NCBI GenBank assembly: GCA_045606105.1
Contig: JAZURI010000005.1
Coordinates: 1-64,000, forward strand
Reading direction: 5' to 3'
Source of the DNA: Spirochaetia bacterium
Lineage (GTDB): Bacteria > Spirochaetota > Spirochaetia > CADAEX01
DNA: 64,000 nt
In this document: positions 1-64,000 of the stretch, one piece after another
Numbering within the stretch: position 1 is the first letter of the stretch
Layout: each line of letters begins with the position of its first letter
The notes under the pieces: generated by a model
Databases searched by the model: none
The model's input: the letters and a program-made list of their open reading frames with translations, nothing else
What the model was told of the DNA's origin: nothing
Made by a program: the position numbers and the translations under genes

Positions 1-183
1 TGTTATAGGGGCATCCAGATCCACGTCATCTGTAACATAAAGAGTCTCTCCGGACTTCAGGTCTGCTATGGCCTGTGCAAGGTCGTCACCTGCCTTGAAT
101 ACAGGAGGCTGGCTGCTGTTGTCACATGAGAACATAACACATATGGCACAAAGAAGTGCTGTGATAGCAATAAATTTTTTCAT
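1..183 (-). CDS. Lipoprotein, 5' part only (runs off the window)
   Basis: Manual translation MKKFIAITALLCAICVMFSCDNSSQPPVFKAGDDLAQAIADLKSGETLYVT...; basic N-terminus, hydrophobic core, lipobox-like FSC. Confidence 0.75.
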   Translation of the reverse strand, partial: MKKFIAITALLCAICVMFSCDNSSQPPVFKAGDDLAQAIADLKSGETLYVTDDVDLDAPIT

Positions 184-215
184 AATCAATCTTCCTTTTA
201 ACTAAATTTTGCAGA

Positions 216-245
216 ACTTTACCACGGGGGGGGGGGGGCTGTCAA
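216..245 (-). promoter_or_regulatory. Sigma70-type promoter with a C13 tract in the -35/-10 spacer
   Basis: Minus strand reads TTGACA (245-240), G, C13, GTGG, TAAAGT (221-216); G13 at 226-238 on the + strand. Confidence 0.7.
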
Positions 246-333
246 GCATAAAGCCTGGTAAATAATTATCACTTAAGTAGTACTAAAAAAAATCCCAGCC
301 GGTCGGGCGGGGTAATATTAAAATCTATCCGGG

Positions 334-1575
334 TTACCAGATCAGTGTGGCAAAGTAGTCGTCCAGGGTTTCTGCACGGCGGATCTGCTTTACTGAACCG
401 TCTTCCTTCAGCAGCAGCTCTGCGGAACGGAGCTTTCCGTTGTAGTTGAAGCCCATTGCAAACCCGTGGGCACCGGTTTCGTGGATAACAATGGTGTCGC
501 CGATCCTGATTTCAGGCATCTTCCTGTCAATGGCAAACTTATCGTTGTTCTCGCAGAGGGAACCGGTGATATCGTAGGTAAATTCTTCTTTTCCCTCAGG
601 ATTATCCATGTTTGTAATATGATGATATGCACCGTAAAGGGCCGGTCTCATGAGGTTGGCCATGCAGGCATCAAGCCCGATATAGCTCTTGTAGGTGTTC
701 TTTGTATGGATGGCTGTGGTCACAAGATATCCGTAAGGGCCTGTAACCATACGTCCGCATTCCATTACCACCTTCAGAGGAGCAAGCCCTGCAGCTGAAA
801 TATATTTTTCATATTCCCTGCGGATTCCTTCGGAAACATATTCCAGATCCACTGCCTTCTGGTCAGGCTTGTACGGAATACCGATTCCCCCTCCCAGGTT
901 CACGAACTCAAAGCTGATTCCCACTTCCTCGGAGATTTCAGCTACCAGCTCGAAAAGGAGCTTTGCAGTTTCAATGAAGTAATCGGGATTGAGCTCGTTG
1001 GATGCAACCATGGTATGGAGACCGAAGCGTTTTGCCCCTTTGGCTTTCATGATTCTGTATGCTTCAAAGAGCTGAGGTCTTGTAAGTCCGTATTTTGCCT
1101 CTTCCGGCTTTCCGATAAGGGCATTTCCCCCCTTGAGAGGACCCGGATTGTATCTGAAGCATGCCAGCTCAGGGATTCCGCCGTTTTCTTCAAGAAAATC
1201 GATATGGGTAATTTCATCCAGATTGATTACGGCTCCCAGCTCGGAAGCCTTCCTGTATTCGGAAGCAGGGGTATCGTTGGAGGTAAACATGATCTCCTCT
1301 CCCTTCAGCCCCACCTTTTCGGACATTACCAGCTCTGCCATGGATGAACAGTCGGCACCCATTCCCTCCTCCTTGAGAATCTGCAGGATGGCAGGGTTAG
1401 GAAGAGCCTTTACGGCAAAATAATTCCTGAAGCCTCCCGGAACCCAGGAAAAAGCCTTGTAGAAGCGACGGGCATTCTCCCTAATCGCCTTCTCGTCATA
1501 GATATGAAACGGAGTAGGGTTCTCCGCAATGATCTTTTTAATCTGTTCGTTTGTAAATGGTATTTTTTTCAACAT
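334..1575 (-). CDS. lysA: Diaminopimelate decarboxylase
   Basis: FAVKA PLP lysine, NLGGG, ECGR, GSLCENND motifs. Confidence 0.93.
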   Translation of the reverse strand: MLKKIPFTNEQIKKIIAENPTPFHIYDEKAIRENARRFYKAFSWVPGGFRNYFAVKALPNPAILQILKEEGMGADCSSMAELVMSEKVGLKGEEIMFTSNDTPASEYRKASELGAVINLDEITHIDFLEENGGIPELACFRYNPGPLKGGNALIGKPEEAKYGLTRPQLFEAYRIMKAKGAKRFGLHTMVASNELNPDYFIETAKLLFELVAEISEEVGISFEFVNLGGGIGIPYKPDQKAVDLEYVSEGIRREYEKYISAAGLAPLKVVMECGRMVTGPYGYLVTTAIHTKNTYKSYIGLDACMANLMRPALYGAYHHITNMDNPEGKEEFTYDITGSLCENNDKFAIDRKMPEIRIGDTIVIHETGAHGFAMGFNYNGKLRSAELLLKEDGSVKQIRRAETLDDYFATLIW

Positions 1576-1634
1576 AACTATTTATATATTGTTATTGTCT
1601 TTTTTTGTCAACTTTGTTATCTATAATAATAGAT

Positions 1635-2879
1635 ATGCTTATTGATATAATCATCATTATTGTTTTACTTCTGTTGTCAGCTTTCTGTTCGGCATCGGAA
1701 ACAGCTTTTACATCACTTTCACTGCTGCAGGTAGAAAATCTTGCTTCTTCAAAGGGCAAACAGGGAAAACGGATCAAGGCAATGTATGAGAAGCCTGATA
1801 TTTTCATCGCTACCGTACTTATCTGCAACAACCTGGTAAACATCAGCCTTTCAGCTTATGTAACAAGCTATACCATCAGAACCTGGGGAAACGAGGCAGT
1901 GGGTGTAGTTACCGGAGTTCTCACCCTTCTTATTCTCATCTTCGGAGAGGTTACTCCAAAGAACATGGCCATTGCATGGAACGAAACCATTGCCCTTTAC
2001 ACAGCGCCTGTCTTTGCAGCCTGCTCAATCATTCTCTATCCTGTTATAGTGGTCATCAACAGCTGCAGCAACTTCATGACCCGCATCATCGGAAACAGGA
2101 ACAGCAAGAAAATGTCTGCAGAAATGATCTACAGCCTTATCAGCTATGCCGCCAACAAGGGGCTGGTAAAGGATTATGAAAAAAGAATGGTTCAGGGGGT
2201 TTTCAACCTGGGACACAGCACCCTCAGGAATATAATGACCCACAGGACCGATGTATTTTCACTGAAACAGGACTGTAGCGTTTCCGAGGTCATAGAGACA
2301 GTGGACAAGCTCCGTTTCTCCAGAATCCCTATTTTCGATGAAAATCCCGAAGATATTGTAGGTATAGTCAAGACCTCCCGTATCATGAAGGAACTCTGGA
2401 ACGACCGTTATGACACAAAGCTGAAGGATATTGCGGAAGAGGCACTCTTTGTTCCCGAAAGCCGGAAAATCAGCCAGGTTTTCAAGCAGATGAAAAAGGA
2501 AAAGGAGCATATAGCCGTGGTTCTCGATGAATACGGCGGACTTGCGGGTATCGTGACACTGGATGATATCGTGGCAGGTATCCTGGGTGAGATTTCCGAC
2601 GAAAGCGAAGAGCCGGAAACAGAAAAGGTAATCAAGATATCGGCCCGGGAATTCATAATCTACGGAGAGGCCCCTGTGGCATCGATAGATGAAAAATTGA
2701 AGATATCGCTTCCGTGGGACAACAGCATCCGTACCATCGGCGGTCTCTTAATAAAATATATAGAAAGAATTCCCGCTACCGGGGAAGAGGTTTATATCGA
2801 GAAATTCAGATTTATTATCGAAGATGTATCTGACAGACAGATACTCAAGGTAAGGTTATTTCTCCCCGATCCAGAATAA
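1635..2879 (+). CDS. Hemolysin/CNNM (DUF21-CBS-CorC) family protein
   Basis: SAFCSASETAF, FGEVTPK, CBS pair, VLDEYGG; start taken at ATG 1635. Confidence 0.88.
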   Translation: MLIDIIIIIVLLLLSAFCSASETAFTSLSLLQVENLASSKGKQGKRIKAMYEKPDIFIATVLICNNLVNISLSAYVTSYTIRTWGNEAVGVVTGVLTLLILIFGEVTPKNMAIAWNETIALYTAPVFAACSIILYPVIVVINSCSNFMTRIIGNRNSKKMSAEMIYSLISYAANKGLVKDYEKRMVQGVFNLGHSTLRNIMTHRTDVFSLKQDCSVSEVIETVDKLRFSRIPIFDENPEDIVGIVKTSRIMKELWNDRYDTKLKDIAEEALFVPESRKISQVFKQMKKEKEHIAVVLDEYGGLAGIVTLDDIVAGILGEISDESEEPETEKVIKISAREFIIYGEAPVASIDEKLKISLPWDNSIRTIGGLLIKYIERIPATGEEVYIEKFRFIIEDVSDRQILKVRLFLPDPE

Positions 2880-3903
2880 TCCGGCTTGAACCGTCCTCAA
2901 AGAACAGCTCTATGGTAGGCATTCTCACCAGTCCGTCCAGATGGATCAGTGCAGGGGCATCCTCGTCGTAATTGCTTCCTATGGCTATATGACAGGTCCT
3001 GAAGGCTTTTTCGTCCTCCAGCATGTTACCTCTGATTTCCGCCGCAGGATTAAGTCCGATTCCCACCTCGCCCAGGTTTCTGGCATTGCGGGCATATTCC
3101 GGAGAACAGTTTTTCCCGCCCTGAAGCACGGTATCCTCAAGAACGGCAGCATCGGGAGATTCATCCGAATTGAAGCTTACGCAGAAGCCCTTCTCCACCC
3201 TGGCTCTGATGGGATTGCTGATTACGATATCCCCGGACTTCACGGAAATGCTTCCGTCAAAGACTATTGTCCCCTCGGAGGTTCCCAGCTCAGGAGAAAT
3301 GAATACCTCTCCGGCAGGAATGTTTCCCCCGGCACCAGGATATGAAAAGTTTCCGTCATCCTCAAAGGCCTTTCTGTTCCGGAGTCCGACCTGAAGATCG
3401 GTACCGCCCGGCGAGGTGATATGCATCCTCTCTGCCCTGTCCAGCAGCTCCTTGAGTCTGATACAGTTCGCCTTGAGCTCCTCATAGCTTATAGGCACTG
3501 TCCTGATGAACATATCGCGGGTAATGCCCGGGGTCCAGAAGGAACGCACCTTCTTTGTCTCCATGAGGTAATGAAAAGTATTGTTTATCTCCTTGCCGTC
3601 CAGTATGTAGGGATGCTCAACCGCCGCCTTGTCCTTCCCCAGCTTGTTATGGCTTACGGAAAGAATAATGTCAGGTTCGCTCTTTATGGCTGCAATGACA
3701 GATTCATCGGCATAATCGAACTGAGTCTTCACCGGCTGTACCGCAATAACAGGAAGAGCCCCTACCTTTTCCAACGCCCGGTATATTGCAAGGGAAATAA
3801 GATAAACTTCCTCTTCGGGATTGGTTATGATAAGGGCCCTTTCGCCTGCTTTTGCCTTTAAAACATCACGAACCGTGATTTCGGCACTTTTATCGAGATT
3901 CAT
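2845..3903 (-). CDS. M29-like aminopeptidase
   Basis: GNIPAGEVF, LGEVGIGLN, EDEK, HIAIG, HLDG motifs. Confidence 0.8.
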   Translation of the reverse strand: MNLDKSAEITVRDVLKAKAGERALIITNPEEEVYLISLAIYRALEKVGALPVIAVQPVKTQFDYADESVIAAIKSEPDIILSVSHNKLGKDKAAVEHPYILDGKEINNTFHYLMETKKVRSFWTPGITRDMFIRTVPISYEELKANCIRLKELLDRAERMHITSPGGTDLQVGLRNRKAFEDDGNFSYPGAGGNIPAGEVFISPELGTSEGTIVFDGSISVKSGDIVISNPIRARVEKGFCVSFNSDESPDAAVLEDTVLQGGKNCSPEYARNARNLGEVGIGLNPAAEIRGNMLEDEKAFRTCHIAIGSNYDEDAPALIHLDGLVRMPTIELFFEDGSSRIILDRGEITLP

Positions 3904-4151
3904 TTTGCGTTCATTTTTTCATTCATCTGCTCAATCATCTCTTTCATTTCTTTTACTCTTGCATTGATCTTGAAGAGTGTGTAGAAAGGTACTACGATGA
4001 GAGCTTCAATAAGGAATGTCGCAAGCACTCCGCAAACGAGGCCGAGAACTCCATCTTCCGCATAACCGAAATATCCTCCGATTATAATCAGAACCCATAA
4101 AGTGATCTCGATAATCATCTTGTTGGTCTTACCTTTACTTGATAGCGCCAT
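3900..4151 (-). CDS. Small membrane protein, unknown function
   Basis: Two hydrophobic segments; GGAGG RBS; overlaps the downstream start. Confidence 0.6.
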   Translation of the reverse strand: MALSSKGKTNKMIIEITLWVLIIIGGYFGYAEDGVLGLVCGVLATFLIEALIVVPFYTLFKINARVKEMKEMIEQMNEKMNAK

Positions 4152-4239
4152 TGGACTGTCCCTCCTTTTTCAATATAATTTAATTATAAGGAATTTTCTG
4201 AATATTGCAAGAAGAATTTTTTATTGATAGTATCATAAT

Positions 4240-5310
4240 ATGTTCAACAAACTTGACAGTATGGAAAATAAGTTCAATGAGCTGGAGAAACAGCTTGCAG
4301 ACAGCAGTGTCATGCAGGATATGAAAAGATACAGCGAGCTGATGAAGGAGCATGCCTCCGCCAAGGAAATCATTGACAGTTACGCAGTTTACAAGAAAAT
4401 AGTCTCGGAGCTGAAGGAGGCCAGGGAGCTGGCTGAAATGGAAAAGGATCCGGAGCTCAGGGAGATGGCAAAGGAAGAGATAAAGGAGCTGGAATCGAGA
4501 AAAGAGGAGCAGACCCAGCTTCTCCGTACCATGCTTATTCCGAAGGACCCCCTTGACCTGAAAAATATCATCATGGAAATCAGAGCCGGAACAGGTGGCG
4601 ACGAAGCCGGACTTTTTGCCGCCGACCTTTTCAGGATGTATTCCAAGTTTTCCGAAACCAGAAAATGGAAAATAGAGATTCTTTCCTCCCATGAAAGCGG
4701 CCTGGGTGGCTTCAAGGAAATCGTTTTTTCGGTTACCGGAAAGAATGTTTACGAAAACCTCAAGTTCGAAAGCGGAGTTCACCGCGTACAGCGTATCCCG
4801 GAAACAGAATCGGGAGGAAGAATCCATACCTCTGCCGTTACCGTAGCCGTACTGCCGGAAGCGGAGGAAACCGATATCCAGATCAATCAGGAAGATCTGA
4901 AAATAGATGTTTACCGTTCATCGGGACCGGGGGGACAGTGTGTAAACACCACCGACTCCGCAGTCAGGATGACTCATATTCCTACCGGTATAGTGGTTAT
5001 CTGCCAGGATGAGAAATCCCAGATAAAGAACCGTGCCAAGGCCCTGAGGGTTCTCCGTGCCAGGCTTTTCGAGATGGAGGAGGCCAAGAAGCAGAAGGAG
5101 AGATCCGAAGCAAGAAAGAACCAGGTCGGCTCCGGAGACAGATCCGAGAGAATCAGAACCTACAACTTCCCTCAGAACCGCCTTACCGACCACAGGATAA
5201 ACCTGACCCTTTACAAGCTTGACCTTATAATCGACGGTGCCATGGAAGAGCTGCTCGATACACTTAAGCTTGAGTTCAGGGAACAGCTGCTGAAGGAGCA
5301 TGCACTTTAA
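4240..5310 (+). CDS. prfA: Peptide chain release factor 1
   Basis: PET anticodon motif, GGQ motif, upstream of prmC. Confidence 0.97.
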
Positions 5311-5313
5311 GCC

Positions 5314-6168
5314 ATGACAGTACGGGAAGCCATAGAACAGGGAGCAGCTCAGATTGCAGCCAGATGGGACGAGACCCCAAGGCTGGATGCCTCCGTTATC
5401 CTGGCCCATTCCATGGGTATAACCAGGGAGAAGCTGCTGGCTGCCTATCCGGATCCCGTACCGGAGGATGCACTTCAGACTTATACGGAAGGAATCGGTC
5501 GCCGGGTTTCGGGCTGGCCGGTAGCCTATATTACGGGACATCAGGAATTCTATGCCCTGGACTTCAAGGTGAATACCGATGTACTGGTACCGAGACACGA
5601 TACGGAAATACTGGCAGAAGAGGCTCTGAGGCTTCTTTCGGAATCGAAAGGGAGCACCCCGCGGGTGCTTGACCTCTGCACGGGCAGCGGCTGCATTGCA
5701 GTCTCCCTGAAATACAACTGCCCTGAAGCAGAGGTGGAAGCCTCAGATATCTCTCCGGCCGCCCTGGAGGTTTTCAGGGAAAACTGCAGAAACATACTCG
5801 GACGGGAACTCCGGAACTACAATACCGACCTTCTGGAGGGAATAACCGGACCGTATGACATTATTGTATCCAATCCCCCTTACCTGACTGAGGAGACCAC
5901 CGACAGCATGAAAAACGGCGGATGGCCGGAACCGAGGCTGGCACTGGAGGGAGGCTGCGACGGACTTGATTTTATAAGGTCAATTATAAGGTCGTCAAAA
6001 ACAAGGTTAAAAGAGGGAGGTTATCTCCTTTTTGAAGCCGATCCGTCCCAGATGAAATGTATAAAAGAGGAATATGAAAATAATTTATTCTCTGATATAA
6101 TAGTAAAAAAGGATCTGGCCGGAAGAGACAGGGTCATCCTGGGAAAGAACTGCTATGGGAAGAGTTGA
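5314..6168 (+). CDS. prmC: Release factor glutamine methyltransferase
   Basis: DLCTGSG and NPPY motifs, next to prfA. Confidence 0.95.
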   Translation: MTVREAIEQGAAQIAARWDETPRLDASVILAHSMGITREKLLAAYPDPVPEDALQTYTEGIGRRVSGWPVAYITGHQEFYALDFKVNTDVLVPRHDTEILAEEALRLLSESKGSTPRVLDLCTGSGCIAVSLKYNCPEAEVEASDISPAALEVFRENCRNILGRELRNYNTDLLEGITGPYDIIVSNPPYLTEETTDSMKNGGWPEPRLALEGGCDGLDFIRSIIRSSKTRLKEGGYLLFEADPSQMKCIKEEYENNLFSDIIVKKDLAGRDRVILGKNCYGKS

Positions 6169-8173
6169 AAAAGATATCGACATACTGAAATCAAAGCTTA
6201 TTGCCGCGAATTATAAAGAAGAGGACATAAAGAAGATCATGCGTGCCGCCGGTTTCGGCAAGATATGGCACGAGGAGCAGAAAAGGGCCAGCGGCGAGCC
6301 TTACTTCATCCACCCTATCAAGGTGGCTTCTATTCTCATAGACCTGAACATGGATGCAGATACTGTTGTGGCAGGTCTTCTTCACGACTCTGTGGAGGAT
6401 ACCGACATCACGCTGGATTTTCTGAAGATGCAGTTCGGGGAATCGGTGGCCAACCTTATCGACGGTGTTACAAAGATAAGCATTCTCAAGGCCCAGAGCA
6501 AATCGGCCCAGGCGGTGGAAACCATCAGGAAGATCATGATAGCCATGGCCAAGGATATAAGGGTCATTATCATAAAGCTGGCAGACAGGGTCCACAACAT
6601 GAGAACCCTCAACTACCTCAGGCCGGACAAGCAGAAAAGAATTTCCAGGGAAACACTGGACATATATGCTCCGCTTGCGGGACAGCTCTGTATTTCGGGT
6701 GTAAGGGCCGAGCTGGAGGATCTCTCCTTCAAGTACCTGAATCCGGAAATGTACAAGAAGATCAAGCAGTTCCTCTCCTACAAGAAAAGGAAAATCAATG
6801 CCTATCTGGAGGAGCATCAGAGGATAATCAAGGAAGCGGCCGCCGCAGAGGGAATCGAGATCAAGACCGAAGCCAGGGCCAAGAGCATCTATTCCATCTA
6901 CCGGAAAATGAAGAAATACGATACCGAGCCAAGCGGTCTCTACGACCTTATCGGATTGAGAATATACTGTAATACAGTAACCGAGTGCTATGCCCTCCTG
7001 AGTATCGTACACGGTCTCTGGGAGCCTATCGGTCACAGACTGAAGGATTATATCTCTGTTCCTAAGCCAAACGGATACCAGAGCCTCCACACCGCAGTAA
7101 TAGCGGGAGAGGGAAAAACCCTGGAGGTACAGATCAGGACCCACGCCATGCATATTGCGGCAGAGTACGGTATTGCGGCTCACTGGCTCTACAAGACCGG
7201 AAAGGTGGCAGGCTCATACAAGCCTAAGGATATAGCCCTGCTGAACCGTCTCAAGAACTGGAACAGGATAAACGAGGACCAGGCCCATTTCCTGGACGAC
7301 CTGAAGGAGGAAATCCTGAAGGATACAATCTTCGTTTTCACCCCTAACGGAGATGCCATAGAGCTTCCTACAGGCTCCACAGCCATAGACTTTGCCTACC
7401 ATATCCATACCGAAATCGGAAACCACTGTATGGCAGCCAAGGCTGACGGCGTCATCATTCCTCTCAGCCGCGAACTCAAGAACGCCCAGAGCGTGGAAAT
7501 CATAACCAATGCATCGGTTCATCCTAACCTGAACTGGCTCAGAACCGTAAAATCGGCCAGGGCAAAGGGAAGAATCAGGGCATGGCTCAACAAGAATGCA
7601 GATCTCCATATCGGAAACAATATTGTCGTAACCAAGGAGATACTTCCTAAGCCGGATGCCAGGAAGGCGCTGCCGAGGGTACAGCTTCCTGATGACATAA
7701 AGAATATTGTCCGGGAGGTTATAGACAAGAACAGGGTTACCCTTAAGGTGGGCGGCGAGAAGAACATGCTCATCACCATGGCCAGATGCTGTTCCCCTTC
7801 GGTGGGAGACGAGATCGTAGGATATGTATCTGTGGGCCGGGGTGTCATTGTCCACAAGAAGGATTGTCCTAACCTGAAGGGAATCAACCAGATTAATCTC
7901 AGGATGATAAATGTGGAGTGGGAAACTGTTTCCGCCAAGCCGACAAAGAGATACAAGGTGGTTTCAAGGCCGTCACAGGATATTTTCTCGGAAATCGAAG
8001 GTGCCGTAAAGAAAAATCACGGCCATGTCATAGAGGGACAGCTTGCCGAGGAGTCCGAGAACAGGATGACAAGCTATATCACCATAGAAATAGACAGGAA
8101 GGAAGACTTCAAGAAAGCGGTCAAGAATATAAAGACAATTCCTTCCGTACTGAACATAAACGAAATCATATAG
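6155..8173 (+). CDS. relA: (p)ppGpp synthetase/hydrolase (long RSH)
   Basis: HD domain (LLHD), synthetase (YQSLHT, EVQIRT), TGS and C-terminal domains. Confidence 0.93.
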   Translation: MGRVEKDIDILKSKLIAANYKEEDIKKIMRAAGFGKIWHEEQKRASGEPYFIHPIKVASILIDLNMDADTVVAGLLHDSVEDTDITLDFLKMQFGESVANLIDGVTKISILKAQSKSAQAVETIRKIMIAMAKDIRVIIIKLADRVHNMRTLNYLRPDKQKRISRETLDIYAPLAGQLCISGVRAELEDLSFKYLNPEMYKKIKQFLSYKKRKINAYLEEHQRIIKEAAAAEGIEIKTEARAKSIYSIYRKMKKYDTEPSGLYDLIGLRIYCNTVTECYALLSIVHGLWEPIGHRLKDYISVPKPNGYQSLHTAVIAGEGKTLEVQIRTHAMHIAAEYGIAAHWLYKTGKVAGSYKPKDIALLNRLKNWNRINEDQAHFLDDLKEEILKDTIFVFTPNGDAIELPTGSTAIDFAYHIHTEIGNHCMAAKADGVIIPLSRELKNAQSVEIITNASVHPNLNWLRTVKSARAKGRIRAWLNKNADLHIGNNIVVTKEILPKPDARKALPRVQLPDDIKNIVREVIDKNRVTLKVGGEKNMLITMARCCSPSVGDEIVGYVSVGRGVIVHKKDCPNLKGINQINLRMINVEWETVSAKPTKRYKVVSRPSQDIFSEIEGAVKKNHGHVIEGQLAEESENRMTSYITIEIDRKEDFKKAVKNIKTIPSVLNINEII

Positions 8174-8184
8174 GAGCACATGAT

Positions 8185-9306
8185 ATGAAATTTGATTGTC
8201 TGGTAATAGGTGCCGGTATTTCAGGCTGTACCTCAGCCAGATTGCTTGCAGAGGCCGGAAAAAAGGTTCTTGTTCTTGAAAAGAATAAATATGTGGCCGG
8301 AAACTGTCACGACTACCTTTCGGATGCCGGAGTTACGGTCCATACCCACGGGCCTCACATTTTCCATACAAACTTCAGGGAGGTATGGGATTTCCTTTCC
8401 CGATTTACGGAATTCCGCCATTTCCAGCACAAGGTACTGAGCTATGTTCACGGCACCACAGTTCCTTTTCCTATCAACTGCGATACGCTGAATGCGGTTT
8501 TCAACGAGAATATCTGCACAGAGGATGTACAGGATTTCCTCAAAAAGGAAACAGAAAAATCCACCTTTAAAACACCGGCTGAAAACTTCCGTGATGCAGT
8601 GGTCTGTCAGGTGGGAGAAAGGCTTTATGAGCTTTTTTTCAAGAATTATACAATAAAGCAGTGGGGAAGAGATCCCGAAGAGCTTTCTGCTGATGTTGCA
8701 GCCAGAATTCCGGTACGCTCCAACAGAGACTGCCGCTATTTTGCAGACCATTATCAGGGTATTCCGACCGGCGGATATACCAAGCTTATGGAGAGGATGC
8801 TGGATCATGACAACATTTCCATAATGACAGGCTGCGATTATTTCAGCATCAGAAAAAATCTTTCATCCATCTTCAACGAGAAAAAGGGAATCACCGTCTA
8901 CACCGGAGCTCTGGACAAATATTTCGACTTTGCCCACGGAAACCTGGAATACAGATCTGTTGATATCAGGTTCAGGACCGAGGACAAGGAATTCTATCAG
9001 GAAGCTGCTGTAGTCAACTACCCTAACGACTACGACTTTACCAGAATCACCGAGTTCAAGCACATGACAGGGGAGAAATCGGACAAGACTGTTATCTGCA
9101 TGGAATATCCTAAGCAGCAGGGACATCCTTATTATGTGGTAATGACCAAGGAAAACATGGAAAAAAGGGAAAAGTACATGGCCGAGGTGAAGGCGCTGGA
9201 GGAAACAGGCCGCTTTGTTTTCACCGGAAGGCTGGCTGAATACAAATATTATAACATGGACCAGGCTGTTAAGGCTGCCATGGACAAGATAAGGGGAATC
9301 CTATGA
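8185..9306 (+). CDS. glf: UDP-galactopyranose mutase
   Basis: GAGISG FAD motif, GPHIFHT, GRLAEYKYYNMDQ; true start ATG 8185. Confidence 0.95.
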   Translation: MKFDCLVIGAGISGCTSARLLAEAGKKVLVLEKNKYVAGNCHDYLSDAGVTVHTHGPHIFHTNFREVWDFLSRFTEFRHFQHKVLSYVHGTTVPFPINCDTLNAVFNENICTEDVQDFLKKETEKSTFKTPAENFRDAVVCQVGERLYELFFKNYTIKQWGRDPEELSADVAARIPVRSNRDCRYFADHYQGIPTGGYTKLMERMLDHDNISIMTGCDYFSIRKNLSSIFNEKKGITVYTGALDKYFDFAHGNLEYRSVDIRFRTEDKEFYQEAAVVNYPNDYDFTRITEFKHMTGEKSDKTVICMEYPKQQGHPYYVVMTKENMEKREKYMAEVKALEETGRFVFTGRLAEYKYYNMDQAVKAAMDKIRGIL

Positions 9307-10976
9307 GAAAAATTCTTGCGGTAATGATACTTCTTCTTGTATCACTGCCTGTTTTTTCACAGTCTGCAAAAAATATACCCTATGAAGATCCGGTATATGA
9401 ATTTCTTGACAAATGTTATTCCAAGGGATGGATCTATTATATCCCGGATGTAAAGCCTTATACAGAAAAGCGTGCCCTGGGTTACCTCAAGGAGGTAAGG
9501 GCACTTTTCATGGAGGAGCCTGAAAGATTTACACCGGAAGACAAGGAAAAGCTTTTCCATCATATCGACAGGCTGGAGGGAAACAAGTTCAACCTTTTCA
9601 GATATGAGACCGAGAATATTCAGGCTGACCTGAACCTGGCCCCTCATGCAGAGATCAATTCCGCACTGAACGAACCTTCCGATTCTGCCATCGGCGGAGG
9701 AAGCGAATTCATGATAGACCTCTATGCCTACGACAACTTCTACATGGGTCTCAGGAGCGATATCTACATGACAGCCGATTTCTGGGAGGATGCTCCTTAT
9801 CCTTATTACAGGAATCCTCACAAGCCGGACTTCAACATGTATACCTACAACCTCAGCGAAGGAACCAAGAGCTTCAACCATGATGCCGAAAGACATGTAG
9901 GGGATACCGATGTTTCCATAAGAATGGACCAGACCAACCAGGTTTCGGCCGATTTCAGGTTTGCCCATATCTCCTTCGGAAGAAATGCCCTTAACTGGGG
10001 TCCTGGAGAACAGGCAGCCCTTTCCCTTTCCAAAACATCAAAGCCGTATGAATATTTCTTCTACGACATTCCGTTGGGAGACAAGATCTATTTCAGCTGG
10101 ATGACAGGTTTCCTGAGAGATGAGGAGGCTTTCGGCGCCACAGTGGATCAGGACAAGCTGATTACCGCACACAGGATTGAATTCCAGCCTTTCAAATGGT
10201 TCATGTTCTCCATCTACGAAACAGTAGTCTATTCCCACAGACTGGCCCTTTCATACATCAACCCGTTCTCGCTCTATTACATAAGCGAGGTTTCACAGGG
10301 TGACAGGGACAACAAGTTCGGCGGTATGGACTTTGTTTTCAGATTCATGGAATCCAAGCTCTATTTCTCCCTTTTCCTGGATGACTGGGATTTCGGAGAA
10401 GCGCTCAACCTGAACTATTACCACAACATCGGTGCCATCACTGCCGGTTACAAGATCTACGACGTGGTGCCTAAATTCGACCTGACCCTGGAATACACCT
10501 ACCTTTCACACTGGATGTATTCCCACAAGCTGTTCTCAGGCAACAACAGAAGCAACTATTCCCATTACGGTTCTTCAGTAGGTCATTACCTGCCGCCTAA
10601 CTCACAGCTGGCATTTGCCGATATCACCTACAACTATTCCCCTAACCTGGCAGTGGGACTTTCATTCCTCTTCACACAGCACAGTGTGGGAGACATCAAT
10701 ACACATGCCCACGATGATTCGGTAGGAGGATGGGACATGGGAGGCCTCTACGATGACTGGGATGACAACTACAACTTCCTGGACTACGGAATAGACGGAA
10801 TCGTAAGACAGTCAGACCTGGAATGGACACTTCACGGAGAATACAGGATTCCGTACTACGGTCTCAAGTTCATGGGTGCATTTACCCTTGATTACACCAT
10901 CAACAAAAACCAGATAGAAGGAGATGACGAATGGAGGGCACTTCTTACCCTTGCCGCAAAATGGCAGGCTTACTGA
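9303..10976 (+). CDS. Wzi-like outer-membrane beta-barrel protein
   Basis: Signal peptide, GR..WGPG, HRIEF, YINPF, terminal aromatic residue. Confidence 0.65.
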   Translation: MRKILAVMILLLVSLPVFSQSAKNIPYEDPVYEFLDKCYSKGWIYYIPDVKPYTEKRALGYLKEVRALFMEEPERFTPEDKEKLFHHIDRLEGNKFNLFRYETENIQADLNLAPHAEINSALNEPSDSAIGGGSEFMIDLYAYDNFYMGLRSDIYMTADFWEDAPYPYYRNPHKPDFNMYTYNLSEGTKSFNHDAERHVGDTDVSIRMDQTNQVSADFRFAHISFGRNALNWGPGEQAALSLSKTSKPYEYFFYDIPLGDKIYFSWMTGFLRDEEAFGATVDQDKLITAHRIEFQPFKWFMFSIYETVVYSHRLALSYINPFSLYYISEVSQGDRDNKFGGMDFVFRFMESKLYFSLFLDDWDFGEALNLNYYHNIGAITAGYKIYDVVPKFDLTLEYTYLSHWMYSHKLFSGNNRSNYSHYGSSVGHYLPPNSQLAFADITYNYSPNLAVGLSFLFTQHSVGDINTHAHDDSVGGWDMGGLYDDWDDNYNFLDYGIDGIVRQSDLEWTLHGEYRIPYYGLKFMGAFTLDYTINKNQIEGDDEWRALLTLAAKWQAY

Positions 10977-12604
10977 GATTTCTTCTTGCGGCGCTGATTG
11001 CGGTACTGGCTGCAGTTCCTGCCTTTTCGGAGGATGGAAACCGCCAGAGAATCATTCCGCTGGACAGCGACATCTACAAGGATATCGATACCCTTTACCT
11101 GATAAACGGATATACACCGCCATCCTATGCCAGACCATGGAGCGAGGCAGAGGTGGATTTCATACTGAAAAAGCTCAATCCGGAAAAATTTACCGGCCCT
11201 GAAAAGCTGGCCTATGACAACATCCTCAAAAACATGGAGAAAAACATTATCCTGGGCAAGGGAGAAAAGGCCGGACTGGCTCTGGGTGCGGAAGTAAACC
11301 TGGAGGCTTATTACCAGACCGACAATGACAGGGATGAATGGATCCACGGCTACGAGGAGAGGCTTCCCCTGCTGAAGATTCCGGTGGAAAGCTGGCTCTG
11401 GAACAGCCTGTATATCGGCATTGATGTGTATATCAAGGAAGCCCACGATGTGGCAACCGATTCTGACTATGACTATACCAATGCACCGGAACAGTTCCAG
11501 TACATTGATGCAGCCATTCCGTTCAGGGCATTTCTTTCTCTGGGGGGTGAAAACTGGAACATCCAGTACGGCCGGGACAAGCTCAGCTGGGGAAACGGTG
11601 TCACAAGCAATCTCCTTCTTTCCGATTATGCCGATTATTACAATTTCCTGAAGTTTACAACCTACTGGAAGGTGCTTAAATTCACGACTGTATATGCCAG
11701 CCTGGATTCTCACCTTACTACAGAGGAAAAGGATATAGACAGCACCGATCCGGGCCTTACACAGGGCAACTACGACAACTACCGGGAACAGTACAAGGCA
11801 TTCCTGGGCCACAGACTGGAGGCCCGTGTTACAGACCGCCTGAGCCTGGCCCTGAGCGAAGCGGTGATTTTCGGAAACAAGTATCCCGAAATGGGAAACA
11901 TTAACCCGGTATCGGTATTTCACAGTATCTTTGCCCCGGAATACAGCAATGTAATGGCCTCCGTGGAAGCCAACTATTCTGCAATGAAGGGACTTGATCT
12001 CTATCTGCAGGTAGCCATGGACGAGCTCCAGATATCGCTGGAGGACAGCGGCTCCAGGCCGGGTGCCCTGGGTTATCTGGGTGGGGCAAAATATGCGTTC
12101 CCGCTTCACGAGGGCTTCATGACAGTGAGCCTGGAGGGGGCATGGACAGATCCGTTCCTCTATAACAGATGGCATCCTCTTACCCGTTTCACCGCACGCC
12201 GCCGTTACTGGTCATATATCGAAGACGGCTACATGTATGTGGACAAGCCTATCGGATACCGTTACGGACCGGATGCCGTGGTATGCTATCTGGGAGCCGA
12301 ATACAGGGTGCCGGCAAGCTTCAGTCTGGGAGCCGATGTTACAATGAAATTCATGGGTGAGCTCAACGACTCCCTTTCAGATCCGTTCTCCTACGATACC
12401 GGCGACAGTGCCAACGACAAGAATTCTCCATCCGGAACAGTTGAACGGGAAATCGTGGTAGGCCTCCACGGGGAAAAGCATGTAAATGAAAAATTCCGTG
12501 TAGGGGGAGATATCTACTACATAAATGTGGATAATTATCAGAATATTTCAGGCGAAACCATCAACGACCTGGAGATAGCGGTCCACTGCTCCTATAAATT
12601 CTGA
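10961..12604 (+). CDS. Second Wzi-like outer-membrane beta-barrel protein
   Basis: Signal peptide, GRDKLSWG, HRLE, GYRYGPD, ends YKF. Confidence 0.62.
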   Translation: MAGLLRFLLAALIAVLAAVPAFSEDGNRQRIIPLDSDIYKDIDTLYLINGYTPPSYARPWSEAEVDFILKKLNPEKFTGPEKLAYDNILKNMEKNIILGKGEKAGLALGAEVNLEAYYQTDNDRDEWIHGYEERLPLLKIPVESWLWNSLYIGIDVYIKEAHDVATDSDYDYTNAPEQFQYIDAAIPFRAFLSLGGENWNIQYGRDKLSWGNGVTSNLLLSDYADYYNFLKFTTYWKVLKFTTVYASLDSHLTTEEKDIDSTDPGLTQGNYDNYREQYKAFLGHRLEARVTDRLSLALSEAVIFGNKYPEMGNINPVSVFHSIFAPEYSNVMASVEANYSAMKGLDLYLQVAMDELQISLEDSGSRPGALGYLGGAKYAFPLHEGFMTVSLEGAWTDPFLYNRWHPLTRFTARRRYWSYIEDGYMYVDKPIGYRYGPDAVVCYLGAEYRVPASFSLGADVTMKFMGELNDSLSDPFSYDTGDSANDKNSPSGTVEREIVVGLHGEKHVNEKFRVGGDIYYINVDNYQNISGETINDLEIAVHCSYKF

Positions 12605-12611
12605 CAAACGA

Positions 12612-12639
12612 CCGGGTTCTGAAGAATCCGGCTTTTTTT
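12612..12639 (+). terminator. Intrinsic terminator
   Basis: ccgggttc/gaatccgg stem followed by T7. Confidence 0.7.
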
Positions 12640-12652
12640 GTTTTGCAGATAC

Positions 12653-12685
12653 AAAAAAAATCCCGGCTGTTGACCGGGATTTTTT
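12653..12685. terminator. Bidirectional intrinsic terminator downstream of pyc
   Basis: A8-tcccgg-loop-ccggga-T6. Confidence 0.75.
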
Positions 12686-12707
12686 ATTATCGGGACTGTG
12701 CCTGAGC

Positions 12708-15700
12708 TTACTCGAGAACTACCAGGAGATCGCCCTTTTCAACTGCATCGCCTACATCGAAGAGAAGTTCCTTTACAGTTCCGCTGATAGGTGCCTTGAT
12801 GTTTGTTTCCATCTTCATGGCTTCTGTTACCATGATTACGTCTCCTTCGGAAACCTTGTCGCCTCTGCTGATCATAAGCTTGAATACCTTTCCAGGCATT
12901 GGTGCACCTATGTGGCGCTTGTTGAACTTGTCTGCCTTCTGTCTTTCCTTAACTACTGTCTGTACGGAATTGTCCTTGATGGTAACGCTTCTTGCAAGAC
13001 CGTTAAGCTCGAAGTATACAGTTCTTGTTCCGTCAGGTCTGATACTTCCTACGGAAATCAGCTTGATGATAAGTGTCTTTCCTTCGTCCAGGTTAACTGT
13101 AATTTCCTGACCCGGTTCAAGACCGTAGAAGAATACAGGTGTAGGAAGAAGTGATACATCGAAGTAGCTCTTTCTGTGCTTGATGTAATCCATGTATACA
13201 TGTGGATAAAGAACATAAGACATAAGCTGCTGATCGTCGATGCGTCTTTCGATGGCATCCTCGAGTGTCTTCTTTGTAGAAGCAAAGTCAACAGGCTCAA
13301 GAAGCTCTCCAGGACGGCAGTTGATAGGTTCTTCGCCCTTGAGAATTGCCTTCTGTACGTCTTCCGGGAATCCCTGGTAAGGCTGACCTACCATACCTTT
13401 CATGAAATCGATAACAGACTGTGGGAATGTAAGTTCAGGAGCTTTGGCAACCACATCCTTTGTGGAAAGGTTGTTCTGAACCAGGAACATTGCCATGTCG
13501 GCAACAATCTTGGAAGATGGTGTAACCTTGATGATATCTCCGAAAAGGTCGTTGACATCGTGGTACATCTTCTTGCATTCTTCCCATTTGTCTATAAGTC
13601 CGAGACCTGCAACCTGTGGCTTGTAGTTTGAGTACTGTCCGCCAGGAATCTCGTTGTAGTAAACTTCTGCTGTACCTGTTTTGAGGTCGCTTTCGAATGC
13701 ACTGTAGTAGCTGCGTACAACTTCCCAGTAGTTTGAAATAGGATTAAGACCTTCAAGCTTGATACCTGTATCTCTTTCCTGTCCCTGGAGTGCTGCAACG
13801 ATGGCGTTGAGGCTTGGCTGGGATGTAACGCCTGAGAGTGAAGAAATAGCTGCATCCACAATATCGACACCTGCATCGGCTGCTCTCAGGAGCATTGCAA
13901 CTCCGTTTCCGGATGTGTCGTGTGTATGGAGATGAACAGGAATTGAAATCTCGTTCTTGAGTGCTGTGATAAGCTTTGTTGCGGCATATGGCTTGATAAG
14001 ACCTGCCATGTCCTTGATACCCAGGATATGAGCACCCATGCTTTCCAGTTCTTTTGCAACCTTTACATAATATTCGAGAGGATATTTGTCTCTCTTAGGA
14101 TCCAGGATGTCTCCTGTATAACACATTGTAGCTTCGCAGAGTTTTCCGCTCTTGAGAACAGCTTCCATAGGAACCTTCATTCCCTTTGTCCAGTTGAGGC
14201 TGTCGAATACTCTGAATACGTCGATTCCGGCTGCTGCGGATTCTTCAACGAACTTCTCTACAACATTGTCAGGATAGTTTGTATAACCTACTGTGTTTGA
14301 AGCACGGAGAAGCATCTGGAACATTACGTTCGGAACTGCTTCACGGAGCTTTGCAAGACGGGCCCAAGGACATTCCTTGAGGAATCTGAGTGCTACGTCG
14401 AATGTAGCTCCGCCCCACATTTCCATGGAGAAAAGTTCAGGAGTAAGGTAAGCATTTGCTTCCGCGATTCTTGTAAGGTCATATGTTCTTACTCTTGTAG
14501 CAAGGAGAGACTGATGAGCATCTCTCATTGTTGTATCTGTTACAAGGAGCTTCTTCTGATCAAGTACCCACTTGCAGAACTTTTCAGGTCCCATCTCGTC
14601 CAGAAGCTGCTTTGTTCCGCTTGGAGGAGATGTGAGCTTGTTGAGTACAGGCAGCGGAGGCTCTCTGAATTCTGTTGTCTTCTTAGGACTCTTGATAAGC
14701 TCGTTTCCGTTTACAACCACGTTTCCGAGGAAGTTCATGAGTCTGGAAGCTCTGTCTCTGTACTGCTTTACAATCTTGAGTTCAGGATGTGCCTGGATGA
14801 AGGATGTATCGCACTTTCCGGAAAGGAAGATTGAGTTGGAAACCACGTTCTCGAGGAACGGAATGTTGGTCTTTACACCTCTGATCTTGAACTCTCCGAG
14901 AGCTCTCTTCATTACTGTAGCTGCATTCTCGAATGTAAGGGCGTGAGTTGAAACCTTAACCAGGAGAGAGTCGTATGCACCTGTGATAACTGCACCGTTA
15001 TATACGTTTCCTGCGTCAAGTCTTACACCGTAACCTGCCGGTGACTTGTAGGATTTGATTGTTCCCATGTCAGGAGCAAAGTCGTTTTCAGGATCCTCTG
15101 TTGTGATACGGCACTGGATGGCGTAACCGCGCTTTGTGATAACGCTCTGGTCCTTGATACCGATTTCAGGATCTGTAAGAGCATAACCCTCTGCCACCAG
15201 GATCTGTGTACGAACAAGGTCCCAGCCTGTGATAAGCTCTGTAACTGTGTGCTCTACCTGAAGTCTTGGGTTCATCTCGATAAAGTAGAAGTTTTCGTCC
15301 TTATCTACAAGGAACTCTACTGTACCTGCGTTTCTGTATTTAACCTGGCTTGCAATCTTGATTGCGCACTGGCAGAGCTTTTCTCTGAGTTCATCGGAAA
15401 TTGCAAGTGACGGAGCAAACTCGATAACCTTCTGATGTCTTCTCTGGATAGAACAGTCTCTTTCAAAGAAGTGAACGATGTTACCGTAATTGTCTCCCAT
15501 AATCTGGATTTCGATGTGTTTAGGATTTTCCAGATATTTTTCAAGGAAAACAGTGTCATCACCGAATGCAACCTTTGCTTCGCTCTTGGCTGCGGCAATA
15601 CCTTCCCTGAGCTCCTGCTGGTTGTTGGCAACTCTCATACCGCGGCCGCCACCGCCTGCTGCTGCCTTGATGATAATCGGATAACCGCACTCCTTTGCAA

Positions 15701-16154
15701 ACTTGAGAGCATCGGCTTCTGTTTCTATAGGATTTTCAGTTCCCGGAACTACAGGCACACCTGCCTTGATGGCAGCATGTCTTGCCGCAATCTTGTCTCC
15801 GAGAGTCTTCTGCTGTTCTGATGTCGGTCCGATAAATACGATTCCGGCTTCTTCACATCTCTGTGAAAAGTCAGGATTTTCGGAAAGAAATCCGTAACCC
15901 GGATGGATAGCATCTACGTTTTTCTTCTTGGCAAGCTCGATGATTTCATCAATACCAAGATATGCATCAACCGGACTCTTTCCTTTGCCTACAAGATATG
16001 ATTCATCCGCTTTTGTTCTGTAAAGCGACAATCTATCTTCATTTGAGTAAATAGCGACAGTCTTAAGACCAAGCTCGCCACAAGCTCTGAATGTCCTGAT
16101 AGCAATTTCGCCTCTGTTTGCGGACATTATTTTTTTAAATTCTCTGATAGCCAT
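12708..16154 (-). CDS. pyc: Pyruvate carboxylase
   Basis: Biotin carboxylase (NRGEIA), carboxyltransferase (RDAHQS), EAMKM biotinyl motif; start after GAGGAG. Confidence 0.97.
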   Translation of the reverse strand: MAIREFKKIMSANRGEIAIRTFRACGELGLKTVAIYSNEDRLSLYRTKADESYLVGKGKSPVDAYLGIDEIIELAKKKNVDAIHPGYGFLSENPDFSQRCEEAGIVFIGPTSEQQKTLGDKIAARHAAIKAGVPVVPGTENPIETEADALKFAKECGYPIIIKAAAGGGGRGMRVANNQQELREGIAAAKSEAKVAFGDDTVFLEKYLENPKHIEIQIMGDNYGNIVHFFERDCSIQRRHQKVIEFAPSLAISDELREKLCQCAIKIASQVKYRNAGTVEFLVDKDENFYFIEMNPRLQVEHTVTELITGWDLVRTQILVAEGYALTDPEIGIKDQSVITKRGYAIQCRITTEDPENDFAPDMGTIKSYKSPAGYGVRLDAGNVYNGAVITGAYDSLLVKVSTHALTFENAATVMKRALGEFKIRGVKTNIPFLENVVSNSIFLSGKCDTSFIQAHPELKIVKQYRDRASRLMNFLGNVVVNGNELIKSPKKTTEFREPPLPVLNKLTSPPSGTKQLLDEMGPEKFCKWVLDQKKLLVTDTTMRDAHQSLLATRVRTYDLTRIAEANAYLTPELFSMEMWGGATFDVALRFLKECPWARLAKLREAVPNVMFQMLLRASNTVGYTNYPDNVVEKFVEESAAAGIDVFRVFDSLNWTKGMKVPMEAVLKSGKLCEATMCYTGDILDPKRDKYPLEYYVKVAKELESMGAHILGIKDMAGLIKPYAATKLITALKNEISIPVHLHTHDTSGNGVAMLLRAADAGVDIVDAAISSLSGVTSQPSLNAIVAALQGQERDTGIKLEGLNPISNYWEVVRSYYSAFESDLKTGTAEVYYNEIPGGQYSNYKPQVAGLGLIDKWEECKKMYHDVNDLFGDIIKVTPSSKIVADMAMFLVQNNLSTKDVVAKAPELTFPQSVIDFMKGMVGQPYQGFPEDVQKAILKGEEPINCRPGELLEPVDFASTKKTLEDAIERRIDDQQLMSYVLYPHVYMDYIKHRKSYFDVSLLPTPVFFYGLEPGQEITVNLDEGKTLIIKLISVGSIRPDGTRTVYFELNGLARSVTIKDNSVQTVVKERQKADKFNKRHIGAPMPGKVFKLMISRGDKVSEGDVIMVTEAMKMETNIKAPISGTVKELLFDVGDAVEKGDLLVVLE

Positions 16155-16267
16155 GGGACTCCTCACCAATAATTTTTTTTTGGTAATTTATATAATTTTA
16201 CATAGTAAAACGGATTTTCGCAATAGCAAACCTGAAAAATGTGATATAATACTTTTAAGGAGAAAAA

Positions 16268-16555
16268 ATGGAAACCCTTGAACAGGCAATAAGAGCCGAA
16301 GTGGAAAATATTCCGGCCGGAAAGATATTCGATTCACATGTGATAATAAAGCTGCTGCTCCAGAAGCACTGCGACTGCTACCTCAGCCAGATGCCGAAAA
16401 AGGAGAGCGTGACCACAAAGACATATCACAGGCAGATAGCCGATATGATCGGAGCCATGGAGGAGCTGGTTGAAGATGCGGGAGATTCCTTTTCCTTCAA
16501 CATCCACGATACACCGTCGGTATGCAGATGCTGGAAAAGAAAAAAGCCGGATTAA
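16268..16555 (+). CDS. Hypothetical protein
   Basis: AAGGAG RBS and upstream TATAAT; no motif recognised. Confidence 0.6.
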   Translation: METLEQAIRAEVENIPAGKIFDSHVIIKLLLQKHCDCYLSQMPKKESVTTKTYHRQIADMIGAMEELVEDAGDSFSFNIHDTPSVCRCWKRKKPD

Positions 16556-16818
16556 CGCTTGTACTGTATGCTGCGGGATATTTCCTTCAATGAATAGTCA
16601 ATGTCGGAAAGCTCCCTGGCTATGGAGGAAAGACCGCTGGTTACATCGGTAACGAACTGAACATTGCTTTCGCTGTATGTGCCGGTACCGAACATGGCAC
16701 CCCGGGCCAGAAGGCTGCTGTCGTGGGCTTTCAGGGAAAGGAACATGTAACCGCCGGCCACCAGAACCAGAACCTTGACTATTTCCACAACCACCAGAAC
16801 CTTAAGTAATTTTTTCAT
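16552..16818 (-). CDS. Small membrane-anchored hypothetical protein
   Basis: N-terminal hydrophobic helix, AAGGAA RBS. Confidence 0.55.
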   Translation of the reverse strand: MKKLLKVLVVVEIVKVLVLVAGGYMFLSLKAHDSSLLARGAMFGTGTYSESNVQFVTDVTSGLSSIARELSDIDYSLKEISRSIQYKR

Positions 16819-16879
16819 TTTATATTCCTTATTTTATTTGATAAGACTTTATCATTTCTAAGGCACGGAAACAAGGGAG

Positions 16880-16912
16880 AAAAAAAATGCCGGACAGAGC
16901 TGCCCGGCATTT
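16880..16912 (-). terminator. Intrinsic terminator, minus strand
   Basis: aatgccgg/ccggcatt stem followed by T8 on the minus strand. Confidence 0.6.
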
Positions 16913-17029
16913 ACCTAATGTGATGAATCTACACATACCATGTCAATATTCATGATAACAGGTGTAGGATCCGGAGCCGGTACAGGAGGAACTGTTGCGG
17001 CAGAACAAAGTGTACTGTATAATAGACTT

Positions 17030-17497
17030 ATGTCTGAGGAAAAAGAATTTTACAAAAACAAAACCTTAGAGGAAATGACCCCGGAAGAATGGGAAATGCT
17101 CTGCGACGGATGCGGCAAATGCTGTTATAACAAGTATATAACGGGCAGGGGAAAAAACACCAGGCTTTATTATACCAGCGTGAGCTGTAATTTTCTGGAT
17201 GTCGGAACAGGGCGGTGCATGGATTATGAAAACCGGTTCAGGAACAACAGGAACTGCCTGAAACTCTCATTACGCAACCTGAAGGAATTCACATGGCTGC
17301 CGGAAACCTGTGCATACAGGCTGATATATGAAGGAAAGAATCTTCCGGACTGGCATCCTCTGATAAGCGGCATTCCCGTTGCGGAAAATCCGGCGGCCCG
17401 GGAATACCTGATAAAAAACGGAATCCGCGAATCCGAAGCAGAATACTGGGAAGACCATGTAATAAGCTGCTGCAGGTTGACCGATCTACAACAGTAG
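17030..17497 (+). CDS. ycgN: YcgN/UPF0260 cysteine-cluster protein
   Basis: EWEMLCDGCGKCC, WLPETCAYR, WHPLISG; stop codon lies within the terminal CRISPR repeat. Confidence 0.88.
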   Translation: MSEEKEFYKNKTLEEMTPEEWEMLCDGCGKCCYNKYITGRGKNTRLYYTSVSCNFLDVGTGRCMDYENRFRNNRNCLKLSLRNLKEFTWLPETCAYRLIYEGKNLPDWHPLISGIPVAENPAAREYLIKNGIRESEAEYWEDHVISCCRLTDLQQ

Positions 17498-18947
17498 AAA
17501 TTTACTTAGAAGTCTAAACTAACCCATTTCCTGAAGCCATTCCAATCTACAACAGTAGAAATTTACTTAGAAGTCTAAACGGTGCGGCGTAGTCGTTATC
17601 ATCCAATCTACAACAGTAGAAATTTACTTAGAAGTCTAAACGCTCGGTGATAGCCTGGCCGAATTCAATCTACAACAGTAGAAATTTACTTAGAAGTCTA
17701 AACAAGTTGTAAAACCCATTGACCATTTGATCTACAACAGTAGAAATTTACTTAGAAGTCTAAACGATTTCATAAGCTTCTGATAGTTCATATCTACAAC
17801 AGTAGAAATTTACTTAGAAGTCTAAACACGATAGCAATAAACCAATACATCAAAATCTACAACAGTAGAAATTTACTTAGAAGTCTAAACTTTTCTGATA
17901 TTAGTGATATTATCTATCTACAACAGTAGAAATTTACTTAGAAGTCTAAACTTTTCTGATATTACTGATATTATCTATCTACAACAGTAGAAATTTACTT
18001 AGAAGTCTAAACAAGTTGCAAAACCCATTGACCATTTGATCTACAACAGTAGAAATTTACTTAGAAGTCTAAACGAAAGTGGTTAGAATAACAGGCAATT
18101 AATCTACAACAGTAGAAATTTACTTAGAAGTCTAGACTCTTTATTGGTTTTGACACCATCTTTATCTACAACAGTAGAAATTTACTTAGAAGTCTAAACT
18201 CTTGAGCTACTGTCTTCAAATCATACATCTACAACAGTAGAAATTTACTTAGAAGTCTAAACCGATTAAGCTCGGCGATTACCCGGTGATCTACAACAGT
18301 AGAAATTTACTTAGAAGTCTAAACAGGTCCAACTTCTACGATGTTCTGCCAATCTACAACAGTAGAAATTTACTTAGAAGTCTAAACGCTCCGCCTCTCA
18401 ATTCATTGCCTCCATCTACAACAGTAGAAATTTACTTAGAAGTCTAAACTTATCTAAATTCAAAGAAGCTTATGAATCTACAACAGTAGAAATTTACTTA
18501 GAAGTCTAAACGTGAATATATGTATATGGGAATTAAGATCTACAACAGTAGAAATTTACTTAGAAGTCTAAACCGGCAAAAACTTCAGGTAGAACATCAA
18601 TCTACAACAGTAGAAATTTACTTAGAAGTCTAAACTATAGATTCAAGATATGACTGAAACCATCTACAACAGTAGAAATTTACTTAGAAGTCTAAACCGG
18701 CAAAAACCTCAGGTAGAACATCAATCTACAACAGTAGAAATTTACTTAGAAGTCTAAACAGTGTTTCTGTCATTTTTTATCTCCTTATCTACAACAGTAG
18801 AAATTTACTTAGAAGTCTAAACCGAAATCAAGTTCATCTTCCACCTCCTATCTACAACAGTAGAAATTTACTTAGAAGTCTAAACTTCCCGAGGACTGTC
18901 TTGCCGTCCGTATCTACAACAGTAGAAATTTACTTAGAAGTCTAAAC
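17484..18947 (-). CRISPR. Type V-A CRISPR array: 24 repeats of 36 nt, 23 spacers of 25-27 nt
   Basis: Repeat GTTTAGACTTCTAAGTAAATTTCTACTGTTGTAGAT with the Cas12a handle AATTTCTAC-TGTT-GTAGAT; one variant base at 18135. Confidence 0.99.
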
Positions 18948-19053
18948 TCTAACAGTGGGTACAACAGTACCAAAATGGGCTTTTTCTTCAAAGTTTTCAA
19001 AGTTAAGCCTATATAAATTACTGATTTTTCTCAGTAAGACCATAGGTCTGCAA
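18948..19053 (-). promoter_or_regulatory. CRISPR leader
   Basis: AT-rich non-coding segment between the cas2 stop and the first repeat. Confidence 0.8.
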
Positions 19054-19329
19054 TCAACTGATAAGAAAAATTTCTTTCTCTTCATTCTTTGCATATCCAT
19101 AACATGTCTTTTTGCAGCTTTCACTTAATTCAAATATAATAATACTATCTTCTTCTGTAAAGTGTCTTGAATAGATATTTTCTATTTCTGTCTTTATGTT
19201 TCTTAAAACGGTTTCGCTATTGTGTATCTCAAACACCGAATACTGAAGCCGAAAACCGAATTTAGCCAAAAATTTAGAAAATCGTGTTCTGATTTTATCA
19301 TTACTTATGTCATAACTTACCAGAAGCAT
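19054..19329 (-). CDS. cas2: CRISPR-associated Cas2
   Basis: LVSYDIS, RLQYSVFE; 91 aa. Confidence 0.96.
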   Translation of the reverse strand: MLLVSYDISNDKIRTRFSKFLAKFGFRLQYSVFEIHNSETVLRNIKTEIENIYSRHFTEEDSIIIFELSESCKKTCYGYAKNEEKEIFLIS

Positions 19330-20300
19330 CAGGTTTCCTCCAGATAAAAAACCGGAAATTCCCCGGCCGGCTTATCCCTCATAAACGCCCTGTAATAGGA
19401 TTGGATATAAATGAATATTTCATTTTTATATTCCATCAAGGTCTCCAGGAGTATTCCAATATACTTCTTTGAATTTTTCCAGGGAAGAATATATTGATTC
19501 TGATTTTTCCAGAAATCCTTTTCGTTGACCTGACCAAGATTCAATGTCTTCAATATTGCAGCATCAATAATAGGTCGAAATGGTTCTTCCAGATCACACA
19601 CCAGAGATTTTCTATGAAAAAACTGAGTGTGCAGAATTCCCACATAGACATCAAAACCGTACATTTCAAGCAAAGCATTTACTATATTGAATAAAATTGT
19701 ATAACCTATATCCATCAATGTGTTTGTAATGTCATTCTTTACCCTGGGCTGCCGGGCTTTCCAGTTATAATCAGCAAACATAGTCTTAAAATATAATTTT
19801 GCACTTACCCCTTCGATTCCCATTATTTCCTGAACTGACAAACCTGCTTCCAGAACGTCTTTTTCATACTGTTCCAATTTAGCTATGATGATTTTTTCTT
19901 CTTCAGTCTTCTTTCGTTTCTTTTTCAACAAAAATGCCTGATTATGAATTTTGTTTGCAATTACGTGGGAAGCAATTTCTGTCTTATCGTATGCATACTG
20001 CTTCTGTCGAAGCAAAACATTTCCCTCTGCTTTTGATGGAAGGATTGAAGTAATCCTCAGATTTGGGCTCATGAAAACTATTGTATATCCAAACTTCTTA
20101 GATCGATCCAGCAGCCCGCTTGTCAGACAGAAGTCTCCGCATATGAACAATGCAAACAACCGGTAACAGGTTGATTGATGTTTTATTTTTCCATCTCTGT
20201 CAGTTACTATAAAGTTATCGTTCTTGAAACTCAGCTTTTCTCCGTCCGATGTAAATACAAAAGCAATCTGCTTATGCTCAAAATCTCTTGTACTCATCAT
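19329..20300 (-). CDS. cas1: Type V Cas1
   Basis: MGIEG, GILH, SLVCDLEEPFRP motifs. Confidence 0.95.
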   Translation of the reverse strand: MMSTRDFEHKQIAFVFTSDGEKLSFKNDNFIVTDRDGKIKHQSTCYRLFALFICGDFCLTSGLLDRSKKFGYTIVFMSPNLRITSILPSKAEGNVLLRQKQYAYDKTEIASHVIANKIHNQAFLLKKKRKKTEEEKIIIAKLEQYEKDVLEAGLSVQEIMGIEGVSAKLYFKTMFADYNWKARQPRVKNDITNTLMDIGYTILFNIVNALLEMYGFDVYVGILHTQFFHRKSLVCDLEEPFRPIIDAAILKTLNLGQVNEKDFWKNQNQYILPWKNSKKYIGILLETLMEYKNEIFIYIQSYYRAFMRDKPAGEFPVFYLEET

Positions 20301-20882
20301 CTAAAAGCCTCCGTTATATTCCTTGGGAGCTAAAGGTCGGTCGCAGAAATCATTATAAATACATTTTTTACATTTTTCTTCATTCTGGGGAACAAATGCA
20401 TTCATATCAAAATTCTGCATTGCTTTGTTTGTTGCTTTAAACTTTTCAAACATCTGAACATCATCTTCCGGTAAAGGAACCGGATAAACTTTGTTATCGT
20501 CGCTGGAATAAAATCTAAGTTGTTTTACAGTATATCCCATCTCTCTGAGACAAAGGCACTGGGCATACAGTTGAAAAACGTATCCGTCATAAATTGTTTC
20601 AATATGCTTTTTTCGTTCTGTAAGTAATCCTTTTTCAATATCAAAAATATCTATTTTACCGCATAATTTATATTCATCAGAATAAATATCCAGACCTTGT
20701 AGAATATTTTTATGGGTAGAATACCGTTTTTCATCTATAGCCTCATGAGCAGCTTTCCCGTCAAGCTGGGCAGAACCATAGTATAGCCGTTCGGAAAGAC
20801 TGCCGTAAAGCTGATGATAATAAATGGAAAGAGGACAGAATATGAAATCATTCAAATAACTAATTCTTAGGTAAAGTTCCAT
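20301..20882 (-). CDS. cas4: Type V Cas4
   Basis: FCP, GKID, ERK, QLYAQ, CxxCxxxxxC Fe-S ligands. Confidence 0.93.
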   Translation of the reverse strand: MELYLRISYLNDFIFCPLSIYYHQLYGSLSERLYYGSAQLDGKAAHEAIDEKRYSTHKNILQGLDIYSDEYKLCGKIDIFDIEKGLLTERKKHIETIYDGYVFQLYAQCLCLREMGYTVKQLRFYSSDDNKVYPVPLPEDDVQMFEKFKATNKAMQNFDMNAFVPQNEEKCKKCIYNDFCDRPLAPKEYNGGF

Positions 20883-21723
20883 TTTCAGGCTCTTGGTTTA
20901 CTAAATAATTTTCTGAAGAAATTACTGAATGCCCCAACTCCTTTTCTGTCTGCTTCCGGGCAATTCCTGCAACATTTCCGCCGCGGCTTGCAACTTTTTT
21001 GTTTTCATTAAAAGTTTCCGGTTTTTCCTGCTGCGAAATCTCTGTTGTAACACGCTCCCCAAGCATGGTAAAAATCAACTCCAGGTCTGTCATGTGATCA
21101 CGCAGATTCTGATTTTTTTTAGTTAAACCTTTATATGTCTTATATTCAGAAGGTGTCAGTCCAAAAGTCGCTTTTGAAATTTCTGCTGTTAGAATCGCAA
21201 AATCTTTTTCTTTTGTAATTCCACGCTCTTTCCATTCATCAGTTAAATTTTGACGAATTGCAATTCCTCGTAACCGTTTATCTATCCAATCTTTTGGGTA
21301 ACCTTTTTTCTCGTAAAGCTCTTTCATTCTTTCTTGAGAAAGTTCTGGATTTTCAATTTCTTGTATGCGTTCATATCCAACTTGCGCAAGCCATTGCTTA
21401 AAAGGTTCAGCCTTTGGAGATGGGATAGATTGAATTATACGAAGAATAGATTTTACATTGGCTGAAAGAGTCTTTCTTTTTACCCCGGCTGCAGTATACA
21501 TTTCTACCTGGGGACAATTTGTCCCCAGGAAACTTCCGAGACTTTCATCTCTTTTTCTTAATTTTTTCAAATAATCTGTAGGATTTACGCTTTCTGTCAG
21601 AACTCCTACAACATCAACAACAGAAAAATACCACTGTTCTTCTTCTTCATTCCAAACAGACCGGATTTTACCATCCTGAAAGATTTTAATATGTTGCAAA
21701 GATTTTTCAGAATTATTTTGCAT
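20860..21723 (-). CDS. Bro-N domain (antirepressor-like) protein with DinD-like C-terminal region
   Basis: IRSVW..WYFSVVDVV, IQSIPSPKAEPFKQWLAQVG, NLRDHMTDLELIF. Confidence 0.8.
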   Translation of the reverse strand: MQNNSEKSLQHIKIFQDGKIRSVWNEEEEQWYFSVVDVVGVLTESVNPTDYLKKLRKRDESLGSFLGTNCPQVEMYTAAGVKRKTLSANVKSILRIIQSIPSPKAEPFKQWLAQVGYERIQEIENPELSQERMKELYEKKGYPKDWIDKRLRGIAIRQNLTDEWKERGITKEKDFAILTAEISKATFGLTPSEYKTYKGLTKKNQNLRDHMTDLELIFTMLGERVTTEISQQEKPETFNENKKVASRGGNVAGIARKQTEKELGHSVISSENYLVNQEPENGTLPKN

Positions 21724-24700
21724 ATTCTTTGTCCTGCACAAACTTGAACCAATCGGCATGAGAAATATTCTGTATTACACCCTTTTCATCACGGTTAAAA
21801 TTATTTTGCAATAAATACAAGCCTTTTAATGCAATATGATATGCCCCGTTTGCATCTGCATCTATTGGCAACTTTGCATTTTTACCTTTTTTAGCTTCTT
21901 CCCTGGAATCAAAGAATGTTCCGTCTTCTGATTTTACAGGAGAAATTAAGTAGTCAATTTCTGTGTTTGGAATAGAATTTCTCATTTGCAAAATTGCATT
22001 AAACATTCTTAAAAGTGTATCAAAAAATTTTGCATTTGATTTTTCAGCTTGGATTGTATGGACGGAATCAATAAAATTATCTTCATTATTCCAATTTATT
22101 CCAAAGTCATCAAAAATATTCTTTAACTGTTCTGTTGGATTTATACTAATATTCATGCGTTCTGCTTTATTGTAAACAAGTCGTTCTCCTTTTGTGTAAA
22201 CTTCCCACTTTTTCTTAAAATCAGCATTATCACAGATTTTTCCATAATCAAATCCAAATACAAAACAATCTTCTTTTGAATCATAACGTAGAGAATCAAA
22301 TTTTTCGAAAAACTCTTTTTTCTTTTCTACATTTGTTAATCCTTTTGTAATGAAAAGATTTGCAAAACCAGTTTTTGGATCAATTTTTGAAGTATAAGCT
22401 GCAGGGATATAGAAAAGCCATCCACATTGTTTATTAACATCACTTACATTTGCAGATTTATTTGTTAATTGATAAGCATTAAGAACTCCACCAGGCTCTG
22501 TTACCTTTTTATCTTTGAAAACAAGATAATTTAGCTTTTCAATTAACATATTTTCAAATTTTTGATAAATCTGTCTTTCTACAGCAAAACGACCTCGCTT
22601 AAATCCAAAATTCAAATCTTCCATAACAACAATTGCGTTATGTTCAACCATCATTTTTGCAATTTCATGAACAACAGCAGATAGATAGCCTTCTTTTAAT
22701 TCTTTGATATTTCCAATTGTTTGCCAGTTTTTACGAGCCTTGTCTCTGTCACCTTCTTTGTGTACAAGTTTTTCCTGATAATTTACTTTTACCGTTTTAT
22801 CATTTCTAACTTGGTCAACAAGATTCAATGTTTTTTGAAGTTCAATTTCACCTTTTTGATTTATTAATGAAAGATAAATAAGATGACGTTCTCCTCGATC
22901 CAATCCAATAATTTTTACATCAGTATTACCACTTAACACTTCAAGAACTTGATTATTAAATTCTTTATTTGATTTATCAGGTGCCTTAAAGTTCATTGTA
23001 ATAGGACAATGGAAAAGATAAGTATCTTCTATAAAGCGATTATCCTTTGTAATATCGTGAGTTGCTTCTTTACAAACAACAACTCCTGAATCTAACAATG
23101 ATTTTGCAGTTTCTGAAATAGTATCAGTCATTTTGTTTTTGAATTGATAAATTTCTTGATAAATGTCTTCTGGAATTGATTTTCCGTCATTTGTTGTTCT
23201 ATTTACAAGAATTGAACCTTTTTTGTGAACAGTTACTTTTTCTTTGTTCAAACTTGGTTTTCGCCAGAATAATTCTGCTTCTCCATTTAATTTTAGACAA
23301 ACATCTTTTAAATTTTCTTCACTAAAAAGATTTTCCCAATAAAGTGTATGAAGATTTTTCTTTCCAGAAGTTTTTGAAGCAAAGTCTTTGTTATAGATTT
23401 GGAAAAGGAAAAGTTTTCCTTCGTTTACTAGTTTATCAATATACTCCTTACGGATAGTAACAAATTGAATTTGATATGCCTGCGAATTTACATCATCTGT
23501 AAAACTTTGAAACGAATAATATTCTTTTGTTTCTTTGAAAATAAAATCATAAGCATCAAAGTATTCCTTTGTTAATACCTTATAATAATCAATATATTTT
23601 ATTAAGTCGTCTTTACTAAAAGTATCAGAAGTTCGAAGATATGATTTTCTTTTTCTAATTTCATTTATTTCTGTAGGTAAGTAAGCATTTCGATATTCTT
23701 CAATTTGTCTATTTACACCATCCGTATCTTTACGACCATTTTTTTTGACAGTTTTTCCATTAATCCTCAAAAGATTGGGAATATCTTTACTTGGATCAGC
23801 AGCCTGTAGATAAATCATTTTTTCATAATAATTTTCATTTTCCTTTGGTTTCGGATAACTTTTAAATTCATTATGAAAATTTTTATTCATAATACCTAAG
23901 TAATACTTTTCTTTTTCTCTTAATAAAATTGAACCATACATTAATTCATTATTCAAAGCCCAGCCTTTTGCACATGTAGGTGAATCAAAATTCAATTTTA
24001 TCTTCTTCATTTCACCAGGTTTCTTTGTTACAAAATTACGAACTTTGTTATACAAAGGAACAACTTGAGCAAGTGCTGTTAATATATCATCTAATTTTGA
24101 ATAAAAATTTGAATCCTTTTGTTCTTCACCACGATAATCAACAAGTTTTAAGTGATGGTAAAGATTTTGAACTTCGTCCAGATATACTTTTATTGGAGTG
24201 GCAGCTTCTTTCTCTTGTTGTAAATCATGAATATTTTCAAAATCTATTTTTTTAAAGGTCTTATTAATTTCACACAATAAATTTACTTCATAATTGTCAA
24301 TTGTTTCTTTTGTCAGAAAAAATTCCTTTACGGATTTTTCAGCTTCAAGTCCAAATTCTGAGCACCACCTCTCATATGCAGCCTGCATATCGGTTAACGA
24401 GTAATCACTTTCTGCAATTTCATTTTTTAGATTATCCAACTGTCTGTCTGTCAGATTTTTCTTTGCTTTATCTTTTGCTATCAGAAATAAACCTTCTGTT
24501 AAAATTGACCAAGAATTAAAAATTTTCTTGGAAAATTTTGTAATAGATTTTGAAGGTACGTATATTTCTGATAAATCATATTCTTCATTGTTATTCAACA
24601 AATCCCGAATTAATTCTATATATTCTTCAACTACCGACGAATTGAATTCTTTTATAGTTAAGTAAACTTCTTCATTATTTTCAAATCCAACCGGAATAAA

Positions 24701-25621
24701 AGAAGCTGTACCTCGATCGCTTAAAATCTGCTTATAGAGTTCTACCATTTTCTTTTTAAGTTTATACTTTTCTTCATTCGGCAAAGCTTGTCTAGCAAGG
24801 TTTATAAATTCATTTAGGCCTTTAATTTTCTCAGTCCCGGCTTCGCCGGAAATTCCACCGATTATTGTATTATAAAAATCAATTCCACTTTGAGCTATAA
24901 CACTGTTGAAACCATCAATGGTAAATACATAATCAAGAGCTCTGCCTTTTAGATGGTCTTTCAAAGACTTTTCCGTATCACTGATTATTTTTGGAAAATT
25001 AACTTTCAAATAATTATATAATTTGATATTTGCAAAAAATTTTGGAAAATTTTCATGCACAATACGGTAACTAATTGCAGTTGATTCTGCATCTGCACTG
25101 TACATGTTTTTCCTGTTCTCGTGAAAACCTACAAAATATGTACTGAATCTGTTAAAAGCAGCCAAAGCTTTCTGCTTATTTTTGATTTCGTCTTCAGGAG
25201 CATTTTTTATTAATTCAGGCAGAAGTTCCTTAAATAATCCATCCTTGAAAAGTTTATTATATTCTTTTTGAGCATGAAAACCCTCAACTATTTTTTTTCT
25301 TGCTATTGCTTGAAGTTTATCAAGTTTAACTTTATGGGAAGCTTTTTTTTCTCTATCTCTCTCGTTCTGAAGCAAATCAAGCTGATTAAATAAATCTTCC
25401 CAGGAAAATGAAAATTCTTTGAGTGATTTCTCTATGAAATTTCTATGAATATTATCTATAAGTTTTTTTATTTCAGGATACGCTTCAGCACGCTGGATAT
25501 CTGTTTTAAGAAACTGTTTTATATTTTCTTCAGTTTTTCCAATAGGTATTAATCTATTCCTCAAAGTAATAGAACGGGAATATCCGTTCTTCTGTCCGCA
25601 AAATTCATTTAAACCTTTCAT
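21713..25621 (-). CDS. cas12a: Type V-A effector Cas12a (Cpf1), about 1302 aa
   Basis: YSRSITLRNRLIP, NLHTLYW, RuvC motifs IGLDRGERHL / MEDLNFGFKRGR / DADANGAYHIALKG; ATG 25621 follows GGGGGAG. Confidence 0.98.
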   Translation of the reverse strand: MKGLNEFCGQKNGYSRSITLRNRLIPIGKTEENIKQFLKTDIQRAEAYPEIKKLIDNIHRNFIEKSLKEFSFSWEDLFNQLDLLQNERDREKKASHKVKLDKLQAIARKKIVEGFHAQKEYNKLFKDGLFKELLPELIKNAPEDEIKNKQKALAAFNRFSTYFVGFHENRKNMYSADAESTAISYRIVHENFPKFFANIKLYNYLKVNFPKIISDTEKSLKDHLKGRALDYVFTIDGFNSVIAQSGIDFYNTIIGGISGEAGTEKIKGLNEFINLARQALPNEEKYKLKKKMVELYKQILSDRGTASFIPVGFENNEEVYLTIKEFNSSVVEEYIELIRDLLNNNEEYDLSEIYVPSKSITKFSKKIFNSWSILTEGLFLIAKDKAKKNLTDRQLDNLKNEIAESDYSLTDMQAAYERWCSEFGLEAEKSVKEFFLTKETIDNYEVNLLCEINKTFKKIDFENIHDLQQEKEAATPIKVYLDEVQNLYHHLKLVDYRGEEQKDSNFYSKLDDILTALAQVVPLYNKVRNFVTKKPGEMKKIKLNFDSPTCAKGWALNNELMYGSILLREKEKYYLGIMNKNFHNEFKSYPKPKENENYYEKMIYLQAADPSKDIPNLLRINGKTVKKNGRKDTDGVNRQIEEYRNAYLPTEINEIRKRKSYLRTSDTFSKDDLIKYIDYYKVLTKEYFDAYDFIFKETKEYYSFQSFTDDVNSQAYQIQFVTIRKEYIDKLVNEGKLFLFQIYNKDFASKTSGKKNLHTLYWENLFSEENLKDVCLKLNGEAELFWRKPSLNKEKVTVHKKGSILVNRTTNDGKSIPEDIYQEIYQFKNKMTDTISETAKSLLDSGVVVCKEATHDITKDNRFIEDTYLFHCPITMNFKAPDKSNKEFNNQVLEVLSGNTDVKIIGLDRGERHLIYLSLINQKGEIELQKTLNLVDQVRNDKTVKVNYQEKLVHKEGDRDKARKNWQTIGNIKELKEGYLSAVVHEIAKMMVEHNAIVVMEDLNFGFKRGRFAVERQIYQKFENMLIEKLNYLVFKDKKVTEPGGVLNAYQLTNKSANVSDVNKQCGWLFYIPAAYTSKIDPKTGFANLFITKGLTNVEKKKEFFEKFDSLRYDSKEDCFVFGFDYGKICDNADFKKKWEVYTKGERLVYNKAERMNISINPTEQLKNIFDDFGINWNNEDNFIDSVHTIQAEKSNAKFFDTLLRMFNAILQMRNSIPNTEIDYLISPVKSEDGTFFDSREEAKKGKNAKLPIDADANGAYHIALKGLYLLQNNFNRDEKGVIQNISHADWFKFVQDKEYAK

Positions 25622-25632
25622 CTCTCCCCCTT

Positions 25633-26523
25633 TCAATCCTTCTTTACGACTTCGGCCATGCTTGTTACCAGACCGGCCATGTTCTGGATATCGGACGGAA
25701 CTATGATCTTGGTGGCTTTTCCGTCGGCGGCTTTTTCAAACGCCTCCAGGCCGCGGAGCCTGATTACGGCTTCATCAGGCATGGCTTCCTTGATCATCCT
25801 GATACCTTCTGCCTTTGCCTGCTGCACCTCAAGAATGGCCTGGGCCTCTCCTTTGGCCTTCTGTATTGCAGCCTCCTTCTCAGCCTCGGCCTGAAGTATC
25901 ATGGCCTGTTTTTCACCTTCTGCCACCAGGATTGCACTCTGCTTCTGTCCTTCGGCAATGAGAATCTGCTCCCGGCGTTCCCTTTCTGCCTTCATCTACT
26001 TTTCCATGGCATCCTTGATTGCTTCAGGTGGCATGATATTCTTCACCTCCACCCTGTTCACCTTGATTCCCCACGGATCTGTGGCTTCATCCAGGATACT
26101 TCTCATCTTGGTATTGATGATATCGCGGCTTGTAAGGGTCTGGTCCAGCTCCAGCTCTCCGATGATGTTTCTCAGAGTGGTGGCCGAAAGATTCTCAAGA
26201 GCGCTTACCGGCTGCTCAACTCCATAGGTAAACAGCTTCGGATCCGTAATCTGAAAATAGACAACGGTATCAATCATCATGGTTACATTATCCCTGGTAA
26301 TAACCGGCTGGGGAGGGAAATCGAGAACCCGTTCCTTGAGGGAAACGGTCTTTACTATTCTGTCGACAAACGGAAGCTTGATATGAATTCCCACATTCCA
26401 GGTACAGCTGTAGGTTCCCAGCCTCTCCAGAACAGAAGCATAGGACTGAGGAATAATTCTGATATTGGTAACAAGAAGAACTACCAGAATGACAAAAAGA
26501 GTGATACTTACATAAATGGACAT
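25633..26523 (-). pseudogene. SPFH/band-7 (QmcA-like) gene interrupted by an in-frame TAG at 25996-25998
   Basis: Reads AMEK*MKAERERR; the family normally has AMEKQMKAER; the two ORFs are contiguous and in frame. Confidence 0.8.
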
Positions 26524-26531
26524 ATTGCCTC

Positions 26532-26993
26532 CTATTTATTTTTCTTTTCTATTACAAGAGTGTTTCCGTTGACCTTGATGACGGTACAGATCTCTCCCTT
26601 TGAAATCTCACCGCCATCTGCGGTACAGGCACTCCATTCCACCCCGTTGGCTGCCTTGGCTGTTCCCTTGGAAAAACGGCTGATATCTGCGGTAACCAGA
26701 ACTTCCTGACCTGCCATGGCTTCCACATTTGTCTTTGCCTTGCCTGTTTTCAGCTTTCTGACAGCCAGAGGTCTGGTAAAAATAACAAGCAGGGCCGAAA
26801 AAAGGAAAAACAGGAGCAGCTGCCAGCCCAGCGGCATTCCGGTCAGAGATAAAAAAATCATGACAAATGCACTTGCGGCACACCAGATTGTCACCAGCGC
26901 CGCAGTTGCCGCCTCAACAAGCAGCATCAATATGAAAACTGCCAGCCAGAACCAGTAAAGGTGAGAAATAATGAAGCTGTATATTTCCGACAT
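26532..26993 (-). CDS. NfeD family membrane protein
   Basis: Three hydrophobic helices plus OB-fold tail (GxEWSA, VNGNTLVI); upstream of SPFH. Confidence 0.88.
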   Translation of the reverse strand: MSEIYSFIISHLYWFWLAVFILMLLVEAATAALVTIWCAASAFVMIFLSLTGMPLGWQLLLFFLFSALLVIFTRPLAVRKLKTGKAKTNVEAMAGQEVLVTADISRFSKGTAKAANGVEWSACTADGGEISKGEICTVIKVNGNTLVIEKKNK

Positions 26994-27009
26994 ACTTTCC
27001 TCCGATTAA

Positions 27010-27038
27010 ATTATACAATACTTTATTAAATACTCAAA
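27010..27038 (-). promoter_or_regulatory. Putative sigma70 promoter for nfeD-SPFH (and possibly the cas genes)
   Basis: TTGAGT...TATAAT followed by a GGAGG RBS. Confidence 0.55.
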
Positions 27039-27181
27039 CTGATAATTGTATCCGATATTTTATGGTAAAAAACCCTCTCCTTTTCATAAAAATACCATAC
27101 CGGGTGTGTCAAATAATGCTACATGTACATTTTTTTCTTGAATTGTATTAAATATTTTGCTAATTTAAATAAGGAGTTAAA

Positions 27182-27904
27182 ATGAACCTCATCAAAGACA
27201 AGCTTGAAAAAATTGAAAATGAGTTTACCGAACAGGTCAAGACTACCTTCGGCTCAAATCTTCACTCTGCCTATATTTACGGCAGTATTCTCACCGACAG
27301 CTTCAATCCTGCAACTTCGGATGTGAATGTACTGATCATTCCGTACGAGGCTTCACCGGAAAGACTTGTTGTCCTGGGCAAATACAGCGGCAAGCTCATC
27401 AGACTTCTGAACATAAATCCTACAGTCATGAGCCATGACGAATTCATCGCATCTGCCGATATCTTCCCTATGGAATATCACGATATCAAGGATTTCCATA
27501 AGACATTGGTGGGAGAGGACCTGACAGAAAAGCTGGTTATTTCAGACCGGAATCTCCGTCTGCAGGTGGAGGACAGACTCAGGGGCTGCATCAATTCCCT
27601 CCGTCAGGTACTTGTTCTTTCCGAAAGCAATCCGAGAATCATTGCCAACGGAATCAGAAACACCCACAGCTTCTACAATGCCATTTTCCGCGGAATCCTC
27701 AGACTCTACAAGCATCCGGAAATCTCCTATGACTACCTGAAGAACCTCAAGGCGGTTTCGGAATATATGGATATAGAGCCTAAGCCTTTCAGGGATGTAA
27801 TGAGAATTTTCAAGGATACACCGGTGGAAAGCCTTACAGAGGACCTTATTATCCAGTTCACAACCATCGTGAACAAAATTGACAGGCTGGTAACCGAAAA
27901 ATGA
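27182..27904 (+). CDS. Nucleotidyltransferase-domain protein
   Basis: YGS...SDVN motif, ADIFPMEY; typical partner of LemA/TPM genes. Confidence 0.7.
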   Translation: MNLIKDKLEKIENEFTEQVKTTFGSNLHSAYIYGSILTDSFNPATSDVNVLIIPYEASPERLVVLGKYSGKLIRLLNINPTVMSHDEFIASADIFPMEYHDIKDFHKTLVGEDLTEKLVISDRNLRLQVEDRLRGCINSLRQVLVLSESNPRIIANGIRNTHSFYNAIFRGILRLYKHPEISYDYLKNLKAVSEYMDIEPKPFRDVMRIFKDTPVESLTEDLIIQFTTIVNKIDRLVTEK

Positions 27905-28683
27905 AAAAACTAATTGCTTTATTTCTTTTTGTTCTGGTCGCATCCCTGGGCTTCGGCGACAACATCCCTGCTTTCAAAGGCTGGGTAAACGACTATGCCG
28001 GGATTATCTCCGAAAAGAACATGAAAACCATAACTGAAGTAGCTCAGGACCTGAAGAACAAGACCGGTGCAGAGGTAGCTGTCCTTACTGTACGTTCCAT
28101 GAGTCCTTATACCTCCATCGAGGAATTTTCCATGGCTGTGGCCGAAAAATGGAAGGTGGGAGAGAAGGAAAAGGATAACGGTGCCATCATAGTCCTGGCC
28201 ATGGATGAGAGAGAAATCAGAATCGAGGTGGGCTACGGGCTTGAGGGGCTGATAACCGACGGAACTGCGGGAGAAATCCTGGACAAGCAGGTTATCCCTT
28301 ACTTCAACGGAGGGGATTTCGGAGCAGGTCTCAGAAGAGGTGTCTGCAGGATTGCCAACATAATCGGTACAGACATGGGTGTGGAGCTTGATGCCAGAAC
28401 ACTGGTGGACAACTCCAAATCGGAAATGTTCTGCATGCTTGTATTTGCCGGTATCATGATCTACATAACCGTACAGATGTTCAGGAAAATGAACGGCTCC
28501 AACAAGAAGGGGCGCTACTACTACGGCGGCGGTTTCGGCGGAATGTATATCGGATGCGGTATGGGACGCGGTGCCTTCGGAGGCTTCGGAAACAGGGGCT
28601 GCAACGGATACGGCGGCTTCAGCGGATTCGGTGGCGGAGGGGGCGGCGGCTTCGGCGGTGGCGGTGCCTCCAGAGGCTTCTGA
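27901..28683 (+). CDS. TPM domain protein
   Basis: VNDYAG, RIEVGYGLEG, glycine-rich tail ending GGGASRGF. Confidence 0.9.
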   Translation: MKKLIALFLFVLVASLGFGDNIPAFKGWVNDYAGIISEKNMKTITEVAQDLKNKTGAEVAVLTVRSMSPYTSIEEFSMAVAEKWKVGEKEKDNGAIIVLAMDEREIRIEVGYGLEGLITDGTAGEILDKQVIPYFNGGDFGAGLRRGVCRIANIIGTDMGVELDARTLVDNSKSEMFCMLVFAGIMIYITVQMFRKMNGSNKKGRYYYGGGFGGMYIGCGMGRGAFGGFGNRGCNGYGGFSGFGGGGGGGFGGGGASRGF

Positions 28684-28697
28684 CAGGAGACTGAATA

Positions 28698-29261
28698 ATG
28701 AATAAAAAAATTTTGATTATTGTTATAATAGCCGCAGTTGCAGGCGGTATCTTCAGCTGGTATGTGGGAACAAGAAACAGGCTGGTGACCCTGGAGGAAA
28801 AGACCGCCGCTTCATGGGCCGAGATTGACAACCAGCTTCAGAGAAGAAGCGACCTTATCCCAAACCTGGTTTCCACAGTCAAGGGATACGCAAAACATGA
28901 AAGCGAGGTTTTCGGAAATATAGCGGATGCAAGATCCAGACTTGCGGGATCAGCCACCGTGGAGGAAAAGGCAGAAGGGTACAATGCCATGCAGAGTGCG
29001 CTGGGCAGGCTTCTGGCCATTGCGGAAAACTACCCCCAGCTCAAGAGCGATGCCAACTTTATCCGGCTCCAGGATGAGCTTGCAGGTACAGAAAACCGTA
29101 TTGCGGTAGCCAGAAAGCGGTATAACGACAACGTACGGAATTTCAATACACGGATCAAGATGTTCCCGGCATCCTTTGTGGCTTCCCGGATGGGATTTGA
29201 GAAAATATCCTATTTTGAGGTGGCGGAATCAGCCAAGGCACTTCCGAAAGTGGAGTTCTGA
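28698..29261 (+). CDS. lemA: LemA family protein
   Basis: QRRSDLIPNLV, ENYPQLK, GTENRIAVAR. Confidence 0.93.
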   Translation: MNKKILIIVIIAAVAGGIFSWYVGTRNRLVTLEEKTAASWAEIDNQLQRRSDLIPNLVSTVKGYAKHESEVFGNIADARSRLAGSATVEEKAEGYNAMQSALGRLLAIAENYPQLKSDANFIRLQDELAGTENRIAVARKRYNDNVRNFNTRIKMFPASFVASRMGFEKISYFEVAESAKALPKVEF

Positions 29262-30236
29262 ACCGGCCATAAAAGGAACTATTCCGTCAATTACATCAGG
29301 AATCAGGCTCTCCTTTCTTTCAAGGGAGAGCTTTTCTTTTGTCCTCGGAAGTCCGTAAAAATCCGGCCCGTATACGGAAAGGAAGTTTTCCAGCATATCA
29401 AGCTTACCGGCCCTGTCAAAAAGCTCTGCCATAAGCGGTACTGCACATGGGGCAGAATAGATTCCCCCTCCGGCAGAACCCGATTCCTTCCTGGTCTTGA
29501 GATGAGGTGCGCTGTCCGAACCGAAGAAAAACTTCCTGCTGCCGGAGAACACAGCCTCCCTTATGGCTTCCATATCCTTTATTCCCTTAACCACAGGCTT
29601 GCAGAAGTTATGGGGATTCATGTTGCCCCCGATAACATCGTCCAGGGTTATCAGCAGATGATGGGCTGTCACGGATGCAGCCACGTTGTCGGGAAGAGAA
29701 TCCACCAGATCTACGGAACGGCGGTCGGAAACATGCTCAAACACCATCTTAAGTCCCGGAAATGCCTTTGCTATGGCCCGGAATTCGGCATGATACCTGT
29801 ATTCCCGCTCCAGTACGGAGGCATCGGGCTTTTCACAGTGAATGGAGAGAATCATACCCAGATTGCACATGGCGGCCAGGGCTTCCTTTATATCCTTCCG
29901 GCTTCTGACACCGTCCTGGGAATTGGTGGTCACCCCTGCGGGATAAAGCTTTCCCACAAACGCTCCCACAGCAGCCATTTTCCTTACGGTTTCTCCGGTC
30001 ATGCCCGGATAAAGCTTGAAGGTCATTATGGGGTCAAAGCTATCTGACAGCTCCTTAATTTCGTTTCTGTATCTGATTACCGATTCCGGGGTATTTACCG
30101 GAGGAAGGGTATTTGGCATGACAACCCCTCTGCAGAACCAGTCGGATGCATCCCTTACTGTGGTTCTGAGCATCTCTCCCTGCCTGAGATGAATGTGCAT
30201 GTCAGATGGTTTAAGAATTGTCAGCTTATTTCCCAT
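29229..30236 (-). CDS. pyrC: Dihydroorotase
   Basis: DMHIHLR, KLYPAGVTTNS, GSDSAPH. Confidence 0.92.
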   Translation of the reverse strand: MGNKLTILKPSDMHIHLRQGEMLRTTVRDASDWFCRGVVMPNTLPPVNTPESVIRYRNEIKELSDSFDPIMTFKLYPGMTGETVRKMAAVGAFVGKLYPAGVTTNSQDGVRSRKDIKEALAAMCNLGMILSIHCEKPDASVLEREYRYHAEFRAIAKAFPGLKMVFEHVSDRRSVDLVDSLPDNVAASVTAHHLLITLDDVIGGNMNPHNFCKPVVKGIKDMEAIREAVFSGSRKFFFGSDSAPHLKTRKESGSAGGGIYSAPCAVPLMAELFDRAGKLDMLENFLSVYGPDFYGLPRTKEKLSLERKESLIPDVIDGIVPFMAGSELHFRKCLG

Positions 30237-30294
30237 ATTTAACCTCTCTTTTCAATACTATAATTTTAAAGTATAATATTATCAAGGAGAAAAA

Positions 30295-31260
30295 ATGAGC
30301 GGAAAAAAGGTTCTTGTGGTAGTTCCGGTGGAGGAAAGACACAAAAAACTGCTTACAGAGGCATATCCTGAGGGAGAATTCATCTGGTGCAGCAAGGATT
30401 ACGATAATCTGCTGCCGGAAGCACAGATACTTATCGGAAACATTCCGAAGGAAAAGATAAAGCTGGCATCAAGGCTTGAGTGGATGCAGACAAACAATGC
30501 GGGGGTTGACGAATATACCGCACCTGGAATAATTCCTGAAAATGTTATCTTTTCCTGTGCATCGGGAACCTACGGACTGGCAATTTCAGAATATATGCTG
30601 GGGTGTGTCTTCTCGCTTTTCAAGAAGCTTAACCGCTACAGGATAAATCAGCTGAATCATGAATGGAAGGATGAAGGCTATGTGACATCAGTCTACGGAA
30701 GCAGGACCCTGGTAATCGGATTCGGTGATATCGGCCGTGAATTCGGCTACAGGATGCACCTGCTGGGAAGCGAGGTCTGCGGAATCAAAAGAACACCCGG
30801 GGAAAAGCCGGAATGGCTGAAGGAACTCTACACCCTTGATGACCTGGAAAACATAATCGGGGATTTCGATGTGGTTTCCCTTTCGCTGCCCAACACCCCT
30901 TCCACAAGGCATATCATTGATTACAGGCTCCTGAGCAGGATGAAAAAAAGTGCCGTACTTGTAAACGTGGGCCGGGGCAATGCCATAGTTACCGACGACC
31001 TGGTGAGGGCACTTGATGAAAAGCTCATTTTCGGGGCAGCCGTGGATGTTACGGACCCTGAACCACTGCCTCCGGATCACCCTCTCTGGGATGCTGAAAA
31101 CATTATTATAACACCACATACATCGGGTCAGTACCATCTGCCTGAGACCTTTGAACGGATCATCAGGCTGGCGGCCGAAAACCTAAGAGCCTTCACTACA
31201 GGCGGAAAAATCAAAAGTGTAGTAGACTTCAAGACAGGATACAGGAAAAATGACTGCTGA
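30295..31260 (+). CDS. D-2-hydroxyacid dehydrogenase
   Basis: GFGDIG, NVGRG, DVTDPEPLP, TPH. Confidence 0.9.
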   Translation: MSGKKVLVVVPVEERHKKLLTEAYPEGEFIWCSKDYDNLLPEAQILIGNIPKEKIKLASRLEWMQTNNAGVDEYTAPGIIPENVIFSCASGTYGLAISEYMLGCVFSLFKKLNRYRINQLNHEWKDEGYVTSVYGSRTLVIGFGDIGREFGYRMHLLGSEVCGIKRTPGEKPEWLKELYTLDDLENIIGDFDVVSLSLPNTPSTRHIIDYRLLSRMKKSAVLVNVGRGNAIVTDDLVRALDEKLIFGAAVDVTDPEPLPPDHPLWDAENIIITPHTSGQYHLPETFERIIRLAAENLRAFTTGGKIKSVVDFKTGYRKNDC

Positions 31261-32395
31261 AAGAGTTGCAAATTCAGAAACCACGATCTTCACCGTGGTA
31301 AATAATCTGGCGGCAAAATACAATGCCGTGGGGCTGAGTCAGGGAGCACCCGACTTCAATCCTGAAAAATGGGTAATGGACATTGTCAAGGAGTCCTTTG
31401 ACCTGGGCCGGAACCAATATGCACCAATGACCGGCGTGCCGGAGCTGAGACAGGCAATCAGCACCCTTTACCGGGAGAAATACGGCATCAGCTATGATGT
31501 GGACAAATGCATAACCGTAACTGCAGGGGCCACAGAGGCTATCTTCTGTGCGGTCATGGCTCTCTGCGGACCGGGAGACGAACTTATCGTATTCGAGCCT
31601 TTCTTCGATTCCTATGCCGGAAGCGCAAAGATGGCAGACTGCGGTCTCAAAACCGTAACCCTCAGGCTTCCTGATTTCTCGTTTACCGAGGCCGATCTTG
31701 AAAAGGCGGTTTCCCCTAAAACAAAGGCAATCATCATCAATAACCCCCACAATCCTACCGGAAAGGTCTATACAAGAGAGGAGCTGGAAACCATAGGCCG
31801 TGTTGCAGAAAAACATAATCTGACCGTCATCAGCGACGAGGTTTACGAGAATCTGGTTTTCGACGGTCTGAAGCATATTCCGACAGCCTCGGTACCGGGT
31901 CTGGAAAACAGAACTGTAACCATTTCATCCACAGCCAAGACCTTCTCCTCCACCGGCTGGAAAATAGGGTACATGTGTGCACCTCCCCTTCTTTCCGAAG
32001 CAGTGAGAGCAGTTCATCAGTGGGTAACTTTTGCGGTAAATACTCCGCTTCAGATAGCTTTTTCTAAAATTATCCCTGCTTCGGCGGAATATTCACGGAA
32101 ATTCTGTGCAGAAATGGAAAAAAGAAGGGATTTTCTTACAGAAAAGGCAACAGAATGGGGCTTTGATCCGATAAAAAGTGCAGGTTCCTATTTCTTTATG
32201 GCTACTTTTGACCGTATTTCGGATCTGGACGACATGAAATTCATGGAATACATGATCAGGGAAAAGCAGGTGGCCCTTATTCCGGCTTCCCCTTTCTACC
32301 TCAATGCCATGGATGAAGGAAAAAGACTGGTAAGATTCAATTTTGTAAAATCAATGGAAGCCTTGGAAAAAGCTGCAGAAAACATGAGGAGATAA
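31250..32395 (+). CDS. Class I/II PLP aminotransferase
   Basis: LSQGAPD, NNPHNPTG, DEVY, AKTFSSTGWKIG. Confidence 0.9.
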   Translation: MTAERVANSETTIFTVVNNLAAKYNAVGLSQGAPDFNPEKWVMDIVKESFDLGRNQYAPMTGVPELRQAISTLYREKYGISYDVDKCITVTAGATEAIFCAVMALCGPGDELIVFEPFFDSYAGSAKMADCGLKTVTLRLPDFSFTEADLEKAVSPKTKAIIINNPHNPTGKVYTREELETIGRVAEKHNLTVISDEVYENLVFDGLKHIPTASVPGLENRTVTISSTAKTFSSTGWKIGYMCAPPLLSEAVRAVHQWVTFAVNTPLQIAFSKIIPASAEYSRKFCAEMEKRRDFLTEKATEWGFDPIKSAGSYFFMATFDRISDLDDMKFMEYMIREKQVALIPASPFYLNAMDEGKRLVRFNFVKSMEALEKAAENMRR

Positions 32396-32396
32396 C

Positions 32397-32975
32397 ATGA
32401 AAGTTCTTTTTATAAACAGCTGTATAAGAAAGGAGTCCAGAACCAAGAGACTGGCAGAATATCTTATTTCAAAATTTGAAAATGTGGAATTCGAATTCCT
32501 GGATCTCAACAAGGAAAAAATCTCTCCCCTCAGCAGGAAGACCCTGGAGGAAAGAGACCGTGCCATTTCAGAGAAAAACTTTTCTCACCCTATGTTCAGA
32601 TATGCAAAGCAGTTTGCCGAAGCAGATATTATTGTCATGGCCGCACCGTTCTGGGATCTTTCGTTCCCGGCCCTGCTCAGAAGCTATATCGAAGCAATCA
32701 CAGTAAACCATGTTACCTTCAGATATTCCGAAAAGGGAATCCCTGAAGGGCTCTGCAAAGGGGAAAAGCTCTATTATGTAACCACAGCGGGAGGCTTTAT
32801 CGGCGACTATGATTTCGGATACAAGTATGTCAAAACCATGGCCAAAGGAATGTACGGCATCCCTAAGACAACCTGCATCAAGGCCGAGGGACTGGATATC
32901 TACGGTGCCGATGTGGAAGGCATCCTGAGAAAGGCTGAAGAAGAAATAGACAAAATTAAAAATCCCGGCTGTTAA
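32397..32975 (+). CDS. FMN-dependent NADH-azoreductase-like flavoprotein
   Basis: SRT, APFWDLSFPA, TFRY, TAGG. Confidence 0.8.
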   Translation: MKVLFINSCIRKESRTKRLAEYLISKFENVEFEFLDLNKEKISPLSRKTLEERDRAISEKNFSHPMFRYAKQFAEADIIVMAAPFWDLSFPALLRSYIEAITVNHVTFRYSEKGIPEGLCKGEKLYYVTTAGGFIGDYDFGYKYVKTMAKGMYGIPKTTCIKAEGLDIYGADVEGILRKAEEEIDKIKNPGC

Positions 32976-32983
32976 CCGGGATT
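32958..32983. terminator. Hairpin between convergent genes
   Basis: aatcccgg-ctgttaa-ccgggatt; near copy of the hairpin at 12660. Confidence 0.65.
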
Positions 32984-32987
32984 ATGT

Positions 32988-35900
32988 TTACTCCTTATCG
33001 TACTCTATCAGTTCTGCCGAACCCGGATTGCTTTTATAGCGCATTACATTAAGCATGAAAATATTCAGCTTGTTGATAATGTTCGGCGGCAGCTGGTTTC
33101 CGTCAATCTCGATGGAAATTGCAGGATACCTGTGAGCCCTTGCATAAGGTGTATAGAGTCCTTCGATAACTCTTCCGATAAGACAGGCAAACGGTGCAAT
33201 GTTGATGACACCGGAATAACCCTCCTCCATGGCAGTGGCAGCAGCGCCGCTGGAAACGGAAATCTCGGAATTGAGCTCGTAGCTTACAAACTTGAGGGCG
33301 TTGTTCATGATCTTTTTCATGTCATGAGGGGAATGCGGCACCAGATTACAGCCTGAAAGGGCCTCCTTTACCTCTTTTTCCCTGGCCTCCTTCCACTTTT
33401 CGATAACCTTGAGGTTAACAAGCTTCTTTGTATTTTCGCTGAAAACCTTTTTCATCGGTGAAAGAACAGACCTTTCCCTCTTCAGGAAATATTCCTGTAC
33501 AAAGTCGGTGTAGTGAATCCACTCGGCAATACCCGATACCTTGGCAATAATTCCCTTGTCGGCACAGGATCCGATGATCTCATCTACGGCATAGTCATCA
33601 CGCCTTACATAGATCTCACCTACAACCAGTACCTTCGGACACTTTTCAGGATCTCTTTTCAGAGGAATTTTCTTCACTCTGTCGGAGAATGCCTTCAGCG
33701 CAGGGAGAAGATTCTTTTCATCCTCCCTTACGGCCCTGATTACATCATCCACACCCAGGTTCACCTCTTTAAGGGCTGCATCCCTGTCTGCGGCACAGGT
33801 CCTGAGGACAGTCTGGATATCCTTCATGTAGTCGGCGGCACATACATTCTTCCACATCACCTTGGAGAAATCCTGTCCCAGTTCGGAATAGGAGCGGTCT
33901 GCACTGAGGGTGAAGACTACCACGTTTTCCAGTCTGAGATCCCTGAACAGGTTCTGGTAGTAAACATAATACTGACCTGTTCTGCACGGTCCCGTGGTAA
34001 TAGGAACGAAAATCATATAGATCTTGTCCTTCTCGTATTTCTCTGAAGCAAAATACTCAAGCATTGAGCCCAGGAGCAGGAGTGACGGAACACATTCCTT
34101 TCCGGATGCATGGTTGCGGGCAAAACGGAGTGTTCTCTGTGTCGGAATCGGAACCGCTTCGGCCTGTACGCCGGTGGAATTGATGGCTGCAGCCAGCAGA
34201 CGGGTTGAAATATCTCCCATGTTGCTGAGAAGAATCTTTACCTTCTTGTTATTGCGGATAGGAATCTTTTCGTTTGTATGCTCGTTGAAGAGATGAACCT
34301 CTTCGATACCGTCATTTACGAAACGGAGTCCGTTGTCATAGCGTTCAGCTTCCTTGCCGGTATACTTGAGCCTGTAACCCTCGATGATATCCAGGAATGC
34401 CTCTACACGGGTATCCACTCCCGCATCTGCGGAATGGGAATCCAGCTCCAGCACCAGGAACGGCTTTGTTCCCATGATCCATTTCAGATAATGGAGCATG
34501 AAGGAGTCCGGCGCACATGAGAAGTTACTGATCCATGTTACGAAAATATTAGGATTATCCTTTACATTGAACGCGGTATGCATGTCCTTCTGGCCGTAAT
34601 ACCAGTACATGTTAGGGAAAATTTCCTTGTTTCCGATAGGGAGGATATCAAACGGAATTACAGTGTTGCCTCTTGATGTGAACTTGCGGGGAATACCGAT
34701 GTTGGCCTCTTTTGCAAAGGCATTGTACGGTCTTCCGAGAAGAGCGATAACCGGCTGCTTCTGTTTTTCGGCAAATGCAAGAGCCTCTTTTCCCAGCTCA
34801 AAGGCGGCATCCTGATATTCGTTCTGCTTCTTCAGGGCGGTATCAAAGGCTTCTCCGGCCTCTGCTTCGGTAAATCCCAGCTGTGTTCCCAGCTGCAGGA
34901 AGAATTCCCTTGCCTTGTCCAGGCCGGTTCTGAAGCTGACTACAGGAGCCAGTATCTTGCCTTCGGGAATTTCCGGGAATGCCTTCTGGATATAGTACGG
35001 CAGACTCTGTGTTATCGGACAGAAGTTGGCGTGGATATCCTTTTCATGGCTTTCCATGTCCCTGAAATGAGGAAGGAAAATGAAATCTGCCCCCTTGTCC
35101 AGGATATCCTGTACGGCACCGTGGGCTATTTCCGCAGGGAAACAGTAGGTGGATTCCGTTCTGGCCGCTCCGGACGGTGAAACCTCGTCGGAAAGAATGG
35201 TCTTGATACCCAGCTTATGGAAATACCAGGCATAGAACGGATAGAGGGTATACACGGAAAATGCCTTAGGAATTCCGATTGTATAGCTTCTTTTCTGTAC
35301 AAAATCTCCTTCATCCGGAGCAAATGTATTGAACATCAGGTTATTGCGTTCATCAACAAAGTTCCTGATGGATGCCTCATCAATATTCTTTTTCTTTCTG
35401 GAGTTGGTATACTTGGAGCATCTTCCTCCGAACATATACTTGTTTCCGTTGACATTGAGAATACGGATAGGGCAGAGGTTCTCGCAGGACCTGCACTTGA
35501 ATTCACTTTCGTAGATGATTTCCGATGCAATGATCCGGTCGATGTCGTAGGAGGCCTTAGGAATAAGTCCTTCCTTGTATTTCTGCTTTGCAAGAAGTCC
35601 TACACCGAAGCAGCCCATAAGTTCAGGATCCGGCGGAACAAGAATTTCCTTGCCGAGAAGAAGGGCAAAAGCCAGAGGAATCGCCTTGTTCTTTGCCACA
35701 CCGCCCTGGAGGAATATCTTGTTTCCTACGGTTCTGTTGCCTACTACCCTGTTCAGATAGTTGGAAACGATGGAGGTGACAATACCGGCAGTAATGTTTT
35801 CCTTTGAAGCCCCCTGCTGGATTGCTTTTCTGATGTCGGAATTGATGAATGCGGAACAATGTTCACCGAACTTGAGCGGATTGTCTGCTTCAAGGGCAAT

Positions 35901-37262
35901 ATCCCCGATTTCCCATGCGTGGGCAATATTCAGGTCTCCTGATGCAGATTCCTCAAGGAATGAACCCGTACCTGCCGAGCATGCCTCGTTCATGGCATAG
36001 TCAATAGGCACCTTGTTCTTGAGAAGTACATATTTTGCATCCTGACCGCCGATTTCGAAAATGGTATCAACGTCCTTTGCAAAATAGGTTGTTCCTTCGG
36101 TATGGGCGATAATTTCGTTGTATACCGCAGGAGTTTCGAGAAATACACCCAGAATTTCCCTGGATGAGCCTGTTGTGGAAGCAAGGGAGATGGTAATCTT
36201 TCCGTCGCCGATGTCTTCCCGCACCTGTTTCTTGATCTCTTCGAGACAATGCTTCAGCGCCTTCACCGGATCGCCGTGGGTACGACCGTAGAAAGAGGCT
36301 GTGATCTCATCTGTCTCCATGTCGATAAGACAGGCCTTGGTTGTTGTAGAACCACCGTCTACACCCAGCACATATTCTCTGCCGGCAACAGTCTTGCCAT
36401 GCTTTGCAGGAAAATACGTGACCTTGGAAAGCTGAGTCTTCAAACTGTCCATGTTTGCGAAGCTTATCTTGTTTTTCGCAATCAACTTGCCGGGTTCAGG
36501 CATAGGGCTTCCGTTTTCTTCTGCCAGATAAGCAGCTCCGAGAGCCTCAAAACAGGAGGCCTCTTCCGGAATGATAAACTGGATATCCGGAGCTTTTTCT
36601 CTGATAAAACGGACAATATGGCGGTTTTTTGTAATTCCGCCGACAAGAATAACTTTACCTTTGCTTATTCTTGCCTTTTTCAGAAAGTCTATGACCTTTA
36701 CAGCCATGACATTGCTCAGTGAAAGTACGATGTCCTCTTTTGTAGCCTCGCCTTTATTGAGACGATGGGTACAGTCACTCTTCATAAAAACAGAACATCT
36801 GGTTGAGAGTGGCAACACCTTAGCTGTATCTGGAACAGAATTTACGTTATCCAATGTCATATCCATTCTGGATAACTGCTGTTTAAAGAATTCTCCTGTT
36901 CCGGATGCGCACTTGCTTCCCGAAAAATTATTGACTATCCTTCCCCTCTCGTTGAGTGTATACACAACAAGATCTTCACCGCCCAGCGAAACAATGGCAT
37001 CTGCCTCGAGCTTAAGCCTTTTTATGGCTTCCTCGATACACAGAGGCTCCACTGTCTTGTTTACAGAAAAGAGGAAACGCCCCTCTGTTCCTGTTGCCAG
37101 CGCCTTCGCCCCATGCTCCACGTCATGGGCTGACAGTATTTTTTCCGCAGCTTCAAGGAAATTACCCTCATGAGGAACAGATTCTGCCCACAGGAGAGTA
37201 CCGTCGGTTACACAAGCCATTTTAAGGCTGGACGAACCGATGTTGATTCCTATGCTTTGCAT
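32988..37262 (-). CDS. Acyl-CoA dehydratase activase-like multidomain protein (two BadF/BcrAD ATPase domains plus DUF2229-like region)
   Basis: IGSSS, CASGTG, DGGSTTTK, EIGGQDAK, CSAGTGSF, GPCRTGQY. Confidence 0.85.
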   Translation of the reverse strand: MQSIGINIGSSSLKMACVTDGTLLWAESVPHEGNFLEAAEKILSAHDVEHGAKALATGTEGRFLFSVNKTVEPLCIEEAIKRLKLEADAIVSLGGEDLVVYTLNERGRIVNNFSGSKCASGTGEFFKQQLSRMDMTLDNVNSVPDTAKVLPLSTRCSVFMKSDCTHRLNKGEATKEDIVLSLSNVMAVKVIDFLKKARISKGKVILVGGITKNRHIVRFIREKAPDIQFIIPEEASCFEALGAAYLAEENGSPMPEPGKLIAKNKISFANMDSLKTQLSKVTYFPAKHGKTVAGREYVLGVDGGSTTTKACLIDMETDEITASFYGRTHGDPVKALKHCLEEIKKQVREDIGDGKITISLASTTGSSREILGVFLETPAVYNEIIAHTEGTTYFAKDVDTIFEIGGQDAKYVLLKNKVPIDYAMNEACSAGTGSFLEESASGDLNIAHAWEIGDIALEADNPLKFGEHCSAFINSDIRKAIQQGASKENITAGIVTSIVSNYLNRVVGNRTVGNKIFLQGGVAKNKAIPLAFALLLGKEILVPPDPELMGCFGVGLLAKQKYKEGLIPKASYDIDRIIASEIIYESEFKCRSCENLCPIRILNVNGNKYMFGGRCSKYTNSRKKKNIDEASIRNFVDERNNLMFNTFAPDEGDFVQKRSYTIGIPKAFSVYTLYPFYAWYFHKLGIKTILSDEVSPSGAARTESTYCFPAEIAHGAVQDILDKGADFIFLPHFRDMESHEKDIHANFCPITQSLPYYIQKAFPEIPEGKILAPVVSFRTGLDKAREFFLQLGTQLGFTEAEAGEAFDTALKKQNEYQDAAFELGKEALAFAEKQKQPVIALLGRPYNAFAKEANIGIPRKFTSRGNTVIPFDILPIGNKEIFPNMYWYYGQKDMHTAFNVKDNPNIFVTWISNFSCAPDSFMLHYLKWIMGTKPFLVLELDSHSADAGVDTRVEAFLDIIEGYRLKYTGKEAERYDNGLRFVNDGIEEVHLFNEHTNEKIPIRNNKKVKILLSNMGDISTRLLAAAINSTGVQAEAVPIPTQRTLRFARNHASGKECVPSLLLLGSMLEYFASEKYEKDKIYMIFVPITTGPCRTGQYYVYYQNLFRDLRLENVVVFTLSADRSYSELGQDFSKVMWKNVCAADYMKDIQTVLRTCAADRDAALKEVNLGVDDVIRAVREDEKNLLPALKAFSDRVKKIPLKRDPEKCPKVLVVGEIYVRRDDYAVDEIIGSCADKGIIAKVSGIAEWIHYTDFVQEYFLKRERSVLSPMKKVFSENTKKLVNLKVIEKWKEAREKEVKEALSGCNLVPHSPHDMKKIMNNALKFVSYELNSEISVSSGAAATAMEEGYSGVINIAPFACLIGRVIEGLYTPYARAHRYPAISIEIDGNQLPPNIINKLNIFMLNVMRYKSNPGSAELIEYDKE

Positions 37263-37341
37263 AAAAATACTCCTTCTTTTTGAGAACATTAGTTCATTTA
37301 TTTGCAATTTACTTATATTATGTTAAATAATCAAGTAAATT

Positions 37342-38859
37342 TCATCCAAAATAGAGAGGTTTGGTTACAAATTCCGGCTCACTTGTGGAGTTCAGACCAA
37401 GCTTTCTCAGTCCCGCTGCATCACCCGAAGATGGTATATGAGTCATATGGATTTCGCACCCCGAAAGTTCTTTCAGCTTTTTAAGAGCTGAAGCAGCTAC
37501 CGGGTCTGATGCCGCACCTATGGAAAAAGCAATGAGAGTCTCCTCCAGATTCAGGCTGACAGATGCACTTTTAAGTACATCCTTCTTGAAATCGGCCAGG
37601 GAAGTCAGGATATGACTCTGAAGCAGGTCTGTCTCGGCAGGAATACCTGCCAGTCTCTTGGCTGCGGTAAGGACAACGCTGGAAGCGGCATGGAGAAGGG
37701 GAGAATTGTGTCCTGTAACAACTGTTCCGTCAGGAAGCTCGATGGCGGCGCCGCTGTAGATGCCGCGGTTACCCTGATTTCTCTCTCTTGCTGTCTTTGC
37801 GGCTTCACGGGCAGGACGTACGGTTTTCCTGTCCTCCTGTGTAAGTCCCATATCTTTCATCAGAAGCTCTACCCTTGTCATTGTGTCACTGGAGCAGAGC
37901 CCCACCACATGCTCACAGGCATAGCGGAAATAACGGCGGATCACCTCCTGCTGGGCAGCCTGTCTTACAACCTCGTCATCGATAATTGCAAAGCCGGCCC
38001 TGTTTACCCCCATATCGGTTGGAGACCTGTAGATGGACGGAGCTTCGGTAATACGCTCGATGATACGCTGGAGAAGAGGAAATGCCTCCAGATCCCTGTT
38101 GTAGTTCACAGTCTTGATGTCATAAGCCTCAAGATGGAAGTGGTCAATCATATTTGAATCTTTAAGCTCGGCTGTAGCAGCCTCGTAGGCAATGTTTACG
38201 GGGTGCTTGAGGGGAAGATTCCAGATAGGAAAGGTTTCGAATTTTGCATAGGCAGCCCTGATGCCTCTCTTGTTTTCGTGATACATCTGGGAAAGACAGG
38301 TAGCAAGCTTTCCGCTGCCGGGACCCGGTCCCGTTACCACCACAATAGGCTTTTCTGTTTCGATATATTCATTGGCCCCGTACCCCTGTTCGCTGACAAT
38401 AAGATCCACATTTGTAGGATACCCCTTGGTAAACTTGTGCATGCAGACTTTCATGCCGCGGCATTCCATGGCCTTTCTGAAAATATCGGCAGCAGGCTGA
38501 CCGTCGTAACGGGTAATGACTATAGCCTTGATTTTTATGCCCCATGCGGCAAAATCATCGATTGTCTTGACCACATCGGCATCGTAGGTAATTCCGAAAT
38601 CTCCTCTGATTTTCTTTTTTTCGATGTCAATGGCGCAGATACACATGATAACATCCACGGAATCCTTCATTTTTGCAAGAAGCTGCATCTTCACATTGGG
38701 ATCGTATCCCGGAAGAACCCTGGCTGCGTGGAAGTCATACATGATCTTTCCGCCGAACTCAAGATACAGCTTTTCACTGTTGCAATCCTTGATCCGTGCA
38801 AGAATGGTCTCGCTCTGCTGTCTCAGATACAAGTCATTGTCAAAACCCACTTTCTTCAT
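37342..38859 (-). CDS. DUF1846 family protein
   Basis: KLYLEFGGK, GPGSGKLATCLSQ, YAKFETFP. Confidence 0.88.
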   Translation of the reverse strand: MKKVGFDNDLYLRQQSETILARIKDCNSEKLYLEFGGKIMYDFHAARVLPGYDPNVKMQLLAKMKDSVDVIMCICAIDIEKKKIRGDFGITYDADVVKTIDDFAAWGIKIKAIVITRYDGQPAADIFRKAMECRGMKVCMHKFTKGYPTNVDLIVSEQGYGANEYIETEKPIVVVTGPGPGSGKLATCLSQMYHENKRGIRAAYAKFETFPIWNLPLKHPVNIAYEAATAELKDSNMIDHFHLEAYDIKTVNYNRDLEAFPLLQRIIERITEAPSIYRSPTDMGVNRAGFAIIDDEVVRQAAQQEVIRRYFRYACEHVVGLCSSDTMTRVELLMKDMGLTQEDRKTVRPAREAAKTARERNQGNRGIYSGAAIELPDGTVVTGHNSPLLHAASSVVLTAAKRLAGIPAETDLLQSHILTSLADFKKDVLKSASVSLNLEETLIAFSIGAASDPVAASALKKLKELSGCEIHMTHIPSSGDAAGLRKLGLNSTSEPEFVTKPLYFG

Positions 38860-38891
38860 GATGTCATTATACATACGACTAATAAAAATAT

Positions 38892-39572
38892 TCAAGCATT
38901 CAAAAAGGAATAAAGATTATTTCTTATCAGAGAAAAGACTTGTGAGATTTCCTCCCTCAGCTGTAAAGCAGCGTATCCATACAGCGGCTCCAGGGAAACC
39001 GACACATGGGAATCGCTTTCCAGAAGCAGTCTGTCAGCCGGCAGGGAAGCAAAGGCCCGCCTCATTGAAAGGCTTCCTTCCCGCAGGAGAAGAGGAGAAA
39101 AGGAAAACCATGTATTACGCTTCAGAAACCGGGCCGCAGTCTCTGCAGAGCCGGAGAAACAGTGCATCAGCACAGGATGCTTTTTCGGAAGGGTATCCAG
39201 GATTTCCGTCATGGTGTTCCAGCCTCTGACACAGTGTACGGAAACAGGAACACCCAGGCTGACTGCCAGATCCAGATGCCGTCTGAAAAAAAGAATCTGA
39301 TCCTCATACCGGGAGCTTCCGCACAGCTTGTCCAGACCGGTTTCCCCTATCCCCCACACAGCTTTATCAGGTCTATGACCTTTTATTTTTTCTATAACTG
39401 AAATATCGTATACGGAAGGATCTGCATGCCATGGATGAATGCCGAAAAAAGGGATAATATTATCCTGTACCGGAATTTTATCCCAATCTTCCGGGGTTAC
39501 GGAATTATACAGCACCAGGGTTTTCTCATCAGGATCCGGTATATAATGACAATGAGCATCCACATACATCAT
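38892..39572 (-). CDS. TatD family hydrolase
   Basis: DAHCH, GIHPW, IGETGLD, LLESD. Confidence 0.88.
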   Translation of the reverse strand: MMYVDAHCHYIPDPDEKTLVLYNSVTPEDWDKIPVQDNIIPFFGIHPWHADPSVYDISVIEKIKGHRPDKAVWGIGETGLDKLCGSSRYEDQILFFRRHLDLAVSLGVPVSVHCVRGWNTMTEILDTLPKKHPVLMHCFSGSAETAARFLKRNTWFSFSPLLLREGSLSMRRAFASLPADRLLLESDSHVSVSLEPLYGYAALQLREEISQVFSLIRNNLYSFLNA

Positions 39573-39644
39573 GATTAAATATTACAGGCTTAAATAATGA
39601 CAGTCAAACATTTTTTTGATACAGTTATATTGAGGATGAATATC

Positions 39645-41003
39645 ATGGAAGAATACAAAGGGAAAAAAATAACTGTAATGGGACTTGGGCTTAACGGCGG
39701 AGGGCTGGAGGCCGCAAGATTCTTTGCTTCAAAGGGGGCAGAGGTTACTGTTACGGATCTCAGGTCTGCCGAAATACTCAGACCTTCAATGGAAAAGCTT
39801 TCGGAATTCGACATAAGATATGTCCTGGGCTGCCACGATGCTGCCGATTTCGAGAATGCAGATATTGTCATCAAGAATCCGGCTGTTCCCCTGACATCTC
39901 CATACCTTGCAAAGGCAAAGAGAATCGAGACCGACATTTCCGTTTTCCTTTCCGAATTTCACGGAGATATAATCGCAGTTACAGGCTCCAAGGGAAAATC
40001 CACCACGGTTTCGGCCATTTATCATGCATGCCGAAAACTGAAAGAAAATACATTCCTTGGGGGTAACATAACAATTTCACCCCTTTCCTTCCTGCATGAG
40101 CTTACCGACAGTTCCCTTGTAATCCTGGAGCTTTCATCCTGGCAGCTTGCCGATATCATGGGAAAAAATCTGCTTCATCCAAAGGTGGCAGTAATCACCA
40201 ACATCATGCATGAGCATCAGAACCGCTACAGCTGCATGCAGGAGTATGCAGATGACAAGAAGGTCATATATCAGAGTCAGAGCCGGGATCAGTTTACTAT
40301 CTGCAGCGACGGCGACAGCTACGGACATCAGTTTTTCGATGAGACACCGGGACATCCTATCTGGATTTCCGATTCAGACAAGGGTCTAGAAGAGCAGATA
40401 TGGCTTGAAAACCGGATGGGTTATATAAAAATCAACGGGAAAAAAGAGCAGATCCTTCCCGAAAAGCTCCTTATTCCGGGTGAACATAACAGAAAGAACC
40501 TTCTTACGGCAGCGGCTGCCATGTATCTTTACGGCTTCGGCGGAACAGACATCATGGATGCACTCAGTGATTTCAGAGGAATTCCCCACAGACTTGAATT
40601 CATCAGGGAGCTTGAGGGAAGAGCCTTCTATAACGATACCACAGCCACCATTCCGCAGGCATCCAATGCTGCGGTAAAAAGCTTTGACAAACCGGTTATC
40701 CTGATTGCAGGCGGTACCGACAAGAACCTTATTTTTGATCTGGTTCCGGAAACAGCCCGGCTGGTCAAAAAGCTTGTACTTCTGAAAGGAAGCGGAACCG
40801 ACAGGATGACTGAGGAGCTGGACAAGGCCGGCTGCAGCTACGAAGGGCCGTACAACTCGCTGGAAAAGGCGGTGGATGAAGCCTATGCCGCATCGGAGAG
40901 AGGAGATATTATTCTCTTTTCACCGGGCTGTACCTCCTTCGAAATGTTCAAAAACGAATTTGACAGAGGCAATTCCTTCATAAATTATGTAAACAGATTG
41001 TGA
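39645..41003 (+). CDS. murD: UDP-MurNAc-L-Ala:D-Glu ligase
   Basis: TGSKGKSTT, ELSSWQL, PHRLE, SPGCTSF. Confidence 0.93.
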   Translation: MEEYKGKKITVMGLGLNGGGLEAARFFASKGAEVTVTDLRSAEILRPSMEKLSEFDIRYVLGCHDAADFENADIVIKNPAVPLTSPYLAKAKRIETDISVFLSEFHGDIIAVTGSKGKSTTVSAIYHACRKLKENTFLGGNITISPLSFLHELTDSSLVILELSSWQLADIMGKNLLHPKVAVITNIMHEHQNRYSCMQEYADDKKVIYQSQSRDQFTICSDGDSYGHQFFDETPGHPIWISDSDKGLEEQIWLENRMGYIKINGKKEQILPEKLLIPGEHNRKNLLTAAAAMYLYGFGGTDIMDALSDFRGIPHRLEFIRELEGRAFYNDTTATIPQASNAAVKSFDKPVILIAGGTDKNLIFDLVPETARLVKKLVLLKGSGTDRMTEELDKAGCSYEGPYNSLEKAVDEAYAASERGDIILFSPGCTSFEMFKNEFDRGNSFINYVNRL

Positions 41004-41037
41004 AGCAGAATTAGACTTTCCGGTTTATATCCAATGT

Positions 41038-42081
41038 ATGAACCGGATAATTATCATTTTTTTTCTTGCAGTTCTTATCTCCTGTACCAGATGCAGTAAC
41101 TTTCCCGAGGAACCCAGCCCCGAAACTCTCACTGTAATGTCATTCAATGCTGAAAATCTCTTTGACAGCGTTAAACAGGGAAACGAATATCCGGAATACA
41201 ATCCCGAAAACGGCAGGTGGAACGACAGGAACTATACGGACAAGCTTCTGCAGGTCGGAAGAACCATCAGGGATTCGGTACCGGAGGAAAAAGGACCTCA
41301 CATCATAGCCTTCCAGGAAATAGAGAACAAAAATGTTCTGAACGAGCTTACAAAGGGGCTCCTGAGAGAATCGGGATACAAGTATGTCATTGCCTCCGAC
41401 AACAGGGATTCTGCCGTCAATACAGGCTTTATCAGCCGTTTTCCGTGTGCATATACAAAATATCACACACCATATATTGCCCCTTACGGCAGAATGAGAA
41501 CCATTATCGAGGCAGCCTTTGATATAGGCGGACAGCAGCTCATAATATTCAACAATCACTGGAAATCGAAAATCGGGGAAGAATCTGAGCTGCAGAGAAA
41601 AGCTTCGGCCCATACGCTGATTACCAGGATAAAGGCAATCATGAAGGAGAACCCGGAAGCTGAAATCCTGATACTGGGCGACTTCAACGAAAATGCCGAC
41701 GAATACCTGCGGGACGGAAAATCGGAAACCAAAGCCATAATGACAGAGGATTCAGGGGAAGCTGACAGTTTCCTGCCGCTGGTGGTTACGGGCAACTGCA
41801 GAAACGACAACGGAAACCGGTTTTTTTCACCGTGGCTCCGGGATGGCAATACAGAGGAAGGAAGCTATTTCTATAAAAACAGATGGGAAACCATAGATAA
41901 TTTCTTTCTGGGGTCAAAGCTGACGGATGAGAAAGGATTTGTCTTTTCCGGATTCAGGACAGTCAGAACCGGCTGGAATACGGACAGGGATGAAAAACCG
42001 CTCTCCTTCAACAGGAAAACTGCCGAGGGCTGCTCGGATCACCTGCCCATATTGCTGGAGCTTGATATCAGAGATCGCTGA
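41038..42081 (+). CDS. Endonuclease/exonuclease/phosphatase family lipoprotein
   Basis: LISC lipobox, FNAENLFD, QEIEN, GDFN, SDHLP. Confidence 0.85.
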   Translation: MNRIIIIFFLAVLISCTRCSNFPEEPSPETLTVMSFNAENLFDSVKQGNEYPEYNPENGRWNDRNYTDKLLQVGRTIRDSVPEEKGPHIIAFQEIENKNVLNELTKGLLRESGYKYVIASDNRDSAVNTGFISRFPCAYTKYHTPYIAPYGRMRTIIEAAFDIGGQQLIIFNNHWKSKIGEESELQRKASAHTLITRIKAIMKENPEAEILILGDFNENADEYLRDGKSETKAIMTEDSGEADSFLPLVVTGNCRNDNGNRFFSPWLRDGNTEEGSYFYKNRWETIDNFFLGSKLTDEKGFVFSGFRTVRTGWNTDRDEKPLSFNRKTAEGCSDHLPILLELDIRDR

Positions 42082-43909
42082 CTACGTCGAGAGCAGCCTG
42101 GATATTGCCGAAAGGGGGACTTATCTGCACGCCTGAAACATAAGGTCTGATTTCAGCAAGAATTTCCCTTGCAATCATGACACCCTCTGCCTTGGCTGCC
42201 TCCTTGGATATTCCCTCTGCTTTTTCCATACGCCTGAGAATTGACTCCGGAATAGTTACACCCGGCACCTCGTTGTTCAGGAACATGGCATTTCTGTAGG
42301 AAACCAGAGGCCAAAGTCCGGCCAGCACAGGAAGTCCCGTATCCTTTATCCTTCCCAGGAACTCTATAAGATATCCGGCATCAAAAACCGGCTGTGTGAT
42401 AAAGAAATCGGCTCCGGCCTGCTGCTTCAGGAATGCTCTCTCGATTTCCCTTTCTGGTACTGCCGCTACGGGATTCACTCCGGCGCCCACCACCAGGGAT
42501 GTAGGAGAAGGAAGAGGATTGCCTCCCAGATCCACTCCGCAGTTAAGTCTTTTTGCCAATGTGATGAGACCTACGGCATCCACATCAAATACCCCGGTAA
42601 CATCAGGGTAATTACCAACCTTAGGAGGATCTCCGGTGATTACCAGGACATTCCTCATGCCTGCTGCGTGGATTCCCAGCAGCTCTGCCTGCAGTCCGAT
42701 AAGATTCTTGTCACGGCAGCATATATGGGGAATTACCTCAGCTCCGGTCTGTTTCATGACCTCGAGAGCAGTAATTGTTACCGACAGACGGGATGAAGCT
42801 CTCGGTCCGTCAGGAAAATTGAAATATACAAGCCCTTTTTCTCTGGCCTGTCTTATTTTTTCTGTTATCTTGGTAAGATCACAACCCATAGGCGGTGTCA
42901 TTTCCACGGTAGTGATCCACTCTTTTTTACTTATTGCTTTGCCAAGAAGTGACCGCTGTGCAAGAGGAAGCTCTTCCTTTTTCTCGGTTTCTTCCTTGAT
43001 CTGTTCTATCTTTCCTTTGGAAATGCCCCCAGAGAAGGAGACTGTCATGTGGGCCGCTTTCTTGATATGCTCCGGAGTGGTTCCGCAGCAACCGCCGATA
43101 ACGGCAGCACCTGCTTCAAAGAACCGGAGTGCATAGTTTCCGAAATAGGCCGGAGAGGCAAGATAAAGGTTTCTGTCCTCAATCTTTCTCGGAAGGCCGG
43201 CATTTGGCATAACTGCCACAGGCTTGTTTACCTTTCCTCTGATTGCCAGAAGGATATCAAGCATGTGCTCAGGACCTACGGCACAGTTGAAGCCGATAAC
43301 ATCAATCCTTTCGTCGGCACAAAGCAGGTCTGCCGCATTAATGGCTTCTCCGCCGTACTCCTCCTGATTCAGAGGCCCCAGCGCCACCTGAGCCTGGATT
43401 GGAATTTCCGATGAGATTTTTACCGCAGCCTCCACTGCAAGGGAAAGCTCCTCCATATCCCTGAAGGTTTCAAAAACAAGAAGATCCACCCCCTCCTCAA
43501 CCAGAGGTCTGATCTGCGCCTCAAAGGCTTCAACGGCCTCGGCACGGCTCACCTTTCCCATCGGGGCAATCCTTACCCCAAGCGGTCCTACGGAACCGGC
43601 AACATAGACATCGTCTCCTGCCGCCGCTTTGGCTATCCTGGCTGCCGCCCTGTTTATGGCATCGGTCTTTTCTTCTATCTGATATGTTTTAAGCTTGATG
43701 GGGTTTGCCCCGAAGCTGTTGGTCTCGATTACATGTGCACCGGCCGTGATATAGCTTCTGTGTATTTTTTCCACAAGTGCCGGATCTGTCAGACAAACTT
43801 CTTCGAAACATGTTGAAATCTGGATTCCGTTTGAATAAAGCTCTGTCCCCATTGCGCCGTCAAAGATAACTATCCCCTCTCTGACCCGCTCAAGATAATT
43901 CTTTTTCAT
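42068..43909 (-). CDS. Bifunctional homocysteine S-methyltransferase / methylenetetrahydrofolate reductase (YitJ-like)
   Basis: DGAMGT, GGCCGTTP, ITGDPPK, TQPVFD. Confidence 0.9.
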   Translation of the reverse strand: MKKNYLERVREGIVIFDGAMGTELYSNGIQISTCFEEVCLTDPALVEKIHRSYITAGAHVIETNSFGANPIKLKTYQIEEKTDAINRAAARIAKAAAGDDVYVAGSVGPLGVRIAPMGKVSRAEAVEAFEAQIRPLVEEGVDLLVFETFRDMEELSLAVEAAVKISSEIPIQAQVALGPLNQEEYGGEAINAADLLCADERIDVIGFNCAVGPEHMLDILLAIRGKVNKPVAVMPNAGLPRKIEDRNLYLASPAYFGNYALRFFEAGAAVIGGCCGTTPEHIKKAAHMTVSFSGGISKGKIEQIKEETEKKEELPLAQRSLLGKAISKKEWITTVEMTPPMGCDLTKITEKIRQAREKGLVYFNFPDGPRASSRLSVTITALEVMKQTGAEVIPHICCRDKNLIGLQAELLGIHAAGMRNVLVITGDPPKVGNYPDVTGVFDVDAVGLITLAKRLNCGVDLGGNPLPSPTSLVVGAGVNPVAAVPEREIERAFLKQQAGADFFITQPVFDAGYLIEFLGRIKDTGLPVLAGLWPLVSYRNAMFLNNEVPGVTIPESILRRMEKAEGISKEAAKAEGVMIAREILAEIRPYVSGVQISPPFGNIQAALDVVSDL

Positions 43910-44646
43910 ACTTCCTCGGTTTTCTGATATCTGGAAATTACTGCGGCAAGATCAAATTTCTTTTCATAGAAGCCCTTTCCCGTAATGATTCCTCCTATTT
44001 TTCCCCTGCATCTGATATCTGAGGCTATGTTTCTGAAATCCTCTTCGCAGCTGATTCCCCCCGAAACGGTAACAGGAAGTCCTGAAGCCTCCGCTATGGC
44101 AAGAGTTCGCTCCAGATCGGGACCCGAAAGTGTTCCGTCCCTTACAATATTGGTATAGATGATTGAGCAGATACCGTTTTCTGCCGCAGCTCTGGCCAGG
44201 TCGGTATCAACGATTCCGCCCCCCTGCTGCCAGCCGGCAACCTTTACCTCTCCGTTGAGGGCATCGATTCCTGCAATGAATTTAGGGCCGAACTTTTCTG
44301 TCCATACAGCGGCACAGGTGGGATCCTTTGCAAAGACGGTTCCCAGGATAAGGTAATCTATCCCTATATCCGAAAGCTCACTGATATCAGAATCGGAACG
44401 GATACCGCCTCCCAGTTCCAATACGGCATCCACCTCTTTTCTGATAGATGAGATAACGTCCCTGTTGTTTTTTCCCCCTCTGGCTGCATCGAGATCCACA
44501 AGATGGATTCTCTCGGCACCTGCCTCCACAAAGCTTTTTGCCACAGCAACGGGATCGTCGCTGTAGACTGTGACCTTTTCATAATCACCCTTATAGAGTC
44601 TTACACATTTTCCCCCAAGAAGGTCGATTGCCGGTATTATAAGCAT
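43906..44646 (-). CDS. hisA: ProFAR isomerase
   Basis: PAIDL, HLVDLD, GGGIRS, RDGTLSG. Confidence 0.93.
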   Translation of the reverse strand: MLIIPAIDLLGGKCVRLYKGDYEKVTVYSDDPVAVAKSFVEAGAERIHLVDLDAARGGKNNRDVISSIRKEVDAVLELGGGIRSDSDISELSDIGIDYLILGTVFAKDPTCAAVWTEKFGPKFIAGIDALNGEVKVAGWQQGGGIVDTDLARAAAENGICSIIYTNIVRDGTLSGPDLERTLAIAEASGLPVTVSGGISCEEDFRNIASDIRCRGKIGGIITGKGFYEKKFDLAAVISRYQKTEEV

Positions 44647-46349
44647 CAGTTTCCTACTTTATAGCGCTTGATTTTCTTTGTGGAAGATTCCTCAAAAGGC
44701 TTATCCACGGCACGTACGCGTGTAATTTTCATATAGTTCTGGAGCATCTTATTCACGTTGCTGACAATTTCCTCAAGCTTTTTCTGGATAAGCTCAGGAT
44801 CGTTGGTCTTGCGGAGATCCTCTGACGGATAGATAAGGGCTTCGATTTCTTCGCCGTCCTGATGCTTTCCGTTTTCGTTTATATAGCCTCTGACCAGAAT
44901 CTGCTCGATTTCAGGATAGAGCTGGAATCTGTCTTCGATTTCTTCAGGGAAAACATTCTTTCCGCCGGCAGTAACAATGATATTTTTCTTGCGGCCTGTA
45001 AGGTAAAGATAGTTCTCCTTGTCCACATATCCCATGTCTCCGGTGTAGAAGAAGCCCTGGTTGTCCATTACTTCGTCGGTTGCAGCCTGGTTCTTGTAAT
45101 AACCCTGCATAACCACAGGTCCCTTGAATGCGATTTCTCCCCTGCCGTCCTTGTCGGGAGCCACGATCTTCACCTGAATGTCAGGAAGCACCTTTCCTAC
45201 AGACTTGATCTTGAAGCGGTAGATAGGGTTGAGGGCAACGATAGGTGATGTCTCTGTAAGCCCGTATCCCTGTACAAAGTCCAGACCCAGCTGGTTGTAC
45301 ATCTTGAATGTGCTCGGTGGAAGAGGTCCGCCGCCGCTGATACAGATTCTGTTGTCGAGAAGAGATACCTTTTCCAGGATAAGCTTTCCGAAGAGTTTCT
45401 TTCCGATCTTGATTCCGAAACAGCTCTTGAGGAATCCGCTGATGGCCATAAGAGTCTTTACGATTCCGTATGTGACGATTCCCTTGGCACGAACCCCTTT
45501 CATGATCTGAGCCAGGAGCTTGTTGAAAAGCATAGGAACACCGAGGAATATGGTAACCTTTCCGTCCCTGAGATCTGCAAGCATTTCCTTGATAACCAGA
45601 CGCTTTGCGAAAACTACCTCGGCACTCTGGGCAAGACCTACGATGATAACAGCCTGCATTGTGTATGCGTGGTGTACCGGAAGAAGGGCATAGAATACGT
45701 CTGTATGATAGATCTGCATGTGCATCTGTGCCAGGAAACAGTCGTTGATAAGGTTGTAATGTGAAAGCATGACCCCTTTAGGTGTGCCTGTTGTTCCCGA
45801 TGTATAAAGGATGGCTGCTGTTTCATGAACATCTACCTTTACCGGCTTTTCCAGAGGTGTATCTTTGAGAGCAAGCACATAGTCAGGATTTTTGTCTGTA
45901 AGAGAATATACAGGAGTGCCTTCAGGAAGGCTTTTTGCCAGATCACTGTATTTTTCTTCATCCAGGATAGCTGCCGCAGGTTCGCTGAAATTGATAAGGT
46001 TCTTCAGTTCCTCGACATGAAGTGAATAATCAAGAGGAACAATGATGGCTCCGGCAGTTGCAATGGCATAGTAACCTACTGCCCATTCAGGGGAGTTCTT
46101 TCCAGTGAGAATAACATGATCCCCTTTCTTTACCCCTTTTGCCACAAGTGATGCCGCAAGAGTAAGAATCTTTTCCCTTGTCTCCCTGAAAGACATATTG
46201 AAAAGAACCGGATTATAAGTAGACAGACACTTCTTGTCAGGATATCTGGCTGCCGCAATCTGGAACATTTCGGCAAGTGTTGGAACTTCACCGTCAAAAA
46301 GCTTTCCCTTAAACTCTTCCAGAAACTGAAATGTTCTGTGTTTATACAT
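44646..46349 (-). CDS. Long-chain acyl-CoA synthetase
   Basis: YTSGTTGTPKG, QGYGLTE, TGD, GRKKN. Confidence 0.9.
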   Translation of the reverse strand: MYKHRTFQFLEEFKGKLFDGEVPTLAEMFQIAAARYPDKKCLSTYNPVLFNMSFRETREKILTLAASLVAKGVKKGDHVILTGKNSPEWAVGYYAIATAGAIIVPLDYSLHVEELKNLINFSEPAAAILDEEKYSDLAKSLPEGTPVYSLTDKNPDYVLALKDTPLEKPVKVDVHETAAILYTSGTTGTPKGVMLSHYNLINDCFLAQMHMQIYHTDVFYALLPVHHAYTMQAVIIVGLAQSAEVVFAKRLVIKEMLADLRDGKVTIFLGVPMLFNKLLAQIMKGVRAKGIVTYGIVKTLMAISGFLKSCFGIKIGKKLFGKLILEKVSLLDNRICISGGGPLPPSTFKMYNQLGLDFVQGYGLTETSPIVALNPIYRFKIKSVGKVLPDIQVKIVAPDKDGRGEIAFKGPVVMQGYYKNQAATDEVMDNQGFFYTGDMGYVDKENYLYLTGRKKNIIVTAGGKNVFPEEIEDRFQLYPEIEQILVRGYINENGKHQDGEEIEALIYPSEDLRKTNDPELIQKKLEEIVSNVNKMLQNYMKITRVRAVDKPFEESSTKKIKRYKVGN

Positions 46350-46426
46350 TAAATACTCCTATATTCTTAACATTTTATGTTATACTGAATAAAATAGCAA
46401 GGATATTATATCATAAAAGAGCCGGA

Positions 46427-47662
46427 ATGACAAACATACATTTTTCTGAAACATTAATCATCGGCGGGGGACCTGCAGGTCTCTTCTGTGCCCTCCGTCT
46501 TGCCGAGGCCGGTATTCCGGTGCGGCTGCTTGACCGGATGGAAAAACCGGGAAAAAAATTTGTCCTGGCCGGTCTTTCGGGAGGTCTGAATATCACAAAC
46601 AGCGCCGCTCCCGGAGTATTTGAAAAAAAATATTTTGAAAACAGCTCTCTGTTCAGGTCTCTTCTTGCAGGCTTTTCTCCGGAGGATACGATACATTGGT
46701 ACAGAGAAATGGGCTCCGGCTCCTTCCGGGGAAACGGGGGAAAGATTTTTGCGGATAAGCCGGCCCATGAAATTCTGGATAACTGGCTCAGAAGGCTGGA
46801 GCACACCGGCCTGTACAGTTTTTCCGGAGGATACGAATTTACCGGATTTGATATGGTTGACGGCAAACCGGTTCTCCTTTTCAGGCATAACGGAAAAACA
46901 GAATGTATCGGATATGATACTGCAGTTTTTGCCTTGGGAGGGGGCAGCAGAAGCAGGACAGGCTCCGACGGCAGCTGGCAGAAACCCTTTTCCGATGCGG
47001 GAATCAATGTAAAACCTCTGTCGCCGGCAAACTGCGGGGTCTGTGTCTCATGGTCTGAAATCTTCAGGGAAAAAATCAGGGAGACAAAGGAGAGTGCGGA
47101 AATAATTTTCAGCACCGGAGATACACGCTCCGAGGGAGAGGCCGTGTTTACGGAATACGGAATCGAAGGGAGCGGAATCTATTCTCTCATACACAGGATA
47201 CGGGAAGAGCTGGGGACAAAAGGAAGCTGTACCGTTACTGCCGATATTCTTCCGGGGCTGTCGGATGATAAAATAAGAGAACGTCTTTCACGGCCGCGGG
47301 GGAAGAGTTCCCTCTCCAATTACCTAAGAAAAAATCTCCGTCTTTCGGGAATAAAATATATGCTGCTGAGAGAACTGGTTCCGGCGGAGAAGCTTTCGGC
47401 TCCGGAAACCGATCCTTCCGTTTTCAGGAATCTTGAAATAAGGATTGACGGTTTCAGACCGCTGGAGGAGGCCATTTCCTCTGCCGGTGGGGTAGCCTTT
47501 GAGGAGCTGGATGAAAATCTCATGCTCCGAAAGCTTCCGGGTGTTCATGTAATAGGAGAAATGGCCGACTGGGAGGCTCCTACCGGTGGATATCTGCTTC
47601 AGGGCTGCTTTTCCATGGCACACCATGTATCCCGATTCATCATAATGAAATGTAAGACTTAA
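46427..47662 (+). CDS. HI0933/BaiN-like flavoprotein
   Basis: GGGPAGL, EAISSAGGV, GEMADWEAPTGGYLLQ. Confidence 0.88.
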   Translation: MTNIHFSETLIIGGGPAGLFCALRLAEAGIPVRLLDRMEKPGKKFVLAGLSGGLNITNSAAPGVFEKKYFENSSLFRSLLAGFSPEDTIHWYREMGSGSFRGNGGKIFADKPAHEILDNWLRRLEHTGLYSFSGGYEFTGFDMVDGKPVLLFRHNGKTECIGYDTAVFALGGGSRSRTGSDGSWQKPFSDAGINVKPLSPANCGVCVSWSEIFREKIRETKESAEIIFSTGDTRSEGEAVFTEYGIEGSGIYSLIHRIREELGTKGSCTVTADILPGLSDDKIRERLSRPRGKSSLSNYLRKNLRLSGIKYMLLRELVPAEKLSAPETDPSVFRNLEIRIDGFRPLEEAISSAGGVAFEELDENLMLRKLPGVHVIGEMADWEAPTGGYLLQGCFSMAHHVSRFIIMKCKT

Positions 47663-47694
47663 CTTTTTTTAAAAACACTAGTATATTTTTATCA

Positions 47695-48867
47695 ATGAAG
47701 GTATTCGGAATCTTTTTTCTTATCCTTTTCCTATCTGTCTCTTTAGTCCATGCCGGAGAACAGGAGCCGGAGGTATATATCATTACCGTTCTTCCGGGAG
47801 ATCCTATCCATACAGCCTTCGGTCATTCTGCCATAAGAATCGACAACAGGATTTACAATTACGGAACCTTCAGCTTTCATGAACCCGGCTTCCTTGCCAA
47901 TTTTGTCAAGGGAAAGATGCAGTACTATCTCGGAGTCAGCAGATATGACCGGGAGCTGGTGCGCTACATTCACAGGGAAAACCGTTCAATCTACGAGCAG
48001 AGGCTGGATCTGACCGCCGAGGAAATAGCAGAGCTGAAAAAATTTCTCAAAAACAATGCAAAAAAGGAAAACCGGCATTACGACTATGAATTCATTAAGG
48101 ATAACTGCTCCTCAAGAATCAGGGATGTCCTGAATAATGTCCTGGGAGACGGGATTGAGTTTGACAGCGGGATTACCGAACAGATATGCGATAAAAGCTA
48201 CAGGGATTACATAAGGAGTTATCTGGGAAACCATCCCTGGTTTGATACCGGAATACAGTTTACTCTGGGAATGGTGGCCGACAGAAAGGTTTCCCCTGAG
48301 GATGCCTTCTTTCTTCCGGAGCTTGTACAGGCCCAGTTTGAAGGCTGCAGCCGGATTGCAGATTCAGGATTTACATACGAGGCTGTAATTCCGCCCGGTC
48401 TCGTGAAGGAAAATGTTCCCGACTATCCGTTTATCCTTTTTTCACTGCTTGCGGCGGTAGAAATACTGCTGATTGTCTTTTCGTTTTTCAGGAAAGGCTT
48501 CGGAAGGGTGCTCCGGATTTATGAGGGAACTGCAGTTTTTGTCAATTTCCTTGCGGGACTGCTGATTTTTTATCTGATGTTCTTCTCTGCCCATTTTGCA
48601 GTAAAGGGCAATATGCATATCCTGTGGCTTTCGCCGATAAGCCTGATTCTTCTGGTGCTGATGATTTCAGGAAACTTCAGGATGGCAAAGGTTGTTGCCG
48701 TGCTTCAGATTGTCTCTGCGGTGACCTCCGCCGCGATTTTCTCCATAGGACTGCAGGAAACCTGCCGGGCTTTTTACCCGGCGGTAATACTCTATCTTAT
48801 AATCTATGTCAGAACCTTATTTGCCGGAGCTGAAATCAAGATAGTAAGTAAAACTTCCGATTCCTGA
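47695..48867 (+). CDS. DUF4105 (Lnb-like) membrane protein
   Basis: FGHSAIR, YNYGTF, DNCS, C-terminal TM bundle. Confidence 0.75.
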   Translation: MKVFGIFFLILFLSVSLVHAGEQEPEVYIITVLPGDPIHTAFGHSAIRIDNRIYNYGTFSFHEPGFLANFVKGKMQYYLGVSRYDRELVRYIHRENRSIYEQRLDLTAEEIAELKKFLKNNAKKENRHYDYEFIKDNCSSRIRDVLNNVLGDGIEFDSGITEQICDKSYRDYIRSYLGNHPWFDTGIQFTLGMVADRKVSPEDAFFLPELVQAQFEGCSRIADSGFTYEAVIPPGLVKENVPDYPFILFSLLAAVEILLIVFSFFRKGFGRVLRIYEGTAVFVNFLAGLLIFYLMFFSAHFAVKGNMHILWLSPISLILLVLMISGNFRMAKVVAVLQIVSAVTSAAIFSIGLQETCRAFYPAVILYLIIYVRTLFAGAEIKIVSKTSDS

Positions 48868-50421
48868 CTCCTCATCAAAGGTTATGTTATCAATGACAAC
48901 TCCTGAAATTCCGGTTTTTGATTCAAGACTGTAGCTTGTGTAATAATTGGTATTTGCCACAAAAGTGTTAACAGACCTGCCGCCGGAAAGGGAACAGGAG
49001 GCAAACAGCATGGCCGCCGCAGCCACGGTCAGGAACAGGGATTGTATTCTTCCTTTTCTCCTGAACAGGCTTACTGCCATAAGCATAAGACTTCCGGCAA
49101 AAACATATACCAGAGAAGAGGGACCGATCCCGGTTCTTGTGGTTTCCCTGAACAACATCTGAGGGTTTGGGATTTTTTTCCACAGTGAACCCCAGCTTCC
49201 TGTATAGTCAAAGGCAGGTTCATATACTCCGGAGCAGGCCTCCAGCACATCGACTCCGTGGATTTTATCGCTTCCGGCATTGACCCGGTTCATTGACGGC
49301 AGCATGACATATCTTCCCTCAAATATCTGTGTAATCAACAGACCGCTTTCGGGAACATACATTCCGGTATTGTCAGCCTTGCGTTTCTTTCCCTCCAGAA
49401 TCAGATACTGGCTGCCGTTATCTGTCAGGTCAATCCTGTAGGCTTCATATAAAGGGTCCTCTATATCGCTGCGGAAGGTTACGGTCTGAGGGGTACTTGT
49501 CGGCTCCAGAAGAACAGGTGTAAGCCACCCCAGCTTGTATCTTTCTACGGCAAGAAAAGGAGCGGGATCACATTCCATACGGTGGCTGCCATAAACGCCG
49601 CTTCCCATGATGCTCCAGTTTCCTACACCCCATGTCTCATAGTCAACATCATAAGTATCGGGAAGCCCCAGAACATGGCCGAACTCATGGCAGGCTGTAC
49701 CTATTGTGGATTCATCGTTTTTAGGCGTATTCTCTGATTGGATTGTGTATTCGTTGAAGTTATGATATGTAGTACCGGAAATCGGCTCATTTATAGAGGC
49801 AAGTGCATTTTTGAGATTCCATTGATGAGCCCATATTTCGTTCTCGTTTCCGGAGGTTTCCTCGCCGTAACCGGCAAAAAATATCAGGAGCACATCCACA
49901 CCGTCGGTTCCGTCACTGTCAAACTTGTTGAAATAGGCAGCCCCTTTCTCTGTCACCATGTCATCAACAGTCTTCTTTACAAGATACCCTATATTTGTAT
50001 CGATACCACCATCCTCATTGGCTCCGTAATAATCAATCTCCTCAGGCATTGTATAAGGGCCGAATATTTCAAATTCGAGATTAAGGGTGCCGTTGGACAT
50101 GATGTCGTAATAGCCGGTCATTGTCAGACTTGCGGTATCAGACTGAAGCATCTTCTTGTAATAATCCTTGTCATGCTCGGCCTTGAAGTGTCTGTAGCGA
50201 AAATCAACCAGAACCACAGGAATATATTTGGTTCCGGATGAGGATACCTTGAAATTCCGGCTGTCTGTCGGGGCCGAACCGCTCAGAAACGGGGATTTTT
50301 TCGGTTTTGACATGTCGTAGGACTTGAGACTTCCGTCTATTCCCTCGTAATTAATAGGAGGCTTTGCGAACAGAGCTGTAGTCAAGGTCAGCAGAAAAAG
50401 TACGGCGATAAATCTTTTCAT
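48817..50421 (-). CDS. M6 family metalloprotease
   Basis: Signal peptide, HEFGHVLGLPDTYD, WSIMGSG Met-turn. Confidence 0.85.
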   Translation of the reverse strand: MKRFIAVLFLLTLTTALFAKPPINYEGIDGSLKSYDMSKPKKSPFLSGSAPTDSRNFKVSSSGTKYIPVVLVDFRYRHFKAEHDKDYYKKMLQSDTASLTMTGYYDIMSNGTLNLEFEIFGPYTMPEEIDYYGANEDGGIDTNIGYLVKKTVDDMVTEKGAAYFNKFDSDGTDGVDVLLIFFAGYGEETSGNENEIWAHQWNLKNALASINEPISGTTYHNFNEYTIQSENTPKNDESTIGTACHEFGHVLGLPDTYDVDYETWGVGNWSIMGSGVYGSHRMECDPAPFLAVERYKLGWLTPVLLEPTSTPQTVTFRSDIEDPLYEAYRIDLTDNGSQYLILEGKKRKADNTGMYVPESGLLITQIFEGRYVMLPSMNRVNAGSDKIHGVDVLEACSGVYEPAFDYTGSWGSLWKKIPNPQMLFRETTRTGIGPSSLVYVFAGSLMLMAVSLFRRKGRIQSLFLTVAAAAMLFASCSLSGGRSVNTFVANTNYYTSYSLESKTGISGVVIDNITFDEESGIGSFTYYLDFSSGK

Positions 50422-50900
50422 TCTCTTGAATCTCTCTCAAGCACCGAAAATTCCAGAACCTTCAGTACAAAATTATATCCGGACGGAGCTACTCCTGCCT
50501 TTACATTGGGATTGTATATCCTGGCAAGATAATTGATATAACCGTATTCCTCATCATACTTGAACATATACAGCATGGGAGAATCCTTCTTGTTGGCCTT
50601 CACATATTTCCTTGCATCCTCAAAAAGCCCGTCTACGGTAAACCCCTCGAGAAAGTCCCTGTTGTCCGTGGTTCCTGCCAGCTCTCCGTCAATTACCGTT
50701 ATTTCGTAAATCTGTCCGATATTGTTGCTGTAGGAATATTCGATTTTCATGGAATAATCCCGGATTTCGTGGTTTTTCCATTTGATGATATTGTCGGTAA
50801 GAATCTTTGAATCGCTTCTTTTAAGCTCCCGGTTTCCCAGTGAAAAACAGAGAGGGGCGGCAACTGTCAGAAGAAAAAGGACAATAAGGGCTCTTTTCAT
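50418..50900 (-). CDS. Secreted hypothetical protein
   Basis: Signal peptide; overlapping stop/start with neighbours. Confidence 0.65.
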   Translation of the reverse strand: MKRALIVLFLLTVAAPLCFSLGNRELKRSDSKILTDNIIKWKNHEIRDYSMKIEYSYSNNIGQIYEITVIDGELAGTTDNRDFLEGFTVDGLFEDARKYVKANKKDSPMLYMFKYDEEYGYINYLARIYNPNVKAGVAPSGYNFVLKVLEFSVLERDSRE

Positions 50901-51709
50901 CCGAGACCCTCCTCTGAAAGCTCATCCAGAAGCACTGCCCGGTATTCAGGTATGGATGCGGCATATCTGATTATGGCACGCAGGTATCCCTCCGGAGTTC
51001 CGGTATCAAGCCTCTCCCCTTCAATAACGGTATATACCATCTTATTCATGTCCATAAGCTTCTTCAGGGCATAGACATGGAAATATTCTCCCTTTGCATT
51101 CTCCCGGCAGTGCTTTTTCCAGCCCTCCTCCAGATATGTGAAGATTTCCGGGGTAAAAAGATATCTTCCGATGGAAACCTCCTTGCTGGGTTCCGTACCA
51201 GGGGCCGGCTTTTCAACGATATCCTCCACATGGAGACCGTCTGCCGACGGCTTTATCACACCGTATCTTTCAAGATGAGGCGGATTATGGAGGGCTGACA
51301 TTACGGAGCAGCCTGTCTCCTCATACTTTTTTATGAGCTGGGCTGCCAGAGGAACGGCACCCATGTGCAGATCGTCGGGATAGGCCACAACAAAAGGCTC
51401 GTTGCCCACAAAGGCCTTTACCTGCAGCAGAGCATGCCCGGTTCCCTTCATTTCGGTCTGGCGCTTGAAGAAGATGTCGGCCTTTGAAGCCCCCACTCCC
51501 AGCTCTATTTCCCGGTCGAAGTAGTCGTCCAGAGCCTTTTTTCTCCTGGAGGTAAGGATAAGAATCTCATTTATGCCCGAAGCAAGAAATTCATCAACTA
51601 TAAAATCTATACATGGCTTATTGATAACAGGAAGCATTTCCTTCGGAACTGTCTTGGTAACAGGAAGGAAACGGGTGCCGTAACCGGCTGCGATAATTAC
51701 ACCTTTCAT
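50897..51709 (-). CDS. galU: UTP-glucose-1-phosphate uridylyltransferase
   Basis: AAGYGTRFLPVTK..PKEMLP, VEKP. Confidence 0.88.
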   Translation of the reverse strand: MKGVIIAAGYGTRFLPVTKTVPKEMLPVINKPCIDFIVDEFLASGINEILILTSRRKKALDDYFDREIELGVGASKADIFFKRQTEMKGTGHALLQVKAFVGNEPFVVAYPDDLHMGAVPLAAQLIKKYEETGCSVMSALHNPPHLERYGVIKPSADGLHVEDIVEKPAPGTEPSKEVSIGRYLFTPEIFTYLEEGWKKHCRENAKGEYFHVYALKKLMDMNKMVYTVIEGERLDTGTPEGYLRAIIRYAASIPEYRAVLLDELSEEGLG

Positions 51710-51783
51710 AATTCAATTATGCTATCTAAACGGAAAAAAAACAAGACTTGCAGAAAAAACTTCAAGCTATTATAATCCTTATT

Positions 51784-52446
51784 ATGGATGAAAGAATAGG
51801 CGCAGAAATTTTTGATGTGGACCATACCATCACAAAGAATATCACGGCATTAAGCTACCTCTGCCTGCTGGTGAAGAAAAAGGTTTTTTCGGTAACCATT
51901 CTCAGGCATATTCCCTATATCTGTATAAACTACAAGTTCGGAAGAATGGCTGACAAACATTTTGACAGGCGTATAGAAGAGCTGGACGGAGTAAACAGAA
52001 AATTTCTGGAGGATGCCGCAGAAGAGAATTTCCGCAACATGCTTAAAAAGGAATCCATCTATGCCGAAGCAGGCCGCTATATCGAACATCTGAAAAGCAA
52101 CAACAAGAAAATAATCCTGGCTACCTCCTCCCTGGACACAATAGTCAAGCCCCTGGCCGATTATCTGGGAGTAGATACCATCATAGCCACCAGGTTTGCC
52201 TACGACGGAGACAGATGCCTGGGTGTATTTGACGGAAAGCCAGCCTTCAGGGATGAAAAAAGAAGAAGAGTAATGGAATATGTCAAGGAAAACAACATTG
52301 ACCTGGCCAGTTCATCCTTCTATTCCGACAGTATCCATGATGCCCCTCTTTTCAACGAGGTAGGAAACCCGGTAGCTGTCAATCCGGATATAAGACTTGC
52401 TTTCCATGCCAGAAAGAACGGCTGGCCGATCCTCAAGTTCAGATAG
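51784..52446 (+). CDS. HAD-IB family phosphatase
   Basis: FDVDHT, YSDSIHD, AVNPD. Confidence 0.85.
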   Translation: MDERIGAEIFDVDHTITKNITALSYLCLLVKKKVFSVTILRHIPYICINYKFGRMADKHFDRRIEELDGVNRKFLEDAAEENFRNMLKKESIYAEAGRYIEHLKSNNKKIILATSSLDTIVKPLADYLGVDTIIATRFAYDGDRCLGVFDGKPAFRDEKRRRVMEYVKENNIDLASSSFYSDSIHDAPLFNEVGNPVAVNPDIRLAFHARKNGWPILKFR

Positions 52447-53158
52447 AATATTTAAAGCTGAAATCCACAGGCTTTTCCAGAGTCAGGAATCTCACCGCAG
52501 GAATCTTCACCTTAAGAAGGTTTCCCTTGTATTCGCCCATGTCGGCGGAGATGATATTGCCCGGAGCCCTGATATTGAGCTGTACGTAGGAGCTCTCCAC
52601 AATCTGCTCGGCGGTGGTGGAATTATCCAAATAATCTGAAAAGACATAATCAATAAGTGCAGTATATTCCTCGCCGGTATAAGGGTTGTCGGTCTGAGGT
52701 GCCAGTGCGGAAAGGACAGGATTGCCGCTGATTCCGAAAACCGTATCAATGGCCTCGTAGTTGTCGGCTCCCAGATGGAAGGTTACCTTGCGCTCTCCGT
52801 CGGAGTCTTCGAATTTCAGAATCGGAACATATTCGGAAGGGAGAACCCTGGTGAAGTCTCCGCTTCTGATAATGAGCTTGAGTCTCGATTCTTCGGGAGA
52901 AACCACCGAAACCGGCTCTGTGTCGGGATATCCCGAAATGGCAGAGGAGATGTCCTCTGTGTTGAAGATTCCTTCGGAAGCACTTTTACCTGTGGCCTCC
53001 GAAAGATCGTTGATATATTTTACGAAAACAGGATTAAGCTCCAGGTCCACAAAGACCTCACCTCCGTTACCGGACTTTATACCGATATCCTGTCTGACAG
53101 TACATCCGGCAGTAACCAGGATGGCAAGGCAGAGAAGAAGGAGCTTCAGCTTTCTCAT
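52439..53158 (-). CDS. Hypothetical lipoprotein
   Basis: TAGC lipobox. Confidence 0.7.
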   Translation of the reverse strand: MRKLKLLLLCLAILVTAGCTVRQDIGIKSGNGGEVFVDLELNPVFVKYINDLSEATGKSASEGIFNTEDISSAISGYPDTEPVSVVSPEESRLKLIIRSGDFTRVLPSEYVPILKFEDSDGERKVTFHLGADNYEAIDTVFGISGNPVLSALAPQTDNPYTGEEYTALIDYVFSDYLDNSTTAEQIVESSYVQLNIRAPGNIISADMGEYKGNLLKVKIPAVRFLTLEKPVDFSFKYSI

Positions 53159-54222
53159 AAGTCAAGTACTGAAAGGTCAGGAATGGAAGAGTATACCGGT
53201 ACGGTTTCTATACTCTTGGCCCCGAGCTTTATAAGCTGATATCTTACAACGGCAATAGGCTTTTCCTTGCTGTTGACCTCCAGCTGGATACAATACTGGG
53301 AGAATCTGCTTCCCTGTATGATTGTAGGCTCATCGGCATAGAGATTGTTTTCCCTGAGATATGCCCTGATTCCCTCCTCGGCCTCTGTAGGAACATTGAA
53401 GTAAAGCATTACCTTGTTTTCGGCATTTACGGTACCGTAAAGGTTGATAAGGAACATCTTGAGGAGCTCCATCTTTGCAGGAGACTTCTTTACCTCGGAT
53501 GAAATCCAGATTCCGGTTTCTGAGGAGAACACCCACTCCAGGATCTTGAGACCGTAGTTTCTGAGGGCACTGCCGGACTGTGTTATTTCCAGACCGATAT
53601 CTGCGCCGCCGTTCCTGAGCTTTGCCTCTGTCTTTCCCCAGGTTTCGTAGATGATAAGACCGCAGCCATCCTTGGCAGGTGTCTTGTATTTCTGGATAGA
53701 CCACTTGAAGAACTTCTCCGGTGCACCGATTTTCCTGAGCTTTTCGGTAATCCAGTTGAGAGCTGTGTAAGGGAGCTCTGTAACCACGGAAATCTGTTCC
53801 TTCCTTTTGATGAGGTTTTCAAGGAATTCCTCGGTGGTGCTTTCGGAAAATGATCCGTCCACAATTCCCACCAGGTTTATGTTTCCCCTATGGAGGGAAA
53901 GCACCTTTTCAGGAGCAATCTTTATTCCGTATTCGATTTCCATTTCCAGCTTGCGCTCCATAAGCCAGTCATCGCCGGTAATGGCTACATCCAGTTCATT
54001 CAGTGCCAGCTGAGGACCGAATTCCTGAGGACGGCCGTCCCAGCCGAAAAGAAAGTTCACGGATGTGAAGCTTGTAGGTCCGCCCGCATCATAACCCTTG
54101 GCAGGAAATCCGGCCTTTGCAAGAAGGTCCACCAGGTTTCCCCCTCTTGTAGGATTGGCCAGTGATCCGGCAGGCATGCCGATTACAAGTTTTTCTTCGT
54201 TATTCATTGTTATCTCCAACAT
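53155..54222 (-). CDS. hisG: ATP phosphoribosyltransferase (long, divergent)
   Basis: PAGSL, RPQE, TGDDW, GKTE, TQSGSALR; coupled to hisI. Confidence 0.8.
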   Translation of the reverse strand: MLEITMNNEEKLVIGMPAGSLANPTRGGNLVDLLAKAGFPAKGYDAGGPTSFTSVNFLFGWDGRPQEFGPQLALNELDVAITGDDWLMERKLEMEIEYGIKIAPEKVLSLHRGNINLVGIVDGSFSESTTEEFLENLIKRKEQISVVTELPYTALNWITEKLRKIGAPEKFFKWSIQKYKTPAKDGCGLIIYETWGKTEAKLRNGGADIGLEITQSGSALRNYGLKILEWVFSSETGIWISSEVKKSPAKMELLKMFLINLYGTVNAENKVMLYFNVPTEAEEGIRAYLRENNLYADEPTIIQGSRFSQYCIQLEVNSKEKPIAVVRYQLIKLGAKSIETVPVYSSIPDLSVLDL

Positions 54223-54611
54223 TATTTTTCTATAGTTTCCAGAGTTCCGTCACCGTTCAGTCTGCGGTAATAGCAGGAAGTATGGGAATCGCCGTTTTCC
54301 TTCTTTGCATGGCAGGCACCCTTGCCCATGGGGGTCACGAGAAACAGGAATGAATTCTGTTCGCAGTTGATCCTTATCTCTTCAACCCTGAGCATGTCCC
54401 CGGAGGTAAGTCCCTTTTTCCAGAGCTCATTGCGGCTTCTGCTCCAATAGGTGGCATATCCGCTCCTGAGGGTCTCATCCCAGGCTTCCTTGTTGATGAA
54501 TGAAAGTATCAGTACTTCCTTTGTTCTGAAATCCTGTGTAACCACGGGAAGAAGCTTCTTTCCGTCTTCACCGAAGTCTGCAAGCAACTCTGTTGTATAT
54601 TCTTTTTTCAT
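54222..54611 (-). CDS. hisI: Phosphoribosyl-AMP cyclohydrolase
   Basis: YWSRSRNELWKKG.TSG, ACH, SCYYR. Confidence 0.92.
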   Translation of the reverse strand: MKKEYTTELLADFGEDGKKLLPVVTQDFRTKEVLILSFINKEAWDETLRSGYATYWSRSRNELWKKGLTSGDMLRVEEIRINCEQNSFLFLVTPMGKGACHAKKENGDSHTSCYYRRLNGDGTLETIEK

Positions 54612-54649
54612 ATATTAAGTATAAAAATTAAATCAGAATATGTCTATAT

Positions 54650-54680
54650 AAAAAAAAGCTGTACCGGACAAGTACAGCTT
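54650..54680 (-). terminator. Intrinsic terminator
   Basis: aagctgtac/gtacagctt stem plus T-run on the minus strand. Confidence 0.8.
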
Positions 54681-54858
54681 CTATTTGCAGAAATATGAAA
54701 CAGGGGATAACATATTTCGTTTAGCCAAAAGGGATGCAGAGTGAAATTGAACCAATCTCCTCTGCATCTAAAAGAGGATGAAAAGAATATCTTAAAGAAA
54801 TGTGATTCAAAACCCAAAAAACTATACCAAAATTACCACACTTCTTCTTTATCTTTAT
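54650..54858 (-). ncRNA. Candidate structured small RNA
   Basis: TTGCAA-17-GATAAT promoter, three hairpins, intrinsic terminator, no RBS-led ORF. Confidence 0.5.
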
Positions 54859-54941
54859 GATGTTATTATCATTCCAAAATTGATAACTTGCAAGATGGGA
54901 AAATACCCATTTTTTGATACGGTTTTGGGATAAAATATAAA

Positions 54942-55928
54942 TCAGTTGAGAAGGCCGGCATCTTTCATGTACTTTGCCGCACCGGGATGCATAGGGACAG
55001 GAATACGCCGCTTGATATAGACCTTGGCATTTTTTTCGTTATACACAGGAAAGAAATTGTTAATGTACTTTATGTTCTCAAACCAGGTTTTGGATATTGT
55101 ATAGGCCATTTCATCAGACATATCCGGGGTGCAGGCCAGGAAGGTGCTTGATTCAAAAACCCGGGGGCTTTCCCCGTTTTCAGACCGGCCTGCCAGCGGA
55201 TTCTCTATGGAATCGGTAAAGAAAACAGGGTAAACGGAAATGAACTCCCTTAACTTGTTGCTTTCGTACAGCGGAACCGGCTGGCTCAGGATACCTATAC
55301 CGCTTACCAGATGCTTGTCCCGGCCCGAATATCCGTACCCCATGTTGTACCAGATAAAGTCGGTCTGGCCGTTTTTCAGCATTCTCAGCCCCTCCTGGGG
55401 ATCCACCCTGTAAATCTTTGTATTGGAGGAGTTGATGCCGTTGAGACCAAGAAAATAGGAAAAAAGGTTGCCTGTTACCGAATCCACGGTATTTATGGCA
55501 ATGGTGGCACCCTGCAGATCCTTTAATTTCCTGATCTGGCTTTTCATACTGGCTATACCGTCGTATACGGAAGGAAATATTCCGAAAAGACACCGCAGCT
55601 CCTGAGGGCCGTCCCAGTATGTCGGATGACCGATATATGCCATATAGGCCTCCGGACCGGAGATTATGGCCAGCTCTGCAGAACCGTCAAGCAGGGCCTT
55701 TATCCTGTCGTTTTCATTAGGACAGTCCGACTCGTTTACCGAAATATATTCCGTATTATAGTTGATCAGTCCCTCAAGAACAGACCCCACCAGAAAGAAC
55801 GGGGAGTTCATATAAGAGGATTTGATTGTAATATCTGTTCTCACCACCTGCTTTTCCTGGCTCTTGTATTCCCGGCAGGAAACGAGAAAAACCGGTATAA
55901 GCAGGAATAAAACAACCTTTCTAAACAT
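54942..55928 (-). CDS. TAXI-family solute-binding lipoprotein
   Basis: LVSC lipobox, DLQG, PVPMHPGAAKY tail. Confidence 0.75.
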   Translation of the reverse strand: MFRKVVLFLLIPVFLVSCREYKSQEKQVVRTDITIKSSYMNSPFFLVGSVLEGLINYNTEYISVNESDCPNENDRIKALLDGSAELAIISGPEAYMAYIGHPTYWDGPQELRCLFGIFPSVYDGIASMKSQIRKLKDLQGATIAINTVDSVTGNLFSYFLGLNGINSSNTKIYRVDPQEGLRMLKNGQTDFIWYNMGYGYSGRDKHLVSGIGILSQPVPLYESNKLREFISVYPVFFTDSIENPLAGRSENGESPRVFESSTFLACTPDMSDEMAYTISKTWFENIKYINNFFPVYNEKNAKVYIKRRIPVPMHPGAAKYMKDAGLLN

Positions 55929-56583
55929 CTATGAGTCCTATACTGATGGCGTATCTGATAAGCTCTGTCATATTCTTGCATTTAAGCTTCACCATGATAC
56001 TGCCCTTGTGGTTTTCCACTGTCTTTGAGCTGATAAAAAGCTCCTCCGCAATATCCTTTATGGAAACACCGTCGATAAGCAGCTTGAGAATCTGCTGTTC
56101 CCTGAGCGAAAGCTTGGTGTATGCAGACTTGCTGTCCTCGGCAATCTCCACATCATCCTTGGTAATAAGGGATTTGATTACCTTGTTGGAAATGTAGCTG
56201 TCGATATAGATTTCACCGTTGTAGACCTTTTCTATGGCATCTGCCAGGTTTTCGGGAGAGGATTCCTTCAGTATGTACCCTTTGACCCCGTTCTCCACCG
56301 CCTCCAGGATATACTCGATCTTGGAATAGGCTGTAATGATGATAATCTTCAGCTCCGGCATCTCTCCCAGAAGCTTTCTTGCCAGCACCAGCCCTGAGCT
56401 GCCGTGAAGTGAAATATCCAGAAGCAGGATATCGGGCTTGTTTTCCATTACCGCATAATAGCCGTCATCCACATTGTCGCTTTCAGCGATGACCCTGATG
56501 TTTGAATCCCTGCTGACAATAGCCTTGATTCCTTCTCTCATCAATGCATGGTCTTCAATTATCATAACCCTGATTTCACTCAT
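55921..56583 (-). CDS. NarL/LuxR-family response regulator
   Basis: EDH, LLDISL, LSLREQQIL, SKTVENH. Confidence 0.93.
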   Translation of the reverse strand: MSEIRVMIIEDHALMREGIKAIVSRDSNIRVIAESDNVDDGYYAVMENKPDILLLDISLHGSSGLVLARKLLGEMPELKIIIITAYSKIEYILEAVENGVKGYILKESSPENLADAIEKVYNGEIYIDSYISNKVIKSLITKDDVEIAEDSKSAYTKLSLREQQILKLLIDGVSIKDIAEELFISSKTVENHKGSIMVKLKCKNMTELIRYAISIGLIDV

Positions 56584-57844
56584 CTCTGTCCTCCAGCGGA
56601 ATTGAAATATTGACTGTTGTTCCCTTTTCCGGCGACAATTTTATCTTTATGGTTCCCCTTGAGATCCTTACCCTTTCCATCATTCCCTTAAGTCCGGAAT
56701 GGGCCTTCCCGTCGGAAACCTCCAGTGCACTTTCCAGGTCGAAGCCGCTGCCGTTATCAGAAACCTTCAGCAGAAGATTCGGCCACGAAATAATCAGATT
56801 CACCTTTACCTCGGTAGCATCTGAATGCTTTTCTATATTGGTCAGGAGCTCCTGTACTATACGGTATACATTCAGCTTGATAGGCTTGCTGATGGTAACG
56901 GAATCAAGCCCCAGGGAGGAATAAAGCCCCAGCCGTCCTGTTTTCCGGTCCCAGTTGGCCACATAATCCGAAAGTATGTCATCCAGCTCCTTTTCCAGCT
57001 CCGGCGGACGGATTCCGTAGGAAATGTCCCTGAGCTGCTGAAGCGTACCTGCCAGCATGTCGGTAATGGTACGGAGCTTATCGGCATCTTTTTCGTTTGT
57101 ATACTGCTTTATCAGATCCTTGCACAGCATTCTTGAATAGACCATGTCCTGAATTACGGTATCATGGATTTCCAGAACCATAAACCTCTTTTCATCCTCC
57201 CTGTGCTCCAGGGATTCATTAAGAAGCCTCTTGTATTCAAGGCTGATTCTTTTAGCCTTGGAAAATTTATTGAAGAAATAGACAAACAGGAATGTAAACA
57301 GAAAATAGACCACCAGCAGACCTATAAGGACATAGCTGAGCATGTTCAGCTGACGCTTGTGGTAGTCGTCCAGAAAGGTGGAGATACTCCTGAGGGTATG
57401 CCCGAAGCTGTTGGTATCGTTGGAAAGCCAGAATATCTGCTCCTCAAAGTTCCTGTAGCTGTTTTCGTTGCTGACAATTTCAAGAAGAAAGAACTTTGTA
57501 TAGTACCATTGCTGGGTCAAATCCACGACCAGGCTCCGCAGCTCCTGATTCTTTATTTCCTCCTCCAGTCTGGAGAAGCTTATATCCAGGGTTCGTATAT
57601 TCATGTTGACATTGGTTTTCAGCTCCGGTTTCTTGCCTGATGTGATGAAAATGGTGGCGGAGGATTTGGTAAGGAGCCACTGCTCATAAAGCCTGGAGCT
57701 CTCTACCCGCCTGTCTATGTTATCCGACATAACGGAAAAAAAGGATGCGGCAATATATCCGACAAAGCAGAGGAGGAGGATGACAGCAAGGATGATAATC
57801 ATATAAAGCTGCTTTTCTTTGTAAAACCGTCGTAAGTTTATCAC
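56576..57844 (-). CDS. Sensor histidine kinase (HisKA_3 type)
   Basis: Two TMs, EIHD, QELLTNIEKHS, DNGSGF, GLKGM. Confidence 0.9.
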   Translation of the reverse strand: MINLRRFYKEKQLYMIIILAVILLLCFVGYIAASFFSVMSDNIDRRVESSRLYEQWLLTKSSATIFITSGKKPELKTNVNMNIRTLDISFSRLEEEIKNQELRSLVVDLTQQWYYTKFFLLEIVSNENSYRNFEEQIFWLSNDTNSFGHTLRSISTFLDDYHKRQLNMLSYVLIGLLVVYFLFTFLFVYFFNKFSKAKRISLEYKRLLNESLEHREDEKRFMVLEIHDTVIQDMVYSRMLCKDLIKQYTNEKDADKLRTITDMLAGTLQQLRDISYGIRPPELEKELDDILSDYVANWDRKTGRLGLYSSLGLDSVTISKPIKLNVYRIVQELLTNIEKHSDATEVKVNLIISWPNLLLKVSDNGSGFDLESALEVSDGKAHSGLKGMMERVRISRGTIKIKLSPEKGTTVNISIPLEDRDE

Positions 57845-57907
57845 TGATTATATTTAAACATATAAAACAATATTTTTCAATTATCACATTATATGATATA
57901 ATCAGTT

Positions 57908-58378
57908 ATGGATAATTTACATTCTCTGATGATGGAGGCCGCCGATGCCCTGGAAAGGGGGGATAACGGAAGGGCCAAGGAAATTTTTACGGATATACTG
58001 AGCCGTGACGGAAACTACTTTCCTGCACTTTACAACCTGGGACTGATCTGCTGCGAAGAGGAAAATACCGCAGAGGCGGAAAAATATTTCATGAAGGCCC
58101 TGGAGACAAGACCTGATGACCCGGACATCCTTACCGAGCTGGGAAACGTATGGCTGAAGGGGGGAGAATCCTCAAAGGCTGAGGAATTCTACAGGAGGGC
58201 AGAGGCCGCAGGGGGCTCAAATGAGGTGCTTTTCAACAATCTGGGGGTCATTTTCTTCAGACGCCAGGATTACCGCGAGGCCAAAAAGCTCTTTAAAAAA
58301 GCTCTGGAAATCAATCCCGACTACAAGGAAGCCCGGGAAAATACCGCACTTGCAAATTTTTATCTTGCAATGATGTGA
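57908..58378 (+). CDS. TPR protein
   Basis: ALYNLG, NNLG, ALEINP repeats. Confidence 0.85.
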   Translation: MDNLHSLMMEAADALERGDNGRAKEIFTDILSRDGNYFPALYNLGLICCEEENTAEAEKYFMKALETRPDDPDILTELGNVWLKGGESSKAEEFYRRAEAAGGSNEVLFNNLGVIFFRRQDYREAKKLFKKALEINPDYKEARENTALANFYLAMM

Positions 58379-58400
58379 CCTGATAATATAAGTTTAATCT

Positions 58401-59684
58401 ATGGAATTATATAATACTTACGAAGAATACATCGGAGCCCTTGAAGAGAGAGGAGCTCTTCCCGAAGGCTTCAGGACCTCCGTTGTTCCGCTGACATTTT
58501 TTCCGGAGGAGAGAGAATTTGACAAACCTCTTCCAATGAACATGTCCCTTATCATGCTGGACCGGCCTACAGAAAAGTTCGCTGCTGTCTTTACCAGCAA
58601 CAGATGCCCGGGCGCTCCTGTCATAATCGGCAGAAAAAGACTCGGAAACAAGCAGATACGGGGTATCATAATCAATAACAAGATAGCAAATGTCTGCATA
58701 AGGACAGGGGTGGAGGATTCTCTTTCCCTGACAGAAAAGCTGGCTGAAACCGTGGGTGCCGATCCGGAGGAATTCTTTCCTTGCTCCACCGGCATTATCG
58801 GATGGAGACTGCCGGCAGAAGAGATGAAAAAGAATATTCCGGCTCTGGTTGCAGGGCTTGAAGGGGGAACTGCCGTAAAGCTGGCCAAGGGAATAATGAC
58901 TACCGATGCTTTTCCGAAGCTCAGGTCCGTGCAGGTAGGCTCGGGAAGAATCGTGGCTGTAGCAAAAGGGGCGGGAATGATCGAACCTAACATGGCTACC
59001 ATGCTTGCATATATAATGACAGATATCGATATGGAGAGGGACTTTCTCAGAAAGTGTCTCAGCCGTGTGGTAAACAGAAGCTTCAACTGCATCTCGGTAG
59101 ACAGCGACCAGAGCACCAGCGACACAGCCATACTCCTTAGCTCCGGAACAAAACCGGCCGTTTCGGAGGAGCTGTTTGAGGAGGCTCTCATTACCGTATG
59201 CGCACAGTTGGCCGAAGATATCGTCAGAAATGCCGAAGGAACAGGCCATGTCATAAAGGTTGAGGTTACAGGGGCCTGTGACGATGCAACCGCAAAAGCA
59301 GTCGGCAAGGCTGTAATCAACTCTCCGCTGGTAACCACTGCCGTTTTCGGCAATGACCCTAATGTTGGACGTCTTGTTTCATCGGTGGGAGACTATATGG
59401 GAAACCACGGTCTTGATTTTGATAAGGACAGGATGCTTCTGAAGCTGGGCGATGAAACCGTATTTATGGACGGAGCCTTCTGTGTAGACAAGGAAAAAGA
59501 GGAAAAGCTTTCCGCCTACATGAAGGAACGGGCACTGGATTCGGATCACAAGACCTTTCCAGCCCATAACCTTACCGTAGATGTTTTCTACAGGCTGAGC
59601 GAAGAGGGAACCGGATGTGCCACAGTAAAGGGAACAGACCTTTCCTACGGATATGTAAAAGAGAATGCGGACTACAGATCCTGA
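58401..59684 (+). CDS. argJ: Ornithine acetyltransferase
   Basis: STGIIG, IMTTD, KGAGMIEPNMATML, DQSTSD, NADYRS. Confidence 0.95.
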   Translation: MELYNTYEEYIGALEERGALPEGFRTSVVPLTFFPEEREFDKPLPMNMSLIMLDRPTEKFAAVFTSNRCPGAPVIIGRKRLGNKQIRGIIINNKIANVCIRTGVEDSLSLTEKLAETVGADPEEFFPCSTGIIGWRLPAEEMKKNIPALVAGLEGGTAVKLAKGIMTTDAFPKLRSVQVGSGRIVAVAKGAGMIEPNMATMLAYIMTDIDMERDFLRKCLSRVVNRSFNCISVDSDQSTSDTAILLSSGTKPAVSEELFEEALITVCAQLAEDIVRNAEGTGHVIKVEVTGACDDATAKAVGKAVINSPLVTTAVFGNDPNVGRLVSSVGDYMGNHGLDFDKDRMLLKLGDETVFMDGAFCVDKEKEEKLSAYMKERALDSDHKTFPAHNLTVDVFYRLSEEGTGCATVKGTDLSYGYVKENADYRS

Positions 59685-60084
59685 TGACAAAAGGGATTTC
59701 GGCTCAATTTTCGCGGAATGGGAAAAAAGGGCCGGATCCTCAGGGGCACTGGCCCGAAGCATAAAGGAAAAGAAGCAGGCCGAAAGACCGGCTGCAGTTC
59801 AGATTTCCGAAAAACAGCTGAAAACAGACGATACCCTGGATCTTCACGGCATGACTGTGGCAGAGGCTGAAAAAGCCATGGCTTCCTTCATTTATCTTGC
59901 TGCAGCAAAAAAATACAGAAAGGTACTTATTATCCATGGAAAAGGAATCCACTCAAAGGATGGACCTGTAATGAGACAGACAGTGATAAATTTTCTGGAA
60001 AAATGCCCGAAGGCAGGAAAGCACGGAACCCCCTCCGCCGCAGAGGGTGGATCGGGAGCCACATGGGTTATTATAAAAGGATAA
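59665..60084 (+). CDS. Smr domain protein
   Basis: LDLHG, IIHGKG, GGSGAT; start uncertain. Confidence 0.85.
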   Translation: MRTTDPDDKRDFGSIFAEWEKRAGSSGALARSIKEKKQAERPAAVQISEKQLKTDDTLDLHGMTVAEAEKAMASFIYLAAAKKYRKVLIIHGKGIHSKDGPVMRQTVINFLEKCPKAGKHGTPSAAEGGSGATWVIIKG

Positions 60085-60303
60085 TTATTTTTCTCTGAAG
60101 ATAATTCTTCCCCGTGTAAGGTCGTATGGGGAAAGTGCGATTCTTACCTTATCGCCCGGTACTATACGGATATAGAATTTTCTCATCTTGCCTGACAGAT
60201 GTGCCAGGATAACATGACCGTTCTTGAGCTCAACCTTGAACATTGTATTCGGGAGAGCCTCTTTTACTATTCCTTCAATCTCTATAGCTTCTTCTTTTGC
60301 CAA
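60085..60303 (-). CDS. infA: Translation initiation factor IF-1
   Basis: [25 protein letters not shown]; TTG start. Confidence 0.97.
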
Positions 60304-60399
60304 GATGTTCCTCTTTAAGATTATGAGTATTTAAGATTATTAAATATTTATATTGTTAATCAAAGGCTTTGTCAATGTCATAAAATCTGTTGTATAATA

Positions 60400-61023
60400 A
60401 TGACCATGATAATTTCGGCAGGGACAGCTTACACAGACAACACCTCATACAGCGGCCATCACGAAGCGGGTCTGCAACTTCTGCATTCCGTATGGCCTGA
60501 AAAGGAAATGCCGGAAATTAAGGTGGAAGAATCGGGCCGCCCTTTCCAGACCCTTTATCCGAGGCTGGATTTCAATATCTCACACTCAGGAAACCTGGCT
60601 GCCTGCATTGTTGCAGAGGGCAAGGTAGGCTGTGATATCCAGACCATGAAAAGGAAATTTTATCCTGCAGCCGCAAAGCGGTTCTTTCATCCCGGAGAGT
60701 ATGACTATATAGAGCAGGCTGCCGACGAAAAGGAGAGGAAAAAACGGTTTTATACTCTGTGGGTGCTTAAGGAGGCCCATGTGAAGCTTCTGGGAACATC
60801 AGTCACGGAAATCGGCAGAACCCCTGAATTTTCGGTTGAAAACGGAAAGCTGTCATGCAGGGGAGCGCATTTTTATTATGCAGTTTATCGGAATGAGGAT
60901 TATATGCTGGCCTTTGCCTTTGAAAAGGAGTATTGTCTGCAGGATATTGAAATCCGGCATTTCGGGGAAAATAATGTTAAATTCACCTATTTTCTTTCAA
61001 ATATGCAGAGGGTAAAGTCCTGA
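60400..61023 (+). CDS. 4'-phosphopantetheinyl transferase (Sfp type)
   Basis: FNISHSG, GCDIQ, WVLKEA. Confidence 0.85.
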   Translation: MTMIISAGTAYTDNTSYSGHHEAGLQLLHSVWPEKEMPEIKVEESGRPFQTLYPRLDFNISHSGNLAACIVAEGKVGCDIQTMKRKFYPAAAKRFFHPGEYDYIEQAADEKERKKRFYTLWVLKEAHVKLLGTSVTEIGRTPEFSVENGKLSCRGAHFYYAVYRNEDYMLAFAFEKEYCLQDIEIRHFGENNVKFTYFLSNMQRVKS

Positions 61024-61463
61024 AATTCCTCAGTTCCCACAATTTTCCAGATATTTTCATCAATTTCGGGAAAAAAGGTATCACCTTCATATTCATTATG
61101 GATCTTTGAGATATAAAGCCGGTCTGCACGCCCTATCATCTGGCTGTAAATGTTGGCACCTCCGATTATGAACACCTGTTCAGGCCCGGTCTGTGCCGCT
61201 GCCAGAGCCTCATCCAACGAGCGGAAATAAAGAATTCCTTCTGTTTTGTCCTCTTCACGGATACTTCCGGAAACAACCATGTTGATCCGTTTCGGAAGAG
61301 GACGACCGATGGATTCAAAGGTCCTGCGCCCCATGATTACGATATTGCCCAGAGTATGCCGCTTGAAAAGCTTAAGATCCTCCGGAAGATTCCATGGCAT
61401 GGTACCATCCTTGCCTATAACCCTTGAAGGGGTCATTGCTGCTATAATGTTTATCTCTTTCAT
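60987..61463 (-). CDS. folA: Dihydrofolate reductase
   Basis: MPW.LPED, MGRRTFESI, IGGA, GDTFFP. Confidence 0.95.
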   Translation of the reverse strand: MKEINIIAAMTPSRVIGKDGTMPWNLPEDLKLFKRHTLGNIVIMGRRTFESIGRPLPKRINMVVSGSIREEDKTEGILYFRSLDEALAAAQTGPEQVFIIGGANIYSQMIGRADRLYISKIHNEYEGDTFFPEIDENIWKIVGTEEFQDFTLCIFERK

Positions 61464-61550
61464 AGATTGTTTCCCTGAAATAATCTTTGCACATAAAAGG
61501 GAAAATGACAAGGCAAAAAAATTCCCTGCCTTGCGACAGGGATTGTATAA

Positions 61551-62414
61551 TTATACGGCAACACCGAACCTGATGAAGCCCTGGGGCTCGTACCCCTCCA
61601 GAGTTATGTCTTCAAAGGTCAGCTCATCAAAAGGCTTGTCCGCTATCTTTACCGTCGGAAGCCTGCCCGGTGTACGGGTCAGCTGTTCCTTCAGGCCGTC
61701 GATATGGTTTTCGTAGATATGGGCATCTATCAGGGTATGGGCAAATTCGCCCGGTTCAAAGCCTGTTTCCTTGGCTATCATCATGGTAAGGAGGGAATAG
61801 CAGGCAATATTGAAAGGGACTCCCAGTGCAATATCTGCAGAACGCTGTGTCAGATGACAGTTAAGCTTGTTTCCGCTTACATTGAAGCAGAAGGAATAAT
61901 GGCAGGGAGGAAGCTTGCTCTCTGCAGCATTGGCCGGATGCCAGGCTGTACACACAAGTCTTCTCAGGGCAGCCGCCTCGGGATTCTTTTTTATTTCCTT
62001 CAGGGAATCTATGATATAACGGATCTGGTCAAAGGTTCTCTCTCCTGTTACCGGGTCGGCAGAGGTCCATTTTTCACCCCAGTTCTCCCCCGGAAGCCCC
62101 TGTGCAGGGACAGGATAACGGCGCCAGAAGCGGCCGTATGCAGTTTCAAGAAGCCCCTCCTCGTCGGCCCAGGCATCCCATATTTTTGTATGCTCGCGGA
62201 GGTTTCTTATATGCTCCTCGCCGGAAAGATACCAGAAAAGCTCCCGCAGCATGGAATTGAAATAGACCTTCTTGGTGGTCAGCAGGGGAAATCCCTCAGA
62301 AATATTTATTTTATAGAAGGCGGCAAAACAGCTGAGTGTTGCTACACCGGTCCTGTTTACCTTCCTTTCACCATTTTCAAGAACATATTTTACCAGATCA
62401 AGATACTGCTTCAT
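61551..62414 (-). CDS. thyA: Thymidylate synthase
   Basis: NRTG, LPPCH, QRSAD..LGVPFN. Confidence 0.96.
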   Translation of the reverse strand: MKQYLDLVKYVLENGERKVNRTGVATLSCFAAFYKINISEGFPLLTTKKVYFNSMLRELFWYLSGEEHIRNLREHTKIWDAWADEEGLLETAYGRFWRRYPVPAQGLPGENWGEKWTSADPVTGERTFDQIRYIIDSLKEIKKNPEAAALRRLVCTAWHPANAAESKLPPCHYSFCFNVSGNKLNCHLTQRSADIALGVPFNIACYSLLTMMIAKETGFEPGEFAHTLIDAHIYENHIDGLKEQLTRTPGRLPTVKIADKPFDELTFEDITLEGYEPQGFIRFGVAV

Positions 62415-62549
62415 TCTTTAATTATATCACGCTTTTTCAGGTTTGTACAGTTGAGACTGTTTTCCCGGGTTTCAGGTATTTTTTTCCTTTTTCCAAATTT
62501 TTTTCCCACAGGTCCGAATTATGTTGTATATTATAGGCAGGAGCTTTTA

Positions 62550-63872
62550 TTGCAGAATCTGAGACCGGCACAGATGCTTGGACAAAAACAGACTTTGGCA
62601 CCTCAGATGATTCAACAGATTAATCTGCTGGCAATGCCTGTACTTGAACTCCGGGAAAGGATACTGGAGGAGCTGGAGAACAACCCGGCTCTTACCGGCA
62701 GGTCCGATTCCTTTGATATGCCTTTCAGTCAGGTTGCAAAGGAATTCAGAAACAAATTAAGGGAAGATGAAAACTCAAAACGTAAATTTCTGGAGGGGGC
62801 AGTCTCTTCGGATGATGAATCATTGCAGGAATATCTTCTTTTCCAGCTCAGGGTACAGAAGCTTGATGAAAAGACTGCGGCGGCGGCAGAGCTCCTCATC
62901 CAGAACCTGGATGAAAACGGCTTCCATTGGGAAAACCCGTTCTTGGTATCGGGAGCTGATGAAGCGACCACACGGAAGGCCATGGATATAGTAAGGATGC
63001 TGGATCCTCAGGGAACATGTACCTCGGACTACAGGGAATCCCTGCTGGTTCAGGCACAGCTCAGCGGAAATGCTCCGAAAAAAACCGAAGAGGCAATAGA
63101 AAAGCATCTTGAGGACCTGGAAAAGGGACATCCGGGGAAAGCAGCCTCGGCATTGGGTATTTCCGTAAAGGAAATCGAGGAAATCTATTCCTTCATCAGA
63201 ACCCTGAATCCGTTTCCGGGAAAAACAAAGTACAGGAAAGAGAACAACTTTGTCATACCGGACCTGCGCATCACCAGGGAAGAAAACTCCATCAGGATAT
63301 ATCTCAACAATGACAACATCCCTTCCCTCTCCATTGATTCATATTTCAGGGAACAGGCAGAGAACAGCTCCGATCCGGAGGTTTCAAAATTTGCCGGAGA
63401 AAAGATAAGAGAAGCAAAATCCTTTATCGGCATGGTAAAAATGAGAAACGACACCCTGCTCAGGACAGCGAACGTCATTGCAAGGCTGCAGAAGCCCTTT
63501 TTCATGGAGGGACCCCGGCATCTTGTTCCTCTGACACAGAAAAAAATAGCGGAAGAGATTGAGATGGATGAATCCACCATATCCAGGCTGGTATCAGAAA
63601 AATATGTACAGACTGATTGGGGCGTTTTCCGGCTGAAGCATTTTTTCTCCTCTGCAGTACAGACCGAGAAGGCAGACGGAACCGAAGGGGAGCTGGCCAA
63701 GGAGAGCGTAAAGTTAATAATAAAGGAAATTATAGAAGAAAACAGAACCGGGAAAAAGCTGTCGGATCAGAAGATTTCCGATATCCTCAGGGAAAGGGGA
63801 ATAACGCTGGCCCGGAGAACTGTGGCAAAATACAGAAAGGAGCTTGATATAGCTTCTTCCTTTGAACGATAA
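62550..63872 (+). CDS. rpoN: RNA polymerase sigma-54
   Basis: Q-rich region I, ESTISR, RpoN box ARRTVAKYR; probable TTG start after GGAG. Confidence 0.94.
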   Translation: MQNLRPAQMLGQKQTLAPQMIQQINLLAMPVLELRERILEELENNPALTGRSDSFDMPFSQVAKEFRNKLREDENSKRKFLEGAVSSDDESLQEYLLFQLRVQKLDEKTAAAAELLIQNLDENGFHWENPFLVSGADEATTRKAMDIVRMLDPQGTCTSDYRESLLVQAQLSGNAPKKTEEAIEKHLEDLEKGHPGKAASALGISVKEIEEIYSFIRTLNPFPGKTKYRKENNFVIPDLRITREENSIRIYLNNDNIPSLSIDSYFREQAENSSDPEVSKFAGEKIREAKSFIGMVKMRNDTLLRTANVIARLQKPFFMEGPRHLVPLTQKKIAEEIEMDESTISRLVSEKYVQTDWGVFRLKHFFSSAVQTEKADGTEGELAKESVKLIIKEIIEENRTGKKLSDQKISDILRERGITLARRTVAKYRKELDIASSFER

Positions 63873-63888
63873 AAAACAGGAGGAATTT

Positions 63889-64000
63889 ATGAATTTTGAA
63901 ATCAAAGGTATCCATTACGAAGTTTCCGAAAAGACAAGAGAACAGCTTGAAAAGAAATTCAAGAGAATGCAGACAGCAGAAGATACTCTCAACTCCCTTG
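63889..64000 (+). CDS. hpf: Ribosome hibernation factor HPF/RaiA, partial
   Basis: MNFEIKGIHYEVS..., AGGAGG RBS, usual position after rpoN. Confidence 0.75.
   Translation, partial: MNFEIKGIHYEVSEKTREQLEKKFKRMQTAEDTLNSL

What the first reader, a model, noticed from the sequence alone, without database searches (positions are those of the whole stretch)
17704..18723. Three spacer pairs with identical ends that differ by exactly one base
Seen: 17704-17729 vs 18013-18038 (aagttgTaaaa/aagttgCaaaa, guide position 20); 17891-17915 vs 17952-17976 (attaGtgat/attaCtgat, position 12); 18574-18599 vs 18698-18723 (aaacTtcag/aaacCtcag, position 16). That is 6 of 23 spacers, with no exact duplicates, while I see only one variant base across 24 repeats. 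Duplication plus drift therefore fits poorly. Two pairs are non-adjacent, and two changes can be read as synonymous (TTA/TTG, GAA/GAG), which is weak evidence. Inference: precise re-acquisition of the same protospacer from variant or escape phages (priming-like updating), or a spacer-diversifying activity in this locus.
Basis: partly seen in the sequence, partly recalled or inferred. Interest (0 to 1): 0.8.

Follow-up and report, generated by a model that had tools for sequence, protein, structure and literature searches.

The report
Cas12a CRISPR array with near-twin spacers
A bacterial CRISPR immune array holds three pairs of memory spacers that differ by a single letter, most likely because the same spot of a slightly changed invader was sampled twice; this is unusual in number but probably ordinary in mechanism.

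Summary
A type V-A (Cas12a) array of 24 repeats and 23 spacers lies at 17484-18947 on the minus strand. Spacers 4/9, 7/8 and 18/20 have the same length and ends and differ at one base each (crRNA positions 20, 12, 16). There are no exact duplicates, and one repeat carries a variant base.

In 87 other V-A arrays (1,848 spacers) I found 46 exact-duplicate families and only 7 variant families, never more than 2 per array. The expectation for 23 spacers is 0.09 (Poisson P about 1e-4). Four of the six non-tandem variant pairs elsewhere differ in length at the PAM-distal end, which shows that V-A systems do sample the same PAM-anchored protospacer twice.

Duplication followed by drift fits poorly: it predicts about 17 repeat changes, and 1 is seen.

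Best reading (0.6): independent re-acquisition from variant invaders. Priming or a diversifying activity is not supported. A sister locus with the same Bro-N gene has 64 spacers and no such pair.

No protospacer was found in any collection. The public runs gave only contigs that break in the repeats, so assembly error is not excluded.

The parts
17484..18947 (-). Type V-A CRISPR array: 24 repeats of 36 nt, 23 spacers of 25-27 nt. The crRNA strand is the minus strand.
   Evidence: The repeat's 3' hairpin UCUAC-UGUU-GUAGA is seen.
17704..17729 (-). Spacer 4 (pair A, older copy; A at crRNA position 20)
18013..18038 (-). Spacer 9 (pair A, newer copy; G at crRNA position 20)
17891..17915 (-). Spacer 7 (pair B, older copy; C at crRNA position 12)
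17952..17976 (-). Spacer 8 (pair B, newer copy, adjacent to spacer 7; G at position 12)
18574..18599 (-). Spacer 18 (pair C, older copy; A at crRNA position 16)
18698..18723 (-). Spacer 20 (pair C, newer copy; G at position 16)
18102..18137 (-). The only variant repeat (one base, + strand 18135 A>G). It is not next to any of the pairs.
18948..19053 (-). Presumed leader between cas2 and the first repeat, so spacer 23 is the newest and spacer 1 the oldest. This is inferred from position.
   Evidence: The promoter-like sites are not above the shuffles.
19054..19329 (-). cas2
   Evidence: Pfam CRISPR_Cas2, E 9.8e-18
19329..20300 (-). cas1
   Evidence: Pfam Cas_Cas1, E 5.1e-51
20301..20882 (-). cas4
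   Evidence: Pfam Cas_Cas4, E 5.7e-09
20860..21759 (-). 299-aa ORF with a Bro-N domain between cas12a and cas4. Its C-terminal part weakly resembles DinD.
   Evidence: Pfam Bro-N, E 5e-10. NCBIfam PRK11525, 22.9 bits, far below its cut-off of 242. Same position in L047, L020 and L043.
21713..25636 (-). cas12a (1307 aa)
   Evidence: Pfam RuvC_1, REC1, NUC, Cpf1 REC2, Cpf1 PI

Best explanation

The three near-twin spacer pairs are most likely separate acquisition events. In each, Cas4-Cas1-Cas2 took the same PAM-anchored protospacer twice, from two sequence variants of the same invader lineage. The variants could be a drifted or escape variant, a related co-circulating phage or plasmid, or a near-identical paralogous copy.

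The PAM fixes the 5' end of the spacer and the Cas1-Cas2 ruler fixes its length, so the two copies share their ends.

The order from old to new is A, 5, 6, B, B', A' and later C, 19, C'. This reads as a first encounter followed by re-immunisation against a variant. Both copies are kept because each matches one circulating variant.

Shown: the anatomy of the locus, the pairs, their rarity elsewhere, and that V-A arrays elsewhere re-sample the same protospacer.

Inferred: that the two alleles exist in targets, that selection or acquisition hot spots drove the same choice, and the old-to-new order (from the leader's position).
For: (1) Locus anatomy comes, and the array and pairs.

(2) The background is 87 V-A arrays with 1,848 spacers, after dropping 17 redundant arrays. 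It holds 46 exact-duplicate families, of which 29 are purely adjacent, and only 7 variant families (1-3 differences) in 6 arrays. No array has more than 2. The expectation for 23 spacers is 0.087, Poisson P(>=3) = 1e-4.

(3) Of the 6 non-tandem variant families elsewhere, 4 share the PAM-proximal start but differ by 1 nt in length at the distal end (L160 x2, L053, L166). Unit duplication cannot produce that. V-A systems therefore demonstrably re-sample one protospacer from variants.

(4) Two of the three pairs here are non-adjacent, 5 and 2 units apart. Their neighbours are not co-duplicated, and the order A..B,B',A' is not that of a block duplication.

(5) Against drift, there are 3 differences in 77 aligned spacer positions and 1 in 864 repeat positions (Fisher p = 0.002). 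Equal neutral rates predict 16.8 repeat changes (P(<=1) = 9e-7). Counting only the 5' 17 nt of each repeat, the prediction is 7.9 (P = 0.003).

[quoted passage not shown] By my arithmetic, a duplicated 26-nt pair is then mutated before loss in about 52/(52+748) = 6.5% of cases, and three of three in about 3e-4.

(7) Biased protospacer sampling leading to independent acquisition of the same spacer is described by Kupczok et al. (PMC4524480, passages).

(8) Cas12a mismatches at any position, including PAM-distal ones, let phage escape (PMC10132644, abstract). Positions 12, 16 and 20 can therefore matter.
Against: No protospacer for any allele was found, so the existence of both alleles in targets and the PAM are untested.

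All three pairs have equal lengths. From the lengths of the 17 unpaired spacers, independent events with random length would agree three times with a probability of only about 0.03-0.07 (my arithmetic). Elsewhere, only 2 of 6 non-tandem variant pairs agree in length. This mildly favours a copying process, unless length is set by the protospacer sequence.

One pair (7/8) is adjacent, as most duplications are.

Three re-samplings in 23 spacers need strong hot spots or selection, and neither could be measured.

The window was picked out of a very large scan, so a 1e-4 outlier is expected somewhere.

No reads could be laid across the array.
Confidence: 0.6

Rival explanations
1. Repeat-spacer units were duplicated by replication slippage or recombination between repeats, and one copy of each pair later took a point mutation, by neutral drift or under selection from an escape phage.
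For: Exact duplicates are the common kind of repeated spacer in V-A arrays: 46 families in 1,848 spacers, 29 of them adjacent. Duplications are 695 of 805 duplication candidates in SpacerPlacer's Table 2. All three pairs here have identical lengths and ends, and pair 7/8 is adjacent. One tandem family elsewhere (L059) has a one-base variant copy.
Against: The array has zero exact duplicates against three mutated ones, while the background ratio is about 46 exact to at most 3 same-length variants. The 24 repeats carry 1 change where 16.8 (whole repeat) or 7.9 (5' part only) are expected at the same rate. Spacer deletion is 374 times faster than per-site mutation, giving about 3e-4 for three of three (my arithmetic). 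Two pairs are non-adjacent without co-duplicated neighbours, which needs extra deletions.
Confidence: 0.12
2. The pairs are an artefact: an assembly that mixes co-existing strain variants of one array, or consensus errors in real exact duplicates.
For: No read-level check was possible. The four public runs laid are k=31 contigs that stop 30 nt into the outermost repeats. Many genomes of this kind are metagenome bins, and CRISPR arrays are hard to assemble.
Against: The genome is clean (99.03% complete, 0.04% contamination, 11 contigs), and long ORFs such as cas12a are intact. A 2% error rate in six spacers alongside 1 change in 864 repeat bases is unlikely (Fisher p = 0.002). By my own reasoning, not tested, a strain bubble in a de Bruijn graph is merged or breaks the contig rather than being laid out as R-B-R-B'. 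The order A,5,6,B,B',A' does not follow from joining two co-linear strain arrays.
Confidence: 0.13
3. The array is a recombinant. Two strains each acquired their own version of the same hot-spot protospacers, and recombination at a repeat (for example between B and B') joined the two arrays.
For: The mirror order A..B | B',A' would fit a junction between spacers 7 and 8. Recombination between arrays is documented in some species (5 of 70 S. thermophilus strains; PMC4524480 abstract passage).
Against: It still needs independent sampling of the same protospacers, so it is a route within the best explanation rather than an alternative. It does not explain pair C (18/20) without a second event. 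Recombination is reported as rare. No related array sharing any spacer was found.
Confidence: 0.08
4. A dedicated process updates spacers. Either crRNA-loaded Cas12a stalled on a mismatched target hands that very protospacer to Cas4-Cas1-Cas2 (precise primed re-acquisition), or a locus-encoded activity, perhaps the Bro-N protein, diversifies spacers.
For: The pairs have equal lengths and ends, and there is an excess over other arrays. In the heterologous F. novicida V-A system, acquisition was much higher with catalytically active, crRNA-loaded Cas12 (PMC13034035, section 18). The Bro-N gene travels with the adaptation module: in L020 the Bro-N, Cas4, Cas1 and Cas2 proteins are 78-79% identical but Cas12a only 34%.
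Against: No priming was seen for V-A or V-B in another heterologous test (PMC9419969, passages). L047, with the same Bro-N module, has 64 spacers and no variant pair. L055 (Cas12a 75% identical over the 617 residues aligned) has 28 spacers and none. The changes (A>G, C>G, A>G) fit no single known mutator signature, which is my inference. No reverse transcriptase or mutator was looked for beyond the neighbouring ORFs.
Confidence: 0.07

Closest known systems
Type V-A CRISPR-Cas loci (Cas12a/Cpf1), e.g. Francisella novicida U112
   Same: Cas12a with RuvC, Nuc and REC domains. A cas4-cas1-cas2 adaptation module. A 36-nt repeat ending in the UCUACU-loop-GUAGAU hairpin. The array lies downstream of cas2 on the same strand.
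   Different: An extra Bro-N gene sits between cas12a and cas4. Spacers are 25-27 nt here, against mainly 27-29 bp reported for the Fn system.
Independent acquisition or re-acquisition of the same spacer through biased protospacer sampling (Kupczok et al. 2015; the 'reacquisitions' and 'independent insertions' classes of SpacerPlacer)
   Same: The same protospacer is represented more than once without block duplication.
   Different: Those classes are rare (8 + 7 of 805 duplication candidates among 24,090 spacers) and are scored on near-identical labels. Here three occur in one 23-spacer array, and each copy differs by one base.
Variant spacer pairs in other V-A arrays of my background set (G082/L160, G127/L162, G196/L166, L024, L053)
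   Same: Non-adjacent pairs with the same PAM-proximal start and 1-3 differences.
   Different: There are at most 2 per array, in arrays of 34-161 spacers, and 4 of 6 differ in length. Here there are 3 in 23 spacers, all of equal length.
Primed adaptation (types I-B, I-E, I-F, II-A)
   Same: The idea that an imperfectly matching old spacer is followed by renewed acquisition from the same invader.
   Different: Priming as described yields new spacers around the target site, not the same protospacer. It was not seen for V-A in one study, and no target genome is available here to map spacers.
Repeat-spacer unit duplication by replication slippage
   Same: Equal length and ends, and one adjacent pair.
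   Different: The copies are not identical, two pairs are non-adjacent, and the array has no exact duplicate.

Membership tests
Type V-A CRISPR-Cas | Single effector Cas12a with RuvC, Nuc and REC lobes | tested here: met
   Pfam RuvC_1 8.4e-96, REC1 1.1e-69, NUC 8.6e-43, Cpf1 REC2 4.4e-39, PI-like 1.8e-07
Type V-A CRISPR-Cas | Adaptation module cas4, cas1, cas2 next to the effector | tested here: met
   Pfam hits for all three, on the same strand and contiguous
Type V-A CRISPR-Cas | 36-nt repeat whose 3' end forms the crRNA handle hairpin, with the spacer 3' of the repeat in the crRNA | tested here: met
   24 repeats of 36 nt. The hairpin UCUAC/GUAGA is in the minimum-energy fold. The 19-mer is shared with more than 100 V-A arrays. 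That this hairpin is the Cas12a handle is recalled knowledge.
Type V-A CRISPR-Cas | T-rich 5' PAM (TTTV) at protospacers | not testable with these tools
   No protospacer was found
Independent re-acquisition of one protospacer from variant targets | Copies share the PAM-proximal boundary | tested here: met
   All three pairs start at the same base
Independent re-acquisition of one protospacer from variant targets | Copies are not part of a duplicated block and need not be adjacent | tested here: met
   Pairs 4/9 and 18/20 are 5 and 2 units apart with unrelated spacers between them. Pair 7/8 is adjacent.
Independent re-acquisition of one protospacer from variant targets | Both alleles exist in natural target populations | not testable with these tools
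   No target was found in the viral, metagenome, phage, plasmid or relatives' collections
Independent re-acquisition of one protospacer from variant targets | Independent trimming may give different PAM-distal ends (diagnostic when present) | tested here: inconclusive
   All three pairs have equal length. Elsewhere 4 of 6 non-tandem variant pairs differ in length.
Repeat-spacer unit duplication | Copies identical at birth, so most observed copies are exact | tested here: not met
   0 exact and 3 one-base variants here. The background has 46 exact families against 7 variant families.
Repeat-spacer unit duplication | Tandem or block arrangement | tested here: inconclusive
   1 of 3 pairs is adjacent. 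There is no block pattern.
Primed adaptation | Acquisition depends on a pre-existing partly matching spacer and the effector | not testable with these tools
   This needs an experiment. The literature for V-A conflicts.
Primed adaptation | New spacers cluster around the priming site on the target | not testable with these tools
   No target genome was found

The most novel reading that the evidence does not exclude
The pairs are the natural footprint of Cas12a-coupled updating. A crRNA-Cas12a complex that meets a target with a PAM-distal mismatch promotes capture of that same protospacer by Cas4-Cas1-Cas2, possibly helped by the Bro-N protein that travels with this adaptation module. The array would then gain a corrected copy with identical ends. 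That would be a precise form of priming not yet described for any class 2 system.
Probability: 0.07. Interest if true: 0.8.

Novelty: new member of a known kind. Interest (0 to 1): 0.35.

Why it matters
If the pairs are real on single molecules, this array is a compact natural record of a host re-immunising against point variants of the same invader at the very same site. It bears on two open questions for Cas12a systems. The first is how strongly acquisition is focused on a few protospacers in nature. The second is whether interference and adaptation are coupled in type V-A, where published tests disagree. It also shows that one-base spacer variants inside an array should not be merged with exact duplicates when array histories are reconstructed. 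In itself it does not reveal a new system.

Tried and rejected
Protospacer searches all failed:
- Exact scans of viral contigs with the three pairs, N at the variable base: 0 hits.
- Exact scans of viral contigs with neighbouring spacers 5, 6 and 19: 0 hits.
- Codon-wobble patterns for pair A gave 0 hits. For pair C there was 1 hit, L172. I rejected it because it is a GC-rich contig, it differs from the spacers at 6 of the 8 free positions by my reading, and GCGT rather than a T-rich PAM lies upstream.
- blastn of the whole array against phages returned low-scoring fragments that I judged noise, without inspecting the alignments. Against plasmids there was nothing.
- The own genome has no match of 16 nt or more with at most one mismatch that looks like a target.

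Searches of relatives:
- The exact repeat was not found in the 40 relatives searched.
- The array was blasted against the 20 genomes of the order and 401 of the class, with follow-up on 5 genomes. This gave only other V-A arrays and short matches.
- Several of those short matches fall on spacer 21, which looks like a ribosome-binding site plus ATG.
- One is a 21/25 match of spacer 7 in L136, with TTCC upstream and mismatches at positions 1-2. I judged it chance.

Reads:
- The look-up of sequencing runs gave 10 runs with shares of 0.13 or less.
- Of the four runs I laid, three gave k=31 contigs that cover the flanks and stop 30 nt into the outer repeats, and X2 covered only the leader-side flank. 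None covered a full spacer-repeat unit of this array.
- This says nothing about the array's integrity or about spacer sharing, and I draw no conclusion from the uncovered parts.

Other points:
- I considered a diversity-generating (adenine-directed) mechanism and dropped it, because pair B is C>G.
- A grouping of spacers by GC content suggested bursts from an AT-rich source. By my hand calculation the runs test is not significant, so I do not use it.
- The sister species G001 has a 25-spacer V-A array with a different repeat, no shared spacer and no near-duplicate.
- I searched the literature for within-array one-base spacer variants and found general treatments but no dedicated description. 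This is not proof that none is in print.
- Supplements are closed and I did not ask for them. Supplementary data of PMC9419969 (spacer lengths per protospacer) and of PMC13034035 (hot-spot table S4) could bear on whether length and choice are reproducible per protospacer.

Full report
WHAT IS THERE

The region is a CRISPR array of 24 direct repeats of 36 nt (17484-18947) separated by 23 spacers of 25-27 nt. On the minus strand, directly upstream, lie five genes:
- cas12a (21713-25636, 1307 aa)
- a 299-aa ORF with a Bro-N domain (20860-21759)
- cas4 (20301-20882)
- cas1 (19329-20300)
- cas2 (19054-19329)

All were identified with Pfam. Read on the minus strand, the repeat ends in the hairpin UCUAC-UGUU-GUAGA followed by U. 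Its last 19 nt occur in more than 100 other arrays that sit beside Cas12a-type genes.

This is therefore a type V-A locus transcribed on the minus strand. The 106 nt between cas2 and the first repeat (18948-19053) are the presumed leader. By position, spacer 23 (18886-18911) is then the newest and spacer 1 the oldest. That polarity is inferred, not shown.

The genome is small (1.46 Mb, 11 contigs, 46% G+C) and has one such array.

THE OBSERVATION

It is correct in every detail. Spacers 4/9, 7/8 and 18/20 have the same length and ends and differ at one base each. In crRNA sense these are position 20 (A older, G newer), position 12 (C, G) and position 16 (A, G). No other spacer pair is within edit distance 8, and there is no exact duplicate. 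23 repeats are identical and one (18102-18137) has a single change.

Pair A is synonymous in 1 of 4 open frames, pair C in 2 of 4 and pair B in none.

IS IT UNUSUAL?

I collected V-A arrays from two sources:
- A scan of one genome per species with the 19-mer of the repeat.
- Arrays found by blasting this array against 401 genomes of the same class.

I dropped 17 arrays that repeated a larger one. That left 87 arrays with 1,848 spacers. Runs of fewer than 4 repeats were not counted. Repeats with a change in the hairpin motif split an array into pieces.

These arrays hold 46 families of exact duplicates, 29 of them purely adjacent. They hold only 7 families with 1-3 differences, in 6 arrays, and never more than 2 per array. 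At that rate 23 spacers should hold 0.087 variant families, giving a Poisson P for three or more of 1e-4.

The closest relatives of this locus show none:
- L047: same gene order including Bro-N, 76-82% protein identity, 64 spacers.
- L055: Cas12a 75% identical over the part present, 28 spacers.
- The sister species G001: 25 spacers.

The array is therefore a clear outlier. However, the window was chosen from a very large scan, so one such outlier is not surprising in itself. Events of this kind are also probably clustered rather than Poisson-distributed.

WHAT THE PAIRS ARE

Duplication of repeat-spacer units is the usual source of repeated spacers. It gives exact copies, which is what the background shows. 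To turn three exact pairs into three one-base variants by mutation needs about 2% change per site.
- The 24 repeats would then carry about 17 changes (P of 1 or fewer = 9e-7). Counting only their 5' halves, which are trimmed from the crRNA, they would carry about 8 (P = 0.003). One is seen.
- SpacerPlacer estimates that a spacer is deleted 374 times faster than a site mutates (PMC11472070, passage). By my arithmetic a duplicated pair is then mutated before loss in about 6.5% of cases, close to the background ratio, and three of three in about 3e-4.

The alternative is that the same protospacer was taken twice from slightly different targets. The background gives direct precedent. Of the six non-tandem variant pairs in other V-A arrays, four begin at the same base but end one base apart. 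A copying process cannot do that, while independent PAM-anchored capture with ruler trimming does.

Two of the three pairs here are non-adjacent and have unrelated spacers between them. The order A,5,6,B,B',A' is not that of a block duplication.

Independent acquisition of the same spacer through biased sampling has been proposed before (PMC4524480, passages). It is scored as rare in CRISPRCasdb: 15 of 805 duplication candidates among 24,090 spacers (PMC11472070, Table 2 passage).

Single mismatches anywhere in a Cas12a guide, including PAM-distal ones, allow phage escape in vivo (PMC10132644, abstract). A variant at position 12, 16 or 20 can therefore make renewed immunisation worthwhile.

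POINTS AGAINST MY READING

- I found no protospacer for any allele, so I could not check the PAM or show that both alleles exist in targets.
- All three pairs agree in length. From the lengths of the 17 unpaired spacers, this has a probability of about 0.03-0.07 if length were drawn afresh each time (my arithmetic). This mildly favours copying unless length is set by the local sequence.
- One pair is adjacent.
- I could not test the assembly. The public runs that hold this locus are stored as k=31 contigs that end inside the outer repeats.
- I give assembly or consensus artefact 0.13, because the genome is clean and the pattern does not follow from merging co-linear strain arrays. That argument is reasoning, not a test.

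Priming cannot be assessed without a target genome. One heterologous study saw no priming for V-A or V-B (PMC9419969, passages). A 2026 study of the Francisella system found much more acquisition with catalytically active, crRNA-loaded Cas12 (PMC13034035, section 18 read in full). Coupling of interference and adaptation in V-A is therefore open.

A diversifying activity tied to the Bro-N gene is not supported. The gene sits in the same place in three other loci (L047, L020, L043), and the only one of them with a long array has no variant pair.

In L020 the Bro-N, Cas4, Cas1 and Cas2 proteins are 78-79% identical to those here while Cas12a is only 34% identical. The gene thus travels with the adaptation module, which makes it worth a test in its own right.

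VERDICT

The most likely mechanism (0.6) is ordinary: repeated PAM-anchored acquisition of the same site from variant invaders. Duplication plus mutation gets 0.12, artefact 0.13, array recombination 0.08, and a dedicated updating process 0.07. The locus is a new member of a known kind. Interest is moderate, because the decisive data (reads across the array, and the targets) are not available here.

Noticed in passing
window 20860-21759 (-); L047 707-1537; L020 2508-3338; L043 3977-4753: A Bro-N-domain gene sits between cas12a and cas4 in four V-A loci from different lineages. In L020 it is 79% identical, together with Cas4, Cas1 and Cas2 (78-79%), while Cas12a is only 34% identical, so it travels with the adaptation module. 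It was found in 3 loci; cas4, cas1 and cas2 were each found in 45-53 loci. A literature search for Bro-N together with 'type V-A' or cas4 found no paper linking them.
   Followed up: partly
window 25633-26523 (-): A Band 7/SPFH gene just upstream of cas12a is split by one in-frame TAG (25996-25998), between ...AMEK and MKAERE.... This could be a nonsense mutation, a sequencing error or read-through.
   Followed up: partly
window 17766-17791 and 18450-18475: Spacers 5 and 16 share a 12-nt stretch in opposite orientation, containing AAGCTT. Only 2 of 300 shuffles reach that length. The flanks do not align, so it may be a repeated motif in the targets or chance.
   Followed up: partly
window spacers 4/9, 7/8, 18/20: In all three pairs the leader-proximal (newer) copy carries G in crRNA sense (A>G, C>G, A>G). 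With three cases this may be chance.
   Followed up: no
L160, L161 (G082:C5:1073500-1095500): A same-class genome has a V-A array of more than 300 spacers with dozens of exact duplicate units. Many are adjacent and some occur in blocks. It is either an unusually duplication-prone array or a long-read assembly effect.
   Followed up: no
window 18760-18786: In crRNA sense, spacer 21 reads like a ribosome-binding site followed by ATG. It gives weak matches in several genomes for that reason. It probably derives from a gene start.
   Followed up: partly
window 16940-17497 (+): The ORF with a CxxCxxCC domain ends 14 nt inside the trailer-end repeat, which starts at 17484.
   Followed up: no
window 17440-17518 and 18918-19060: Contigs of animal-gut runs X1, X2 and X8 match the array flanks. 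The differences seen were none for X1 and X2 and one for X8 (17488 A>G in the last repeat). The locus therefore occurs in such samples. Their spacers could not be read.
   Followed up: partly

What the first reader, a model, noticed from the sequence alone, without database searches (positions are those of the whole stretch)
23640..24000. Cas12a with replaced PAM-recognition residues and an atypical PI segment
Seen: the WED motif is CAKGWALNNELMYG, against AsCas12a LASGWDVNKEKNNG (recalled), giving S542->K, K548->N and N552->Y. The PI motif is PSKDIPNLLRINGKTVKKNGRK, where the usual (N/A)KM(L/I)PK lysine (As K607, Lb K595) aligns to N and is followed by a basic insertion. Known: these positions set TTTV specificity and are the ones mutated in the RR, RVR and enAs variants. 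RuvC D/E/D and the RNase His motif are intact. Inference: an active nuclease with a relaxed or non-T-rich PAM, potentially useful as a tool. The alignment is by eye.
Basis: partly seen in the sequence, partly recalled or inferred. Interest (0 to 1): 0.8.

Follow-up and report, generated by a model that had tools for sequence, protein, structure and literature searches.

The report
Cas12a with a swappable PAM-reading module

Summary
The ORF at 21713..25636 (-) is a full-length Cas12a (TIGR04330, 1149 bits against a cut-off of 300). It sits in a cas12a-cas4-cas1-cas2 locus with a 24-repeat array. HMMER alignments to solved Cas12a structures put Lys at the As-S542 position, Asn at K548, Tyr at N552 and Asn at K607, followed by a basic insert.

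The "atypical" PI is not a one-off: 57 of 151 sequences (the query plus 150 representatives of 50%-identity clusters) carry it, and so do 31 species genomes from many phyla. No solved structure has it.

The WED loop and PI behave as one exchangeable cassette (residues ~558-741). P0149 is 76-87% identical to this clade outside the cassette but about 30% inside it, and it carries the canonical lysines. An AU test rejects a single origin of this PI type on the RuvC-Nuc tree (p = 0.0014).

No protospacer was found for this array. Two relatives with the same PI type gave four: three with T-rich flanks (TTTG, TTTC/TTTT, ATTT) and one weak match with CTCC. PdCas12a, which has Asn and Tyr at the same WED positions, recognises TTTC.

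A T-rich PAM read by other residues is therefore the likeliest outcome. A relaxed PAM remains possible.

The parts
21713..25636 (-). cas12a ORF, 1307 codons from TTG. The probable start is the ATG at 25619-25621 (M6), giving 1302 aa.
   Evidence: ORF list and translation. TIGR04330 cas_Cpf1 equivalog, 1149.2 bits against a cut-off of 300, profile positions 6-1287 of 1288. Pfam REC1, REC2, PI-like, RuvC_1 and NUC. The database copy P0002 is 1302 aa.
23414..23965 (-). Exchangeable WED-loop plus PI cassette, residues ~558-741, 'type c'.
   Evidence: Identity to P0149 is 28% here against 57% (N-terminal part) and 76% (C-terminal part). For P0015 vs P0149 the figures are 33% against 76% and 87%, with sharp edges. 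Coordinates.
23933..23974 (-). WED PAM-loop motif CAKGWALNNELMYG (residues 555-568): K557, N563, Y567.
23729..23794 (-). PI motif PSKDIPNLLRINGKTVKKNGRK (residues 615-636). It comprises a helix with K617 and N621, a predicted beta-hairpin (622-625 and 628-631), and a basic loop with K632, R635 and K636.
   Evidence: AlphaFold2 model of residues 520-780, mean pLDDT 85.2, strands at model positions 103-106 and 109-112. N621, K632, R635 and K636 are at least 90% conserved in 50 type-c sequences.
20860..21759 (-). 299-aa ORF between cas12a and cas4, from a phage protein family (Bro-N domain, phrog_15286). It is probably an insertion and not a core part of the system.
   Evidence: Pfam Bro-N 5e-10. 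phrog_15286 7.4e-109. Among the held loci it is present only in G000 and L004.
20301..20882 (-). cas4 (type V)
   Evidence: TIGR04328, 228 bits against a cut-off of 70. Pfam Cas_Cas4.
19329..20300 (-). cas1
   Evidence: Pfam Cas_Cas1 5.1e-51.
19054..19329 (-). cas2
   Evidence: Pfam CRISPR_Cas2 9.8e-18.
17484..18947 (-). CRISPR array: 24 repeats of 36 nt (on the minus strand they end ...TCTACTGTTGTAGAT) and 23 spacers of 25-27 nt. The leader lies at 18948-19053.
   Evidence: 23 of 24 repeats are identical. Three pairs of near-duplicate spacers are present.

Best explanation
This is a working type V-A Cas12a: a crRNA-guided dsDNA nuclease that processes its own crRNA. It belongs to a large natural subfamily in which the PAM-reading part is built differently.

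The WED-II PAM loop and the whole PI domain (residues ~558-741) form one module. In this 'type c' form:
- The lysine helix keeps K617 but has Asn (N621) where As, Lb and Fn have the groove-inserting lysine.
- The helix is followed by a beta-hairpin and a conserved basic loop (K632, R635, K636).

I infer that this loop, together with K557 in the WED loop, supplies the contacts to the PAM duplex that K607 and K548 make in AsCas12a. I also infer that the PAM is still T-rich (TTTV-like, perhaps looser at one position).

The module has been exchanged between Cas12a lineages as a cassette, so PAM-contact residues do not follow the phylogeny of the rest of the protein.

Shown here: family membership, intact motifs, the substitutions, the spread of the module, the mosaic pattern, and spacer turnover between strains.
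Inferred: which residues read the PAM, and what the PAM is.
For: Membership and integrity.

Substitutions.

Spread of the module:
- All 62 distinct region sequences from the 121 proteins show the motif.
- 57 of 151 sequences (query plus 150 representatives) are type c. Their K607 column is N 48, T 4, C 2, S 1, K 2. In the other 94 sequences it is K/R in 83.
- 31 loci in species genomes titled Treponema, Sulfurimonas, Chitinophaga, Niabella, Lachnospiraceae, Ruminococcus, Prevotella, Saccharibacteria, Moraniibacteriota and others.

Cassette exchange:
- P0149 (canonical loop and PI) vs P0015 (type c): 87.7% identical in RuvC-Nuc and 20-33% over residues 571-720, with sharp edges.
- Five other pairs of differing PI type have cassette identity of 26-29% whatever the backbone identity.
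- On the backbone tree the clade {P0019c, (P0001c, P0009c), (P0015c, P0149a)} has SH-aLRT 100.
- An AU test rejects one clade for the 19 type-c rows (delta lnL 517, p = 0.0014).
- On a 97-row FastTree, 22 changes are needed, of which at least 12 are forced by starred branches.

Fold: the AlphaFold2 model has pLDDT 85.2, and its Foldseek top hits are all Cas12a, with query-normalised TM 0.49-0.64.

T-rich PAM:
- L006 (type c; Arg at the K548 column): a 28/28 protospacer with flank TTTG, and one element in 6 places of 4 genomes at 25-26/27 with flank TTTC x5 and TTTT x1.
- L019 (type c; Gln at the K548 column): a 27/28 hit in its own genome with flank ATTT.
- PdCas12a, with N and Y at the same WED positions, recognises ATTTC.

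Active adaptation.
Against: - No protospacer was found for this array, in any collection searched.
- PAM evidence comes from only four independent protospacers of two relatives. Neither relative has this protein's WED loop.
- One of the four (24/26) has a CTCC flank.
- The L019 hit has a mismatch at position 1 and T at -1, so it may be a tolerated self-target and not a licensed one.
- No flank statistics were computed.
- The residue-to-DNA contacts are inferred from conservation and a DNA-free model. No superposition at residue level was possible.
- The direction of the P0149 swap is open: the AU test does not reject the four type-c relatives as a clade without P0149 (p = 0.254).
- The 150 representatives are the best-scoring matches to the query's own region, so 57 of 151 overstates the share of type c among all 992 hits.
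- In PiCas12a, Ser at the K548 position goes with acceptance of G in the PAM. Loss of that lysine can therefore loosen specificity.
Confidence: 0.55

Rival explanations
1. One reading: loss of both PAM lysines gives this enzyme a relaxed or non-T-rich PAM, distinct from TTTV.
For: - N563 and N621 replace the two lysines.
- The WED loop varies even among close relatives: CAKGWALNNE, CANGWAFYNE and LANGWPLKNE in proteins 70-98% identical over the region. Rapid variation of this kind would fit diversifying PAM choice.
- PiCas12a, with Ser at the K548 position, accepts G at -2 to -4.
- A metagenomic Cas12a with a near PAM-less profile exists (Gs12-10; preprint 10.1101/2024.09.27.615316, passages).
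- One weak protospacer of a type-c relative has a CTCC flank.
Against: - Three of four protospacers of type-c relatives have a TTT run next to the protospacer.
- L019 also lacks Lys/Arg at both columns.
- PdCas12a, with N/Y at the same WED positions, is TTTC-specific.
- The basic loop conserved across the whole subfamily argues for a retained, constrained DNA contact.
- Protein2PAM reports that type V PAMs are highly conserved (PMC11741284, passages).
Confidence: 0.22
2. The Lys-to-Asn change and the cassette exchange are driven by anti-CRISPR pressure and not by PAM choice. The type-c PI removes the lysine that AcrVA5-type acetyltransferases modify, while keeping a T-rich PAM.
For: - AcrVA5 inactivates Cas12a by acetylating a key conserved lysine needed for PAM binding (PMC9114340, passages; PDB 6iv6 title).
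- Type c has Asn at the column of the PI lysine in 48 of 57 sequences.
- The cassette moves between lineages.
Against: - That the acetylated lysine is the K607-equivalent is recalled and was not read here.
- No acr gene was looked for in this window.
- AcrVA5 has broad lysine targets, so other lysines of the basic loop could be hit.
- There is no test of any kind.
Confidence: 0.15
3. The PI region is degenerate and the enzyme no longer licenses dsDNA targets. It would be a decaying locus, or one that binds without a PAM check.
For: - Pfam's PI model matches only residues 654-721, at E 1.8e-07.
- No protospacer was found for any of the 23 spacers.
Against: - The segment is more conserved than the rest of the protein between type-c relatives: P0001 vs P0018 is 67% in the cassette against 38% and 59% in the flanks.
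- It is predicted with high confidence (block pLDDT 89-98 for model residues 81-220 and 66-93 before them).
- cas4, cas1 and cas2 are intact.
- Spacers turn over between strains.
Confidence: 0.04

Closest known systems
AsCas12a, LbCas12a, FnCas12a, MbCas12a, AmCas12a and Lb2Cas12a (solved type V-A effectors; PDB 5b43, 5xus, 5ng6, 6iv6, 8kgf, 8h9d)
   Same: Same family and domain order. The RuvC and RNase motifs align. The repeat ends in the same TCTACTGTTGTAGAT hairpin, and the cas4-cas1-cas2 neighbours are the same. The predicted fold of residues 520-780 matches their WED-PI parts.
   Different: All of them have Lys/Arg-type PI motifs, either short (KM.PKVF) or As-like long (KM.PKC...). None has the Asn plus hairpin and basic-loop insert. 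The best region match is only E 1.6e-13. The WED loop here has no Lys at the K548 position.
PdCas12a and PiCas12a (Jacobsen et al. 2020, PMC7261169)
   Same: Natural Cas12a with a non-lysine residue at the As-K548 position (Pd: Asn, Pi: Ser) and an aromatic residue at the N552 position (Pd: Tyr, Pi: Phe). The query has N563 and Y567, as Pd does (passages).
   Different: Their PI type was not checked here because the alignment is in a supplement I could not open. They are Prevotella enzymes 95.7% identical to each other, whereas this protein belongs to another clade. Pd is TTTC-specific and Pi is relaxed, so the residues alone do not predict the PAM.
Exchange of the PAM-interacting domain among Cas9 orthologues (for example the Neisseria Nme1/Nme2 Cas9 pair; recalled, not read here)
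   Same: A PAM-reading module whose history differs from that of the nuclease backbone.
   Different: A different protein family and fold. For Cas12a I found no description of natural exchange in the searches.
Cas12a2, Cas12a3 and Cas12a4 (PMC12851939)
   Same: Cas12a relatives that share the repeats and have altered PI domains.
   Different: They are RNA-triggered, carry a zinc ribbon and lack the Cas12a Nuc architecture. This protein matches Pfam NUC and RuvC_1 over their full length and TIGR04330, and only Cas12a chains were hit in the PDB.

Membership tests
Cas12a / Cpf1 (type V-A effector) | Full-length match to the curated family model above its cut-off | tested here: met
   TIGR04330 equivalog, 1149.2 bits against a cut-off of 300, profile positions 6-1287 of 1288.
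Cas12a / Cpf1 (type V-A effector) | Domain set REC1, REC2, PI, RuvC and Nuc | tested here: met
   Pfam PF18501, PF21918, PF22222 (partial: profile 23-91 of 91), PF18516 and PF18510.
Cas12a / Cpf1 (type V-A effector) | RuvC D/E/D and the crRNA-processing His/Lys residues | tested here: met
   D913, H804 and K864 align to the catalytic residues of Fn and Am chains. The EDLNF and DADANGA motifs are present and conserved. Which residues are catalytic is taken from recall of the As and Fn literature.
Cas12a / Cpf1 (type V-A effector) | 36-nt repeat with the 3' stem-loop ...TCTACTGTTGTAGAT, no tracrRNA, and adjacent cas4-cas1-cas2 | tested here: met
   24 repeats. cas4, cas1 and cas2. A tracrRNA was not searched for.
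Cas12a / Cpf1 (type V-A effector) | PAM-contacting lysines (As K548 and K607) as in the characterised enzymes. This is typical of the family, not strictly defining. | tested here: not met
   N563 and N621. 26 of 151 sampled sequences also lack K/R at both columns.
Cas12a / Cpf1 (type V-A effector) | 5' T-rich PAM on the non-target strand | tested here: inconclusive
   No protospacer was found for this array. Two type-c relatives gave TTTG, TTTC/TTTT, ATTT and one CTCC.
Cas12a2 / Cas12a3 / Cas12a4 | Zinc ribbon, PFS-reading PI and RNA-triggered activity, forming clades separate from Cas12a | tested here: not met
   All 26 PDB sequences matched are Cas12a, Cpf1 or ReChb. Full-length Cas12a Nuc and RuvC domains are present. 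60% overall identity to a canonical-PI Cas12a. Activity is not testable here.

The most novel reading that the evidence does not exclude
The WED-loop plus PI segment of Cas12a is a mobile specificity cassette that lineages trade, as Cas9 lineages trade PI domains. The lysine-less type-c form would be a counter-measure to lysine-acetylating anti-CRISPRs and/or a way to shift the PAM. This enzyme lacks Lys/Arg at both classical positions, so it would read a relaxed PAM through a hairpin and basic loop that no solved structure shows.
Probability: 0.2. Interest if true: 0.75.

Novelty: new variant of a known kind. Interest (0 to 1): 0.45.

Why it matters
Cas12a tools are limited by the TTTV PAM, and engineering has centred on the very residues replaced here. 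Three points follow.

- A large natural subfamily reads its PAM with a different PI build and has no solved structure. I found no characterised member in print, so it is an unexplored source of PAM-reading solutions.
- The evidence that the WED loop and PI move together as a cassette between otherwise near-identical enzymes gives natural boundaries (about residues 558-741 here) for making chimeras.
- The same evidence helps explain why PAM profiles do not follow Cas12a phylogeny.

If the PAM turns out to be plain TTTV, the value is mainly structural and evolutionary.

Tried and rejected
Protospacer hunts for the window's own 23 spacers, all negative:
- blastn-short against the 1.46-Mb genome. 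The best hit was 21 nt with 2 mismatches.
- The whole array against 50,697 phage records. Only repeat-like hits appeared.
- The array against 20 genomes of the family, which is also the whole order.
- The array against 401 genomes of the class. Only ribosome-binding-site-like partial hits of 19-23 nt appeared.
- The array against 401 genomes of the family of G404. The best hit was 22/27 at a ribosome-binding site.
- Four exact or IUPAC spacer patterns in viral contigs gave 0 hits each.
- One wobble-tolerant pattern gave 14 hits at chance level, 17-22 of 26 positions.
- Two patterns in metagenome contigs gave 0 hits.

Relatives:
- Two L005 spacers in viral contigs gave 0 hits.
- The arrays of L016, L030, L011 and L006 against phages, and L006 against plasmids, gave nothing.
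- The L016 array against 301 genomes gave nothing.
- The L024 array against 251 genomes gave one 23/27 hit, which I treat as chance.
- Self-genome searches for L026, L014 and L011 gave nothing.

Ideas dropped:
- Cas12a2/3/4 identity.
- The 23/27 match of spacer 18760-18786 next to a phrog_15286 homologue in L049 as a true protospacer. It is dominated by a ribosome-binding site and start codon, and its E-value per genome is 0.0012 over 401 genomes.
- Nesting of P0149 inside the type-c clade as proof of direction. The AU test gave p = 0.254.
- Naming the organism. L004's record says Treponema sp., but its MAG sits in another order than G000.

Literature: the searches found no description of this PI type or of natural Cas12a PI exchange. 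These cover only the held open-access library. Supplements are closed, so sequence alignments and ortholog lists that may hold type-c members were not seen (for example Document S1 of PMC7261169 and the tables of PMC13330018 and of 10.1101/2024.09.27.615316).

Foldseek gives no residue mapping, so no contact could be assigned.

Full report
What is there.

Window 21713..25636 (-) is one open frame of 1307 codons from a TTG. The database copy of the protein is 1302 aa (P0002), which fits a start at the ATG five codons in (25619-25621).

It is a Cas12a on every test I could apply:
- TIGR04330 (cas_Cpf1, equivalog): 1149.2 bits against a cut-off of 300, over profile positions 6-1287 of 1288.
- Pfam REC1, REC2, a partial PI-like match, RuvC_1 and NUC.
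- All 26 distinct PDB sequences matched are Cas12a, Cpf1 or the reconstructed ReChb.

Downstream on the same strand lie:
- a 299-aa phage-family ORF (Bro-N, phrog_15286);
- cas4 (TIGR04328), cas1 and cas2;
- an array of 24 repeats of 36 nt with 23 spacers of 25-27 nt.

The repeat ends in the Cas12a hairpin. The island from 17 to 26 kb has 27-39% G+C, in a 1.46-Mb, 99%-complete genome of 45-47% G+C.

The observation.

Both motifs are present at the stated place (coordinates). phmmer alignments to the Fn, Mb, Am and ReChb chains give:
- K557 at the As-S542 position;
- N563 at As-K548 / Fn-K613;
- Y567 at As-N552;
- K617 at As-K603;
- N621 at As-K607 / Fn-K671;
- then an insert absent from the Fn, Mb and ReChb chains.

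As numbering is carried over through the conserved motifs and the literature. No As alignment was printed. Tyr at the N552 position is what LbCas12a has naturally.

The RuvC Asp, the RNase His and the RNase Lys align (D913, H804, K864). The other two RuvC motifs are present and conserved.

It is a subfamily trait, not a one-off.

A word-indexed search with residues 540-720 gave 218 proteins at E <= 0.001 among 432 candidates. The 120 listed, plus the query, collapse to 62 distinct region sequences, and all of them have the same PI motif.

An index-free phmmer search of 1.84 billion cluster representatives with residues 500-800 gave 992 hits at E <= 0.001. I classified the best 150 plus the query by alignment columns:
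- 86 have the short canonical PI ('type a', ..NKMLPKVFF..).
- 8 have the As-like long PI ('type b').
- 57 have the query's form ('type c').

In type c the K607 column is N 48, T 4, C 2, S 1, K 2. In types a and b it is K/R in 83 of 94. At the K548 column type c has K/R in 34 of 57. 26 of 151 sequences lack K/R at both columns, and 22 of those are type c.

The sample is the best-scoring 150, so it is enriched for the query's own type.

A pattern scan of one genome per species found 31 loci encoding type-c PI. The genomes are titled Treponema, Spirochaetales, Sulfurimonas, Chitinophaga, Niabella, Christensenellaceae, Bacteroidales, Clostridia, Gastranaerophilales, Saccharibacteria, Thermoguttaceae, Lachnospiraceae, Flavobacteriaceae, Acetobacterium, Ruminococcus, Lentisphaerae, Moraniibacteriota, Prevotella and others. 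26 of the 31 have a V-A array downstream within the fetched locus.

No solved structure has this PI. With the region alone the best PDB hit is E 1.6e-13 (ReChb, type a), and the printed or length-implied alignments of all 26 hits lack the insert.

The module and its history.

On a FastTree of the RuvC-Nuc part of 97 full-length sequences, PI type is scattered. 22 changes between type c and the rest are needed, and at least 12 are forced by well-supported branches. The shuffled mean is 27.5, and 5 of 500 shuffles were as low.

The query's nearest neighbour there was P0149, a type-a protein. The pairwise figures are:
- P0001 vs P0149: 60% identical overall, but 10-35% over residues ~561-720 and 60-95% elsewhere.
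- P0015 (type c) vs P0149: 74.8% overall, 87.7% in RuvC-Nuc and 20-33% over residues 571-720. The identity breaks right after KLNFDCPT and resumes at ESYI.SLVDSGKLFLF.

The swapped piece therefore includes both the WED PAM loop and the PI domain. P0149 has GWDLNKE and LLPGPNKMLPKVFF, that is, both lysines.

Five further pairs of differing PI type have cassette identity of 26-29%, with backbones 37-62% identical. Same-type pairs have cassette identity equal to or above the backbone. P0149's cassette is 61-69% identical to type-a cassettes of other backbones, including the Cas12a of G006, a genome of the window's own genus.

An IQ-TREE (quick) tree of 39 rows gives the clade {P0019c, (P0001c, P0009c), (P0015c, P0149a)} SH-aLRT 100, and the pair P0015+P0149 99.

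Two AU tests were run:
- One clade for all 19 type-c rows is rejected (delta lnL 517, p = 0.0014).
- The four type-c members as a clade without P0149 is not rejected (p = 0.254).

So which lineage did the swapping is open. I had seen the FastTree before naming the AU groups, but the groups were defined from PI columns only.

Structure.

AlphaFold2 on residues 520-780, with 49 type-c relatives as the alignment, gave mean pLDDT 85.2 and pTM 0.74. Block pLDDT is 89-98 from model residue 81 to 220. Earlier blocks are lower: 66 for 31-40, which holds the GW loop, 82 for 41-50 and 89-93 for 51-80. In the model:
- PSKDIPN is helical (model 96-102).
- LLRI and KTVK form a hairpin (model 103-106 and 109-112).
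- A loop (KNGRKDTDGVN) and two helices follow.

Foldseek's best PDB matches are all Cas12a, with query-normalised TM 0.49-0.64.

In the 50-sequence alignment N621, L622, I625, G627, T629, K632, G634, R635, K636, P654 and N658 are at least 90% conserved, and R661 is invariant. That a basic loop is held fixed where the classical lysine is gone is my reason to infer that it takes over DNA contacts. No tool here could place DNA, so this is an inference.

The PAM.

None of the 23 spacers found a target (listed under Tried and rejected).

For relatives with type-c PI, the array of L006 (a Sulfurimonas MAG with 92 spacers; WED loop GWPVDRE, so Arg at the K548 column) was searched against 251 genomes of its family. 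It gave:
- a 28/28 match with 5' flank TTTG;
- one element present at 6 places in 4 genomes at 25-26/27, with flanks TTTC (5) and TTTT (1);
- a 24/26 match with flank CTCC, inside a large ORF.

The array of L019 (a Treponema MAG with 41 spacers; GWPVGQE, so no Lys/Arg in the loop) was searched against 301 genomes. It gave one 27/28 match in its own genome, with the mismatch at position 1 and flank ATTT. The other short hits were solitary repeat halves.

That makes four independent protospacers, three of them with a TTT run next to the protospacer. I computed no statistics on the flanks.

From the literature (Jacobsen et al. 2020, passages read):
- PdCas12a has Asp-Asn at the As-N547/K548 positions and Tyr at N552, and strongly recognised only ATTTC.
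- PiCas12a, 95.7% identical to it, has Asn-Ser and Phe there and accepts G.

Protein2PAM reports conserved type V PAMs and over-prediction of TTTN for Cas12a (passages). A near PAM-less metagenomic Cas12a has been reported (passages).

Together these make a T-rich PAM the most likely (about 0.7). Some loosening is a real possibility, and a wholly different PAM is unlikely.

Is the system alive?

L004 is an 8-kb contig of another MAG. Compared with the window:
- It differs at 13 sites over the cas genes (19054-25636), which is 99.8% identity.
- It differs at 25 sites in about 1 kb of flank.
- It shares none of its 5 leader-side spacers with the window.

The window's array also holds three pairs of near-duplicate spacers. 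Both facts fit ongoing acquisition.

Comparison and novelty.

The protein is a member of Cas12a. What differs is the PAM-reading module. I found no paper describing this PI build, or natural PI exchange in Cas12a (searches; open-access library only, supplements closed). Sequences of this type are already in public databases, labelled Cas12a/Cpf1.

I therefore file it as a new variant of a known kind, of moderate interest. However, the module itself, its spread, its lack of any solved structure and its cassette-like exchange are worth a specialist's look.

A speculative driver is escape from AcrVA5, which acetylates the PAM lysine. That the target is the K607-equivalent is recalled, not read here.

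Noticed in passing
window 20860-21759 (-): A 299-aa gene of a phage protein family (Bro-N domain, phrog_15286 at E 7e-109, weak anti-repressor Ant and DinD likeness) sits inside the cas operon between cas12a and cas4. It overlaps the end of cas12a by 47 nt and also overlaps the start of cas4. Among the held loci it is only in G000 and L004. A 64% homologue lies in L049 (another genome of the class).
   Followed up: partly
phage records MK496734 ~2206-2239; KF114879 64618-64646; KF114880; KX656785; OQ749652 28566-28600; PV368563 32059-32130: Solitary sequences 90-98% identical to the Cas12a repeat occur in a capybara microvirus, Leptospira phages, a human-gut phage and a Proteus phage. They matched the arrays of the window, L011 and L006. 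They could be repeat mimics that act against CRISPR (an idea from recall). I did not examine them.
   Followed up: no
L004 (= G1580:C161) vs window 18600-26621: The cas genes are 99.8% identical and the flank 97.5% identical. Yet the MAG holding L004 is in the family of G404, while G000 sits in a 20-genome order of its own. This points to mis-binning of the 8-kb contig or to recent transfer of the island.
   Followed up: partly
window 17704-17729 / 18013-18038; 17891-17915 / 17952-17976; 18574-18599 / 18698-18723: Three pairs of spacers differ by one base each, as if the same target, or an escape variant of it, was sampled twice.
   Followed up: no
G404:C5:65730-65756 (L145): The Treponema MAG that carries the type-c Cas12a of L019 holds a 27/28 match to one of its own spacers. 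The mismatch is at position 1 and the flank is ATTT. This is a possible tolerated self-target.
   Followed up: partly
L146, L147, L149-L155 (genomes of the family of G404): Many genomes hold isolated 19-24-nt copies of the 3' half of the V-A repeat outside arrays.
   Followed up: no
G006:C1:244-4212 and G006:C12:4085-5704: A genome of the window's own genus has a Cas12a with the canonical short PI (GWDLNKE, LLPGPNKMLPKVFF) and an array with a different repeat 5' half. Both PI types therefore occur within one genus.
   Followed up: partly
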